Below, one piece after another: positions 1 through 64,000 of a stretch of DNA of 64,000 nt. The stretch is from Selaginella moellendorffii (Eukaryota > Plantae > Lycopodiophyta). The position numbers and the translations under genes were made by a program. The DNA lies in assembly GCF_000143415.4 (NCBI RefSeq), contig NW_003314271.1, positions 1,904,806 through 1,968,805 on the forward strand, read 5' to 3'. The notes beneath the pieces were generated by a model. It worked only from the letters and a program-made list of their open reading frames with translations. It was not told the DNA's origin and made no database searches. Positions within the stretch are counted from its first letter, which is position 1, and each line of letters begins with the position of its first letter.

Positions 1-363
1 CATCCTCGAGTAAAAATCCAAAGCTTGATCGCCATAGCCATGCTTGGCGAGGCCGAGAATGATGCTAGTCCAAGAAATTACGTCCTTCTCTTCCATCCTG
101 TCAAAGAGCTCGCGAGCTTCTGATATACAGCCACATTTCACGTACATGTCGAGGAGGCTGTTGGCGACAACGAGGTTGGAGACATCTCCGCTGTGAATCA
201 CATCGCCGTGGATCTTCTTCCCTGTTACCAAATCCCTGGAGAGCTTGCACGCCTTGAGAGCAAAGATAATGGCTGCTAAGCTCGGCCTACAACCCCGTTC
301 TTGGAGCTCGAAATATTTCCTCACTGGAATGGTTGCATCAGTGTTTGTGGGAGCGCGTACCAT
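1..363 (-). CDS. PLS-class pentatricopeptide repeat protein, 5' part (runs off the window)
   Basis: Manual translation from ATG 363: MVRAPTN...ALKACKLSRDLVTGKKIHGDV...NSLLDMYVKCGCISEARELFDRMEEKDVISWTSIILGLAKHG, which are L/S/P PPR motifs. The frame stays open to position 1. Confidence 0.9.
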   Translation of the reverse strand, partial: MVRAPTNTDATIPVRKYFELQERGCRPSLAAIIFALKACKLSRDLVTGKKIHGDVIHSGDVSNLVVANSLLDMYVKCGCISEARELFDRMEEKDVISWTSIILGLAKHGYGDQALDFYSRM

Positions 364-516
364 GGGACGCCCTACATTGTGCCCAAGAGCCCTAAGTTTC
401 CTGCTTTATTTTGTAAACAATTAAGCGAATTATACTTACACAATGACTCTACAAGAATATGAATTTCGTATAATGTGTGAATGTTTATAGAAATATATAT
501 TTTATTTTTTTAAGAG

Positions 517-1482
517 TTAAAATATAGACCATAATTTTTTACCATTATTTGCATTGTAAATTATAACATTACCTTCATTTCTTACAAGTAATACTGTATC
601 TAATATACATGGCTCTTTTAAGCAATATCTTGTTGCCCAAACTATATTATTATTACTTTTAATAATAAAGTTTCCATTTTCTTGTAAAACTGCAACACAA
701 TTATAATTAATGGCATTTATTCCAAAATTTCCCATACTTTTCCACATAATATTGTTGGTAGAAACTTTGTGAAATTTAAGTTTACAATTATCTTTTAAAG
801 TAAATCTAAACAAACCATTTGGTGATACTAAACTGTTATTTTCTTCTATATATGATCCAATCTCATTTTGAAATCCACTTATTAATGAAGATCTATAAAG
901 TGCTTCACAATTCCAATTTGAAATATATATTTCCGAATTTAAAATTTTGATATTTAAATTGGTGTTACCTTTACCTGTTGATCTTAATTTGTATTTTAAT
1001 GAGAAATTTAAATAAGCCACATGTATGTAACCATAAAATGAGTTTGGGCTTGATAATGCTTGATATTCTAAATTATCTAAAATATATGTAAAAACTTTTA
1101 ACAAAACATCATCTCGATATTTTTCAAGTTCAGTTGGATCCAATAAACAAAATGAAAAAGATGGGAGAACCTTATCTCTTACAATTTCAATTGGTTTCAA
1201 TATGGTTAATTTAATACTAATACCTGCATTTTGTAAAATGAATGCTGGAATTTTAATTTCTCCTACAGAAAAAGTTTCACCATTTTAAAAATAATCTTTA
1301 ATATAATCAAAGATATAGTTTATTAAATTATAAAAATCTTCAATATTTAATTTATTTGGACTTTCAGCACTTATAACAGCTGGATAAAGTGGCTGATCAT
1401 TATCATTTCCTATATTAAAGGAGACATAGTAACATAAAATTATAAAAATCAAAATTTTGATTCTAGAAAGCAATAAATTCAT
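517..1482 (-). pseudogene. Putative secreted protein: unknown N-terminal domain plus C-terminal bulb-type (B/GNA-like) lectin domain, with one in-frame TAA at 1285-1287
   Basis: ORFs 1285-1482 and 517-1200 share a frame, and the 28 codons between them are open (NGETFSVGEIKIPAF...). The N-terminus is hydrophobic. The C-terminus has B-lectin-like repeats: LVSPNGLFRFTL, LQENGNFII..NIVWAT, VRNEGNVIIY..KKLWS. Confidence 0.65.
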
Positions 1483-2955
1483 AATATAGATTAATATTGC
1501 AAGTATTTATAAAATTGGAATATTTTTTTAATGTGATTTAAATATATTTATCACTTATCTATATAAAGAAACTAGAAATTGCATTGGTGGTGAATACCTA
1601 TGATTTTTTTTGAGTATTATTTTAATCATTTTATTCTAAATTTAACCCTGTTTTTAACTGATTTAAAGGGTTTTAATATTCTAGTTTGTTACCAAGTGGC
1701 ATTGCACAAATAAAACATCTTATTTTAATGATCAGAGAAAAATTTAAAATTGAGTTAGATTTTAATGCATGAAAGACTAGATCCAAAGTTTGCGTATACT
1801 CCAAAATTCACCAATATGCAGACAAGAAGGTGCTTCTTGATCAAGAGGATGAAATGAGACAATGGTCTGCCTAATTCCCACTGTGAGGCTGCTGCTGCCA
1901 AATATCTACTACAGCAATCTCATCCAGCAAGTGATCTAAACTCCCATCATAACTACTATTAATGATTTTTATTGACAATTCCCAAGTTTTGCATAACAGC
2001 TTAGACTCTCAGCTCATGGATCTGGTGGAGTGACTTAGCCAGACACTTGCCAAGTCACAAAACTGGAGCCAGCATCTTTGTTGCAAACACTTTTCTTTTG
2101 AATACCTTAGCAAGAATGACATGTTGGGGGTTGAGGTGCTATGATGTAATGTCATGAATTTTTGCTGCGCAGGCTCAACTGAGACATCTCCAAACATCCC
2201 TTCTAGTGATTCACAGCCTCCACCACAATTGGGACATACCCCAATGCAAGATCTAGCCAAGATGCTTAAGATTCGACAAATGCCCAAGGTACTAGACTGT
2301 TTTTTATAGGCACTTCCAATAGTTTGAGAGGCATTTGGGAGGCTCTTATCTAGCTACATGCAGCTCTACTCCTTGCTCCATTACACAACACATGCCAGCA
2401 AAAGGTGGCAATCCTTTTTAGGTACCACCATTAACAACCAATTTTTTGGCCTCTTTATTTGGGGATTGAGCTTTTGATAGGAGGTTCATGGTACCAAATG
2501 AGCTCTTAGATGGGCTTTGTACCTCTGGAGGAAGTGACTAATGAAGTGGTAGATGAAACGATAACTCTTGGGGAAGTTGAGAAAGATGTAACTTTTTCTT
2601 AATTGGAAACAAAGCCTATCTCTTGTTTATTAATGTGTGCTTTGTAAGAAATATTTATTGCTTCTAGTGAGGAGACATGAGGCATTTTTCACGGCCACCA
2701 CTTCACATGGACTAGATTACCCACAATAGAGCAACACATCTTTCTTTACCTTCTAGAAGTTGATATCATTAGCTAAAGATTATAGTGCAAGTGATCATGG
2801 AATGAAATTTGGATATATTGTTACTATAAATCCTTAAAAGTTAAAGAATAAATGGAGATAAAATATCTACTAAAAATTCTTTCATGAAGGGGAGAGAGAT
2901 AAAATGCATTACATGTGGTATTAAAGAAAATGAAATAAATTTGAAAAAGGGCACC

Positions 2956-2990
2956 GGTTTAGGTTTAGGTTTAGGTTTAGGTTTAGGTTA
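2956..2990 (+). repeat. Telomere-like tandem repeat (TTTAGG)n, about 5.8 units
   Basis: ggttta x5 followed by ggtta, read directly. Confidence 0.9.
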
Positions 2991-2999
2991 TTATTGTGC

Positions 3000-3037
3000 C
3001 AACAATATGTGGCACCCTAAACCGCCACATATTGTTG
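3000..3037. repeat. Perfect inverted repeat: 14-bp stem, 10-nt loop
   Basis: CAACAATATGTGGC / loop ACCCTAAACC / GCCACATATTGTTG. Confidence 0.9.
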
Positions 3038-5654
3038 TCTACATTTGCATCGTTTAGTAGAGGCAATCTTCATTCTTTATAGCAATAGCTGTGAGGCGAA
3101 CTTCGTAGTGCATGTGGGAGATCTCGAGTTTGGGTTGCAATTGGTGTTGAGTCAAGTTTTTGACCTCATCCTTAGTATGAATTGCTTGTAGCACAATCAT
3201 GCGAAGTGTGATTTTAAAGCTTCTCCCCCCATTATCTCATCCTTCTTTATATTTCATTCATTTTTTTCACTTCCATATATCTTTGTCCCTTTGTTTTTAC
3301 CTTTGCTTCTATTACTTTTGTCTCCCCATTATTTCCTCTTATGTTTCTGTCTTATTTTGCTCTTCCCTTTTCCGATCCTTCTAACAATCTTATTGTTGTA
3401 GTAGTTGACCGGCTCATGAAAGAGTATGCCGATCTCTTTGAATTTGATGTATTGTTTGGGGCCAAGATTACCACATGTTATCCAATTCTAACTAGAGATG
3501 CTCATCCAATTAAGGTTTTTGTTCATCGTTGGTTATCCAAAGAGATCAAGATTTTACATATAAATACCAAAAAAATGTTAAAGAAGGGTGTTATTCGGAA
3601 GTCGTGAAGTCCTTGGGCATGTGGACCTCATCTTGTGATGAAACTTGATAGAAGTTATTTCTATATCAACTATTATCCGTTAAAAGAAGTGATGATCCCA
3701 AATGTGTACCCTCTTCCTTGCACTGCTAATCTCTTGGATCATTTGAGGAGAAGTTGTTGGTTCACCAAGTTAGATCTTGCTTCTGGGTATTAGCAAGTAC
3801 TGATGGCTGAAAGAGATATTCCTAAGATTATTTTTTGTACACTATTTGGTTTGTACAAGTTTTTGGTAATGCCATTTAGTTTGAACAATGCTCTAATAAC
3901 TTTCCAGCAAATGATAAATGACATTCTTTGTGATATGCTAGAGGTGACTATTGAATTCAATGATGTTTTGATCCACTCAAAGAGGACATAGGAGGAATAC
4001 ATTTGTGATGTTTGTAAAGTGTTAAAACATCTATAAGAAGTTGGTCTAAAGTTGAAGCAGTCGAAATGTGTGTTTGGGTTCAAGGACATAACTTATTTTA
4101 GGTATCATATTTCTCGTAAGGGTTTGCAAGTTGATCCTAACAAATTTGTGGCTGTAAAGTTCCTTATTCCAAAGTGTGTAAATGATATGTATCGCTTCCT
4201 AAATAAGGTGTAGTATCTCTATAATTTTGTAGATTATCTTTTTGATCACATTACACCGTTGTGTGTATTATTGAAGTTATTAATATCATCTTTTATTTGG
4301 TCTACAGACTATGAGTGGGCATTCATGGATCTCAAGGAGACATTGACAACTCCTACAATTTTAGTGTATCTTAATTACACTCGAATTTTCATTTTGTGTG
4401 TGGATGCTTATGATATTGGTTTTGGAGGTGTGTTGATGCAAGAGAGTTTAAATATGCTTGATCAGTGCCATCCCATTGCATATATAATCCATACATTACA
4501 ATTAGCAGAGACAAACTACTTCACAACAAATAAGGAGTGTTTAGTAGCAGTCTAGGGTTTTGAGAAACTTCATGTATATCTATATGGTTCTCGGATGTTA
4601 TTGGAAGGTGATCACGCCGTTGTGACTTCATTATTAAATTGGAAGAACATAGTTGGTTGTACTATTTAGTGGGTTTTGAAACTTTAAATATATGATTTTG
4701 ATGTTGTTATCTCTCAGGGAGTTTTATGGTTGACATTGATGCCCTTTTATGAGTTCCTCTTTCTTCTTTGCTTTCTTCTCATGTTTTTAACGAGCTTGGT
4801 GTTTTAGCATCAGTGGATTTTCTAGATGAGCATTCAGTGCCGTCTATGGTTGCTATATTTGGTGTTTAATGTTCATAAGGTGCAAAAAAATATTTACTTT
4901 CTCTTGATGAGGTTCATGAGGCTCAAAAGATTGAATTATAGATTCAAACGCTTCAAGATAGGTTTGAGAATCCTACATCACTTACTGATGAATTGCAATT
5001 CTAGCATTTACATTTTTAATATCACCTTGAAGACGGTCTTCTTTATTTTGTGGGGATGGATCCTGATGATCATTTATAACTAGTGGTGCTTTCAATCTTT
5101 ATTCTATAATTTTTCCATGCCTACCATAATTCTCTTGTTCTAGATAGGTATATAGGACATCGTCATATGACTAAAAAGTTGCATAAGTCTTTTTATTGGC
5201 TGGAGGTGCATGATATTATCCAATATATGCATAATTGCATTTGGTGCTAAGCTTATAATACTCCCCCTCGTGCTACAAAAGGATAATTAGAGTTTATTGT
5301 AGTTTCTTGTCCGTTTAAGTTGGTGGTGTTTGATTTTATGAAACCTTTTCCACAATTGAATATTGACAATGAGTATATTATTGTTGCTTCCAACTACTTG
5401 ACTTGCTAACTGGAAGTTGGTGCTCTTACTAACACCTTTGCAATTGTTGTTGGATACTTCTTTCTCAATCGAGTGGTGTTCTAACATTTTTGTCTGAAAT
5501 AGATTCTTTCGGATAACAATCCTACATTTATGGCTAAGGCATTTCATGTTTTGATGTCTCAATTAGGGTTTTCACGAATGTTTATCATCCATAGTCAGAC
5601 GGTTTGGTGGAATGGCTTATCAGACAGTCAAAGGGATAATCGCAAAGTACATGA

Positions 5655-5966
5655 ACTTTTAGCATTTAGATTGGGATGGGTATTTGCCATTTCTTTGGTA
5701 TGCATATGTCATAAGGGTGTTGTTAGAATCTTATCCTTTACACCCTAAGCCAACTGGCTAAAGGGGTGATCACTTGATTGCAAGGCCCTTTCCTTATCCT
5801 ATTATCCTGAACTTTTAGCATTTGGATTAGGATGGGTATTTGCTATTTCTTTGGTATACATATGTCACAAAGGTGTTGTTAGGATCCTACCCCTTACACC
5901 CTAAGCCAACTGGCTAAAGGGGTGATCACTTGATTGCAAGGCCCTTTCCTTATCCTATTATCCTGA
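5655..5966. repeat. 156-bp tandem duplication across the gypsy/TRIM junction
   Basis: 5655-5810 is repeated at 5811-5966 with a few substitutions. TGA microhomology at the junction. Confidence 0.9.
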
Positions 5967-5983
5967 CCTGGTGCCTAACAATC

Positions 5984-6077
5984 CTCCCCTCGTTAGGGAA
6001 TGATCATCCGCATGTAAGCTCCTGAATTTGCTCCCCTCGTTAGGGAATGATCATCCGCATGTAAGCTCCTGAATTTG
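5984..6077. repeat. 47-bp perfect tandem duplication across the TRIM/Cassandra junction
   Basis: CTCCCCTCGTTAGGGAATGATCATCCGCATGTAAGCTCCTGAATTTG x2. Confidence 0.92.
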
Positions 6078-6749
6078 GACTTCCAGGAGGTCACCCAACC
6101 CAGTACTATTCAAACCTAAGGACGCTTAACTCTAAGTATCCCAAAACCCTTAACCGATTGGAAAAGGGGGTGCACTCTTATTCATGGGCCCTTTCCCTCT
6201 ATATTTGAACCCTATGAGGACGCTTAACTCCAAGTATCCCAAAACCCTTAACCCATTGGAAAAGGGGGTGCACTCTTATTCATGGGCCCTTTCCCTCTAT
6301 ATTTGAACCCTTTGGACTGTCTCTCGAATCGTTCTCTTTGGTTGCTTACAATCTACCACGCTTCCCTGCAAGTTCACGCCCTCGTGAACGGAAGCTGAGA
6401 GCCGCAGCTCTCCCGAGAGCCCCGCTCTCTTGACACCCTACCCCTCGGGTCGAGCCCAGCGGGAGCAAACTGGACCAGTTAGATGTTAATCAACATGTGG
6501 TGTGATTCCCTTAGCCAACCAACAGAGTCGGACTCGAGACCTCTCTGATACCAAATGTAAGCTCCTAAATTTAGACTTCCCAGGAGGTCACCCAACCCAA
6601 TACTATTCAAACCCAAAGACGCTTAACTCCAAATATCCTAAAACCCTTAACCGATTGGAAAAAGGGGTGCACTCTTATTCATGGGCCCTTTCCCTCTATA
6701 TCTAAACCCTATGGACCGTCTCTCGAGTCGTTCTCTTTGGTTGCTTACA
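6060..6749 (-). mobile_element. Cassandra-type TRIM with a 5S-rRNA-like domain in its LTRs, nested in the previous TRIM
   Basis: LTRs at 6060-6350 (with a 98-bp internal duplication) and 6556-6749, TGTAAGC...GCTTACA. TSD CCGCA/CCGCG. PBS TGGTATCAGAG at 6543-6553. The minus-strand LTR core AGTTAAGCGT..TAGTACTGGGTTGGGTGACCTCCTGG(G)AAGTC matches the plant 5S A-box/IE/C-box. Confidence 0.92.
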
Positions 6750-8179
6750 CCGCGATCATACTTAGGCCACCCTCCGGTCACCATGATCCTTCTCTTAGGG
6801 TCTACCAAACTTTGGTTCTCCCTCTAGATCCACTATGTTGAATATTCCTTCAAAATATTCTTGCCCCACTCGTTAGCCATGAGAATCAAATTAGGCTCTG
6901 ATACCAATATTAGGATCCTATCCCTTACACCCTAAGCCAACTGGCTAAAGGGGTGATCACTTGATTGCAGAGCCCTTTCCTTATCCTATTATCCTGACCT
7001 AGTGCTTAACAGGTGTAGAGTTCTATTGGTGCTTCACTATATAAACTCTTATATAGTTATGATTCAATATTACCAATGGAGTTAGGTTTATCTTTGCGAT
7101 TGCGACGAGCTGCTGATGCTAAGTTGTGGGATTAGTATTTGACGAGCATTCGTCCACTTGTTTGAGTAGAGTTTATTAAACACTTGGGCCACATACAAGT
7201 CGGACAACAATAGTGCTATAATTTCTATCATCGTCTATTAGCAGAGTACAAAGTGGATGACTTAGTGTTAGTCTGTTTTCTCCATTTTACAATACATGGT
7301 TTATTTAAAGGGCTCCTTGCTCAATGGAAAGGACCATATCAGGTGTGGTGGCAAGTTGGACTGCAAGTTTATAAGGTTTAATATAATATCTACCAAGCTG
7401 ATCCTCTAAAAATTGTGCATGTGTAGTGGTTGAAACGTTTTGTACGAAGGGATCAAGAATAACTAGTACCATTTACAGATCCACAAATGCTTCCTTCTGA
7501 TGTTCCTCAAGATCCTGGCCCATTTACGAGAGAACTTTAATAGTCTTCCATTATTCCAAGAGGAGGGGATGATGTGAGGTCTAAGTGTATGACTATAGTA
7601 CTATATACTAATATTAGTGTAATGGGATTTTGGTAGTTATTATATTGGTTTCTAGACCACTTGCTTTTGTATATAAACTAGGGTTTTTGGGCTAATTGAT
7701 ATGCATATTTTTTGTATTCCTTTTCTATATTTTATGCACTCACAAAGTAAATATGTTTTTCAGATTTATTTATACCAGATTTCATAAAAAGCATAAAGCT
7801 AAAATATTATATTATAACTATGCCTTTCAACAAATCATAAGCCATTTAATGTGATATTGTATTTCAGCACTTAATATATGTTAGAATATGATACTGTGAA
7901 TAGGGATGCATACATTGACAAGTGTTTAGCTATTACATTACTATTATAAGATAACACCTCTTTCAAAAGGTGTCTCATGACTTAGCTCATGATAAAAAAG
8001 AAACACAAAAAGAAGAAATAATATTAGCAAAGAGTTCAAAATATAACAATGTCCATATTGTATTTCAAAAGAGTTGATCACCTCTTTTCTTAATTTTTGG
8101 GTATAGCTAAGTTTGTTATATGTTAATTTTGACATTCTTATAGTTCATATGACAGACTTAAATTTAAATTGCCAGTAAA

Positions 8180-10318
8180 ATGGTGGCAACTGAGGCAGAT
8201 TTTGCCACCTTACTCACTTCTTGTAAGGATCTATCAAAGGCTCAGCAACTTCACACCCAAATCACACATAGCAATCATTCAAATAGCCACTACCTTGCTA
8301 ATCTCCTTGTCCAGATGTATGGGAACTGTGGGAGCTTGAAAAAGGCAAAGCTAGTTTTTGATGGAATCCGCCAGCCAAACAGTTTTTCATGGAGCATAAT
8401 ATTGACTGCATATGCTCAAAATGGCCATTTGGAGGAGGCGAGTAATATTGCCAAAGAAATGCCCAGTAAAAATGTGGTTGCATGGAATTCTCTGTTGAAA
8501 TCATATGTAAAAGCTGGCAAACTCTGCGAATCGAGAGTAATTTTCGACAGTATGCTCTATAGAAACACAGTGACATGGACAATACTAATAGCTGCATATG
8601 CCGGAGCGGGGCAAATGGACGATGCCGAGGCACTGTTTAATGCAATGTCGGACTGGACTGTGGTGACATGGACGGCCATGATGAAAGGATACGCTCAGAT
8701 TGGGTGCATATCAAAAGCCAAAGAATTGTTTGATTCCATGATGGAAAGAAATGTAGTGACATGGAATATTATGATCGCTGCCTATGTGGATAATGGCCTC
8801 TTCAAAGAAGCACTGGTTTTGTTTGAAGCAATGCCATTTTGGAACACCGTGTCATGCAATACGATAATGCAAGGTTACAGTCTAGATGGTTGTTTTGACA
8901 AGGCCAAAGAACTATTGCGTAAAATGGTAGAGAAAGATGTTGTTACTTGGAACATTCTTCTCACGGCATATGCCCAACATGGGCAACTAGAACAATGCAA
9001 GGAAATCTTCGACCGAATGACGAGTAGAAGCATCTTATCTTGGAATCTTTTGCTAATGGCATACACCAAGGCATCGCTTTTAAAAGATGCCGTGGAGATG
9101 TTTGAGAAGAGTATGCCTTGGAGGAGTCTAGTATCGTGGTCGATACTTCTCCAGGGACTTGGAGAGAACTTTCTTTTTGATGAAGCCAGAAAGGTACTTG
9201 ACGATATGCCTGAGTGGGACAATGTATGTTGGACGTCGATCATAGGGATGCTTGGAAAAGGTGGCAATTTAGAGGAAGCCATAGCAATGTTCCAAAAGAT
9301 GCCAAGACACTGCCTTGTCTCGTCTACATGCCTGATTCAAGCATATGCCCAGTTGGGGAATCTATCTAAAGCTAAAGAAATCTTTGATGAGATGCCAGAG
9401 AGAAATTTGGTTTCCTACAATGTCTTGCTGGAAGGGTACGGTATGGAGCTTGGAAAGGTGGCGGAGGCCAAAAGGCTATTTGACACCATGCCCGAACATT
9501 GTGACGTCTCGTGGAATATCCTGATCTACTCGTATTGCCTCTCTGGGAATCTCGAAGATGCCAGGGTCATGTTTGAGAAGATGCCGCAGCGCGACAGTGT
9601 GTCGTACAACACGCTGGTCCAGGCGTACGGCGCCAGTGGTCATCTCCTCGACGCAAAGTTGGTGTTCGATTCCTCGCCCTGGCGAGATACCGTCTCCTGG
9701 AACACAATGCTTACAGCATATTCTCTGAACGGGCAAGATCTCGAGGCTAAGGATTTGTTCCAGAGAATGCCTGCTAGGGATCTCGCGAGCTGGATTTCGA
9801 TGCTCGCGTGTCTAGCGCGCAGTGGAAATCGTCGCGAAGCTCTGCGGCTATTCGAGCGGATGCCTGATCGCAGCGTCGCCGCGGTGAATGCGCTCCTCGC
9901 ATCGCCGCATTCTCAGTCGGATCACGCGGCGGAGCTCTTGATCGGGATGGCGATGGAAGGATTCCAACCGGATGCTGTCACATTCATCGCGATCTTGCAT
10001 GCCAGCAGCCACAGCGGATTGGTGGATCGGGCTGTCAAGGGTTTCTTGCTCATGAGCCAAGAACACGGCCTCTCGCCGTGGAGAGAGCACTACTGCTGCA
10101 TTGTCGATGTTCTTGGACGGGCTGGGCAGATCGACAGCGCCAAGGAGCTCGTGGAATTTATGCCGTTTGAGCCGCAGGCCACGGAGCTGGGATCGCTGCT
10201 AGCTGCATCGATTCATAGAAAGGAATCGATTGGGGTTGCACGGCGCATTGTGGAGCTCGATCGATGGAATGCCGGATCCTACACAGCGCTAGCCAGGTCC
10301 TGTAAGGCGCTAGGGTAA
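8180..10318 (+). CDS. PLS-E class PPR protein (712 aa, intronless)
   Basis: Long array of 31-aa S-type repeats (e.g. NVVTWNIMIAAY). C-terminal FIAILHASSHSGLV...HYCCIVDVLGRAG...MPFEP region (L2-S2-E). No DYW domain. Confidence 0.95.
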   Translation: MVATEADFATLLTSCKDLSKAQQLHTQITHSNHSNSHYLANLLVQMYGNCGSLKKAKLVFDGIRQPNSFSWSIILTAYAQNGHLEEASNIAKEMPSKNVVAWNSLLKSYVKAGKLCESRVIFDSMLYRNTVTWTILIAAYAGAGQMDDAEALFNAMSDWTVVTWTAMMKGYAQIGCISKAKELFDSMMERNVVTWNIMIAAYVDNGLFKEALVLFEAMPFWNTVSCNTIMQGYSLDGCFDKAKELLRKMVEKDVVTWNILLTAYAQHGQLEQCKEIFDRMTSRSILSWNLLLMAYTKASLLKDAVEMFEKSMPWRSLVSWSILLQGLGENFLFDEARKVLDDMPEWDNVCWTSIIGMLGKGGNLEEAIAMFQKMPRHCLVSSTCLIQAYAQLGNLSKAKEIFDEMPERNLVSYNVLLEGYGMELGKVAEAKRLFDTMPEHCDVSWNILIYSYCLSGNLEDARVMFEKMPQRDSVSYNTLVQAYGASGHLLDAKLVFDSSPWRDTVSWNTMLTAYSLNGQDLEAKDLFQRMPARDLASWISMLACLARSGNRREALRLFERMPDRSVAAVNALLASPHSQSDHAAELLIGMAMEGFQPDAVTFIAILHASSHSGLVDRAVKGFLLMSQEHGLSPWREHYCCIVDVLGRAGQIDSAKELVEFMPFEPQATELGSLLAASIHRKESIGVARRIVELDRWNAGSYTALARSCKALG

Positions 10319-11775
10319 TGGATCTTCTTGGTTCCAGGAATTCCTTTGCCGAGCTCCTGCGTCACTGCAAATCGCTGCGCGAGGCCAAGAGCGCACACGC
10401 CGATGTTGCCAAGGCAGGGCTGGATCGCAGCGACACATTTCTGGGGAATCTTGTTGTCCAGATGTATGCTCGTTGTGGCAGCTTGCAAGAAGCGCGCAAG
10501 GCGTTTGACAGGATCAAGGAGCCAAACGTTTTCTCCTGGACTCTACTGATCACAGCATATGCCCGGAACGGGCAAATTGAAGAGGCTTCTTTCTTGTATG
10601 ACAGCGCCCCAGAGCCGGATGTGATCCTTTCCACCGCGATGCTCACGGCCTTGGTGGAGAACAATAAGCTCGACGAGGCCCGAAAGGTATTCTCAAAAAT
10701 GCCTGAGAAGAATGTGGTGTCTTGGAATGCTATGATCTCTGGTTTTGTTCAAGCAGGGCTTTGCGAGGAGGCATTTGGAGCTTTTCAGCAAATGGATCTC
10801 GATGGGTTTTCTCCAAATTCAGTGACTCTGGTGAGCATTCTCAGTGGCTGTACGAGCTTAGCTCAAGGCAAGATGATTCATGGTAGCATTTGTTTCGAGG
10901 TTGAGACGAAAGCTATCAACGCACTGATAAGCATGTATGGCAGGTTTGCAAGCTTGGTTGATGCTCGGAGTGTTTTTGATGCTTTAGAAGAGAAGGACAT
11001 TGTTTCATGGACTGGGATGATCTCCGCTTACGTGCACAACCAGGAAAAGAACCGGGCTATGGAAACTTTCGCAAGAATGGACCTAGAAGGCGTTAGTCCA
11101 AACCGGGTCACTCTGGTAAGCGTTCTCAATTGCTGTAGCGCGCCTTCCAGCGTAACTTTCATTCGTGCAGAGGCCGTGGCAGCCGGTTTTCAAGCTCATA
11201 TCAGTCTGAACAATGCGCTCATCACTGCCTATGCTAGAACCGGATTGATCAAAGTTTCTCGAGCCATCTTTCTGGTTATGCCGGAAAAGGATACCATCTC
11301 ATTCAACGCGATGATAATCGCGTATGCCCAGCAAGGGCATGCCCGAGAAGCGCTGGAGCTGCCGTGGCTCATGGAGATGGAAGGCTTCTCCAGGGACCGG
11401 ATCACTTTCACCAACATCTTCTTCGCCTGTGGCCACTCGGGGTTGCTGGAGAGATGCTGGGAGGACCTTCTCGCAATGCAGGCCGACTTCCAGTTGAAGC
11501 CTTTGCCGGATCATTACCAGTGCTTGATGGAGCTCCTGGGAAAAGCTGGGAAGCTGGAAGAAGTCGAGGACTTGATCGGCAGCATGCCTTACGAGCCCGA
11601 CTCGGTGGCGTGGAACTCTCTGCTGGGAGCTTGCAAGATCCACAGTGACTCCAGCCGAGGAACACGAGCAACGCAGAGGTACGTGGATTTAAGTCCAGGT
11701 AATGCCACTCCTTACGTGCTAAGTTCTAATATGCACGCTCAAGATCGTGGCTTTCAGGTCCTGGATTCTCAATAG
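10318..11775 (+). CDS. PLS-E class PPR protein (485 aa, intronless)
   Basis: NLVVQMYARCGSL, P/L/S repeats, ACGHSGLL...HYQCLMELLGKAG...MPYEPDSVAWNSLLGAC...PYVLSSN (E domain). Its ATG overlaps the upstream TAA. Confidence 0.95.
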   Translation: MDLLGSRNSFAELLRHCKSLREAKSAHADVAKAGLDRSDTFLGNLVVQMYARCGSLQEARKAFDRIKEPNVFSWTLLITAYARNGQIEEASFLYDSAPEPDVILSTAMLTALVENNKLDEARKVFSKMPEKNVVSWNAMISGFVQAGLCEEAFGAFQQMDLDGFSPNSVTLVSILSGCTSLAQGKMIHGSICFEVETKAINALISMYGRFASLVDARSVFDALEEKDIVSWTGMISAYVHNQEKNRAMETFARMDLEGVSPNRVTLVSVLNCCSAPSSVTFIRAEAVAAGFQAHISLNNALITAYARTGLIKVSRAIFLVMPEKDTISFNAMIIAYAQQGHAREALELPWLMEMEGFSRDRITFTNIFFACGHSGLLERCWEDLLAMQADFQLKPLPDHYQCLMELLGKAGKLEEVEDLIGSMPYEPDSVAWNSLLGACKIHSDSSRGTRATQRYVDLSPGNATPYVLSSNMHAQDRGFQVLDSQ

Positions 11776-12210
11776 CAATCGAGGTATACACTTCTTATTC
11801 ACTGCCACTGGAATTGCATGAAAGTTCCAACTTTTCTCAAAACATTACAGTTCTCGTTTCTAGATGATCTTACTTTTAAGTCGATGAACTTCCAGGTAAC
11901 GCATGAAATCTTCAAGTTTCCGGGAATCCGGCTTCTCCAGGAGATTTTGAGCTAGTTGGCTGGCTGGAAAGAAGAAAATGCTGCGATCCAACGGCAGTGA
12001 TGTGGACGCCCCGTCGGATTCGACGTGGCACGCGGGAGGCCTTTCGCTCTGCTTTTCTATCTGACACGTCGGACGCGTCCCAGGCCGCCTATTCATCGAT
12101 CGAATACGAATTGGCGTTTGTGAGTGCGCTATCGTTTTCTATTTCTCTCTTCCAGCTCCATTCTCATTCTATCTTGTATATGATCGTGTGAGGCGCGCGC
12201 GCTCTAGGCT

Positions 12211-14295
<2,085 letters not shown>

Positions 14296-14496
14296 CAAAC
14301 AAACTGATTTTTGGAAAACTTGATCTAGACACGTGTCAATGTCTGATTGGTACTAGGTATCTGAGGTTTTTGTGGACGAATGCTTAGTGAAGAGCGTAGC
14401 GGGCAGTGGAGCTGAGCGTGGCGGCTCGCGGGAATCTCTGCGGGAATGTTGTGAAATCTCCGGGATTTGCGAGGTGCGAGCTAGGTTTGGCGCGCA

Positions 14497-16322
14497 ATGG
14501 AGACGAAATCCTCTGGTAGGTCTTTCTTGCCTCGATGGATGAGGATTTCATGGCTTGTGGCATGTCTAGGTGGAATAGTGGCGAAAAGTGAGGCACACAC
14601 GGTGAGTCGAGTAATTCTTTCTTGTAACGAGGAATTCTCACACTTGGGTCGTTCTTGTAGGAGGCCGAGTATACTGGCGAAGGGAAGGCATTAATCGGTA
14701 AGACAATTACAAAGAAAGACACTCCTGGAACTGTGGAAGAATATGATCCCGAGACCAAACTTTACAAGGTTTTGTTCTTCGGATTTGCCGTTGTCAGTTT
14801 TCTTAAAATTCGTGTCTTTGCTTTTGTAGGTGAGATTCGAGGGCGACCAAACTGAGGAGATTAAATGGGAAGAACTACAGAAGTATATCCCACAAGAAAT
14901 CATTTTCAAGAGGTAATCTTTACAATTTTTTTGTGCTTGCTTGGCGAATCTCTTCTCCTTTTTCCAGATTTTCGCAAAAGAAAAAAGAGCCAAGTGCTGA
15001 CCAGCAAGATAAACCAGGAGAACAGTCTACAAACTCTGAAGCAGCTACAGATAGTGAGGATGATGTCAAGGCGAAGAATAGTGATTATGAACGGGAAGCA
15101 AGGATCCAGCAAGTGTCTAACGAGAACGCCATCGTGATCACGCAAGTTCAAGAAGTGCAAAGGATGGAGAAGATGGACATGCTTGCGGACGTCGTGGTTC
15201 AGAGCAAACTCGAGGTGGTGGCGACGAAGAAAAGGCCACGTAAATCCGTTGCTCCCGTGAAGCTGCAACAAGAGGTTGACGCAATCAGTAGTGGCGAGGA
15301 AGCGGATGAAGAGGACGAAGAGGATGACGAGGAAAGCCATGACGAAGATAGCGAGAGCCTAGACAGTTTAAGCGAGGACGGATCAGAAGACGAGCCAGAG
15401 ATCGACAGTGAAGACGAGGACGACGACGAAGAGGATGAAGAGCGGGATAGGAAAGACGGAGTCGACGACGACAGTGATTGCAGCTTGAACGAGAGCGATC
15501 TGGAGAGGCTGAGGAAGAAGCCCAAGAAGAAACGAAAGCACGTCTTGACGCTGCAGAGGTGGAGGGGCTACAAGAAGAAGCGCAGGCTCGCGAAACAGGA
15601 GGGATCCGATGGCACCCTGGCGATCAAGCGGCAGAAGAGACCCAAGAAGCCGACTCCAGTGGACGAGTTGACGAGGCGGCGTCAGGTCATCGCAGCGGAG
15701 CTCAAGAGGAAACTCAAGGAGAGCTGTGCGAATCTCAAGCGGAAGAAGAAGAAGAAGAAGACCGTGGCTGTGGAGTCTATTGTGGAGCCAAGCCTGGTGG
15801 AGCTGAGTCCGGCAAAGCTAGCTCTTCCGGAACCACCCGAGGTGCTGGAGTCGCCGGAGCCGTCTCCAAAATCTCTCGAGGTTGCTACTCCTTCCACAGC
15901 GATTACTTCTACGAACTTAAACGCGAGCGAGAGCAAGCCATCGCCGTTCGACCGGGGAATCAAGCTCCGGGGACGCAAGCTGAGGAAGAGATTCAATGGA
16001 AGGGTCTTTCGCGGCGAAGTTGCGGACTACGACAGAAGGAACCGACGCTACAAGGTTTGGTCTCGAAAGAAGTATTTCTGCATGGATTTCTTATCTGTGA
16101 GCTTGTCATCAGGTCCGATACGAAGATGGCGACGAGGAGCAGCTAATGTGGAAGGACGTGGGGCCGCTGCTGGTGCCATTCGAGGAGCTGCATACGTGGG
16201 ACGATCCAAACTATCAGCCACAGCAAACGCGAGTTATAAGCTCGGAGCTCCTCGCAGTGGAGAAGAAGGCCAGGGAGGAGAAGCTAAAGCTTCCAAAACT
16301 CAAGCCTCAAGTCGTCAAGTAA
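14497..16322 (+). CDS. Nuclear protein with two Tudor-like (PTM/DIR17-type) domains flanking acidic and Lys/Arg-rich tracts
   Basis: Spliced LIGKTITKK...GTVEEYDPETKLYK|VRFEGDQTEEIKWEEL and LRGRKLRKRFNGRVFRGEVADYDRRNRRYK|VRYEDGDEEQLMW, with a D/E tract and NLS-like K runs between. Start and stop inferred from GT-AG fits. Confidence 0.75.
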
Positions 16323-16324
16323 GA

Positions 16325-16327
<3 letters not shown>

Positions 16328-16371
<44 letters not shown>

Positions 16372-16642
16372 CTGTTTTGTGATTCTTTGTTTGATGTTTG
16401 TATTTCCTAACTTATTCTTTGTGTAGGCTCTTTGGTTGATGATTAAAGATCTCTCATCGTTTGTGACTAGATTCATTGTGTGTGTTTTGTGATTCTTTGT
16501 CTGATGTTTGTATTTCCTACCTGATCCTTTGTGAAGGTTCTTTGGTTGATGGTTAAAGGTCTCCCACCGTTTCGTTTGTGACTAGATTCATTGCTTGATG
16601 GTTTGATCTCATCGCTTTTCTTGTTTGTGACTAGATTCATTT
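16328..16642. repeat. (CT)n microsatellite followed by an imperfect ~115-bp tandem duplication
   Basis: CT run at 16328-16362. 16363-16477 resembles 16478-16592, with a third partial copy ending GTTTGTGACTAGATTCATT. Confidence 0.85.
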
Positions 16643-16895
16643 GATTTTTATATCCAGTTTAAGTTGTAGTACCTCTTCATTGACAGGAAAGAGCGGAAGG
16701 AACGTTGAAACAGGTGATCCAAAGGTCGTCCAAAGGTCGTCAACGTACATCAGCTGCAAAATTTTAACTTGAATTCATTACGTTGTAGCACGTGGTGTAG
16801 AGACCTGGTAGTGACGTGTTGTTTCTAGCCGCCGCGTTTTTCCAGGTGCATTCTAGCTGCAGGCTTTTACTGACATAGACTTGTACTTTAGGGCA

Positions 16896-19439
16896 ATGTT
16901 GGCATCAATCAGAGAGCATCAAAGCATCATCGCATCCTTGCCCGTAGATTTCTCTTGCCGAAGAGCAGCATCACAGGGCTTGGCAATGGATCAAAGGGCC
17001 GCATCTCAATGCCTGGCAATGGATCGGCAATCGTGGGTATTCACCAAACAGGTAAATTGCTCTTGTGGAGGAGGAGGGAGAGCTACTGGATCGCTACCAT
17101 CACGCTTGCATTGGCTTCCATCGCCTAATAAGCTTCCCCCGATCGCTCGCTCCGTGCGGAGATTGCCAAGTCCTCTGGCGGCGGCGGCAGTAAATACCAA
17201 CGGTTCTTGCGCGGTTAGAGAGAACCACCGGGATTATGTGCATTGGTTCAGGGAAGCGTGGCCATACATCCAAGGCCATCGCGGCAGCACATTCGTGATC
17301 GTTGTCCCAGGCGAGATTTTGGCAAAGCGAGAGACTCTAGACAATATCTTGCAGGTTCTTGTGGTGATCTCAATTGTTCCTGGCTGATTTGCCTCGACTT
17401 TGCCAGGATGTTTCACTGCTCCATGGATTGGGAATCCAGATTGTGCTCGTTCCGGGGGTCCGCGTCCAAATCGACGATCTTCTCCGGGAGAGGGGTAAGG
17501 AGATTTGGATCTGCGAGAGGAGGGACTCTAGTTTTTCGAGCGGAAAAGAGAGGTTGGATTCCAGAGGAACGACACAAACAGCTAATAAATGCTTGTAGAT
17601 TGCAGGTAGAGAGCCGAGATATGTTGGAGCTTACAGGATAACTGATGCTCACGCTCTCGATGCTTCCATGGAGGCGGCTGGAAAATTGCGCGTCGAGATA
17701 GAGGCGAAGCTCTCACGGGGACCAAGCATCCCTGTTCTTCGTCGGCATGGCGAGAATGAAAGGTGGCACGAGTCCGGCTTGGGTGTTGCGAGTGGGAATT
17801 TTCTGTCAGCAAAGGTTCGTGAAGGCGTGATGAGAATCTGCGTAACGATCTGGGCTTGAACTGTGCAGCGAAGAGGCGTGGTCAATGGAGTGGACTTTGG
17901 AGCGACTGGAGAAGTGAAAAAGATTGATGCGGAACGCATCAAAGAGAGGCTCGACAAGAACTGCATCGTCCTGATGAGCAATCTTGGGTATTCTAGCACG
18001 GGAGAGGTTCTAAACTGCAAGTAAGCATCCATTGCCTTTGATCTTTGATCTTTCTTTCTTTTTCTTAAAACGCTTTTAGTACGTACGAGGTGGCGACGGC
18101 GTGCGCGGTGGCTCTTCAGGCTGACAAGCTTTTGTGCCTGCTCGACGGTCCGGTTCTTGACGAGAATGGATTCCTGATTCGCTTCATGACACTTCTTCGG
18201 GCCGACCAGCTGATAAGACAGCGCGCAAGCCAAAGTTACATCGCTGCCGATTACGTGAAGGCTCTGGCGGGGGCAAGCTACGCGAAAAGTCTCGGTCTAG
18301 CGGACGTTCCTTTCACGAATGAAAGGCGCGGTTTTTATGTGAGTGCGTCCACCGGCGACTTAGCACTCAGCGAAGAGAACTATGATTCCTGCGGGAAGGG
18401 GTTTGCTGTTGGTGGCTTGGTGCGGACACAAGGATACTTATCGGAGTTGACGGCCTCTGTTCACGTTTGTCGGGTAAGAACTTCGGAGCTTTCGAATATT
18501 TTTTTTTCTTTCGCGAAATTGAAGCTGTGCCGTGCTGGTCCTTAGGCAGGGGTAAGGCGGGTCCATCTCTTGGATGGTACCATTGAGGGAGCTCTTCTCC
18601 TTGAGCTTTACACCAGAGATGGAATAGGCACGATGATCGCAAGGTAAAGTCTCGTTGTTCATCAGTTTTAAATTGTTTGTGATGTTTGGATCTTTGACTG
18701 ATGATTTAATGCTCAATACAGTGATATGTACGAAGGCATTCGTTGTGCCACCAAGGACGATCTTCAGGANNNNNNNNNNNNNNNNNNNNNNNNNNNNNNN
18801 NNNNNNNNNNNNNNNNNNNNNNNNNNNNNNNNNNNNNNNNNNNNNNNNNNNNNNNNNNNNNNNNNNNNNCTCTCGATTCCGATGGCTCTCAATGAGATGT
18901 TCTCCGCAGTTACGAGGGGAGCTGGAGCATTATGTCGTCGTGGAAAGAGAAGGATCGTTAATTGCCTGCTGCGCACTGTATCCTTTCCTCAAAGACAAAT
19001 GCGCAGAAGTTGGAGCTTTCGCTGTTTCTCCCGAGTGTCGCGGCCACGGCCAAGGCGACAGCCTACTCGGTTCGTGCATGCATCTTTCTAGTTTATTGTT
19101 TCCTATGCGGAGCATAGAAACTAACCGGTTTCGCGATTGCAGATTATGTAGAGCAAAAGGCTGCTGCAATGGATTGCCAGTATCTCTTCCTCTTGACAAC
19201 TCGCGCCGCAGATTGGTAAACAACTCTCGTCGATCTTTACGATCTTTGGATAAAAAAGAAAAAAACGTTTTTGTTTATGTTTCTCCAGGTTCGTTAGCAG
19301 GGGATTTTTCCAGTGCCCCCTGGAGCAACTGCCGGCGGCGAGGCGGTCCGGAATAGACTTCACGAGAGGCTCCAAGTATTACATGAAGTCCTTGCAGCCG
19401 CGGCCGTGCAGCAGCGCACAGCTCGCCCTCCAGTTTTGA
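16896..19439 (+). CDS. NAGS: N-acetylglutamate synthase (amino-acid acetyltransferase), plastid type, multi-exon, spans an N gap
   Basis: [68 protein letters not shown], and GNAT domain [19 protein letters not shown]...RGSKYYMK. Confidence 0.95.
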
Positions 19440-20231
19440 GGCGATGTCTCGAGTCTATACAGTGAGTACGCGTCCGTTTTCTTTTTTTCTACTTTGTCAA
19501 GGAGTCCGTGTGAGAGCCTGTCCTTTCAACTTCACAGGTAGAAGATGTATACCCGGGCGAGAATAATGCGTCAAGCTTTTCGGGATGGGAGAAACTTTCT
19601 TCCACAACTTGGCTGTACTTCTCCGGGAGAGCATTCGATCGATCCAGTCGTCCTCGCGGAAGAGCGAGCGAGCGAAAGAGAGGAGAAAGAAAACTGGTTT
19701 CTTGGAAGCGAGAATTTTGCCGAGCAGTGGTGAATGCCAATACAGCCGGTGTGATTCTTTGGTACAAAAAAAAAAAAACCAAGCACACTCCTTTAAAACA
19801 TTAAAGTGTAGCCGTTATAAAGGCTCGCGTTTAAAAAGATGGGGTGAGATCCCAGCCGCTAGATCCGACGGTGATTGGAGGCCGTCAATATCCGGTCCAA
19901 CTTCCTTGGAACACACCCGTACGGAACGCGGATGAAATGGCCCATGGTGGGTGGCGCAGGGATAAAGATTCCCTGGAGATGCTGGTATGGCAGGGTCGCC
20001 TCACTGGCTCACTGGCATTGGTATAGTTTCCTCCTCCTAGGGTTTTACTACTCTTTTCGTTCTTTCGCCCTTCTTCGCGCTTCCTCCTGCCAGGGCTGCG
20101 TCGTGATGATCGTCTTGGAAATCTCTACCGCAATGACGGCGATCTGCGGCCCTGCGCAGTGATTCTTTCCCCCCGTTCTTGAAATCTTTGCTCTTCTTGA
20201 TCGATCGATCGATCGATCTTTCGATCTTTCC

Positions 20232-22589
20232 ATGGCGCGGCTGGAGATCCGGGTCGCTGCCCTCGTGTTCTTGCTGGCGCTGTCGCGGTTCCGATGCGAC
20301 GAGGAGGAGATTTCGCGCAAGACTTACATTGTGAGGATGGACAAGGGAGCAATGCCGGCGATATTTCGGACGCACGAATCCTGGTATGAATCCACTCTCG
20401 CAGCAGCGTCGGGAATCCACGCCGCCGCCCCGGCGGCCGAATTCATCCACATCTACAACACGGCGATGCACGGATTCGCGGCCAAGATGAGCGCTCGCCA
20501 GGCGGCGGCGCTGGAATCCGCCCCGGGATTCATCCACATGTTTCCAGACTCCGCCAAGAAGCTCCACACGACGTATAGCCCACAGTTCTTGCATCTGGAG
20601 CAGTCCAACCACGCGCCATCGCTCCTCTGGAAGGATTCCACCTATGGCTCCGAGGCAATCGTGGGGATCTTCGACACTGGCGTGTGGCCGCAGAGCCAGA
20701 GCTTCGACGATCGCAAGATGTCGCCGGTTCCATCGCGGTGGAAGGGGACCTGCCAGGCCGGCCCGGGCTTCGATCCAAAGCTGTGCAACCGCAAGCTCAT
20801 CGGTGCGCGATTCTTCTACCGCGGCTACGAGGCGATGAGCGGTCCTATCAACGACACCACCGAATTTAAGTCGCCCAGGGACTCGGACGGCCACGGCACG
20901 CACACGGCCTCCACTGCCGCCGGGCGGGACGTGTACCGCGCGGACCTCCTCGGCTTTGCCGCCGGCACCGCTCGCGGCATGGCGCCCAAGGCACGCATCG
21001 CCGCCTACAAGGTCTGCTGGCAGTCGGGCTGCTTCGACTCGGACATCCTCGCGGCTTTCGACCGCGCTGTCTCGGACGGCGTGGACGTGATCTCTCTCTC
21101 GGTCGGCGGTGGAGTGATGCCTTACTACCTCGACAGCATTGCCATCGGCTCCTTCGCGGCCATGGAGCGGGGGATTTTCGTGGCTTGCTCGGGCGGGAAC
21201 GAAGGCCCGACTGATATGTCGGTGACCAACATCGCGCCTTGGATCACCACCGTCGGGGCCAGCACCATGGACCGGAGCTTCCCCGCGAATGTGAAGCTGG
21301 GCAATGGGATGGTGATACAGGGGGTGTCGCTCTACAGTGGGAAAGGACTCCCTCACCACCAGNNNNNNNNNNNNNNNNNNNNNNNNNNNNNNNNNNNNNN
21401 NNNNNNNNNNNNNNNNNNNNNNNNNNNNNNNNNNNNNNNNNNNNNNNNNNNNNNNNNNNNNNGAAAGATCGTGTTTTGCGAGCGCGGGAGCAATCCTCGC
21501 GTCGAGAAGGGATACAACGTCCTCCAGGCGGGCGGAGCCGGGATGATCCTCGCAAACGCGGTCGCGGATGGCGAAGGCCTCGTCGCGGACAGCCATCTTC
21601 TCCCGGCGACAGCAGTGGGAGCTCGGTCCGGGAGCGTGATCCGGAAGTACATGCACAGCACCAGGAATCCAACCGCGACGATAGAGTTCCTGGGGACAGT
21701 GTATGGCTCCGGCAACGCTCCGGTGATCGCGTCCTTCTCGTCGCGCGGTCCCAACCCGGAGACGCCCGAGATACTCAAGCCCGACTTGGTGGCTCCAGGC
21801 GTCAACATTCTGGCCTCGTGGACCGGCGACGCGGGGCCGACGGGGCTCTCGGCGGACACGAGACGCGTCAAGTTCAACATCCTGTCCGGGACTTCCATGG
21901 CCTGTCCTCACGTCAGTGGCCTCGCCGCGCTGCTCAAGTCGGCTCACCCGACTTGGAGCCCGGCCGCCATCCGGTCGGCGCTCATGACAACTTCTACAAT
22001 GGAAGGGAAGTCCGGGCACGTAATCGGCGACGAGGCCACGTCCAACTCTTCCACGCCATTCGACTTTGGATCCGGGCTCGTGGACCCCGTGAGCGCTCTC
22101 GACCCGGGCCTGGTGTACGACTTGTCGGTGCGGGACTACGAGAGGTTCCTGTGCGGGCTGAACTACTCGAGCAGGGCCCGGTCGACCGTCACCCGGAGTC
22201 ACTTCTCGTGTAGCAAGGACAGCACGACGAGGGACCGGCCCAGCAGCCTCAACTATCCATCCTTCTCGGTGGTGTTTGATCTGAGCCAGAAGGCTTACAC
22301 CACCACGGTGTCAAGGACTGTGACCAACGTTGGGCCGGCGAAGTCTTTGTATACTGCGAGGGTGGTGGCGCCGAGGGGAGTGGAGATCACTGTCAAGCCC
22401 AGCAAGCTCGAGTTCCAGAAGAGGAACCAGAAGATGGAGTTTCAGATGAGCATCACGGCCAAGTCGTCGCGGTCTGTGGCGGCGGGCGAGTCGGAGACGC
22501 AGTTCGGGGTGCTGATTTGGAGCAACACTCGCGGAGGACGACAGATGGTGCAGAGCCCGATCGCCATCAGCCGGCAGCAGCCATTTTGA
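20232..22589 (+). CDS. Subtilisin-like serine protease (S8, I9 prodomain, PA and Fn3 domains), secreted; contains an N gap
   Basis: Signal peptide; catalytic motifs DTGVWP, DGHGTHTASTAAG and SGTSMACPH; also FSSRGP, LKPD and LNYPSF. Confidence 0.97.
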   Translation: MARLEIRVAALVFLLALSRFRCDEEEISRKTYIVRMDKGAMPAIFRTHESWYESTLAAASGIHAAAPAAEFIHIYNTAMHGFAAKMSARQAAALESAPGFIHMFPDSAKKLHTTYSPQFLHLEQSNHAPSLLWKDSTYGSEAIVGIFDTGVWPQSQSFDDRKMSPVPSRWKGTCQAGPGFDPKLCNRKLIGARFFYRGYEAMSGPINDTTEFKSPRDSDGHGTHTASTAAGRDVYRADLLGFAAGTARGMAPKARIAAYKVCWQSGCFDSDILAAFDRAVSDGVDVISLSVGGGVMPYYLDSIAIGSFAAMERGIFVACSGGNEGPTDMSVTNIAPWITTVGASTMDRSFPANVKLGNGMVIQGVSLYSGKGLPHHQXXXXXXXXXXXXXXXXXXXXXXXXXXXXXXXXXXKIVFCERGSNPRVEKGYNVLQAGGAGMILANAVADGEGLVADSHLLPATAVGARSGSVIRKYMHSTRNPTATIEFLGTVYGSGNAPVIASFSSRGPNPETPEILKPDLVAPGVNILASWTGDAGPTGLSADTRRVKFNILSGTSMACPHVSGLAALLKSAHPTWSPAAIRSALMTTSTMEGKSGHVIGDEATSNSSTPFDFGSGLVDPVSALDPGLVYDLSVRDYERFLCGLNYSSRARSTVTRSHFSCSKDSTTRDRPSSLNYPSFSVVFDLSQKAYTTTVSRTVTNVGPAKSLYTARVVAPRGVEITVKPSKLEFQKRNQKMEFQMSITAKSSRSVAAGESETQFGVLIWSNTRGGRQMVQSPIAISRQQPF

Positions 22590-22681
22590 TTCGATTCGAT
22601 CGATCGACAGGAGAGAAGGTACCGTTATCATGAATGATGTGATCTTTGGATAAGCAGCTCGCTCACCACCATTCCAGGAAA

Positions 22682-22685
<4 letters not shown>

Positions 22686-22712
<27 letters not shown>
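22686..22712. repeat. (TC)n microsatellite
   Basis: Direct TC run. Confidence 0.9.
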
Positions 22713-22716
<4 letters not shown>

Positions 22717-22896
22717 CTTTGTTCTTTCTTGTTTCGTCCCAGAGCAACTCTCCTCCAAATCAAATAAGTGAGATCTCCGATTCTCTCCGGAAGAAAGGAA
22801 TTTTGGAGCGTTTCGTAAGGCTTTTGGCTGGAAAGCCTTACAGTGAGATTGCGATTCCATTCAAAAAATTCCAGGAAAAAGATTTGCACCTTCTTG

Positions 22897-24099
22897 TCAT
22901 GCTTGAGGCCTCTGGCACGCACTGAAGAGACGCCAAGTTACCAAAGCCATGGCCACCGCTGCCGACATCTCAAATCCCACGACTTTGGAAAAATCCCACT
23001 TAAGTCCTCGATGCAAGTAGCTGAAAGGATAGAGACGAACGAAACTTTTAAGCTCTTTATCACCAGCAACTACGGAAGAACTTTAAATGAAGAGAGGAAC
23101 CTGCTGATCGACGGCATAGCTGCGAGGATTCCAGCACTTGTGTAGATGATTGGAACTAATGCCGACGGCTTGGATTTTCGAAGCCACATTAGCGATCCCA
23201 GAGCGGCCAAAGACACTGTAAGAACCTGGAAACACAGAAGAAACAATTCGTGAACTCGAACAAAAGATGACACAGCAAAAACTAAAGTCGAGAAAAACTT
23301 CGAGACAGCAAAAGGGTGCTTACCAGGTTCACGTTTGCTTCAATTCCTTGCAGAAGATAGTCCCAGGTGAATTCGTGGCCTTTTGCTCCCACCCACAGCG
23401 GTGCGAGCCTGTGCAGCAGTGAATCCGCAAATGCCCATCCTGTGAAGATCTAAAAACTTTAAAACGCTGCTCTTGAGCTCTAAGGCTGCGCTGCGCTCGA
23501 AAGGAAAAATAAAGGAAGAAAAACATACCAAGTCCAATGGCTTGGAACTTGTGATTCTGAGAGATGTTCCGGTACGTGAGCTGAGTGAGCGCGAAATACA
23601 TGCCGGCTACATCCAGAAAACCGATAAGCGCCTTCAACATCTCCTGGAAAGAAAACAAAAAACGTTAGAAGTTGGCCTTTTTTTTTCTTCTTTTCTCTCC
23701 TCGCTCGCTTTGAATGTCTTCACTCACTTGGGATGGATGGAAATCATCGTTATCCGATGCCTGTAAAAACGTTGCGAAAAGCACAAGCTGCATAGCAAAA
23801 CCAGAGATTTTTGGTCGAAAACACACCAAAACAATGGAGATTCTCGAAAACACACCAAAACAATGTAGATTCTATGCACGAGAACGCTTACCTTGATCAA
23901 TGTAGTCCCCAGATACACAAGCGCGGCCTTAACACACGTCCCAACAGTGTCATACTCAGATCTAAGGCAATCATAGCGTCAATCTGAGACAATTCGGATC
24001 GGCAGATCAGATTGATACTCACAGTGGCGTCGCCTTGTAGTAGACAGCGTGCGGGCCAAACGTGAGCGCGGCGCAATTGAAGAAGTGGAAGAGCGTCAT
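22897..24099 (-). CDS. TMEM147: Transmembrane protein 147 (BOS/nicalin-NOMO complex subunit)
   Basis: MTLFHFFNCAALTFGPHAVYYKATPL, EMLKALIGFLDVAGMYFAL, KFQAIGLG|WAFADSLLHRLAPLWVGA, and C-terminal ...ACQRPQA*. Confidence 0.9.
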
Positions 24100-24219
24100 T
24101 GCTCCAGCTCCAAAACCCTAAACCTAAAGGGTTCTCTAACAAATCAGTTTAACCCTTTGTTTATAATCAAAAGGTAACAGTAAACACTTTTATTATTGTC
24201 TGGGCAATCCAAAGAAATT

Positions 24220-26248
24220 TCATGGGAACTCTCTGTTTCTCAGGACAAATCGCCCGATCATCGTCCAAACTGCAACCCAGTCATGTGAATTTTATTTTAT
24301 TTTCACCAAGATCTCATCTTTTGAGCTTACTGTAAATCGCTGCTGCTGCCCATTCGTTTGCGATCTTCACCCACACGCTGGCCCAGCCAACATCGATGCT
24401 GTATCTGATCAAGGAAACACAAAGACTAGAAAAGAAGAATCCCAGAGCTTGTGCTCTTACTTGTGCATTGTTTGATGGAGGTTCCAGCCGATGAAAAGCA
24501 TGGCGAAGTACATGGAGCCGAGAGCAAAGACGAGGTGGAAGAAGCCATAGCCGTAAGGCACTTCGTCGTCAAGCTCGAAACTTTTCTTGGGCAGCTGATA
24601 CAAGAAGAAGAATCAAACAAGAGAAGATTGTGAGAGACAACGACTTACACAAAATGTTTGTGAGTCTGTTCCGGTGGAATACGCAGCCATCACAATTGCC
24701 GCTAAGGCAATCACGAAACTCTGAAACTTCCCCACTATGGAATTAAACATTCAGTGAGTGTCAATGCTTACCAACAGAGTTAACCAGTCGCTCTTCCCGG
24801 TTTGTCTCGGTCTTGTGTTGCATGCCTCGGACAATGGCTCACTGCAAAAATTGAAGCTTGTGAGGTTTTACCCAAGAAAAAAGAGATTTTTGTACCTCAT
24901 TATGGCTGACCAGCAGAGAAAGCACAGATAAACCGACATTAACCCCGAGGTCATCAGTCCAGCATTCACCTAGAAGGAAAAAACGATGAAGAAAAACTCC
25001 ATTTGTATGTGCAATACTTGCCTTGGAGTGGAGAGAAATAGCGGTCATGACATTGATGAGAATGGCCGTCCAGGAAGTGAAAAAGATGTTGAGCGTGCAA
25101 GATATATGTGGAGCAAACCACAGGCTCATGTACGTTGTGGCAACGATCGAGGCTCCAAAGCTGACAAAAGCAACCACAAGCATGGGAGCCTTGCTACACA
25201 AAAACAAGAAGGTAAAGAAGATATATCAAAAGGAAAGTAGCACAAGATATATCAATGTTAACTTACACACCATCTCTCCTCGGAGAACCACTGTTCGTTC
25301 CACCAGTATATGAAATTGATAACGCTCAGAAGCTGGATAAGAAGGAAAATCCTACAAGGAAAACACTTGTTACGTTTTCTTGCAAGAAAAAAGAAAGTTT
25401 TACCCAGCTCCATAGCGTGCCACTTCACCTGTTAAGCAAAAGAGAGTGGAAGATCTCACGGTGAGCGTTTGTATCGTAGAGCTTGTGTAACTTACCATAG
25501 ATGTGGATAAACGACGGAGGAACAAGGAAGGGTAGCACCATGAGAATCACCCACATAACGCCTTTGGCAGGCCACCATCTGTTGTGCCAAACATCTCGCG
25601 CTCCATACAGACGCGTTGTTCCAACGGTTGTCACAAACATGGCGAGGAAGAACACCTTCAAGTTCCAAGTTGTCTGCGTCAAGGAAAGACACTCGAAGAA
25701 AGAAAAACTCGCCGGGAACCAGAGGAGCTAAAACCTTGATAGCAACTTTGGAAAGAAATATGAAGTACTGGCTTGAAACTTTGAGTGGAGAAGAGTCGTG
25801 ACAAAGAAGATAACCTTACACTGACAGATTGAGGGATAGAACTTCAGATGCAGGATCATACAAGTTCAGCTTAGGAACTCTGGAAAAACAAACTCAACAA
25901 TGAATGAAAGTTTTCTCCAAAGGATACAAAGCAGCCAAAACTGATGCGAAGAACACCTTCCGATCCAAGACAGTTGTGGCCTCCAAGGCAACCCTCCAAA
26001 TCTGATACACACATCTTCAAACCAATAAAAGCTTGGGATAAAAAATGGAAGAATAAAGAGAAACGAAACTTACAATGAAGCTCGGAGAGAGCCCTGTGGC
26101 TGTAGTCTCGCACCACCCAGGCGATGAGAGTGGTGAGCATGAAAATAATCCCATAGATATAGCGGGCAGCGCTTCCATGGGCAATGGAACACGACAATGG
26201 CTTGATGCTTTCTAGCGAGGCGTGATCGCGGGAGCTCTCCAGATCCAT
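24220..26248 (-). CDS. Serine incorporator (SERINC/TMS membrane protein)
   Basis: ARYIYGIIF, GSEGVLRISFG, RDVWHNRWWPAK, GLMTSG, YGFFHLVFALGSMYFAMLF and DVGWASVWVKI. Confidence 0.93.
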
Positions 26249-27400
26249 TTTTTTTCTCTTCGAAGTGTTCTTGAGCAAAACACACACACACACACGCAAC
26301 ACTGGGAATGATTAAGAATCTATTTGAGGAAGTGGCTACCGAGCGATCCCCATCGAGCTCTACGAGAAAGTGCGCGTATTTTCCACCCAAAAAAAGTGCG
26401 AGTCCATTTTCGAGCTACATAGCAAGAACAGAAACCCTAAAACAGAACAGTCCGCATGTGAAAGTTGTGTAGGAAAACTTTAAAAAAGTCATTTAAAATC
26501 ACAGCAACTGGTAAGGATTGTATTCAGAAGTATGCAGCAAAACTCCTCCCTTGGCACCCTCCCAACTGCTTCTTCACCACAATCTTTGTCACCTGTGCAA
26601 GGGCTTGCATCATACGATTCACCATCTACTGTAAATTGTTCACAAGGAAGGTTTTGTAGATGTGTTGATTCAAATAATCGTTTGTACTAATTCAGTTTTT
26701 CAGATTATATGACTTTTAAATAATTTAAAGTATAATAACAATTGTTATTACTTTATGAAACACTTTTTAAACTTTTTTTTTAAAAAATCATATGTATGTT
26801 ACAATGAAAAAAAAAACTCATTAATTTGTCACCTACATAAGATTTTAGAATTCCATAGATGTCTTTAATCATCATTGAATTCACTTACAAAGAACTTTGC
26901 AATTCATATTAATATTGACCAATACTAAAAATATTTTCCTTAAAAAAAATTTATTGATTAAAATATTTATGTCAAATGGTATAATTTTTATTACTAAATG
27001 TTCTTAAGGAAGAAAGTAAAAAGTGGGAGTGTTCAATTTTTTATGTTTGTTATTCATGTGTCAATTTTTCCTTGCAAAGAATTGAATAACTATGAATAAA
27101 GGTCTTTTGACAAAAGTATACTCATTAAAAGGTATTTTTGACAAACAAAGTGATCAAATAAAATATAAGCATTTTTTATGTATATGTTATTAGTTAATAC
27201 CATCAACATACCATGACTGAAACAAAACCCAAAGTCATAGCAAAAATATTAATTGACTTCCTTTTTGACCTAAAAGGGTCTTGTAAAATATGTGGCAGGA
27301 TATGAAATCCCAATGAGTTAATGGCCAAAACATTATAGAGAACCTCCTTTTTGTTCTTCAAATCTTGAGTACATTTCCTATTTCTACCTGACACTCTAGC

Positions 27401-27474
27401 TTGAAGACTTAGCTTTGGCTTCTGTCCAACGACCCGATTGAAGACTTAGCTTTGGCTTCTGTCCAACGACCCGA
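27401..27474. repeat. 37-bp perfect tandem duplication
   Basis: TTGAAGACTTAGCTTTGGCTTCTGTCCAACGACCCGA x2. Confidence 0.9.
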
Positions 27475-27714
27475 TCGTATGGCCCATCAGTCAATCGAGA
27501 GCGATGAAGCGAGTGCATCGAGGATCAACGTCCACCCGGTTCTCAAGGGCCGTCCCAAAGGAGTTCAAGTTAGGGTTCCTCAAAGACACGCAGGCCAAGA
27601 CACTATGGCCCGTATAAAAGAGGCTCGGCAATACTCGGAACCACCGGAGATAATGCGGTTCTTTCTAAATATAAAAAAATTTCACAAGCAAAACCTCAGC
27701 TTCTTTTCTCGAGC

Positions 27715-29852
27715 TTAATCAACCTCCTCGATCTTGGGACCGGCGCCGGCCCCAGCCCCGGCACCACCACCTCCAGCACCCGGATACCCGCCAGCTCCAG
27801 CACCGGGCATGGGCATATCACCCGGGGCCCCTCCAGCTCCCTGGTACATCCTCGCAATTATGGGGTTGCAGATGCTCTCCAGCTCCTTCATCTTGTCCTC
27901 AAATTCGTCCGCCTCGCCCAGCTGGTTCTGATCCAGCCACTGAATGGTCTGCTCCACCGCGTCCTCAATCTTCTTCTTGTCGTCAGCATCCAGCTTCCCG
28001 GCGATCTTGTCATCCCGGATGGTGTTCCTCATGTTGTAGGCGTAGTTCTCCAACGAGTTCTTCGCCTCCACCTTCTTCTTGTGCTCCTCATCCTCGGACT
28101 TGTACTTCTCGGCCTCGGACACCATCTTCTCGATCTCGTCCTTGCTCAGCCGACCCTTGTCATTGGTGATGGTGATCTTGTTCTTCTGCCCAGTCGTCTT
28201 GTCCTCGGCCGACACGTTGAGGATGCCATTCGCGTCGATGTCGAAGCACACAGTGATCTGCGGGACACCCCGAGGCGCAGGAGGAATCCCAGAGAGCTCG
28301 AACTTGCCGAGCAGATTGTTGTCCCGGGTCCTCGTCCGCTCGCCCTCGTACACCTGGATCAACACTCCAGGCTGGTTGTCCGAGTACGTCGAGAACACCT
28401 GCTCCTTCTTCGTCGGGATGGTCGTGTTCCTGGGGATGAGCACCGTCATCACCCCTCCGGCGGTCTCCAGCCCAAGCGAGAGCGGCGTCACGTCCAGCAA
28501 GAGGAGGTCTTGGACCTTCTCGTTGCCTTCCCCGCTCAGGATGGCGGCCTGGACCGCGGCCCCATACGCCACCGCCTCGTCCGGGTTGATGCTCTTGCAC
28601 AGCTCCTTGCCGTTGAAAAAGTCCTGGAGCAGCTGCTGCACCTTCGGGATTCGGGTGGAGCCGCCAACGAGCACAACATCATGGATGCTGCTCTTGTCCA
28701 TCTTCGCGTCCCTCAGGCACTTCTCCACTGGCTCCATGCACTTCCTGAAGAGGTCCATGTTGAGCTCCTCGAACCTGGCGCGGGTGATGGTGGTGTTGAA
28801 GTCAATGCCGTCGAAGAGCGAGTCGATCTCGATTGTCGTCTGCGCGGTGGACGAGAGAGTCCTCTTGGCGCGCTCGCAAGCGGTCCTCAGTCTCCTCAGC
28901 GCCCGGGGATTTCCACTGATATCCTTCTTGTACTTGCGCTTGAATTCCTGGACGAAGTGATTCACCATCCTGTTGTCGAAGTCCTCACCACCCAAGTGAG
29001 TATCTCCGGCAGTCGCCTTCACCTCGAAGATGCCCTCCTCGATCGTCAGCAGCGAGACGTCGAAGGTTCCGCCACCCAGATCGAAGATGAGGACGTTCTT
29101 CTCGCCAGCGCTCGTCGCCTTCTTGTCCAGACCGTAGGCGATGGCCGCGGCGGTAGGCTCGTTGATGATCCTCATGACGTTCATGCCCGAGATGACACCA
29201 GCGTCCTTGGTGGCCTGCCTCTGCGAATCGTTGAAGTAAGCGGGCACCGTGATGACCGCGTTCTTCACAGTGGCGCCCAAGAAGGCCTCGGCAATCTCCT
29301 TCATCTTGTTCAGGACCATGGAAGAGATCTCCTCGGCCGCGAAGGTCTTCTCCTCGCCCTTGTAGGTGACCGTGATCATCGGCTTCTCGGCGGCACCAGC
29401 AGTGACCTTGAATGGCCACAACTTCATGTCGCTTTGGACCGAAGAGTCCGAGAATCGCCTGCCGATCAAACGCTTCGCATCTGAGAAAGAAATCGCACAA
29501 GAACAGTCAGACGAGAGGTCCGAGAACTAGATCTACATGAAGAACATCAAGAAAAAGCTAGATTTCGACAAGAAAAGGCTAGATTTCGACTAGAACACGC
29601 AGATTTCGATCGAAATTCCTAGATCTAGTAGAGATTCCACTCACCGAAGACAGTGTTGACGGGATTCATCGCGACCTGGTTCTTGGCGGCATCGCCAATC
29701 AGCCGCTCCGTGTCGGTGAAGGCCACATACGATGGCGTCGTCCTGTTTCCTTGATCATTGGCGATGATCTCCACCCGATCGTGCTGCCACACACCGACGC
29801 AAGAATACGTCGTGCCCAGATCAATCCCCACAGCGGGACCTTCTTTCGCCAT
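27715..29852 (-). CDS. HSP70: Cytosolic heat shock protein 70 (2 exons; intron 29481-29644)
   Basis: [35 protein letters not shown] and C-terminal GPKIEEVD. The intron is at the conserved NTVF|DAKR position. Confidence 0.98.
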
Positions 29853-29903
29853 AGCTGAATCTCACAACCTCTCTTCTTTTCCTCTCTTCTTTGGGAGGGC
29901 TTC

Positions 29904-30018
29904 TTTATAAAGACCGGCACGGTTCTAGCAGAACTTTCTAGAAAACCCGGGCACCCACAAGCCGTAGGATCGCGTCTCGGCGCCATCCCGCCGTCCACGC
30001 CTTCGTGAATATTCTAGA
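29904..30018 (-). promoter_or_regulatory. HSP70 promoter: TATA box and two heat-shock elements
   Basis: TATAAA at about 29904-29912. nGAAn arrays GAActTTCtaGAA (29931-29943) and TTCgtGAAtaTTCtaGA (30002-30018). Confidence 0.85.
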
Positions 30019-30173
30019 TGCATCGGGCCATTCCGGGCCGAAGCCGTTAGATCAAGGTGAGTCACCCACCGATCTGAACCGTCGGTTATAGGGCGCTTTT
30101 AGGGCCACGTCCGTACATCCAAATTTATTCCGTCCGTACGAAGAGTACATTCGCCGGGAATATGCCTTCGTCA

Positions 30174-30449
30174 CTATCCTCCGCTCACTGGCGGGATGAG
30201 GGCTACTTCATCGCCGTGCTTGAGCTGCGATGGCTCGCAAACGTACTCGTGATTGAGCGCTACAATGAGAACGCTCTTGATCTCCTCCAATCCCGGGAAT
30301 CGCGATAGCAATTCTTCCATACAATCGCGCGTGGTGGAGCTCGCCCGTAGCTCCAGTTTCATCTGCGACACACCCACGATCTCGCGCGCCCTCGCGAAGA
30401 ACAGCACCTCGACCACGACATTGTCATTCTCCTTGCCCTGCGATTCCAT
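30174..30449 (-). CDS. CNX7: Molybdopterin synthase sulfur carrier subunit (MoaD/MOCS2A)
   Basis: VEVLFFARAREIVG...VALNHEY...GDEVALIPPVSGG* with C-terminal GG. Start is at 30449 or 30458. Confidence 0.93.
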   Translation of the reverse strand: MESQGKENDNVVVEVLFFARAREIVGVSQMKLELRASSTTRDCMEELLSRFPGLEEIKSVLIVALNHEYVCEPSQLKHGDEVALIPPVSGG

Positions 30450-30513
30450 GGAGAGCATTAGGGCATAGGACAAATGCTAGGGCAAACGCTATGATCTTAG
30501 ATCTGGCGGAGGG

Positions 30514-32114
30514 ATGATCGCGGGATTGAGCGCGGAGGAGGCGCGGGCCATCTCCAGGATAAATGTGGGCGCCTCCGCCTTCTCCTTCGCTGGATCCTTC
30601 TTCATCGTCGCGTGCTTCCTCCTCTTCAAGGAGCTTCGCAAGTTCTCATTCCGCCTCGTCTTCTACCTCTCGCTCTCTGTAAGTTCTTTGGATTCCATTC
30701 GAGCTCTTCATTCCAATCTCTCTTCTTTTTTGCCAGGATATGTTTTGCAGCTTCTTCAATCTCTTAGGGTAAGCTTTCTTCCAGCTTTCGATCGTCTCTA
30801 TCGTTTTTCCTTTTGTTTCTTCGATCACTCACAGTGGTGCAGTGATCCTGGAAGATGATTTCTTCCAACTTTCTATTGTTTCTATCGTTTTTTTCCTTTT
30901 GTTTCTTCGTGATCCTGGAAGACGATTTCTTCCAACTTTCTATCGTTTCTATCGTTTTTTTCCTTTTGTTTCTTCGCTTGTGGCTGGATTCACTCACAGT
31001 GGTGCAGTATGGCAGTGATCCTGGAAGACGAGGCTTCTTGTGCTACATGCAAGGCTACTGTACGCAGTTCTTCTCGGTGGCATCGTTTCTATGGACGACC
31101 GCCATCGCGTTTACGTTGCATCGAACTGTGGTGAGGCACAAAACAGATGTGGAAGAGCTCGGTCCAATCTTTCATCTTTACGTCTGGGGTATGCTCTTCC
31201 TCGCACAAAGTTTCATGGTTTTACACCACTTCTCCATGTTTTCCAGGAGCTTCTCTTATCATGACTGTTCTTCCATCTGTGGGAACTGACTATGGCGAAG
31301 TTGGAGCTTGGTGCTGGGTGCAGACCAAAGCCGGAGAGGTAATCTCTTTGCTTGGAGCTTCTCTATTGTGTGATCGATCCATTTTCTTTGTTCCAGGTCC
31401 TTCGGTTTATAAGTTTCTACGTTCCCTTGTGGGGGGCCATCTTGTTCAATGGTTTTATTTATTTCCAAGTTACTCGTATGCTCAACTATGCGAGCCGTGT
31501 AAGCAAGCAAGAGGGTCTCTTTTTTCCGCGATATGGAACTTCTTGCTTTTGCAGATGGCTGCTGGCATGTCGGATCGACAGCGCCAAGTGGAGATAAAAG
31601 CCGATCTTAAGGTATAACTCGCGTTGTCGCTGGTTTTAAACTTTGGTTTGATTTTTCTTCTCTTAGATTATGAACAGGCTGGGATACTATCCTCTGATTT
31701 TAATCGGTTCCTGGACGTGTGGGACAATGAATCGCATCCAAAGCTTCATTGCTCCACAGCGTCCAGTCTTCTGGCTGTGCTTGCTGGACGTAGGCACTGC
31801 CTCTCTCATGGTCCGTGCCTCTATCCAATCGCTACGAGAGTCCGTATAAAGAGTAGAGTTTCTTACATTATTCTTGTTCCAGGGCCTCTTCAATTCCATA
31901 GCCTACGNNNNNNNNNNNNNNNNNNNNNNNNNNNNNNNNNNNNNNNNNNNNNNNNNNNNNNNNNNNNNNNNNNNNNNNNNNNNNNNNNNNNNNNNNNNNN
32001 NNNNNNNTTTGACGCAGATACTGGCCAGAGCAGTACAGGTGGTCTAAGCTGCGAGGCTTTGCCGAAAGCGAAATGACTCCATTGAGCTCGTCTGACCCAG
32101 GGTCTCACCTGTAA
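30514..32114 (+). CDS. GCR1: G-protein-coupled receptor 1-like (cAMP-receptor-like 7TM), multi-exon, spans a gap
   Basis: FKELRKFSFRLVFYLSLS, CYMQGYCTQFFSVASFLWTTAIAFTLHRTVVRHKTDVEEL, FYVPLW, RLGYYPLILIGSW and GLFNSIAY. Confidence 0.93.
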
Positions 32115-32223
32115 ATGTCCTCCTTTTGGTCGTCCCTTGATAGCTAGCACCGCGTGCTGCTCGACGAGTGGAATAAAACGATGATGTAAGATACTCTCCC
32201 GAATTGACAGAGCAGAACGCACT

Positions 32224-35056
<2,833 letters not shown>

Positions 35057-35308
35057 AGCACGAAAATATACGCCCTAAAGCGCAAAACGAGACCATAGAA
35101 CTTATAGAAGTTTTCACATAATTTATAGAACTTGGGGGCTTATCTCATCACCATAGCCGCAGTCTTTGAGTTCCCATAGAACTTTAGTCGCAGAGAATAG
35201 AAGTTTTCACAGCCTTTGTCGACCACTCATCGATGCGCGTTCCCAAGGACTGATACGTAGAAGCAGGCATATCGCAGAGAATAGAAGTTTTCACAGGAAG
35301 GACATCTC

Positions 35309-36170
35309 TTATCGAAGAGCTTCTCGCATCACCATAGCCAGAGTCTTTGCGTTCCCAAGGACTGTGTCGAAGCTCTCGAGCAGTGTGGCGCTGGACGATG
35401 CGAGGACGAGCCTCTGGATGCGCTCCATCTTGTCGGGGCTCAAACTTAGCGTCAAGCTCATCGCCTCCGGAGCGTGAGCGGACTTTGCCTGGCTCACCGA
35501 GAGCTTGATCTCCGTCGTACCTGTGATGTCTTCCAGCTCCTCGAAGCTGGCTCCATCGTCTTCTTCTTGTTCGTAGCCTTCCTCTTCCTCCGAGTCTGGA
35601 ATCACGTCTGCTGTGCTGAAACCGATGCGGCGACGCTGCTGGTGCTGGTGCTGATGCTTACGCTTGCTTCCCCTCCGCTGCCTCTTGAAAATGTAAACTT
35701 TGAAAGCCAGAGACTTCGCGTTGTGGAGATGGAAGAGGCACACGTCCCCTCTCTCGAGGCCGTGAGAGGTGCTGAAAAGCTTCCAGCCGNNNNNNNNNNN
35801 NNNNNNNNNNNNNNNNNNNNNNNNNNNNNNNNNNNNNNNNNNNNNNNNNNNNNNNNNNNNNNNNNNNNNNNNNNNNNNNNNNNNNNNNNGTCCGGGCCGA
35901 GCCGGGTTTGACGCTCTTTTGCAGCGGTCATGGCCTCCAGAAATCCGGGAAGCTCTTCGACGCGTTTTCCCCATGGAACACAAGCAGTTAGTTGCTGCTG
36001 CTGCTTCGACTTTATCGGCGGTGGGAGACTGTAGTCAGAGTCGTTCTTTTCAATATCCGGTAATGGAAGATCTATCAAACAAAAGCACGGAGTCAGAGAA
36101 AAACTTATGGACCAATCTTGGCATACTCTGAGTCTGAGAACCAGATGAGCTGCTGATCTCCATCCAAACA
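35309..36170 (-). CDS. B3 DNA-binding domain protein (REM-like); start uncertain, N gap inside
   Basis: GWKLFSTSHGLERGDVCLFHL...FKVYIF is the C-terminal half of a B3 domain, followed by an acidic tract. Confidence 0.75.
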
Positions 36171-36339
36171 CTGATGCAAGGAGCCACAAGACAACACGTA
36201 TGAAGACAGGATTTTTTTTCAGCTGATTTCAGTGTAAAACAGCTGTTGAGAAAACGTGAAACCTCCGCTGTACCTTATGTACCGGTACTATGAGAGTATA
36301 GCACGACAAACAAAAACCAAGCACAGTTGTTAAAAAAGA

Positions 36340-39300
36340 TTAAATTTGCTTAAATTGATTAATCTCCTCCAATACTTCATGTATCTGAGCAAAACAAAAC
36401 CTCCAGGCAGTCAGAAACAACAACAAAGGATTCTCTTCACCTCTGGTTTTTCATTAGAAACCACCCTGGTTATGTTCCTTACGGTCTGTCGAAATGATCG
36501 GCAATGGCTCGATCCATAAGGGCCCGCCGATGGAACTACGACACTCGGAGAAGAAAGCCTCTTGACGTGGCGTAGAATATAATTAGCTTTGGACAACTCG
36601 GTTTGCTTCGTTGGAAACAGAATAGTCATCTGAAGAACGAAAAAACATATCAATCATGTAGTAAGGCCATACGGAGAAAACTTATTTATCTCTGGCAAAC
36701 GACCTCTCACCCAGGACGACCCTCAGTCCAGCTTGTTCATTTCCGCCTGCATTCCCATTGCCTGCATGCACACATACATAGTCAGTATACAGGTAATAAT
36801 AATCTCCTTTCTTTCCTGATGTCCTTGACAAGTTTCTGTTCGCCATCGCTTTTAACCGAAGATTCTATAAGAGACAAACTCTGTAGGATATAAGAGCCGT
36901 TCAAATCCTCGTTTACTAGACAAAGTAATATAGCATATCGTCCCTGGAACCAAGGTTGCAAAACTGATAAAAGAAAAGAACTGAACTCTCTTACCAATAT
37001 GAAAGTTTTGGAGAAAGCTTTGGAGCTTTCTTACTGTTTGATCTTGCCAGGATCAACTCCGGGCACAGATCCTTCCCCCAGCCATAGGACTAACTCCGCC
37101 GAGACAGATCTTTCAGTTAAGACCGTGATGCTGAGCATGTTCCCGTAAAGCATTCTCTCCGTCAGCTTCACTATAACATTGTCTATAAAATTCAGCGTCA
37201 TAACAGAGAGACAGCCTTAACATGAGAAAAAACAAAACGTGGCCTTACACGATATCGTCAGAAACCAGGGAATCACTTTCGATTCATGGAAGCATTATGG
37301 TTGCCTGCGAATCAAAGAATGTGAAAATAAAGATAACAATCAAACATGCTTCTGCTAGAACCTGATCATCAGGTACGGTTCCGCTGAGTGACTGAAGTAC
37401 CGACAGAAAAAAGTGATAGCAGAAGAACAAGTAGTGCCTACGATAGCAAATTTCGACAAACTGGAGGGACAAAAGGGTCCGCTAGGTCGTCGGCAAGCTT
37501 CACGCATAGCAAGTTGCAAGCGGAAAGGCCGATTCTAGCTTTACCTGGCCTGACATTCCATCTCGACTCTGAAGTTTAACCATTCCATTTTCAATCTGTT
37601 TAAATCACACAAATATTAAAATCTTCATACAGTTGATGGATGACAAAAATTACCTCAATCATACCGAAAGATGGTCCGCAGTCCACTTCTGCAATATTAT
37701 AACTTTTAAACTTGTAGTGCAAAACTTAGAAGATACTCACCGTCACAACTCAAACTCTTGTCACTGGTGTTTGTCAAACCACTGAGTGCTACCTCATAAA
37801 GGGCACGAGGGAATGTGAGTCCGCCGTATCGGGCTTGCAATCCTGGCCTTAAGACCTTCAAAACCAGGAGCTTCGAGTCGATAAAATACCACGAAACCAA
37901 ATCAGTGGACGTACTCGGATACGAGAGTGTTCTAAACCACTGCTCAGGATGATGACACACCCCGAAGCTTTTGTAAGAAGCTCAAGGAGGTTCATCTGTG
38001 CAGCTGTGTAGCAGTCCCAGTTGTCTAAAGAACAAGAGCTGCTAGCCTTTTTTGAAAAGCCTTGTCAAGTGTGGAAAAGAACAAACCCAGTCTTACCTCG
38101 TCATCAGCTGCTAGAACAGATGAACTTGACACTATTAGCTTTACAGGTGAATTTGACTGCAGCAAAGTGGTTTCCAGCCAATTTCTTTGATGGTTTCCAA
38201 GAACGTCGCAGAAGTTAGAGTTTGACAATAACTTAGGCAGCTCTGATTCTGTAAAGGACAACATAAGTAAAGTGAAAGAAAAATACACTGCAGACCATTC
38301 AAGAACAGACTATCCTTGCCACAGCAACTCCCCATCCCAGTCTCTCCTCCGAGAAAATCCTCACACCTGTAAATGCAATGTGAACAGCTTGCGAACCAAA
38401 AAAACTTACCATGCACGATGCTCAGGAGAAGTTTTTGTCCTTGTAATGTCCTTGCAAAATGCTCTTTTAGTGTGGCATGGTAGCGGATCACGATAGTATC
38501 GAGTGTCTAAAAGGATGACATCAATCTCATAGCCTTTACTTTCTTGATTCAGCGTGTACTGGAAAGACAAAAAAAGCTTATCTATGTCCTTCAAACGTTT
38601 GTTAAATTTTATAGTACCTTCCATTCTATTCCACGACCACCATTCCTCCGAGGGCTGTCAAGACTTTCCCCAAGAGCATCTAAGAAAACTTGTTTCAAGG
38701 CATCCTTTTGAGGCAGCCGCTTATTTCCATGCCTCCTGTATAAACAGACATATATCAGTAAAGCAGCAGAGCCTTTAGCTTCATTACCATCCATAGTCGT
38801 GGTCACTATATGTTCCAAATATCCTTTTCGGGCACACTGCTGGATCAGCACCGGGAGGAGGAAACAAGCCTTTTTCTCGATGTCCAGGACACATGAACGC
38901 GAGAAACTGTAAAAAAATCGGAGCGCTCGCCTTGTCAATGAGAAAAAAAATGGAAAGAAAAGTTCGCAAAAAAGATTTGCCTGCGCATAGTCTGGATTGG
39001 CAAGCTGAACTTGCATCTTGCTGGCGGCATGCTCCAAGTCACCTAGAACAGAAGAATGCATCGAATCAAATAGACTATGATAAAAGAGAGAACGTTTCTA
39101 AAATCTAAACTCGCAAGTTCTCACCTGTCATACAAAAATGTGGAGGCTGTCTCAGCCAATCTGCCGAGCAATTGCACTGGTAGTGATTTGGAGAAGCATC
39201 GCAGTTCACTCGAGCTTCATCCAAGTAAGCCATATTACCGAGCCTGGAAAGTATTGTTTCTAGCTAAAACACCGAAAATGATCCATTCTCTTACCATATC

Positions 39301-39671
39301 CATGCGTGAGGATCGCTTGGAATGATCCCATGGACCCAGACCGGCTGAGCGCTGTAATCGTGAGAAGAAGACGATCCAAACGCGATCCTTGACACCCGGG
39401 GCCCCGATTTGCTACCAGAAATCCGCGTCGCGTCGTCGGGGAAGACGAAGCTCCAGCAGATTACGAGGCCGATCGAGCACAGGACGAAGAGCGCGACGAG
39501 AGCAATGACAAAGGCTTGCTGCGGGATTTAGGTCGGCATTGTAGAGCTCGATCGAGGAGGAAACGAGAGACTTACGCGATTGAGGCGGGACGACCGGCGC
39601 CTGGAGGGGAGATTATGGAGCGCGCGCGCCGTGCGATTGCTGTACAGCGCCTGGGCGCTAGCTCTCCTCAT
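36340..39671 (-). CDS. PhoD-like (alkaline phosphatase D) metallophosphoesterase with an N-terminal membrane anchor and long C-terminal extension
   Basis: RIAFGSSSH, HAWIW..NMAYLD, GTY|DDHDYG, IDVILLDTRYYRDP, DFLGGETGM and SSSVLA. The hydrophobic segment is FVIALVALFVLCSIGLVICW. Both ends are inferred. Confidence 0.8.
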
Positions 39672-39835
39672 CGAACAAGAAGAAAACTTACTCTTTCCCT
39701 TGGCAAGCAACCATCAATTATAAATGCCACATACTTTTCTAAGGAAATGCCAAATACACCGAGGAACATTCCTTCGATCCAAGAAACAAAGTAAAAATCA
39801 AAGTAAAAGTAGTTACAATAGTTTCAACTCTTTGC

Positions 39836-40228
39836 TCAAGACACTTCTTTTGGGGCTACTTCTTTTGGGGGATTTGCATCTCCCTTTGGAGGCTCCGGCC
39901 AGTACGAGGTCGCCTTTCCACTCTTTGACACCGCCTCTAGCACTTGTTCCGGCTTGAGGCTGCTCGTTGTCACCGAAACTTTTTGCTCCTTGAGATCAAT
40001 CTCGAATTTGTCCACTCCTGCGAAACCAACAGAGTCGATCTAGAAGCTTTCGAGCAGCAAAAATGGAGTAACAAACCTTCCAGCTTGCCAAGGACTCGCT
40101 TCACTGCACCAACACATCCCTGACAGGACATTGCCACTTTGAGCTCCACAATCTGGAATGAAAGCAAGAAAAAAAATTTCAACAATTGGGAAAGCAAAAG
40201 AAACCGAGCTAGTCCAAACCTCCGGCAT
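39836..40228 (-). CDS. Copper chaperone ATX1/CCH-like (HMA domain)
   Basis: MPE|[25 protein letters not shown]|[14 protein letters not shown]...[11 protein letters not shown]; contains the MxCxxC motif. Confidence 0.93.
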
Positions 40229-40350
40229 GTTGCTGATGAGTGAAGCTGCAATAAAATCGTTGGCCCTTTCACCTTCGATAATGTCACCTATTAAAGTACC
40301 TGAGTGTGGTCCACTCTACAGTTTCAAGAACTTTAACCAGAGTCCGATCT

Positions 40351-43300
40351 TTACAGCCATTGCGCGTTTACGTTTTCTTTCAGCTCACTGAAACAAATAC
40401 GAGTTATAGATTATACATAAGAACACAAAGCCATACCAGATACTCTTCAAGAATGGACTCGTTCCCGGCTCCTCGATCTTTGGAAAACATCCAGAAATCC
40501 ATAGACGCTCCCAGGTGGATAGGGGCTGAAGTATGTTTTTCACACTGCATGAACGCAATAGTCAAGTACTCTAGATACAAAAAGGCCTTACTACCTTGAT
40601 TCGGAAAGCCTCGAAAGTTCCTCAAGCAGACACTCCCTTGCTTCAACCGATACGTGTAGATTGATTAAGGCATCAACCTTGAGACGAGCGTCCATATCCA
40701 TGAGTCCTGCAAGGAAGGGAAAACAATATAAGTAGCTAAGAGAACGTTTAGCACAAGCTCACCAGCTTTAACCAGTCGCGCATCCTTTGTGCTGATGAGA
40801 CAGTCTTGTTGCTCCTTCGATAGAATTGATAGTTTCTCTCCGGTGCTGAGCTCAATATAAGCCATTGATAAGTCCCCATCTTTGGTCAAAAAGCCTGGAA
40901 GGAGAAACTGAACGATGTTTTCATATGAGACCATCTCCCTGGAAGATTCATTTTCGTTGGAGCCAATGAAACCCAGAAGTTTCACCATTGCCTCGACCAC
41001 GATATTTGGAATTTCCATATTATACACAGTACCATCCTCTCGTTTAGAAAATAGCTTCACCAAAGAACCACGAACATCATCCCATTTAGATAAAGGCTGT
41101 GTGCAGACTGTGTTGAAAGCATCCAAGAAAATTCCAAGATGGGAAAAGCATTCTCGCCATTCCAACCTGAAATAATTTCCTTTGCTGATGTCGACAGAAG
41201 GCTAGAGGCCAAAAGTTTCCTTGATACAAGCAAGCGCGCACTGANNNNNNNNNNNNNNNNNNNNNNNNNNNNNNNNNNNNNNNNNNNNNNNNNNNNNNNN
41301 NNNNNNNNNNNNNNNNNNNNNNNNNNNNNNNNNNNNNNNNNNNNNNNNNNNNNNNNNNNNNNNNNNNNNNNNNNNNNNNNNNNNNNNNNNNNNNNNNNNN
41401 NNNNNNNNNNNNNNNNNNNNNNNNNNNNNNNNNNNNNNNNNNNNNNNNNNNNNNNNNNNNNNNNNNNNNNNNNNNNNNNNNNNNNNNNNNNNNNNNNNNN
41501 NNNNNNNNNNNNNNNNNNNNNNNNNNNNNNNNNNNNNNNNNNNNNNNNNNNNNNNNNNNNNNNNNNNNNNNNNNNNNNNNNNNNNNNNNNNNNNNNNNNN
41601 NNNNNNNNNNNNNNNNNNNNNNNNNNNNNNNNNNNNNNNNNNNNNNNNNNNNNNNNNNNNNNNNNNNNNNNNNNNNNNNNNNNNNNNNNNNNNNNNNNNN
41701 NNNNNNNNNNNNNNNNNNNNNNNNNNNNNNNNNNNNNNNNNNNNNNNNNNNNNNNNNNNNNNNNNNNNNNNNNNNNNNNNNNNNNNNNNNNNNNNNNNNN
41801 NNNNNNNNNNNNNNNNNNNNNNNNNNNNNNNNNNNNNNNNNNNNNNNNNNNNNNNNNNNNNNNNNNNNNNNNNNNNNNNNNNNNNNNNCAGCTCGGACAT
41901 GAGAATTCCGAGATACCAATTTATCGGACAGGAACTTCATAACACTAACAGCGTCACCTTCGGAAGCTTTGTCCTCAGAAAACAGCTTTCTCAAGTTATG
42001 TAGAAAATCGTGTATAGGAGACTTGGCAGCTTGAAATATGAAGCGATAGAGGAGCTTGCGCTGCTTTCAAATTCTGATTATTAAAGTTTAGGAGCTGAAA
42101 ACGAAGTTACCTGCCAATCACAAGGCAGCATTCCCAGTACTTCTGGCTGTTTTCCCGCGACCTTCTGGATCCATTCCCAGGCTTCCTTGAAGTCCTGCTT
42201 TAAGGAAAATAGAAATGAAAACCAGCAGGTGATACCTATCATCTGTTGTACCTGCGAACTGACCGTATTACACAAAAAGCTTGGTTCCGTGCAGGAGCGG
42301 ATCCTTCTGCCCAAGTCATAAGATGGCTCGATATCTTTTAGCTCTTCCAAAATGTAAGTTGGAGGTTTTCTTCGATTGGTCTGGGTGTTTAAGAGCATGA
42401 TATTTCCTTTCCATGGTTCCATCACATTCGTGGGCTCGCATTCCAACTCTTTTATCAGAAAAGAGTCTAATATTTCCTCAGCCTTGATATCGTTTAGTAC
42501 AGCCTCTTTGTCTTCAAGGATATCTGCTGCCGACAAACTGCATCAAGCTCAAAAACATTAGAGTCACGTTAACATTCCATGAAAAACAAACCCCGACTTT
42601 GTGCCTTCTGTTATAAGGTACTGCAGAAGATATCTGACTGATGGGAAGTTCTCCCAAACGCTCTTACCAATAGTCGCTGGATTATAAGCAGCGATAACTA
42701 TAATAACTAGGCAAGACCTCCAGTACAAATCTTTTATCTGTCAAAAGTTTCTCAGGTCTTGCAAAACTCAAAGCAGCAATGCTTACGACAAGTTGCGGCA
42801 ATGGCTGCCGAGAGACACTTGGTAAGTAAAACGATGAAAGCTTCATAATCGCTGCAGGTAACTACAAACCAAAATTAGGCAGATAAATCACGATAAAAGC
42901 TTTGATATTCACCTGCAAGCTATCAGCAAACAGCGTCCCGAAGGCATGCTTATCCGAAGCGGCCGCCCGCCACACCAGCTTCTCAATTATGTGAAGAGCA
43001 TCTTCTTGCTGCATCGGGAACTGATTCTGTTTGTTCCTAAACTTCATTACAAGTCCCCAAAAACTCGAAAGAGAGAGAATACCGATATTCCCATCAAAAT
43101 TATTCGCGCAAGTACTTCCTCGGAAGCGTGCATGGAGAATGCAACAAGCTGGAAAGAGTTTAGCTCGACGGTACCACTCGACGATGATAAGTTATATTCC
43201 TGGTGGAAGCGTCAAAATTCGAAAAGCCAATGCACTACTGCCTACCTCAACAGGTTCTAAGAACATAAGCTTCTGTACAGCAGTAGTGAAAAACTTGCAA

Positions 43301-45624
43301 TCTCCAGCGCTTAGCTGTGAGCTAAGCACGTCAACACACCACGTTAACGCTTCCTCCTGAGAACACAAAATAGAAAAAGAGCTTTCAAGTAAGAGAGCTC
43401 TAGAGCTCTTACTTGAAAGGTCATAATCTTCATGCTGAGATCTTTAAAAAGAGGCAATATCTCCTTGAGAGATTCATCTCTAGATCGTTTTCCAGTCGCA
43501 GAAATGGCAACGAGAAATTTTTCATCGGAGGAAAAAGGAGTAGCCGCTTGAATCAGAAAATGGCATGATAGCTCTATCACCTTGTAGCAGCAACCAAGTA
43601 GTAGAGAATTAAAACAAAGGTTGATATCGTTTTGATAATATTCTTACCTGCTTGAACCATGACTGCCTGGCTGAATCCTGCTGCTGCAATATAGAATCCC
43701 AGGGTTCAAGTAGAGCCCGGCATAAGAGACAAGGGCTAATCTCTTTTAGTTGCTTCAAAACCCTGAAGTTTACACGAAACTGAACATGACGAAAACGTTG
43801 ATGAAAACGTACCTGGTCACGGCTTCCTGCAGCCGTCCTACATGATCGTCACTTAAAACCAATTCCTGCACAGCAGCACATTATTCGGAAGAGCATATCC
43901 TTTCTGATGTATTACCTTGATCACTAACGCCAAAGCTCTCTCCGGAGAAAGCGAATCCGGCAAAGCCTTTAAAACAACTGAAATGCCTTTCATATTATGG
44001 GGGCCCGTCGAATTCAGCTCCGCGGTAAGAAATGTCTGAGTATATAAGATTAGCTATCAAACACGCACTAGAAGCGAAGTACCTTTAATGCCAGAGACGA
44101 GTATTCTGGTCTTTTCTGAACTATCTGAATGACAAGCTCTGTATAAAACGAGGTCGACGCATTCTTCATCTGGGAACAGTGCCACGGTTAAGTACTTAGG
44201 CACCAACAAGTCACTAACCTGAGAAACGCCCTGATTCAATCGTAGAGATAAAATATTTGCAACCGTTTCAAAATCTTTCATTGTTGTGCCATTTGTAAAA
44301 TGTAGAACACGATCCAGCAGAAGTTTCGCGCGACGAAAATGGAAGGGAGTATTCAACCAGCCCTCCATCATGCTTGATGCAATGACCCGAACTTCTTCGT
44401 AGTTTACACCTAGTGTCAACATCCTGTAGAGCAGGACTTAGAGATAAACCTCGAAGGAAAAAAAATGTTGAAAACCTTAGAATACGGGGATTTTCTTTGA
44501 TCAATGGAACCTTTAAGAGATGATTGAGGGCTTGCATAAACTCAGCCTTAGCCTTCTGACGAATTTCGTCCCCAGGGTATCGGTTTTTAAGGCTACACTG
44601 CTACATAAAACAAAAAGCATTCCTAGACATGCTGTAAACTGGAAACCGAAGTACCTGAGCAGTATCGCCCTTGACATCTGATGGATCTTCCGTGCCCACT
44701 GTCAGGTCCTAAAAGCAAGAAGCACGTACAAATAAGATGTAAAACCATCGAGCATTACCTCATCAAATGACGTAAGTATGTTAGCGACAAACTCTTTGCA
44801 GTGCTCACTGTCCACCCAGTTACGCAAGTTGATCGCATCGTCTAAGTAGGCCTGCACTCAAACCCAAGCACGAGACCTTCTGTGAGACAAACAGCCACAG
44901 CGTACCTGCACAAATTCTAAAGGCCATTCGGGCTTTTCATTAAAAGCTCGAAACAAGAGCTTGCAAGAAAAACCAGGTAGAAAGTTTTGTTTCTTTGTAG
45001 AAGCCTCAGATGGACTTGAATCAAGGAAGGAAAGCAAAGCCTGGAAAATCCTTGAAAGTGAAAAACAGTCATATCCTTGAGGACGAACCTTGTATGTTCT
45101 TGGAAGACAGAAAGCGTTTGGCAGCTTTTTGGAAATGTAAAAGCAAGTAAGGTACTGATATCTCGGAGGCGAGGATGGAAATCTGCTGATTTCATCAAGC
45201 ACAGACTCCAGAATCTCGTCTAGCCGCTGCCAATTTTCCTGTGTCCACGCGCTCCAAATCGAATGTAGAATATCCAAATCTAAATGAGAGCGTCAAAGTG
45301 AGATGAGGAATCAAGCAAAGACAAAAAAGCACACCTTCGTCAATTCCCAAATCAGCTGCTGGCTCCAGATGCTGCTTGAAAATCTCGCGATGCAAAGCAT
45401 CCTCCTGGCCACTGCCAGCAATCCACTCCTGCCCCTCTTCTTCCGAAAATGGCGCATTGAGATCGAATCCTCGCGGAGTCGCATTCAAGTCGAGCGCCTG
45501 GGCTTGATCTTCCCTGGCTTTCGGCTTGCCGCGACCGTCCTCGTCGTCGTCGGGAGGATGCTGCCTCTGCAAGAACACAAGACGCTTCATCTCTCTGGGA
45601 ATCGAGAAAGAACGTTACCTTCAT
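40351..45624 (-). CDS. INTS1: Integrator complex subunit 1-like (multi-exon; N gap 41245-41888; 3' end approximate)
   Basis: EWPLEFVQ|AYLDDAINLRNWVDSEHCKEFVANILTSF resembles animal INTS1 WP..FVKVY.EDSLGER.WVDSP.C..FV.NI.TAF. Other INTS1-like blocks in order: NRY, EEVRVIASSMMEGWLNTP, IAAYNPATIG..VWENFP, and LEELK...YDLGRRIRSCTEPSFL. Recognised from memory. Confidence 0.8.
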
Positions 45625-46031
45625 CGTCTAGAACCCTAGAAAATGATAAACCCTAGAAATTTCCCGCCTGACGAAACGATCTAATAGCGATCACAGTGCT
45701 CTTTCCACCAGCTACATTGTATAGGCCCCAATCACACAAGATGAGAATGTATAGCAACAATATTTCCAAAAAATATCAAGAAAATGACCGTACGGAAGGT
45801 TTGGGCCGAATGACCGTTTGTGGTCCTGCTAATCTGGGCCCTCCGTATATCCCATGTCTCACACTCACACTCAAGTAGAGCTAGGCTTGGTTAGTTTCTT
45901 TCTTGTTTTCACGCCTGGGGCGGCGGCGGCCGGGCGGCGGTGGCGGCAGCGCGTGTGGCCATCGGCAAGCAGCTGGATCGATCGCGGCGGCCTTGTAGCT
46001 CGATCGTCTCGGCAAATCGATCGATGCAGTG

Positions 46032-47865
46032 ATGTGTCGTGTCCAGGTCGTGTATTATCTCAGCCATGGGGGACGGATGGAGCAGCCGCATCTCATCGAG
46101 GTGGAGCAAGAGGGAAATCGTCTCTACCTGAGCGGTATTTTCAATGGGATCGATCGTCGATATCTTGGACTTGCTGAGATAATTTCGTGTTGCAGAGGTG
46201 AAGAAGCGATTGACGGTGCTGCGAGGGAAAGGCATGCCGGATGCCTTCTCCTGGGCCTACAAAAGGTTCGCTGTGTTCTTTCTTCTCCCCTTTTTATGTG
46301 GTTCCTCGCGTGATTTTCTCTTGCCAGGAGCTACAAGAACGATTTCATCTGGAACGACGTGACAGAGAATGACCTGATCTTACCGCTTCGCGACAATGAG
46401 TATATCATCAAAGGATCGGAGAATGTGTATGGAAGACAAGGTCAGTTTGGTTCTTTGGATGATCTTTCATTCGTTTCGTCCTTCCAGAGAGTCGTAGCGA
46501 TCGGGGAAGAGTTCCAAGCATCCAGGAGGAACACAAGGATTTCGAGAGTCCAATGTCTTATCATCACCACACTCCCATGCGAGCAAGCGAAGGCTATGAC
46601 AAGCGGAGCTCATTGTCTTCTTCTTCCGTCGCTGGCAGCAGATCGCCCAGGAACAGGAACAAAGCTTTCAACTGCGAAGGCGCTCTCAGAGTGAACAGGC
46701 AGCTCATGGAGACGCTCACGCAGGCAAAGACCGAATCCATGGACGAAGTCTTCTACGATAACCCACACTCGGATGGATCAAGCAACGGCAACACTTTCAC
46801 TGACGTCAAAGTGTACAAGACTCCGGCATCTCCTGTGACTGCGGACCACGGCAAGGATGCAGCAACGCAGACGGAGGAGCATTCTGGTAAAAATACTCAC
46901 GAGTTCCAGTTTCACCGAGATGTTCAGCACGATCAGGAGAGAAGCTGTCAACGTGATCAGGAAACTCAAAGCTCCAGGAAGAAGTCTGAGAGAGCTGGTT
47001 TGGTTTCTACCGTAAGGAAGCAACTGGAGGAGAGTAGCCGGAAGCAAACAAGCACTGCGGTTCTTCGGCAGCTGCTCTCCTGTGGTGGGATCGATACGAA
47101 CACTTGTTCCTCCATGCAGTACAACAGGTTGCACTATCCACCGCAAGCATGGGCTTGGAGCAAGTCCAAAGCAGATACCAGGTCCGAAGCGGAGAGTGCT
47201 TCCAAGATTCCACACGATGTTCTTCCTTCTTGGGAGTCTCCTAGGATGCCAGCTCGTTTGGTCAGCTCGAGTCAGGATCCTGAATCTATTCCAGAAGTTG
47301 TGAAGGAAACGACGAACTCCCCGGCTGCAAGCCATGCGGAGCGACGATCCTTGGTAGACAAGGCATCTCGCGAGGAGGCAAGAAAGTTACAGAACAGTAT
47401 GCTTATTGCAACTAAGGAAGCTCGGAAGGTCGAAGACAACAGCCCCCGTCTATCGCCTGCGATAAAACGTGTTAATGTGGAACTTCCAACGCTAAAGGTG
47501 CAGTTCAGCCCCCCGAAAAAGGAAATGAAGTGCAAGGAAGACAGGTAGGACTCCGTTAGTTCGCAAAGTTTCAAACTCCTCTAGCTTTTTCGTTGCAGGC
47601 CTCTAACACCAGGACGAAGCCGACTCGATTGGGAAAAGACCCTCCAAGAGGCTGTCAATGCAAGTTCTCCTCCCGTGGATTTCAGATTGTTGCTGCAAGA
47701 ATGCCCGTAAGTTTCTGCCCGGAGCCGCTTACACTTACTCGGAAGTCTTCTTGTTCTAGGCAATGTGGTCGAACTTTCAAGCCAGATTCTCTGAAGGTTC
47801 ACTTGCGAGGATGTCATGGCCAGAAAACTGGGAAGATAACAAGCGTGGCAAGGCGTCTTGAATAG
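46032..47865 (+). CDS. SOK: SOSEKI polarity protein (DUF966: DIX-like domain, CG motif, C-terminal zinc finger)
   Basis: VQVVYYLSHGGRMEQPHLIEV...DVKKRLTVLRGKGMPDAFSWAYK|RSYKNDFIWND...EYIIKGSE, DAATQT, LRQLLSCGG and C..CGRTFKPDSLKVHLRGC. Confidence 0.93.
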
Positions 47866-48885
47866 GTACTATTTGTTGTTTTATGATCCCATAGCCTTTC
47901 TATGTTCTTTTCTGCATGTAAAGAAACTTTTCCTTGTCCTTTTTTTCCTGAGTTTGATTAGACAGGCATTTCGTTTTGTTTCCCTGCGTGTAACGTGTGT
48001 GTCTCTGCATGCCTCTGGCTGCTACTGCTGTTACTAAACTGCGGGCTTCCTGTACAAGATTTTGGAAAGCAACGGATTGTATCTGAGAATCATTAACTGG
48101 TGTGTGAAGTCCAAGGCAGGACAGACACCAGCTGTTCTTCTCGGAAGTCGTTTGCTGCCGCATTCTTCGTCCTTGTTTTTTGTTGAGGTTGGCTTCTTGG
48201 CGTGTCCGGTCCTGAATTGTTAATGTGTCCATTATGTAAAGTTCTGCCTGGGTGGTGCTGCTCCGCAGCCGTGGGCGTAAACATCGACGCTGTCATCTGT
48301 GGATGGTCTGTGATTAAACAACGTGAATCGCTTCGCTTTAGTTGCTTACTCTTCTATTTGATGCATTCTTTAGCTGGAAGTTTGTGAAAGCAACGCCTGA
48401 GCTTTTGCAGAGCTGGCCGACCTTATCAACAGCACTGCAATATCCTACACTAGTTTCCACAATCAAGTCGCTAAAAACTCAACGTTGTCTCTGTCGATCA
48501 CTTCAGCTTTCCTTTTGGTTGTAACTTCTTCTCGTCACGTTTTTGTATGTACTTGTTTGGAGCATCCTGTCTCTTTGTAAAGATGTCTGTCTTGAGTCAC
48601 AGTTGTTTCATCGTCAGGTGTCACAGTCGGGGATTCAAGAGAAGATTGTTTTTTCTTGGATTTTGCAGGGAGGCTGGCTACGGAGATGAACCATCGAAAG
48701 CGCAGTTAAGCATAAAAAGTTTTCTGGTCGCTGACTCACTGCTTACTTATTACTGTGCTTGCAGAAGCAGACCGTTTAAATAAAATCCATGATTTTGGAG
48801 TGCGCGGGTCTTCCGCCTCATCCTCGAAGGGGCAAAGAGCATTGCAGTACGAGTATAAAATCTTGTGAAGGTACCTGGGCTATCT

Positions 48886-50107
48886 ATGGCGTTCCAACGT
48901 CTCTTTCTTCCAGCAACAACTCTAGTACTGATTGTGAGCTCTTTTCATGCTCAGCCGGTCGATGACGATAAGTGCTGTGTGGACTCGGCCGCAGTTTATC
49001 AACCTCCAAAAGGATGTCCCCATCCGCATCCTGCATCAATGTCGCCTCCGCCCGCTGGAAGCTCGGAGTCCTCGGTGGTTTTCCAGAGTTTTCACAAATC
49101 CACAAACAGCACGAGAGCCGGGATCTTTAGTACGGGAACGCCACCACCAGCTCCGGAACCAACTCGTCCACCGCCGCCACGTTGCGAACCAAGCCCGCAG
49201 TCGGCGACGCTGTTATGCTGCTGCGCCAACATAGAGTACGTGGCTACTGAGTTCTATACTCAGGCGTCCATGGGGAGGACTATGGACTACTTGGACTCTA
49301 GCCTCGCTGGGAACTGTACCGATCCTCCGCGAGGTGGCGAGAAGGCGTACCTCTCTCCCAGCGCCGAGGATATGATGCGGCAGATCGCTTACCAGAGCCT
49401 GGATCACTTGAAGTAAGCTAGCTGCAAAGCTCTCCTTCTCATTGTCTTCCTTTCCAGGGCGATCCAGTTATCTCTTGGAAGTAACAAGTCTTGCAACCGG
49501 CCGGGGATCGACGTGAGCTGCTCCAGGTTTAGCAGGATTGTCAACGATGCTATGGGACACACACTGTGGCCGGATTTCGACTGGTACAAGAACGACTACA
49601 CCACACTCTTGGGAGCTTACTGGTTCTCTGGCCTCCTCACCAAGTGCTACACTGGTATCCTTGACAGATGCGAAGGCCCAGCCACCAACAGAGTAAGCTC
49701 TTTCTTTTTACTTCTACCCAGGAGAGAGTTGGAAGAGCCAGAAGAGAGCTCGCTAACTCACAGAATCCTTGTCTTTGCAGCTCTGTGGATCCCTCGCCGC
49801 TGCCAAAGCCCGGCAGGAGATGGTGATCAGGACGGTGCTTTACCAGAACTTCCAGCACAACGTCTATCCATACAAGATCTCGGTGGCGGAGTTTACGAAC
49901 AGGCTCTCGCGGTACAAGGACAAGCTCGCTGGGAGCAACGGGACTGCGGACGAGGGGCTGTGGGTTCCAAGCTGCCTGGGAACTGGCGGCTCTAACAGCA
50001 ATATGTTCTCGGCGGATTCGTACGGACTCCCCTTTAGCTACAACGTGACCGACGGCTGCGATGTTGTCAAAGCGGTCCTCGGCCCAATGGCGTACAATTA
50101 CAAGTGA
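48886..50107 (+). CDS. Desiccation-related PCC13-62-like protein (ferritin-like fold), secreted and divergent
   Basis: Signal peptide and Pro/Cys-rich extension, then NIEYVATEFY...PPRGGEKAYL...QIAYQSLDHLK, RPGIDVS, VIRTVLYQ...VYPYKISVAEFTNRLS and DEGLWVP. Confidence 0.85.
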
Positions 50108-50186
50108 ATTGTACAGAATAAAACCAATACATTAAAGTTTTCGAGGATTTAGGGTTTAGTGGAAACTTAGGGTTGTAGTGGAGGGG

Positions 50187-52593
50187 ATGAGGGACGCCGA
50201 TGGCGCCGAGAGGGCGCTTCTCGCTTTCCTGGAGTCGAATGCCGAGATTTCCAATTCCGAGGCGTTTGCGCGGGATCTAGGCGTGGATCACGAGCTGCTG
50301 GCGGGGACGATCAAGAGTTTGCACGGATTTGGCTTCATTGAGGCCAAGGTGAGGTCGATTTCGCGAGGATTGTGGTCGGCAACGCCCGCATTGTGTAGGA
50401 TGTGAGACGGGAGTCGTGGGAGTTGACGGAGGAGGGGCTGGTGTACAGCCGGAATGGCTCCCCCGAGGTACAAGTGTTTGACGCGGTTCCGGCTGGAGGG
50501 ATTTCGCGAGAAGATTTGCAGGTTTGTGTCACGCTATTGTGATTTCTTTGATATCTTCTATCTTCTTCTATTTGTAGAGAAAGCTGGATGACAGTGTGTT
50601 TTCCATTGGTTTCCGCAAAGCAATGAGTAACAAGTGGCTGGAGACCAAGCCATTGGTTTCTCGTAAGGTAAGACTATAGAAGTTTTGTTGTGTTATTCTA
50701 ACTTCCGTTTCTTTCTTCACAAGGTTTTGAAGGTTGAGGATGTTGTGAAACAACAGCTACTAGACGTTAAGGATGGCAAGGTGAAGAAATTTATATTGTC
50801 GCGAGTCTAAGTTTCATATTTGTCTGCTTTTTTCCAGAACTTATCAGCGGCTGACATTGATGCTTTGAAAAAACGGAAGCTTATAGTTCCTAAGTATATA
50901 TTCTTTTTTCGGGGATCAAGAGTTTCGTTTTTGATAAACGTTCTTACAGGGTATGGAAGGCGTATTCCATAACAAAGGGAGCGAATTACGCTCCAACGAG
51001 AACGAAAGCGGCAACTGAGGTTACTCGTGAGATGCTACTAAAGTAAATCTAAGAGTGTTACTTCGGAAATTGATACAATCTTGTTTTTCCAGGGAAACCT
51101 GGTCAGAGGTTGCATTCAAACCGTACAATTTCCAAGCTCTTGGACAACCAACGGAAGGTGGTCATTTACATCCATTGCTGAAGGTAGCAGGAGTTTGTCA
51201 TTTTCTTCTCCATTGTTAACAGTCTCCTTCAGGTGCGAACAAAGTTCAGGCAGATTTTCTTGGAGATGGGGTGGGTTTCGTGACTTCCTTATCTATATAA
51301 AACTGCAATCATGCTGGTTACAGGTTTGAGGAGATGCCTACGAACAATTTTGTTGAAAGCAGGTACTTGTCTTGACAACAATTGCGTCGAGTTTAAGCAT
51401 TTGTCTTTACGATAGCTTCTGGAATTTCGATGCCTTGTTCCAGCCGCAGCAGCATCCTGCCCGGGACTCACACGACACATTCTTCTTAAAAAGTAAGTGT
51501 GTTCGTGATATGTTTATCATTTTATGGTCATGTAGGTCCTTGTAAAACGCAGACATTCCCGGAAGACTACCTGGAGCGTGTGAAGACAATCCATGAACAA
51601 GGTGGCTTTGGTTCCATTGGGTATGATTTATCTATCGTCTTCTTCTTGCACTCAAAACTTTGTACCTGGAGCAGATACATGTACGATTGGAAAAGGGAGG
51701 AGGCCGAGAAGAATGTTTTACGTACACATACGACTGCTGTTTCTTCTCGTATGCTGTACAAATTGGCCCAGGTACGGGGGTCTTGAAGGCATCAACTAGC
51801 TGGCCAACTGACCTTTTGTTTGGTTTCCCAATAGGATGGATTTGTTCCCAAGCGTTATTTCTCCATTGATCGTGTCTTTCGCAACGAAGCAGTAGACAGA
51901 ACGCATCTGGCAGAGTTCCATCAAATTGAGGGTGAGTTTAAGGCGGTCTCTTTTCTCTTGTGTCACCAAAATGACCGTAATATTTCCAGGCTTGATTTGT
52001 GACAAGGGCCTAACACTCGGAGATCTCATTGGGGTTCTTAATGACTTTTTCTCTCGGTTAGGTGAGCCACACTTTCTACCACCCAGCGACTCTTTTCTTC
52101 TTCGACTTAAAACGCATTGACAGGGATGAAGAAGCTGAGATTCAAGCCGGCGTACAACCCGTATACCGAACCGAGCATGGAGATTTTCAGGCAAGTATAT
52201 CCTCTCTACGGATCGTCCGCGCTGCTGACACTTATTTTGTGCTGCAACAGCTATCACGAGCAGCTGAATAAGTGGGTGGAAGTCGGAAACTCGGGCATGT
52301 TTAGACCCGAGATGCTCCTTCCAATGGGACTTCCAGATGACGTCTCTGTGATTGCATGGGGGCTATCTCTAGAAAGGTATTTCTTGGTTTTCGCGTTTCT
52401 TGTTTGTTCATGATGTTCGCTTCGCTTTCTAGGCCCACGATGATTTTATATGGCATCGACAACATAAGAGATCTCTTTGGACACAAGGTGAGCTGTGACG
52501 AAAGAGAGTAGACACATGTGTTGACCTGTGTTTGCTGCGCAGGTCGACCTCAAGCTAATCAAGTCAAACCCGATTTGTCGGCTCGGCATGTAG
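50187..52593 (+). CDS. Cytosolic phenylalanine--tRNA ligase alpha subunit (multi-exon)
   Basis: [76 protein letters not shown] and [11 protein letters not shown]. Confidence 0.97.
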
Positions 52594-52939
52594 CCGATAG
52601 AAACCGCAGCATACCCAAAAAAGAATCCGCGGCTTACTTTTTTAAAAGCTCGAGCTCTCTCATTCTCTCTCTCCCGTGACAAATTGACAATGTCACGATC
52701 CCAACCAAAAATTTTTAGATCCGTCGGTCTGCCGTTTTTCTCTATTGATATTCCCAACGTACAGAAACAAAATATATATAATCAAGCAGAAGAAAGATGG
52801 GAGAAAAAAATAAAAATAGATACAAACAAAATTTTGCGGATTCTACCTATTTATTAACGGCCTCTCTTGGTTTGAGGAAAGAAAGAAAGTAAAAAAGAAA
52901 GCGCTCTATTCACAAGCACAAGAGGGAGGAGCATGAAGA

Positions 52940-54550
52940 TCAGAGAAGACCTCGGCGGAAGGATCTGGCGGTGGCGTTGTAAGTGCGTACCATGAGCCCG
53001 ACTCCCAGCCCGACGCCCAAGCACATCCCCAGCCCGATGCCAACTCCAACCCGGACGCCCGCGTTAAACCACGAGACGTCTCCATTCTCCTCGTAGTCGC
53101 TCTCGTACAGCTTGCGAAACTCTTCGTCGTCATCGTCGTCGCGATCCACGCCGTCGTCGCCGTCTCTGCTTTTGACGGCTGATACGGATACTTCGGCAGC
53201 CTCTGGGAAGTTCTCGCCCTGCAGCGACAAAGAAATTTATAAGATTTTAGAGAGCGAGTGCGAGAGATATTGTTAGTCAAAGCCATCAAATCAATCGTGG
53301 GATCAGCGCGGGTCCATGGGAAGAGAGAATCTCCGGGCCTAAACAAAAACACGGGAAAACGAAACTGGTGGCCAGACAGCGGCAGGCAATCATGGACAGA
53401 CTGTCGCAAGAAAACACTCGGAGAAACTGATGAATGCTGCTGGCTGGGAGATAATAACTGAGAGAGGGAGAGAAGCAGCAGCAATAGGAATAAAAGAAAA
53501 AGAGCTGGAGAAAGAGAGAGCAAAAACAATGCCTATAAAACTCTAAACAATCGCAGCCACCATCTCCACCCAGGAATCAAATCCTAGAAACCAGTGCAAA
53601 CCAACAAAACGAGAGGGGCCGGAAGGAAGGCAAGAAACCAAAAGCCTAAGAGAACCTACCAGTTGTTGCTGCTGTTGATCGGTCACGAAACACTCCCTCG
53701 GCACTCCACCACCACCACCGCCACCGCTGCCAAAGCACCTGTTCTTGGGCGTCGGGGTGGCGGCGCCACAGCACTCCTCGTCCTCCGGGATGACATCTAG
53801 CACCGTGCACCTGAGCCGGCTTCTCCTCGCATTAAGCTGGACAGTCTGGGTTAGAATCACCGGAGACCCGATATACCTCCCCACCACGCAAACTTCCATC
53901 AAAGTCGTCAAGCTCGAGCTGGAACTGGAAGAAGAAGAGGGCGATGGCGATGGCGGTGGTGGTGGCGATCGTAAGTGGTGCTGCTGGACGCGAACAAACG
54001 AGCACTTTGAGCTACCGGCCTCGCAGCTACACTCCATCCGCCACCCGAGCTTTCTAATCCCCGGCATACCTCCCTCACAGAAGCTGGAGCTATCGTGGCT
54101 GCTGATCACCGATTGCTTGAGGCAGCCCGACACCAGGAAGTCGTGGCGATGGTAGATCTCGAAAGCCAGCGATCCAGACGTCCGAAGGTTGTCCGTGCTC
54201 ACGAACGTCACCTCCTCGGACTCTAAGTCCAGGCGGTCCCGTCGGAGGGCGATGCATGCCTCCTCGGACGGCGCGACGCGGCCTCCATTCACCTCCAGCG
54301 CGATGTCGATGCCGCGCGGCGGGAACCAGATCGTGAGGAGCTCCGGCGCCTCCTCCACGGCGCAGAACGCGACGCGGGCGTAGAGCACGCGCACATCGAA
54401 CCACGAAGAGCACACCGAGAATCGCCCACCATTGCCACTGCCACTGCCGCCGCCGCCGCGGCCACCGCCGCTCCTCGATCGGCCATGCAACAATGTAGTT
54501 TGATTCCTCTGCTGCTGGGCACGATTCCGCCTCAGATCCTGCTGGCCCAT
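52940..54550 (-). CDS. At1g01500-like plant protein with a C-terminal Gly-rich TM helix (2 exons)
   Basis: WFDVRVLYARV...LEVNG...LRRDRLD..SEEVTFVSTD...MEVCVVG...VILTQTVQL and SWFNAGVRVGVGIGLGMCLGVGLGVGLMVRTY. Confidence 0.88.
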
Positions 54551-54555
54551 GGCCG

Positions 54556-54722
54556 ATCGCTCGAAATTCCGAGCAAGATTCTCGAGATTTCGAGGAAGAT
54601 CTGGCCGATGCCCCTGGCCGCCGCTCGATTTCGAGCGAGGCTCTTCCGATGCCGCTGTCGCCGCTCGAAATTTCGAGCGAGGCTCTTCCGCTGCCGCTGT
54701 CGCCGCTCGAAATTTCGAGCAA
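54556..54722. repeat. Tandem ~42-bp repeats with palindromic core GCTCGAAATTTCGAGC
   Basis: Exact cores near 54663 and 54705; variant cores near 54559, 54581 and 54623. Confidence 0.8.
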
Positions 54723-55094
54723 GATCTCCGGGACAACCGACCTGGCGGTAGATGAAAATCCTTCCCCCTCTCCTTCCTGGATCAGCTCAGCTGAGGATAC
54801 TCCTCCAAATCCCAGCGCTCATGACCGATGAATCGCACCGCCTCGATGAGCAGCGGCAGCGGCCTTGGGGCGCGTTTGGGGGCTTTCGCTCCCCGAAGCA
54901 TCCGCTCGCGATGACACATGAAAGAAACGAAAGATCTCTCCACCAGAAATCCAAGCAAAGATCATGCGCTCGCTGCCCCAAGCTAGCTCCCTAGAACGAT
55001 CATCTCGCCAGAAATGCGCGAATCGAAGAACCCTAAAAACTGGCATGGGGTTTAGCTAAAGACAAAGGTTTATTAACGGGGTTTAACGATGCCG

Positions 55095-55265
55095 CCAAAC
55101 GCGTGGCAGCATGCACAGGTATGCCGCCAAATCTAGCGGAGCGCTCACGCGCTGAATCTGGCGGTAGCCCTAGTCCCGACTCCACGTGCTCACTGACGGC
55201 GGCGTACACCGTTCGCTCACGGCTGTCGACGCGGCGGAATATTCCGCCCCCGCTATTTTAAAGAG
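55095..55265 (+). promoter_or_regulatory. Putative ABA-responsive promoter of the LEA gene (G-box/ABRE, CE3-like element, TATA-like)
   Basis: ACGCGTGGC at about 55100, CCACGTG at about 55182 and TATTTTAAA at about 55254, all upstream of the LEA ATG. Confidence 0.55.
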
Positions 55266-55340
55266 CCTAAAGAGGCTGCCTTGTCTCACAGTTTTCGGTA
55301 GCTCGAGAGATCTTTTTTCTTCCCCAATCTCCAGCTAGCC

Positions 55341-55703
55341 ATGGCGGCGGCAATCGTAGCTAAGAGATCGATCACCTCATCATCGCAAGGAAGATCGATG
55401 TAAGTTTTGGCTTTTTCTTCGATGTTTTTGCCTCATTTCTTTCGATTTTTTAGAATGTTCTTGACGAGATCAATCGGGACGGCGGCGGCGGAGACGAGCA
55501 AGGAGCCCTCGATCAAATCGTGGTGGGTTCCCGATCCAGCGACCGGATTCTACGCCCCCAGTGGGAAATCGAGCGCCCAACAGGCCGATCACGCCAAGCT
55601 CCGCGAGGAGCGATGCGAGCACTCGCAAATGCCGGCGGTCTCTTCCGGATGCTGGTGGCACTCTCTGGAAGAAATCCCCGATCGATCTTCCACTCCCGCA
55701 TAG
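55341..55703 (+). CDS. LEA_3 family protein (LEA5/SAG21/Di21-like), one intron
   Basis: MAAAIVAKRS...|...SWWVPDPATGFYAP...DHAKLRE, matching the LEA_3 W-motif and DAELR-like motif. Confidence 0.85.
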
Positions 55704-55972
55704 TAAAAATAGAGTCACTATTAAGTGATTGTAACGGAGTTCCAAAACAATTTTTGTCTGTAACTTTTTTCTCTTAAAAAAAAAAAATCCCACACTTGAA
55801 TCTTATAAGATTCCCATAGATGCGATGATAGTCTTCTTTTGTGCTTGGAACATTTGCCTCTAAAGGGCACTGCTGATTTGAAAATAATTGAGCCAAGGTA
55901 CCAGATTCCATGGTTGGAAAGTCGCAAAAAATCAAAGACAGATGTCATCGCAAAAATTCAAAGACAATCTCA

Positions 55973-57355
55973 TCACAATTCCACACTTCCCTCCAATTTG
56001 GAGAGAATTTGCAACCCCATGATCTGTCCCTCCACAGGAATTTCAATGTCCCTAAACTCCACCGGACTCTTCCCAATGTCTACAACCCTGATCAATCCCC
56101 CTACCGATCCACAGATCTTCCCATGCGCCGCCACCACATTCCTCAAGTTCTTGAGCCTCTTGTCCTCGAGCACGCAAACCCAGCTCTCCGTACCGCCGTC
56201 GTACGCCTTGATCCGCCCGGCGGTATCATCCATGACGAACAGCTTACCGCCGGAGGTGACGCCGGGCCCGTTCCATCCGCGCGTCAGTCCGCTCGGCATG
56301 GGCTCCCACGTCTCGCTCCCCGGATTAAGCACCAGCCCGCTGCGCGCGCTGACCATATAGAGCTTACCGTCAAACTCCACCGCCGGCGTCGCCTCGCGGC
56401 TGAGCTTGGAAGACTCGAGCGGCTGTACCGCGCGCCACCCCGCGACGGCGCCGCCGTTGGTGTCCCACATCTCCGCCTGCCGCGCGGTACGCAGGTCCCA
56501 CTCGTTGCCGCAGCCGCTGGCGACGAGCAGCTGGCCGCCGGCGGTTGTGCCGCAGCTGCACCAGCGGCGCGGGACGGTGTACCGTGGGCCCCGGCTCCAG
56601 CTGGCGGTGCGCACGTGGAAGACGAGCGGGCTGTCCAGCGCAGGCTCCACCGGCGGCATACCGCCAGGTGGTGCCCGCGGTACACTGGCGGTGGCGGCGC
56701 TTGATGATGGTGCTGCCTGGGTGTCGGCGCCGGCGGTACGTGTCCCAGCGACAACGATGAGTTTGTCGCTAGTGCTCGCGCATTGGATGGAGGAGAGCGA
56801 ATAAGGGCCCGGCAAGAATCCACGGCGCGAGAGCTCAAATCTCACGTCGTGTGGCATGGGAGGGAGGCGATGCCATTTGGCCGCCAAAGGATCGAAAGCG
56901 TACCACTGGAAGGCGGCGGCGCCTCCGGTGCTGTTCTTGGTGTTCTTGGACGCGATGAGAACGTAGAGCCAGTTAAATCCGCCCGGCAGCCCCAGCTTCG
57001 CGCGAGCGGGGAAGAAGAAAGGGCAATCGTACAGGAGGCGCTGCCAGGACCTTGCCACTCCCCACAGCCCGGAGATTCGATCGACCCGAGCCAGGCACAG
57101 CAGCGCTAGATCATCCGGGAGGCCTGGAAGCAGGGGATCCAGAATTGATGACGATCCTTGACGATCTGGCCGAGGGCGCTTGCTTGGCGGACACTCCTTG
57201 CCGTCCTCTACCGGGATCATGATCCAACTTGATACTCCACTGATAGGAAGGATCCTTCCCTCCAAACTCCACCACGCTAGAAGGAGAAATCTAAACACTC
57301 CATCGCGGCCATGAGCCAGGAATTTTAGGATCACAGCCAAGACATGATGCACCAA
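55973..57355 (-). CDS. F-box/kelch-repeat protein (start codon uncertain)
   Basis: LLPGLPDDLALLCLARV (F-box); kelch repeats AFDPLAAKWHRLPPMP and PRRWCSCG...VASG. Confidence 0.93.
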   Translation of the reverse strand: MVHHVLAVILKFLAHGRDGVFRFLLLAWWSLEGRILPISGVSSWIMIPVEDGKECPPSKRPRPDRQGSSSILDPLLPGLPDDLALLCLARVDRISGLWGVARSWQRLLYDCPFFFPARAKLGLPGGFNWLYVLIASKNTKNSTGGAAAFQWYAFDPLAAKWHRLPPMPHDVRFELSRRGFLPGPYSLSSIQCASTSDKLIVVAGTRTAGADTQAAPSSSAATASVPRAPPGGMPPVEPALDSPLVFHVRTASWSRGPRYTVPRRWCSCGTTAGGQLLVASGCGNEWDLRTARQAEMWDTNGGAVAGWRAVQPLESSKLSREATPAVEFDGKLYMVSARSGLVLNPGSETWEPMPSGLTRGWNGPGVTSGGKLFVMDDTAGRIKAYDGGTESWVCVLEDKRLKNLRNVVAAHGKICGSVGGLIRVVDIGKSPVEFRDIEIPVEGQIMGLQILSKLEGSVEL

Positions 57356-57883
57356 ACTCGCTCGCTCGCGCGATTTCTAGCGCTCTCCAGGCATGGGCCG
57401 TGATTGATAGCTGCCTCTTTCCTCCTTTTCGAGAATTAACACACCAGAGGCCCCAGTGGCCAGCATTTAAACGAAAAAGCTGCAAAGCTACTGGAGAGCG
57501 AGCTTCCACCCTCAAAAGAGCGTCTTTGTCCTCACCCGCGACACTATACACGCTAACGCACAGACCTTGTTTAATCGCAAGATGTGCTGGGTTTGCTGGG
57601 AAAAAGTAGAGCATTTGTCGTCGTGTATATGCTAGAGATCCCTTCATGCAGGGCGATGAATTTGGTTGGAGTGGTCCTCACTCTCTTCATCCAAAAGCCA
57701 TGAGAGCTACGTGGGCGAGATTTGATCCTGTGCATACTTTTCTTTTTGGCAATGTCCATCCAATTCAATGCCCCAAAAAGTTGAACCCTAATTTTCTTAA
57801 AGAAGTTGGTCTTTAAATGTGGAAAGCTATATATACGTATGAAAGACTTATTTTTGATATTATATTTCTATTTTTCACTGGTA

Positions 57884-58863
57884 ATGGACTCGCTAAAGTT
57901 GTTGTCCTCCCCGAAAATCTTTTGGCACAAGAGCGTGGTGAAGAAACAAGATCGGGAAATAGCACTAGGGCAAAAGGGATGTGTAATTTGGCTCACAGGT
58001 CTCAGTGGCTCAGGTAAAATCAAAGTTCTATTGGTTTTTCTGTTTTTTCTTTTTTATGATTGCTTGAAATCTTTTTCTCAGGAAAGAGTACTTTGGCTTG
58101 CAAGCTTGATCAGGCACTGTTGAGCCGGAACAAGCTCAGCTATGTCCTCGATGGTGATAATCTTCGCCATGGGCTCAACAAAAACTTGGATTTTAGCGTT
58201 AAAGATCGTGCTGAAAACATTAGACGTGTTGGTGAGACTTATAATTCTCTGATCTTGATCTTGTTCCTCTTAGTTTTTAAGTTCTTTAGTTCTAAATTGT
58301 GTTTTTATCTTATGTGGATAATAATCCCTTTAATTTAAATTTTTTTCTAGGTGAAGTGGCCAAGCTATTTGCGGATGCGGGGCTAATATGCATTACGAGC
58401 TTCATTTCACCGTATAGAAACGACAGAAATTTGTGTCGCAAACTACTTCCTCCTGGAGATTTCATTGAGGTATACAGTTTTGTTCTACAAACTATTTCCT
58501 AAAGTAGGTTCTTCATTCGAGGAGGTTTACCTCAAAGTTCCATTGAGCATTTGCGAAAAAAGAGATCCCAAGGGACTTTACAAGCTTGCTCGTGCCGGGA
58601 AAATCAAAGGTTAGTTTTCTTTTACTTTAAGATTGCTGGCATCACAGTTGGATTCATAGGTTTTACCGGTATAGATGATCCATATGAGGAGCCTTATGAC
58701 TGCGAGGTAGATTAACTCTCGAGGTTTTTACCAGCGTTTTTAATGTTATATCTTTGCCTAGATTACAATGGGAGTAGAGAATGGCACTCCAGAGGAAATG
58801 GCCACCACAGTGATTACGTTCCTTGACGGAAGAGGTTATTTGGCACCTCCAATTACAATGTAA
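57884..58863 (+). CDS. APK: Adenylyl-sulfate (APS) kinase, no transit peptide evident
   Basis: [13 protein letters not shown]-loop, [41 protein letters not shown]|[10 protein letters not shown]. Confidence 0.95.
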
Positions 58864-59200
58864 ATAAACTTGGAGTTCCAGTTCCCTCATTTTAGGGTTT
58901 TAGCAGTTACAAGGGAATTGCTTGCCTGGATTTGGACTTGGTGGTCACACTAGGAACATCAATTCATTCAGCATCATAAGTAAATGGAGCCATCACCCAT
59001 TAGGGACAACACAAGAGGAGAAACCTTTACCATGCTATGGAGTGACTGGTCCTTTTGCCAGGTAGAAATACATCCCTTGCCCAAGATTCCAAAAGGTCAC
59101 TAAATAACATAAAGCATGTGACTCATCATATGCATTTTTAACAAAAGGTAAAACATCATTTCCCCAGTTGTGAAGCATTAGTTCAGCCCTCATGTAGCTG

Positions 59201-59758
59201 AGTTCACCCATGTTCAAACATGAGAGAATTTTGCCCACCTAGATCTGAACTCAACAATTACAGCACAACAAAGGATGTGTGCTTGGGAGGGGGTGTGAAC
59301 ACCCCTACTGCCCCAAAACACACACAAAAGTGAGAGGTTAGCTCAAGCTATAGCATACCACACATGTTGGTCATCTAAGTCTCTTGGTTCTACTAAAGCA
59401 TTGGTCAAGACTTAGCACAAGCATATTTGTTGCACCACAACAATGAGTGTGCAATCCTCTACCAAAGGTACACACCACCACATCAAGAGGATTAATTGCC
59501 AGCCAACCCACCACAACTATATGCAAAGATCTCAAACTCAGGTTTGACCAAGTCTCTTGGCTTTCACCAGAATCCATCCTAATCTGCATTGTGGTGGCGA
59601 GCAGGATCTATCCCAATATGCATTGTGGTGGTGAGCAAGGAGTATGATTTTGTGGGTAGCAGAGCACCCCCTCCTAAGCACACACCCTTTATTGTGTTGT
59701 AATTGTTGAGTCTAGATCCAAATGGGCAATTCCCTCATGCTTGAATGTGGGTGAGCTT
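59201..59758. repeat. Foldback structure: ~95-bp imperfect inverted repeats flanking ~365 bp
   Basis: 59201-59296 (AGTTCACCCATGTTCAAACATGAG...GGGGGTG) pairs with 59664-59758 (CACCCCCTCC...ATGCTTGAATGTGGGTGAGCT). There is also a 34-bp tandem duplication at about 59586-59640. Confidence 0.8.
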
Positions 59759-59859
59759 TGAAACAAACAAAAGAGTGAACCTTAAGCCAACCTCCCAACC
59801 CTTAAAACATTATAGCATTAAATCCCACATGCCATAGAATATTTTTGTGGTTTATGTCA

Positions 59860-62800
59860 TTCTTCCCTCCCTCATGACCCAGCCATGGACGGCAGCCTCA
59901 AGAAACTAATTGAGCCTCATATGAAGGGAGTTCAAGGCAATACTGCCATGGAGAAAAGATGTGCAAACGACAATACTAACGTTGCGACAAACGGCCATAA
60001 AAGAAAGAAAGCAATATGGCTTTCTTGCATGACAATATGGTCATGGAAACAAGAGAATGAGAATAGAATAAACAACTCAAATTATATAGCAATACAGTTA
60101 TAAAACTTAATTCTTTCCTTCTCAAAAATGTCATCTAAGTCATAACCAAAAGTCAAAAACACTCTCTTCATGTCATCCTCAATTTCCTATGTAACTTTGT
60201 CCATGGAATAACCATTCGACTAAATTAAGAACTCTTTAGTTGGCTTCCGGCATGTTTTCACCAATCTTTAAGCAAGAATATTGGCTGGACCAACCTTCTT
60301 AGCATCAATCTCTGGGACATGGATAATGGACTGATTCACAACATTGCCAAAGTGCAAACACACTTTAAATTTGCTCACATAGAACATTGGATGAATTTTC
60401 AAACTAGCTAGCAATTCCAAAGTGTATGCAAGATCCCCCATGCACTATAAAATTATCCAAGGTCCATAATACTATAGAAACAACTTAGCACTACCATCTC
60501 CTTTCAAAGACTATTGTGCATTTGACAACTTAAGAAAAACCTTGTCACCAACTTTGTACTTTTGATGACAACGATGGTTATCAACAAATCTTTTGTCTTG
60601 ATCTTGATCTTGCCTCATGTTCAACTTTGCCAACTCAAGTTTGTTTTATATATCCTCTAGGAAATCATAACCATGAGGTACCGGCCAAAGCCAAACTCAA
60701 ACTCACAGAAGACCTAGACTTATAGCCATATATTGCCATAAATGAAGACATGTTAATACCCAATTGATGAGTGTTATTGTCAGCAAACTAAAGCAAAAGT
60801 AAGTATTTCTCCCATACTCCCTGTTTAGTCAAGTTTCCCATAAAAGACCTCAATATATCTTCCAACAGCTAATTCATACGCTCTGATTGCCCATCTGATT
60901 GTGGATGCTCACCACTACTCATGCTCAGCTTAGTCTTTAGCTTCTCAAATACCATTTGCAAAAACTTGGATATGAACTTGGGATCTCTATCACTCACAAT
61001 ATCACCTAGAAAACCATAGAAACTGAATAACTAGTTTACAAACAATTGAGCAATTTCAAAAGCTTTAATAGTCATCTTCATTGGGAAGAAGTGAGCCATC
61101 TTCATTAAACGATCCATAATAAACATCATTTTGTCAAAAAGTCTTGGGCAAACCAATGATAAAGTCTATCAAAATGTTATCCCACTTATTCTCAGGTACA
61201 CATAAAGGATGATAGAGGTTAATGAGCTTCTGATGATCAACTTTGACTACTTGGTAAATTAAACAACCATGTATGTACTTCTCAATATTTGATTTAATCC
61301 CAGGCCAAAAAAAATGCCTCTTCATCAACATATACATTCTCAATACCCCTAGATGCCTAAGACTTGGCACATCATAATACTCAACCAAAATTTATTTGAT
61401 GAGTTTGTTAGTATGAGGAGCCACCACATATCCCTTCTTCACTAGGATTCCATCTCATATCTCGAATAACACAAACTTGTCACCCTTCAAATCTGTAGAG
61501 GCGCCGCTCAATAAAACCTTTGTATGAATATCAGTGATAAAGGAGTCGGCAAACTTCTTAAGTTCATCCAAGAAATTGCTGAATAGCTTCATGAATGAGA
61601 TAAGATTTACCATCCTAGATAATGCATCTACCACTTTATTGTCACCTCCGTGCTTGTACTGGATCTTAATAGACATTTCCTACAGAAACTCTTACCAATG
61701 AATAAGGTGGCCTTGAAAATCTTTTTGTTAACTGAATACTAGAGAGACTAATGATCTAAATCCACATGGAAGTCCGATCCATATAAATAATATTGCCATT
61801 CCTTCATAGCAGTGATCACAACATACAACTCCTTATCTTGAGTAGGCCAATTCCATTGTGTAGCATTAAATTTATGGCTCATGTATGCAAGAGGATGCCT
61901 AACTTGAAGTAATATGGCTCCAATAGCAACATCACTCGCATCTGTTTTGACCACAAAAGGCTTCTTAGGATAAAAAATCTTTAATACAACATTGTTTCAA
62001 ACATTAAAATGCCACTTCACACTTCTCATTCTAACCATGAATAATAGTATGTTTCGATATGTTGTAGAGAAGATTGGTCAAGGGGGCTATTATCTTTAAA
62101 AAGTCCTTCATAAATCATCGAAAAACTCCAGCCATACCAAAGAAACTACATAGATTATGCACTATTGAAAGTATAAGCCAATCAATTACGACCTGAATCT
62201 TTGCGGGATTAACTCTCACTCCATGTACTAAAATCAAATGCTTAAAATATCCAATCTCCTCCAAGAAAAACTCGCACTTTAATAATTTTGAGTAAAGCTT
62301 GTTTTCCCTTAAAAGTTGCAAAACACTTCACACATGCATCTTATATTCCTCCACTAAAAAGTTGAATACTAGGATATCATCAAAATAATTAGTTGCACAC
62401 TTTCCCAAATAAGGTTGTAGAACTTAATTCATCAATCTCTGAAAAGTTGCAAGAGCATTTGTCAAACCAAACAGCATCACCCAAAACTTGTAGTAATCCG
62501 TCCTTGTCCGAAATGTAGTTTTCGGAACATCCTTTAGCTTGACACAAATTTAATGATACTCTTGCCTCAAATCAATCTTCAAAAAATATTGAGCATCACA
62601 AAGACTATCAAGCAAATCATTGATATAAGGGATTGGGAATATATTCTTCACCATTCTATTATTCAATCCCTTGTAGTTCACGCAGAGATGCCATATACCA
62701 TCTTTTTTCTTGACCATCACCACTAGAGCAGCCTAAAGAGACTTGTTAATCTGTAGCCACCTTTTCCAAAAGTATTTAGCAAGCTGCCTATTAATCTCCT

Positions 62801-64000
62801 CATCTTCAGCAGGATTAGTATGAGTTGGTTGTTGCTGATAAGAAGTAGCTCCAGAACCTCATGTTGAATTCCATATTCTGGAGGCAAACCATTAGGCAAC
62901 TTATCCGGAAATATATTATAGAATTCCTCTTGAATGAAATTCACCTGAGCCCCAAACCCACGAATGTACTCCAAACCAGATATGATCATATTAGAAAGAA
63001 ACGGGTACACTATAAAAGAACTAGCTATCTCATGTATATAAATCAAGTATTAACGAATGGAGTATCACTATTGTCTATTTTAACAAAAAATTTTTTATAG
63101 TGCCACCAACTTCAATATGTAGAATATTACGCTCCTAATTAATCCCTAGCTTCTTATCATAAAACCATTCCTTGCCAAGAATAACATTTATGCAACTAAG
63201 ATCCATAACTTAGAACAAAGGATGGTTAAGAATCCTCTAAACCATCAAAGGAACGCTTGGAGCCCATTCATTGTAAACACAAGTGTTATAACCATTTGCC
63301 ATAACCACCTTGTAAATTACTGAATTCTTTTTCACATGTAAACCAAATTTCTTCACCACCTTAGAACTCAAAAAGTTGTGAGTATCACCTGAATTGAAAA
63401 GAATATTAACATCATAACCCTGAATGTCCCTCTTGGCCTTTACAAGTTGATTTCACATAGAACCATTAATCTCTACAGCATTGATATGAACTCGAAACTT
63501 AGATTTTGGAACTTTTGCCATAAGGTGTGGAAAAACCACTATAGTAAATGCTTGATTTGTATCCACGATAAATTCCATCACATTCACCTTAACATTCTTT
63601 AATCCTTTCACAATAAAACAATCCTTGCTATGATATCTAGCTTTGTGACAATGAAAACAATTGCCTTCCATCTTGTCTTTCTCACTTTTGGCTTTATTAT
63701 TATCTCCATTCTTTGAGTCATGACAGAACAATGGCTATTTCTTCCCCAAAAATGAAGTTTTGGCAGGTTTGACTACCCCTTAAACCATCTTGTTGACTAA
63801 AGTGATTGGGTGAAAAGATCTGAACTTTGGGGATAGCATTAGTCAATATGGCTGGAAAATCCTTTTTGACCTTTTGTTGTATATCCACAAATCTCAAACT
63901 TTTGATGAAACATTACACCTTTAACAACTCATTATAAGTGCCTATGAGATTAAGGCAAAGATCACGGAACTTGTAGGCATATGCATCCAAAAACAAAGTC
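59860..64000 (-). mobile_element. Degenerate Ty3/gypsy (chromovirus-like) retrotransposon; 3' LTR starts at 59859 and extends left
   Basis: On the minus strand: gag knuckle CFHCHKARYHSKDC, protease LFNSGDTHNF, RT (KLLKCEF), RNase H (TDASDVAIGAIL), integrase (HLG...FFWPG; IDFIIGLP), chromodomain-like LVEW at about 60220, then PPT GAGGGAGGGAAGAA followed by TGACA. Many stops. Confidence 0.9.

Follow-up and report, generated by a model that had tools for sequence, protein, structure and literature searches.

A probable INTS1 orthologue in Selaginella moellendorffii that ends shortly after the INTS2-binding domain

Gene structure and expression

Within the analysed window, a stretch of 64,000 nucleotides (64 kb) of Selaginella moellendorffii DNA, the minus strand carries a gene of 25 exons whose coding sequence (CDS) runs from an ATG at 45624-45622 to a TAA stop at 40353-40351, exactly the limits given in the initial annotation (40351-45624), and encodes 1,223 aa once an assembly gap is filled. 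The mRNA (~4.1 kb) starts near 45671 and its 3' UTR extends below 40351. The introns are very short (46-67 nt) and all 24 are GT-AG, the intron at 40762-40707 being counted as such after a one-place shift permitted by the contig alignment.

The coding part of exon 1 (45619-45624; ATG AAG, encoding MK) was placed by protein mapping and by the start of exon 2 at 45566 in the contigs, and the MKR(Q/H) start is kept in liverwort and clubmoss orthologues. Exon 2 (45335-45566; contig piece 45335-45566 and protein mapping) encodes an acidic N-terminus and the motif LDLNATPRGFDLNAP (45494-45447), and is followed by exon 3 (45089-45279; contig piece 45088-45279 and protein mapping). Exons 4 (44906-45040, ending ...EWPLEFVQ), 5 (44759-44851, with AYLDDAINLRNWVDSEHCKEFVANILTSFDE, also matched in the PDB), 6 (44655-44708) and 7 (44476-44600) were placed by protein mapping, and their total of 407 nt equals contig positions 478-884. 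Exon 8 (44219-44423; contig piece and protein mapping), with EEVRVIASSMMEGWL, encodes the core of the RPB2-binding domain, and exon 9 (44083-44169) is fixed by the contig joints 44169/44219 and 44035/44083.

Contigs and protein mapping together define exons 10 (43916-44035), 11 (43813-43865), 12 (43648-43762), 13 (43413-43580), 14 (43246-43356), 15 (43083-43199), 16 (42913-43026), 17 (42787-42861), 18 (42592-42737, with AAYNPATIG), 19 (42252-42537, a contig piece with LKDIEPSYDLGRRIRSCTEPSFL) and 20 (42111-42194), which in RefSeq isoform X1 begins 3 nt earlier through an alternative acceptor at 42197. Before the gap, exon 21 is represented by 41890-42060 (contigs and other haplotype), with 186 nt more inside the gap. 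After it, the remaining part of exon 22 (40763-41244), which encodes much of the INTS2-binding domain, exons 23 (40595-40706) and 24 (40437-40544) and the coding part of exon 25 (40351-40387), with CELKENVNAQWL and then the TAA stop, were defined by contigs and translation.

The gene is real: it is transcribed and spliced, and its frame is open. About 55% of the sampled words, roughly the exonic share, are contained in 19 runs from 11 studies, one transcript contig of 4,146 nt spans the whole CDS, and contigs from four runs of four studies carry GT-AG joints and a frame open to the TAA (1,223 codons). The RNA status of the runs is a tool's guess, yet RNA is the sole possible origin of the spliced form.

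Assembly gap and frameshifts

The content of the assembly gap (41245-41889, 644 N) was recovered from transcripts and the other haplotype. Transcript contigs from four runs of four studies bridge 41244 and 41890 with 244 letters between them, and the other haplotype, which is contiguous here (L006, 7544-7839), has 296 bp in which a GT-AG intron of 52 nt separates exon parts of 186 and 58 nt; the 644-N run overstates the real distance of ~296 bp. The gap content encodes 82 residues (CGRKCISG...STSSLAYL). Since the CDS before the gap fills 896 codons exactly (2688 nt) and the 244 letters add 81 codons and one base, the frame is continuous onto 41244.

At the A-run at 41127-41131 the window has four A (41128-41131) against five in the four runs and the other haplotype, a deficit that shifts the frame 117 nt past the gap and, as written, leads to a stop 21 codons later. 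Because the extra base occurs in four independent runs and in the other haplotype, the frameshift is best read as an assembly error, with a true defective allele as a slim residual option. A cluster of five transversions at 41021-41071 is seen neither in any transcript nor in the other haplotype, which points to low quality in this gap-adjacent stretch. The other haplotype, a handful of substitutions apart, is without one base at the equivalent of 43522 (exon 13), leaving its gene model in two pieces. The breakage consists of a gap and a homopolymer error in one haplotype and of a homopolymer error in the other. The present model is complete for a locus that is broken in both public haplotype assemblies.

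Identity of the encoded protein

The exons of the window account in full for the RefSeq protein of the locus (P0013; 849/849 residues mapped). Searched against all PDB chains, P0013 matched INTS1 as the sole family (E 2.3e-54), with residues 83-836 colinear with human INTS1 122-906 (7cun_A) in two blocks, 83-219 with 122-259 and 267-836 with 340-906. The densest match, residues 83-219 (44759-45271, minus strand), reaches 62 bits (domain i-E 2.5e-16). The 3' part of the protein, taken from the other haplotype (P0014), matches human INTS1 582-918 (E 3.1e-25). All four INTS1-like blocks first picked out of this multi-exon gene are present, in the human order, in the spliced minus-strand product: the first, EWPLEFVQ followed by AYLDDAINLRNWVDSEHCKEFVANI, is interrupted by the intron at 44905-44852, and the others are EEVRVIASSMMEGWL, AAYNPATIG and LKDIEPSYDLGRRIRSCTEPSFL. 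The N-terminus, with an LDLNATPxGFDLNAP motif, is plant-specific and replaces the animal N-terminal region.

The Pfam domain INTS1_RP2B-bd (PF12432, formerly DUF3677) scores 41.9 bits against a cut-off of 25 over profile positions 27-149 of 156 and covers residues 276-403 (43955-44486, minus strand), exon 8 alone giving 22.9 bits. INTS1_INTS2-bd (PF22929) scores 47.1 bits against a cut-off of 27.2 over profile positions 2-307 of 335, measured on P0014, an other-haplotype allele whose DNA is >99% identical to the window, and corresponds to residues ~879-1180 across the gap (40532-41943, minus strand). No single window exon gave a significant match to this gap-spanning domain on its own; the call depends on the joined protein. 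The AlphaFold model of the 703-aa 3' part (P0014), outside which the N-terminal 520 residues lie, has a pLDDT of 69.5 and a pTM of 0.52. Its best six Foldseek matches are all INTS1 chains (E 1.2e-17 to 1.4e-7; 8rbz_a with an rmsd of 5.4 Å over 384 columns) and the best non-INTS1 match, to generic ARM/HEAT folds, has E 2.9e-4; the 3' part is predicted to have an INTS1-like fold.

An unrelated HEAT/ARM-repeat protein, INTS1-like by repeat composition alone, would accord with the weak INTS1 matches of single exons searched alone and with a language-model look-alike search that put Mediator subunit 23 ahead of INTS1. This candidate is refuted by the PDB search, in which the spliced protein matches INTS1 alone and is colinear with it over ~750 residues, by the two INTS1-specific Pfam domains above their cut-offs and by the Foldseek ranking, which places INTS1 chains ahead of other helical-repeat folds by more than three orders of magnitude in E-value; its remaining probability is practically nil. 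With PDB match, Pfam domains and fold in agreement, the homology to INTS1 proposed in the initial annotation stands, and the locus (45624-40351, minus strand) is very probably an expressed, single-copy S. moellendorffii orthologue of INTS1 (Integrator subunit 1), which serves as a scaffold in the machinery for RNA polymerase II termination. This identity is ordinary and already known, the RefSeq models being named "integrator complex subunit 1(-like)", and the evolutionary pattern is of modest interest.

A short form of INTS1

At 1,223 aa the product is, as had been suspected, far below the ~2,190 aa of its animal counterpart and ends ~40 residues past the INTS2-binding domain, with the reading frame stopping at 40351 in all transcript contigs. 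With an E-value limit of 0.01, neither P0013 nor P0014 matched R3 (PF22927) or R4 (PF22928). Both are present, by Pfam, in Riccia, Marchantia, Ceratodon, Taxus, Cryptomeria and fish, and all comparators extend ~560-1,100 residues past the Selaginella end, which falls at about residue 1,473-1,500 of Marchantia polymorpha INTS1 (2,551 aa; RefSeq 'integrator complex subunit 1'). Selaginella INTS1 is a truncated, not a canonical, member of the family, without the C-terminal 40% that holds the R3 and R4 repeats. In animals the C-terminal repeats are highly conserved and hold the majority of human disease variants (PMC11381918); their absence may therefore leave the protein with an altered or only partial function.

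A decaying pseudogene, truncated, frameshifted and non-functional, would likewise be without the C-terminal 40% and could show a frameshift in the window as written and another in the other haplotype assembly. Such a relic is highly improbable, given transcripts from four studies with an intact frame of 1,223 codons and neither frameshift, GT-AG borders in 24/24 introns, both Pfam domains above threshold, haplotypes that differ by few substitutions and a Selaginella branch length of 1.06 against 0.99 in Diphasiastrum and 1.32 in Taxus, i.e. no longer.

Gene fission, by which the C-terminal half would be encoded by its own gene at another Selaginella locus and the complex would keep R3/R4, is suggested by a break at a domain boundary, directly after the INTS2-binding domain, and by the clubmoss Diphasiastrum, in which ~560 additional residues align with the C-terminal part of liverwort INTS1. 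It is nonetheless quite unlikely: nothing resembling the C-terminal half lies within the 64-kb window, both haplotypes have a gene for an HMA copper chaperone as the downstream neighbour, and no R3/R4-bearing Selaginella protein is among those retrieved, genome coverage being that of the window. If the repeats are instead truly lost, the half that binds RPB2 and INTS2 would be the part that one lineage found enough to retain.

Distribution of INTS1 in land plants

Identity between Selaginella and other plant INTS1 is 35-41% over ~900-1,270 aligned positions (31-41% over the shared part when all the non-flowering orthologues compared below are included) and 22-24% with animal INTS1, and the tree places plant INTS1 in one clade (support 100/100) with Selaginella within it. 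By sequence comparison, the family appears to be ancestral in land plants, occurring in liverworts, mosses, lycophytes and gymnosperms, and the ancestral land plant INTS1 had all four animal-type domains.

INTS1 orthologues throughout the angiosperms, which would count against the initial annotation, did not emerge: none was found in exhaustive and word-based database searches that returned liverwort, moss, lycophyte, gymnosperm and animal INTS1. The query of the exhaustive search was one weakly conserved exon, which reached Taxus at E 3.2e-4 and missed most mosses (Ceratodon-type), one word-based search did not return Riccia INTS1, a recognised family member of 2,446 aa, and gave only three animal INTS1, and the length filters of the word-based searches left out proteins below ~640 aa. 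The result fits a loss of INTS1 in flowering plants, with searches too insensitive for proof.

Angiosperms may instead carry a diverged or shortened INTS1 that was overlooked, so that the gene would be universal in land plants and the flowering-plant loss wrong. The failure to return Riccia and Ceratodon-type mosses, the return of three animal INTS1 out of presumably thousands, the length filters and the mention of 'Arabidopsis INTS1' in the text of a conifer study speak for this, whereas none was found although angiosperms are the best-sampled plants in databases, the table of the same conifer study lists the Cryptomeria INTS1 gene with no homologue in Arabidopsis, and the Arabidopsis complex is described with INTS3/4/7/9/11-like parts only (PMC10533338). 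According to Liu et al. 2016, plants lack INT1 (PMC5079582), which agrees with the earlier statement that the DSP1 complex was described without INTS1. An overlooked angiosperm gene is on balance unlikely.

The proposal that this lineage keeps an animal-like Integrator which flowering plants reduced holds in part: no angiosperm orthologue was found, but Selaginella INTS1 is itself reduced and, because it is without the R3/R4 region, 'more animal-like' suits bryophytes and gymnosperms better. Given the non-flowering orthologues, the statement 'missing in plants' (PMC5079582) holds at most for flowering plants.

Proposed role

The Selaginella protein is colinear with about the first 1,300 residues of animal INTS1, which span the HEAT 'tail' at the N-terminus, the domain that binds RPB2, helical repeats in the middle and the domain that binds INTS2. 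By comparison with human INTAC-Pol II structures, the N-terminal arch may contact RNA polymerase II at the external domains of RPB2, and the INTS2-binding domain may anchor the protein to INTS2 in the backbone, the mechanistic roles of these retained parts having been described for INTS1 (PMC10501182, PMC12228764). By homology, the protein would link the polymerase to an Integrator-type cleavage complex for snRNA 3'-end formation and premature termination, and we infer its Integrator membership and its role in snRNA 3'-end formation and termination from this analogy.

Selaginella may then hold a 'half INTS1' that keeps the RPB2 and INTS2 contacts and has shed R3/R4, the whole gene having been lost on the angiosperm stem, a joint reading offered tentatively and at slightly under an even chance. 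It would date the angiosperm loss after the split from gymnosperms, with a DSP1-type minimal complex left. If true, it would provide a graded natural series (full, half, none) in which to ask what INTS1 and its C-terminus do. The role of plant INTS1 is testable in tractable bryophytes, e.g. Marchantia and Physcomitrium.

Comparison with known systems

Human and other animal INTS1 (PDB 7CUN, 7PKS, 7YCX and 8RBX, chain A/a) are colinear with the Selaginella protein over human residues 122 to ~1,320, with RPB2-binding and then INTS2-binding Pfam domains in the same order and, as modelled, the same helical-repeat fold. They differ in length (2,190 against 1,223 aa), in having R3, R4 and the rest past the INTS2-binding domain, which Selaginella is without, and in the N-terminus, which in Selaginella is plant-specific; identity is just 22-24%. 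INTS1 of other non-flowering plants (Marchantia polymorpha, Riccia, Calypogeia, Ceratodon, Diphasiastrum, Taxus, Cryptomeria and Ginkgo) are orthologues in one clade with Selaginella that share the N-terminal motif and the RPB2-binding and INTS2-binding domains, but are 1,722-2,596 aa long and have R3 and R4 in most cases.

The Arabidopsis DSP1 complex, made up of DSP1 (INTS7-like), DSP2 (INTS3-like), DSP3 (INTS4-like), DSP4 (INTS9-like) and CPSF73-I, is the Integrator-related plant machinery for snRNA 3'-end cleavage (PMC5079582; PMC10533338), and machinery of this type is presumably the setting in which the Selaginella protein works. No INTS1-type scaffold figures in the description of the Arabidopsis complex, whereas Selaginella, bryophytes and gymnosperms encode one.

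Identification of the INTS1 gene

The gene at 45624..40351 on the minus strand had been assigned to Integrator subunit 1 (INTS1) in the initial annotation from four INTS1-like blocks, all of which are present in the stated order in a three-frame layout of minus strand 40351-45624, and the span given for it is exact, with the ATG (45624-45622) at its end and a TAA stop (40353-40351) at its start. Single exons gave weak INTS1 matches against Pfam and PDB, and their matches to PB2, Bcl-xL and Fab were dismissed as chance; the spliced protein was required for identification. The spliced RefSeq protein encoded in the window (P0013, 849 aa) matched INTS1 alone in PDB (E 2.3e-54), its residues 83-219 corresponding to human INTS1 122-259 and 267-836 to human 340-906, and the 703-aa 3' part annotated on the other haplotype (P0014) matched human 582-918 (E 3.1e-25). 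Both INTS1_RP2B-bd (41.9 bits; cut-off 25) and INTS1_INTS2-bd (47.1 bits; cut-off 27.2) were detected by Pfam. A profile of plant segments and one clam sequence aligned to human 568-1319 in one stretch, with a score inflated by the animal row.

The 3' part of 703 aa was modelled with AlphaFold (pLDDT 69.5) from an alignment that left out parts of P0033, P0036 and P0039; the six best Foldseek matches of the model were all INTS1 chains, and the E-values of generic ARM/HEAT folds were higher by over three orders of magnitude. The ESM Atlas look-alike search, which placed Mediator 23 higher than INTS1, was uninformative, also on angiosperms. Plant INTS1 sequences formed a single clade (support 100/100) that includes Selaginella, and the gene is a vertically inherited INTS1 orthologue. 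PDB, Pfam, fold and tree thus bear out the earlier identification, which is already public: the window product is named 'integrator complex subunit 1-like isoform X1-X4' (XP_024529259-62, Selaginella moellendorffii), the other-haplotype fragments are named 'integrator complex subunit 1 homolog' and 'isoform X1-4', and a Marchantia protein is named 'integrator complex subunit 1'. New here are a gene model that is complete across the assembly gap, the pair of homopolymer errors by which both public models are broken, the recognition that the Selaginella protein is shortened and stops after its INTS2-binding domain, and an initial indication, from non-exhaustive searches, that the family occurs across non-flowering land plants and not in angiosperms.

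Gene model, gap and assembly errors

When P0013 was threaded onto the window, 849 of 849 residues matched in 20 exons separated by GT-AG introns of 46-67 nt. Transcript evidence came from Logan contigs of four runs (four studies) placed on 40250-45700, including a 4,146-nt contig, with counterparts in other runs, that spans the whole gene in spliced form. The RNA status of these runs is the tool's guess, but the intron-less joined form can only derive from RNA; the contigs give neither expression level nor transcript ends. A splice model from length-maximising DP was wrong, with several out-of-frame stretches, and was superseded by the RNA joints and the exact mapping of the RefSeq protein. 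Tandem alternative acceptors lie 3 nt apart at 42194-42197 (minus strand): splicing at 42197 yields QQDFKEAW, as in RefSeq isoform X1, and splicing at 42194 yields QDFKEAW, as seen in the transcript contigs.

The XP_024529259-62 models end prematurely at a run of N inside the gene. This gap (41244|41890) is bridged by contigs with 244 letters absent from the window. Ahead of it, 2,688 nt of coding sequence fill exactly 896 codons; the bridging letters add 81 codons and one further base, and this base completes a codon with 41244-41243. The other-haplotype locus of the same assembly (L006, GL377594.1, reached via P0014) is contiguous at this point, with 296 bp in which a GT-AG intron of 52 nt separates exon parts of 186 nt and 58 nt; on this haplotype the gap content encodes 82 residues, CGRKCISG...STSSLAYL. 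The contig bridge, the codon count and L006 together show that the two sides of the gap are continuous and in frame, and the real distance is shorter than the 644 N written. With this content inserted, the gene model comprises 25 exons and a protein of 1,223 aa. Four further gaps of exactly 100 N each occur elsewhere in the window (18770-18869, 21363-21462, 31908-32007 and 35790-35889).

As written, the window is frameshifted 117 nt past the gap: it has four A at 41128-41131, and five A in every one of the four runs as well as in the other haplotype put the window one base short in this coding-exon A-run (41127-41131). Five clustered transversions (41021-41071, within 50 bp and beside the gap) also differ from all transcripts and the other haplotype, and the stretch 41021-41149 is read as low-quality assembly. 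A separate 1-nt deletion affects the other-haplotype assembly at L006 5913 (window 43522 in equivalent coordinates) and accounts for the split of its RefSeq model into a 495-aa and a 703-aa protein. The two public haplotype assemblies each lose one nucleotide from a homopolymer in a coding exon, at different sites, and neither deletion is in the transcripts; these errors, with the transversion cluster and the gap, explain why RefSeq INTS1 models are fragmentary only (847-849, 495 and 700-703 aa).

A short form of INTS1 in Selaginella

Selaginella INTS1 is a short form that ends past the INTS2-binding domain. In fish INTS1, the numbering of which is close to human, the RPB2-binding domain occupies residues 321-476, the INTS2-binding domain 968-1301, and the two C-terminal repeats R3 and R4 residues 1840-1996 and 2053-2154. 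The Selaginella protein aligns to animal INTS1 120-1240, Riccia 173-1437 and Taxus 466-1634, and ends there; neither R3 nor R4 was detected in it by Pfam scan. Both repeats are present in Riccia, Marchantia, Ceratodon, Taxus and Cryptomeria, a few matches lying slightly under the Pfam cut-off. The truncation is specific to Selaginella among the sequences compared, because INTS1 of the clubmoss Diphasiastrum (1,722 aa) retains about 560 residues more, which align to the liverwort C-terminal region. The C-terminal half could possibly be encoded by a separate gene elsewhere in the Selaginella genome, but no sequence resembling it occurs elsewhere in the 64-kb window, and the next downstream gene in both haplotypes is an HMA copper chaperone. 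In the short form itself, the N-terminus begins with MKR(Q/H), a start common to the Selaginella, liverwort and clubmoss orthologues.

Close to this start lies the motif LDLNATPRGFDLNAP (45447-45494, minus strand), which combines an EAR-like repressor motif of the DLNxxP type with a second DLN after it. An almost identical sequence stands at the INTS1 N-terminus of three liverworts (Marchantia, Riccia and Calypogeia), of Diphasiastrum and of a moss transcript (P0034), and the motif is missing from the aligned region of fish INTS1. This conservation among the land plants compared, together with its absence from the fish region, marks it as a conserved, plant-specific feature of INTS1 rather than a chance motif.

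Distribution of INTS1 in land plants

INT1 and INT11 have been stated to be missing in plants (Liu et al. 2016, PMC5079582), and the Arabidopsis complex has been described as a smaller Integrator with INTS7/3/4/9/11-like parts (2023 review, PMC10533338). An exhaustive phmmer search with one Selaginella exon, which is weakly conserved (Taxus was matched only at E 3.2e-4), found INTS1 in Selaginella, Ginkgo, Diphasiastrum, Riccia, Sphagnum and Taxus. Word searches found it in Taxus and Cryptomeria with full-length Taxus INTS1; in Calypogeia, Marchantia, a moss transcript, Ceratodon, Cryptomeria, one fish and two clam proteins with Taxus residues 466-1000; and in Ceratodon, Cryptomeria and two unnamed transcripts with a 10-sequence profile. 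No angiosperm INTS1 was retrieved by the phmmer search with the Selaginella exon or by the word searches with Taxus INTS1 and the 10-sequence profile. The word searches gave few matches and missed known members (the one with Taxus 466-1000 failed to pick up Riccia and almost all animal INTS1), so the lack of angiosperm matches in them carries little weight.

The conifer INTS1 gene SUGI_0492850 is described in the text of a Cryptomeria study (PMC13339982) as 'homologous to Arabidopsis INTS1'. No Arabidopsis homologue is listed for it in the supplementary table of that study, so the phrase is unfit as evidence for an Arabidopsis INTS1. Two papers considered as candidate reports of angiosperm INTS1 were set aside, as subunit 11 was meant instead, and no mention of 'DUF3677' was found in the literature searched. 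Angiosperms quite probably have no recognisable INTS1. The pattern of retrieval fits a loss of the gene in flowering plants, though searches that missed known members or started from a weak query exon do not decide it.

Neighbouring genes

A divergent upstream gene (~45850-47550, plus strand) encodes a SOSEKI (SOK, DIX-like domain) polarity protein, with a Pfam SOK match of 26.9 bits on its first exon and a 518-aa SOK protein annotated on the other haplotype. Its coding start lies ~400 bp from the INTS1 ATG, and one short bidirectional promoter probably serves both genes. Downstream, the HMA/ATX1-type copper chaperone gene (39836-40290, minus strand) lies on the same strand as INTS1 and starts ~200 bp past its stop. 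The 4,146-nt contigs extend from INTS1 beyond 40250 into this gene, which is no proof of a single transcript; the continuity reflects either overlapping UTRs or read-through.

Proposed role and comparison with animal INTS1

When human INTAC sits on paused Pol II, INTS1 reaches the RPB2 external domains with a 'tail' made by its N-terminal HEAT arch (PMC10501182), and INTS1, INTS2 and INTS7 form the backbone (PMC12228764). By homology, the N-terminal arch of Selaginella INTS1 would contact the RPB2 external domains of Pol II, and the protein would sit in the Integrator backbone through its INTS2 contact region. The C-terminal repeats show high conservation among animals, are the site of most pathogenic variants in humans and have no known partner (PMC11381918). 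Selaginella INTS1 differs from its animal counterparts in retaining exactly the RPB2- and INTS2-contact regions of the human protein without the animal-conserved C-terminal repeats.

What the first reader, a model, noticed from the sequence alone, without database searches (positions are those of the whole stretch)
45447..45494. Tandem EAR-like repressor motifs (LDLNATP, FDLNAP) at the N-terminus of the INTS1-like protein
Seen: two DLN-x(1-2)-P motifs nine residues apart in an acidic, probably disordered N-terminal exon. Established: DLNxxP is a plant EAR motif that binds TOPLESS/TPR co-repressors. Inference: a plant-specific link between Integrator (Pol II pausing/termination) and TOPLESS-HDAC repression. 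I know of no description of such a link.
Basis: partly seen in the sequence, partly recalled or inferred. Interest (0 to 1): 0.7.

Follow-up and report, generated by a model that had tools for sequence, protein, structure and literature searches.

The report
Conserved EAR motif pair on INTS1
The spikemoss version of Integrator subunit 1, the scaffold of an RNA polymerase II termination machine, carries two adjacent co-repressor-docking (EAR-type) motifs in its floppy N-terminal tail; the pair is preserved from zygnematophyte algae to a probable fern, which points to an untested link between Integrator and the TOPLESS co-repressor.

Summary
On the minus strand, 45447-45494 encodes LDLNATPRGFDLNAPF. 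Spliced transcript contigs from four studies show that this exon joins the Selaginella moellendorffii INTS1 mRNA in frame. The public protein XP_024529261.1 has the same N-terminus.

The pair [LF]DLN[AT]xP-x-G-[FL]DLN.. keeps an invariant 9-residue spacing in Diphasiastrum, two mosses, three liverworts, a probable fern transcript and the zygnematophyte alga Mesotaenium. It is the best-conserved island (0.90 against 0.36 column conservation) in an N-terminal tail that otherwise hardly aligns and that AlphaFold2 models with pLDDT mostly below 50 and no secondary structure. Animal and fungal INTS1 lack it. One conifer model (Taxus) shows it decayed. No angiosperm INTS1 was found, and the Arabidopsis literature calls INT1 missing in plants.

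The pair is therefore almost certainly a functional short linear motif of EAR DLNx(x)P type. Binding to TOPLESS/TPR is inferred, not shown. Interest is moderate to high, and the idea is testable in Marchantia or Physcomitrium.

The parts
45474..45494 (-). Motif 1: L27-D-L-N-A-T-P33 (DLNxxP type)
   Evidence: Conserved as [LF]DLN[AT][STV]P in 9 of 9 non-seed orthologues.
45450..45467 (-). Motif 2: F36-D-L-N-A-P41 (DLNxP type)
   Evidence: FDLNAP in 8 of 9 non-seed orthologues; Diphasiastrum has LDLNTQ without P.
45335..45566 (-). Exon 2 (phase 0): codons 3-79 plus the first base of codon 80. Encodes the acidic N-terminal tail, which is predicted to be disordered.
   Evidence: Contig pieces and joints; frame walk; AF2 pLDDT mostly below 50 for residues 1-77.
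45619..45834 (-). Exon 1: 5' UTR (at least 210 nt, with one upstream ATG) plus the start codon ATG 45622-45624 and AAG. An in-frame TAG lies two codons upstream.
   Evidence: sequence; X1 record 1, piece 45619-45834.
45567..45618 (-). Intron 1, 52 nt, GT..AG
   Evidence: adjacent pieces 45335-45566 and 45619-45834 in one contig.
45280..45334 (-). Intron 2, 55 nt, GT..AG
   Evidence: joint 45279/45335 in all four runs.
45513..45533 (-). Basic patch R14-R20 (RGKPKAR). It aligns with the K.RR patch of the orthologues. Possible nuclear localisation signal (inference).
   Evidence: Alignment A1.
45423..45425 (-). W50, a nearly invariant tryptophan about 10 residues after motif 2, following an acidic run
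   Evidence: W50 in at least 90% of sequences.
45088..45279 (-). Exon 3: start of the folded helical-repeat body (DLDILHSIW...), helix from residue 78
44219..44422 (-). Exon 8: core of the INTS1 RPB2-binding domain (PF12432)
   Evidence: exon alone, E = 7e-4; P0001 residues 275-402, 42 bits against cut-off 25.
40743..45834 (-). Extent of the INTS1 gene recognisable in the window. It is interrupted by a run of N (about 41200-41900).
   Evidence: tblastn of Marchantia, Riccia, Physcomitrium and Diphasiastrum INTS1 against the window; N run seen.

Best explanation
The stretch encodes a pair of EAR-type short linear motifs, LDLNATP and FDLNAP, whose cores lie 9 residues apart. [quoted passage not shown] The tail is acidic and predicted to be disordered.

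Shown here: the motifs are translated as part of the INTS1 mRNA. They form a sharply conserved island in a tail that otherwise evolves fast, from a zygnematophyte alga through bryophytes and lycophytes to a probable fern.

Inferred: the pair is a docking site for a TOPLESS/TPR co-repressor. By analogy with other DLNxxP motifs, the contact would be the second WD40 propeller of TPL. Two copies could give avidity on the TPL tetramer. Because LxLxL repressors use the N-terminal TOPLESS-domain groove, one TPL tetramer could hold a DNA-bound repressor and Integrator at the same time, coupling co-repression to Integrator-driven premature termination. Alternatively, Integrator could bring TPL-HDAC to paused polymerase.

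My confidence that this is a selected, functional linear motif is about 0.85. My confidence that the partner is TPL/TPR is about 0.45, and that is the figure given as this explanation's confidence.
For: Presence and frame.

INTS1 identity: PF12432, 42 bits against cut-off 25; source names; gene tree matches the species tree.

Conservation. The pair has invariant 9-residue spacing in Selaginella, Diphasiastrum, Riccia, Marchantia, Calypogeia, Physcomitrium, Ceratodon, the transcript P0021 (sister to the conifers) and Mesotaenium; mean major-residue frequency is 0.90 over the 15 motif columns against 0.36 in the linker; of the 14 residues identical between Selaginella and P0021 in the compared stretch, 7 use different synonymous codons, so the constraint acts on the protein.

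Chance: (3 matches in 128k six-frame codons, 2 of them here).

Disorder.

Motif class: DLNx(x)P is the accepted EAR definition, and characterised instances have varied residues after N, such as DLNSDP, DLNKLP and DLNNLP (PMC9956375). DLNxxP motifs of Jsi1 and ZmERF4 bind the WD40-2 domain of TPL, and a DL-to-AH mutation abolishes the Jsi1 interaction (PMC8126959).

The partner exists across the same range: TPL is present, and its N-terminal region highly conserved, in charophytes including M. endlicherianum (PMC6797205).
Against: No binding or repression data exist for any INTS1.

The third hydrophobic position of the classical (L/F)DLN(L/F)xP or LxLxL core is Ala or Thr here. Binding in the TOPLESS-domain groove depends on three leucines (PMC5457145), so that groove is a poor fit.

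DLNx(x)P motifs are typically C-terminal in transcription factors: only 5 of 65 lie outside the C-terminal quarter. This pair is N-terminal and sits in a non-DNA-binding scaffold.

'DLNA' is absent from the (truncated) table of characterised motifs.

The strict conservation of A, of G35 and of the spacing suggests a more specific recognition than a generic EAR, which could mean a different partner.

Diphasiastrum lacks the proline in copy 2, and Taxus seems to have lost both copies.
Confidence: 0.45

Rival explanations
1. The pair is a conserved functional linear motif, but its partner is not TPL/TPR. Candidates are SAP18 (the other reported EAR-binding adaptor of HDA19 complexes, from my own knowledge), another Integrator or PP2A subunit, RNA polymerase II or SPT5, or the folded body of INTS1 itself (an autoinhibitory tail).
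For: The conservation goes beyond the generic DLNx(x)P pattern: invariant G35, Ala after N, fixed 9-residue spacing, a following acidic run and W50. The third hydrophobic position is Ala or Thr, which fits the TOPLESS-domain groove poorly. The location is N-terminal and the carrier is not a transcription factor.
Against: The core matches an experimentally validated TPL-binding class, including instances with non-hydrophobic residues after N. Animal and fungal INTS1 lack the motif, so it is not part of the ancestral Integrator assembly interface. Its range lies within that of TPL.
Confidence: 0.35
2. The motif pair has no function of its own. The resemblance to EAR is coincidental, and the conservation reflects something else, such as slow evolution, a nucleotide-level element or alignment bias.
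For: Short motifs arise by chance; Riccia has an unconserved DLNTVP at residue 1410. One conifer seems to tolerate its loss.
Against: Nine lineages separated since before the origin of land plants keep both copies and their spacing, while the flanks diverge so far that they barely align. Synonymous codons differ while the residues stay, which argues against a DNA- or RNA-level element. Chance expectation is about 1e-5 per residue.
Confidence: 0.05
3. The tail is a regulatory module for INTS1 itself, such as a degron or a nuclear-import or retention signal. In this reading the DLN pair controls stability or localisation rather than recruiting a co-repressor.
For: The pair sits next to a conserved basic patch (K.RR) that looks like a nuclear localisation signal, and next to a conserved MKR(Q/H) start. 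Ceratodon has an annotated isoform that lacks the whole tail. [quoted passage not shown]
Against: I know of no degron or import signal with a DLNx(x)P core. The acidic motif is distinct from the basic patch.
Confidence: 0.1

Closest known systems
[quoted passage not shown]
   Same: Core (L/F)DLNx(x)P in an acidic, unstructured stretch, conserved among orthologues. For ERF3/4 the motif is essential for repression, and for ZmERF4 the interaction needs TPL WD40-2 (PMC8126959, PMC9956375).
   Different: Those carriers are DNA-binding transcription factors with the motif near the C-terminus. Here the carrier is the scaffold of a Pol II termination complex. The motif is N-terminal, duplicated with fixed spacing, and has Ala or Thr after N instead of L or F. 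Binding is untested.
Fungal effector Jsi1 (Ustilago maydis) and other DLNxxP effectors
   Same: A DLNxxP motif near the N-terminus of a protein that is not a transcription factor. Non-hydrophobic residues follow N (DLNELP, DLNKAP). Jsi1 binds TPL WD40-2, and DL-to-AH abolishes binding.
   Different: These are pathogen mimics with a single copy, not endogenous plant proteins conserved over hundreds of millions of years.
Rice D53 / SMXL EAR motifs
   Same: An LDLN core. More than one EAR motif per protein, and multivalent engagement of the TPL tetramer (PMC5457145).
   Different: D53 EAR-2 is LDLNL, binds the N-terminal TOPLESS-domain groove and depends on three leucines. INTS1 has LDLNA and FDLNA.
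Metazoan and fungal INTS1
   Same: The same family: PF12432 in the Selaginella protein, and PF12432, PF22929, PF22928 and PF22927 in the full-length plant orthologues.
   Different: Mytilus, Oppia and Mortierella INTS1 have no DLN pair. The motif is specific to streptophytes.
Arabidopsis DSP1 complex (the plant Integrator-like complex)
   Same: The plant counterpart of Integrator for snRNA 3' end processing (PMC5079582, PMC10533338).
   Different: It is described without INTS1 ('INT1 ... missing in plants', PMC5079582). The INTS1 studied here exists in seed-free plants, conifers and a zygnematophyte alga, so it lies outside the model on which the plant literature rests.

Membership tests
EAR motif, DLNx(x)P class | Sequence pattern DLNx(x)P, usually preceded by L or F | tested here: met
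   LDLNATP and FDLNAP. Pattern definition from PMC9956375.
EAR motif, DLNx(x)P class | Lies in an accessible, unstructured region | tested here: met
   AF2 on alignment A2: residues 1-77 have block-mean pLDDT of 38-50 and no secondary structure.
EAR motif, DLNx(x)P class | Conserved among orthologues while the flanks diverge | tested here: met
   9 of 9 non-seed orthologues for copy 1 and 8 of 9 for copy 2. Conservation 0.90 against 0.36.
EAR motif, DLNx(x)P class | Binds a TPL/TPR (or SAP18) co-repressor in a motif-dependent way | not testable with these tools
   No complex prediction or binding assay is available. No paper reports it.
EAR motif, DLNx(x)P class | Confers transcriptional repression when tethered to a promoter | not testable with these tools
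   Needs a GAL4-DBD reporter assay.
EAR motif, DLNx(x)P class | Typical (not defining): C-terminal position in a DNA-binding transcription factor | tested here: not met
   Residues 27-41 of a scaffold protein about 2,400 residues long in full-length orthologues. Only 5 of 65 DLNx(x)P motifs lie outside the C-terminal quarter.
Integrator complex subunit 1 (INTS1) | INTS1 RPB2-binding domain (PF12432) above Pfam's gathering score | tested here: met
   P0001: 42 bits against cut-off 25, residues 275-402. Exon 8 alone gives E = 7e-4.
Integrator complex subunit 1 (INTS1) | The further INTS1 domains (INTS2-binding PF22929, R3 PF22927, R4 PF22928) | tested here: inconclusive
   Present in the orthologues that carry the motif: Marchantia, precomputed Pfam. 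In the window only a stretch aligning to Riccia 1261-1387 (41084-40743) was found beyond the N gap, and R3 and R4 were not found.
Integrator complex subunit 1 (INTS1) | Orthology: gene tree congruent with the species tree | tested here: met
   Quick maximum-likelihood tree, with the careful search unfinished: Mesotaenium, then mosses, liverworts, lycophytes, and (P0021 + conifers); animals and a fungus fall outside.
Integrator complex subunit 1 (INTS1) | Assembles with other Integrator subunits on Pol II | not testable with these tools
   Lead only: an earlier scan note reports a full-length INTS5 in this genome.

The most novel reading that the evidence does not exclude
In the ancestor of land plants and their closest algal relatives, the TOPLESS co-repressor and Integrator were physically coupled through this motif pair. 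Part of TOPLESS-mediated repression would then work by Integrator-driven premature termination of Pol II, and not only through histone deacetylation. The coupling would have decayed in seed plants (motif lost in a conifer, INTS1 itself not found in angiosperms), which would explain why Arabidopsis work never saw it.
Probability: 0.3. Interest if true: 0.85.

Novelty: new member of a known kind. Interest (0 to 1): 0.62.

Why it matters
How TOPLESS/Groucho-type co-repressors actually silence transcription is still debated. Histone deacetylases and Mediator contacts explain only part of it.

Integrator is the main promoter-proximal attenuator of Pol II in animals. In plants it is almost unstudied, because Arabidopsis is reported to lack its scaffold, INTS1.

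A deeply conserved pair of co-repressor-docking motifs on INTS1 in bryophytes, lycophytes and streptophyte algae gives a concrete, cheap and genetically tractable hypothesis. Marchantia has TPL (PMC6797205, PMC4447368), and one Marchantia INTS1 came up in the searches here. The hypothesis links the two systems. It also shows that INTS1 is present well outside animals, and that conclusions drawn from Arabidopsis may not hold for land plants in general.

If binding fails, the block is still a strongly selected linear motif whose partner is worth finding.

Tried and rejected
1. Word search with exon 2 alone found nothing. This was expected, because the length filter excludes full-length proteins, so the blank is not evidence of absence.

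2. Atlas look-alike search with exon 2 and with Taxus 430-1500 was uninformative.

3. The bacterial-type promoter and terminator scan is irrelevant for a plant gene and found nothing.

4. I tried to read the conifer N-terminus at DNA level. The Taxus gene spans 312 kb and no DNA was served. Cryptomeria isoform X7 is not on record, and its sequence starts downstream of the tail. The text of the Cryptomeria paper's supplements does not hold the INTS1 alignment.

5. Angiosperm orthologues: none appeared in the exhaustive phmmer search with exon 8 (17 hits in all), nor in two word searches seeded with Riccia and Taxus. With a 68-residue query this is suggestive of loss but not proof.

6. I considered other linear-motif classes from memory (NPF/EH, clathrin box, SIM, B56 LxxIxE, PIP box). 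None fits the conserved core.

7. A recent DNA duplication as the origin of the two copies is rejected. Within Selaginella the copies use different codons for D and L (GAC TTG against GAT CTC).

Full report
**Observation.** The minus strand of 45447-45494 translates to LDLNATPRGFDLNAPF. Motif 1 (LDLNATP) lies at 45474-45494 and motif 2 (FDLNAP) at 45450-45467. In the six-frame translation of the whole window (127,996 codons) the pattern DLNx(1-2)P occurs three times, and two of those are this pair. At that background rate, about 1e-5 per residue, a second copy within a few residues of the first is not a chance event. The two copies use different codons for D and L (GAC TTG against GAT CTC), so they are not a recent DNA duplication.

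**Gene model and expression.** I laid transcript-like Logan contigs from four runs of four studies on 42000-46200. All four show the same set of short (47-67 nt) GT..AG introns on the minus strand. The runs are only guessed to be RNA, but contigs that lack canonical introns can only come from spliced RNA.

- Exon 1 is 45619-45834. It holds the 5' UTR and ATG AAG at 45619-45624, with an in-frame TAG two codons upstream.
- Intron 1 is 45567-45618 (52 nt).
- Exon 2 is 45335-45566 and holds the motifs.
- Intron 2 is 45280-45334 (55 nt).
- Exon 3 starts at 45279.

To check that the frame stays open across exons 1 to 10, I concatenated these exons inside a script and printed the translation. That joined sequence was not sent to any search tool. 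All searches used single exons by reference or database proteins.

The exhaustive protein search with exon 8 alone returned a 100% identical public protein, P0001. This is XP_024529261.1, 'integrator complex subunit 1-like isoform X3' of Selaginella moellendorffii. Its N-terminus, MKRQHPPDDDEDGRGKPKAREDQAQALDLNATPRGFDLNAPFSEEE..., matches the model read from the contigs. P0001 passes Pfam's threshold for the INTS1 RPB2-binding domain (42 bits against 25). The first refutation criterion (exon not spliced in this frame) therefore fails: the exon is part of the INTS1 mRNA.

**Conservation.** The same search and two word searches seeded with the Riccia and Taxus orthologues, plus cluster look-ups, gave full-length INTS1 from several lineages:

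| Protein | Species | Group |
|---|---|---|
| P0008 | Diphasiastrum complanatum | lycophyte |
| P0010 | Riccia fluitans | liverwort |
| P0018 | Marchantia polymorpha | liverwort |
| P0019 | Calypogeia fissa | liverwort |
| P0031 | Physcomitrium patens | moss |
| P0051 | Ceratodon purpureus | moss |
| P0021 | unnamed transcript, SRR32617118 | probable fern (see below) |
| P0012 | Mesotaenium endlicherianum | zygnematophyte alga |
| P0014 | Taxus chinensis | conifer |
| P0058 | Cryptomeria japonica | conifer (N-terminally truncated isoform) |

A quick maximum-likelihood tree reproduces the species tree and puts P0021 as sister to the conifers, so it is probably a fern. The careful search did not finish, so only SH-aLRT supports are available.

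Every non-seed sequence carries the pair with exactly 9 residues between the two Asp:

- Riccia: GFLDLNATPLGFDLNAPV
- Marchantia: GFLDLNATPRGFDLNAPV
- Calypogeia: GFLDLNTTPRGFDLNAPV
- Both mosses: GDLDLNATPLGFDLNAPV
- P0021: GNLDLNAVPQGFDLNAPI
- Mesotaenium: GLFDLNASPTGFDLNAPL
- Diphasiastrum: ADLDLNASPKGLDLNTQA (the only one without the second proline)

In the alignment of the tails (A1) only three islands are conserved: the start MKR(Q/H) with a basic K.RR patch, the motif pair with the following acidic run and a tryptophan, and the entry into the folded domain (LGIDxDLDILxSxW). The 15 motif columns have a mean major-residue frequency of 0.90 against 0.36 for the linker. Between Selaginella and P0021, 7 of the 14 identical residues in the compared stretch use different synonymous codons, so selection acts on the peptide. 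AlphaFold2 on a 10-sequence alignment gives block-mean pLDDT of 38-50 and no secondary structure for residues 1-77, and a confident helical repeat from residue 78. The second refutation criterion (motifs absent from orthologues) also fails.

**Limits of the distribution.** Mytilus, Oppia and Mortierella INTS1 have no such motif. Taxus aligns through the region, but the sequence there reads NVNSGRFDFEFDHASNSPF. The motif therefore looks decayed. This rests on one partial gene model with an unrelated 335-residue N-terminal extension, and I could not check it at DNA level.

No angiosperm INTS1 appeared in any search. [quoted passage not shown] The Cryptomeria gene table shows no Arabidopsis counterpart for its INTS1. 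Loss in angiosperms is thus likely, but I have not proved it.

**What it most likely does.** DLNx(x)P is one of the two accepted EAR consensus patterns (PMC9956375). Characterised instances carry varied residues after Asn, such as DLNSDP in HSI2, DLNKLP in DEAR1 and DLNNLP in JAGGED. [quoted passage not shown] Jsi1 binds the second WD40 domain, and a DL-to-AH mutation abolishes that binding; the ZmERF4 interaction also needs WD40-2 (PMC8126959). LxLxL motifs, in contrast, use the groove of the N-terminal TOPLESS domain and depend on three leucines (PMC5457145). INTS1 has Ala or Thr at the third hydrophobic position, so the WD40-2 mode is the better fit.

TPL is present, with a highly conserved N-terminal region, in charophytes including M. 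endlicherianum (PMC6797205). The partner therefore exists over the whole range of the motif. My best explanation is that the INTS1 tail docks on TPL/TPR, bivalently, and that a TPL tetramer can then bridge DNA-bound LxLxL repressors and Integrator. Every step after 'conserved linear motif of EAR type' is inference.

**Rivals.**
- The partner could be something other than TPL. The extra invariant positions (G35, Ala after Asn, fixed spacing, W50) hint at a more specific recognition than a generic EAR.
- The tail could regulate INTS1 itself, for example its stability or localisation.
- A neutral or chance origin is very unlikely given the conservation.

**Comparison with what is known.** Four full-text searches found no paper that connects Integrator, INTS1 or the DSP complex with TOPLESS or EAR motifs, and none mentions DUF3677. 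I file this as a new member of a known kind: an EAR-type motif instance on an unexpected carrier. It is not a demonstrated new mechanism.

**Earlier scan notes.** One note agrees that this locus is an INTS1 homologue. Another reports a full-length INTS5 in the same genome, which I did not test.

**Rules.** No hand-joined spliced model was sent to a search.

Noticed in passing
window 45930-46134 (+), and 45835-45929: The upstream neighbour is a head-to-head SOSEKI gene. Its first coding exon encodes VQVVYYLSHGGRMEQPHLIEVEQEGNRLYLS and matches Pfam PF06136 (SOK DIX-like domain) at 26.5 bits against a cut-off of 24.3. Transcript contigs of the two genes end at 45834 and 45930, so the shared promoter region is under about 100 bp.
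   Followed up: partly
window about 41200-41900 and 40300-42100 (-): A run of N interrupts the INTS1 gene. The RefSeq models stop at 847-849 residues by reading into the intron after 42111 (P0001 ends ...SFSAPKL). Beyond the gap only a stretch aligning to Riccia residues 1261-1387 was found (41084-40743). The C-terminal R3 and R4 domains, roughly 1,000 residues, were not found anywhere in the window.
   Followed up: partly
window 43812-44035 (-): One run (X13) has a contig that keeps a 50-nt intron, which the other three runs splice out. The retained form has an in-frame stop. It is either an intron-retention isoform or unspliced precursor.
   Followed up: partly
P0022 against P0051 (Ceratodon purpureus): Ceratodon has an annotated INTS1 isoform of 2,286 residues. 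It starts just before the folded domain and lacks the whole N-terminal tail with the motif pair. The 2,447-residue isoform has the tail. This could be a way to make motif-less INTS1, or an annotation artefact.
   Followed up: no
literature: Papers on Arabidopsis state that INT1 is missing in plants (PMC5079582). INTS1 is in fact present in a zygnematophyte alga, mosses, liverworts, lycophytes, a probable fern and conifers. Only angiosperms gave no hit here.
   Followed up: partly
window 39970-40287 (-): Just downstream of INTS1 lies a small gene with a weak heavy-metal-associated (HMA, copper-chaperone-like) domain match: [21 protein letters not shown]00403, 22.2 bits, just under the cut-off of 24.8.
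   Followed up: partly
window 45619-45834 (-): The INTS1 5' UTR (at least 210 nt in the contig) contains one upstream ATG, at position 118 of exon 1 as read on the minus strand. I did not examine whether it opens a conserved uORF.
   Followed up: no
window 12423 (+ strand, frame 3): This is the only other DLNxxP match in the six-frame translation of the window ([12 protein letters not shown]). I did not check whether this frame is coding.
   Followed up: no
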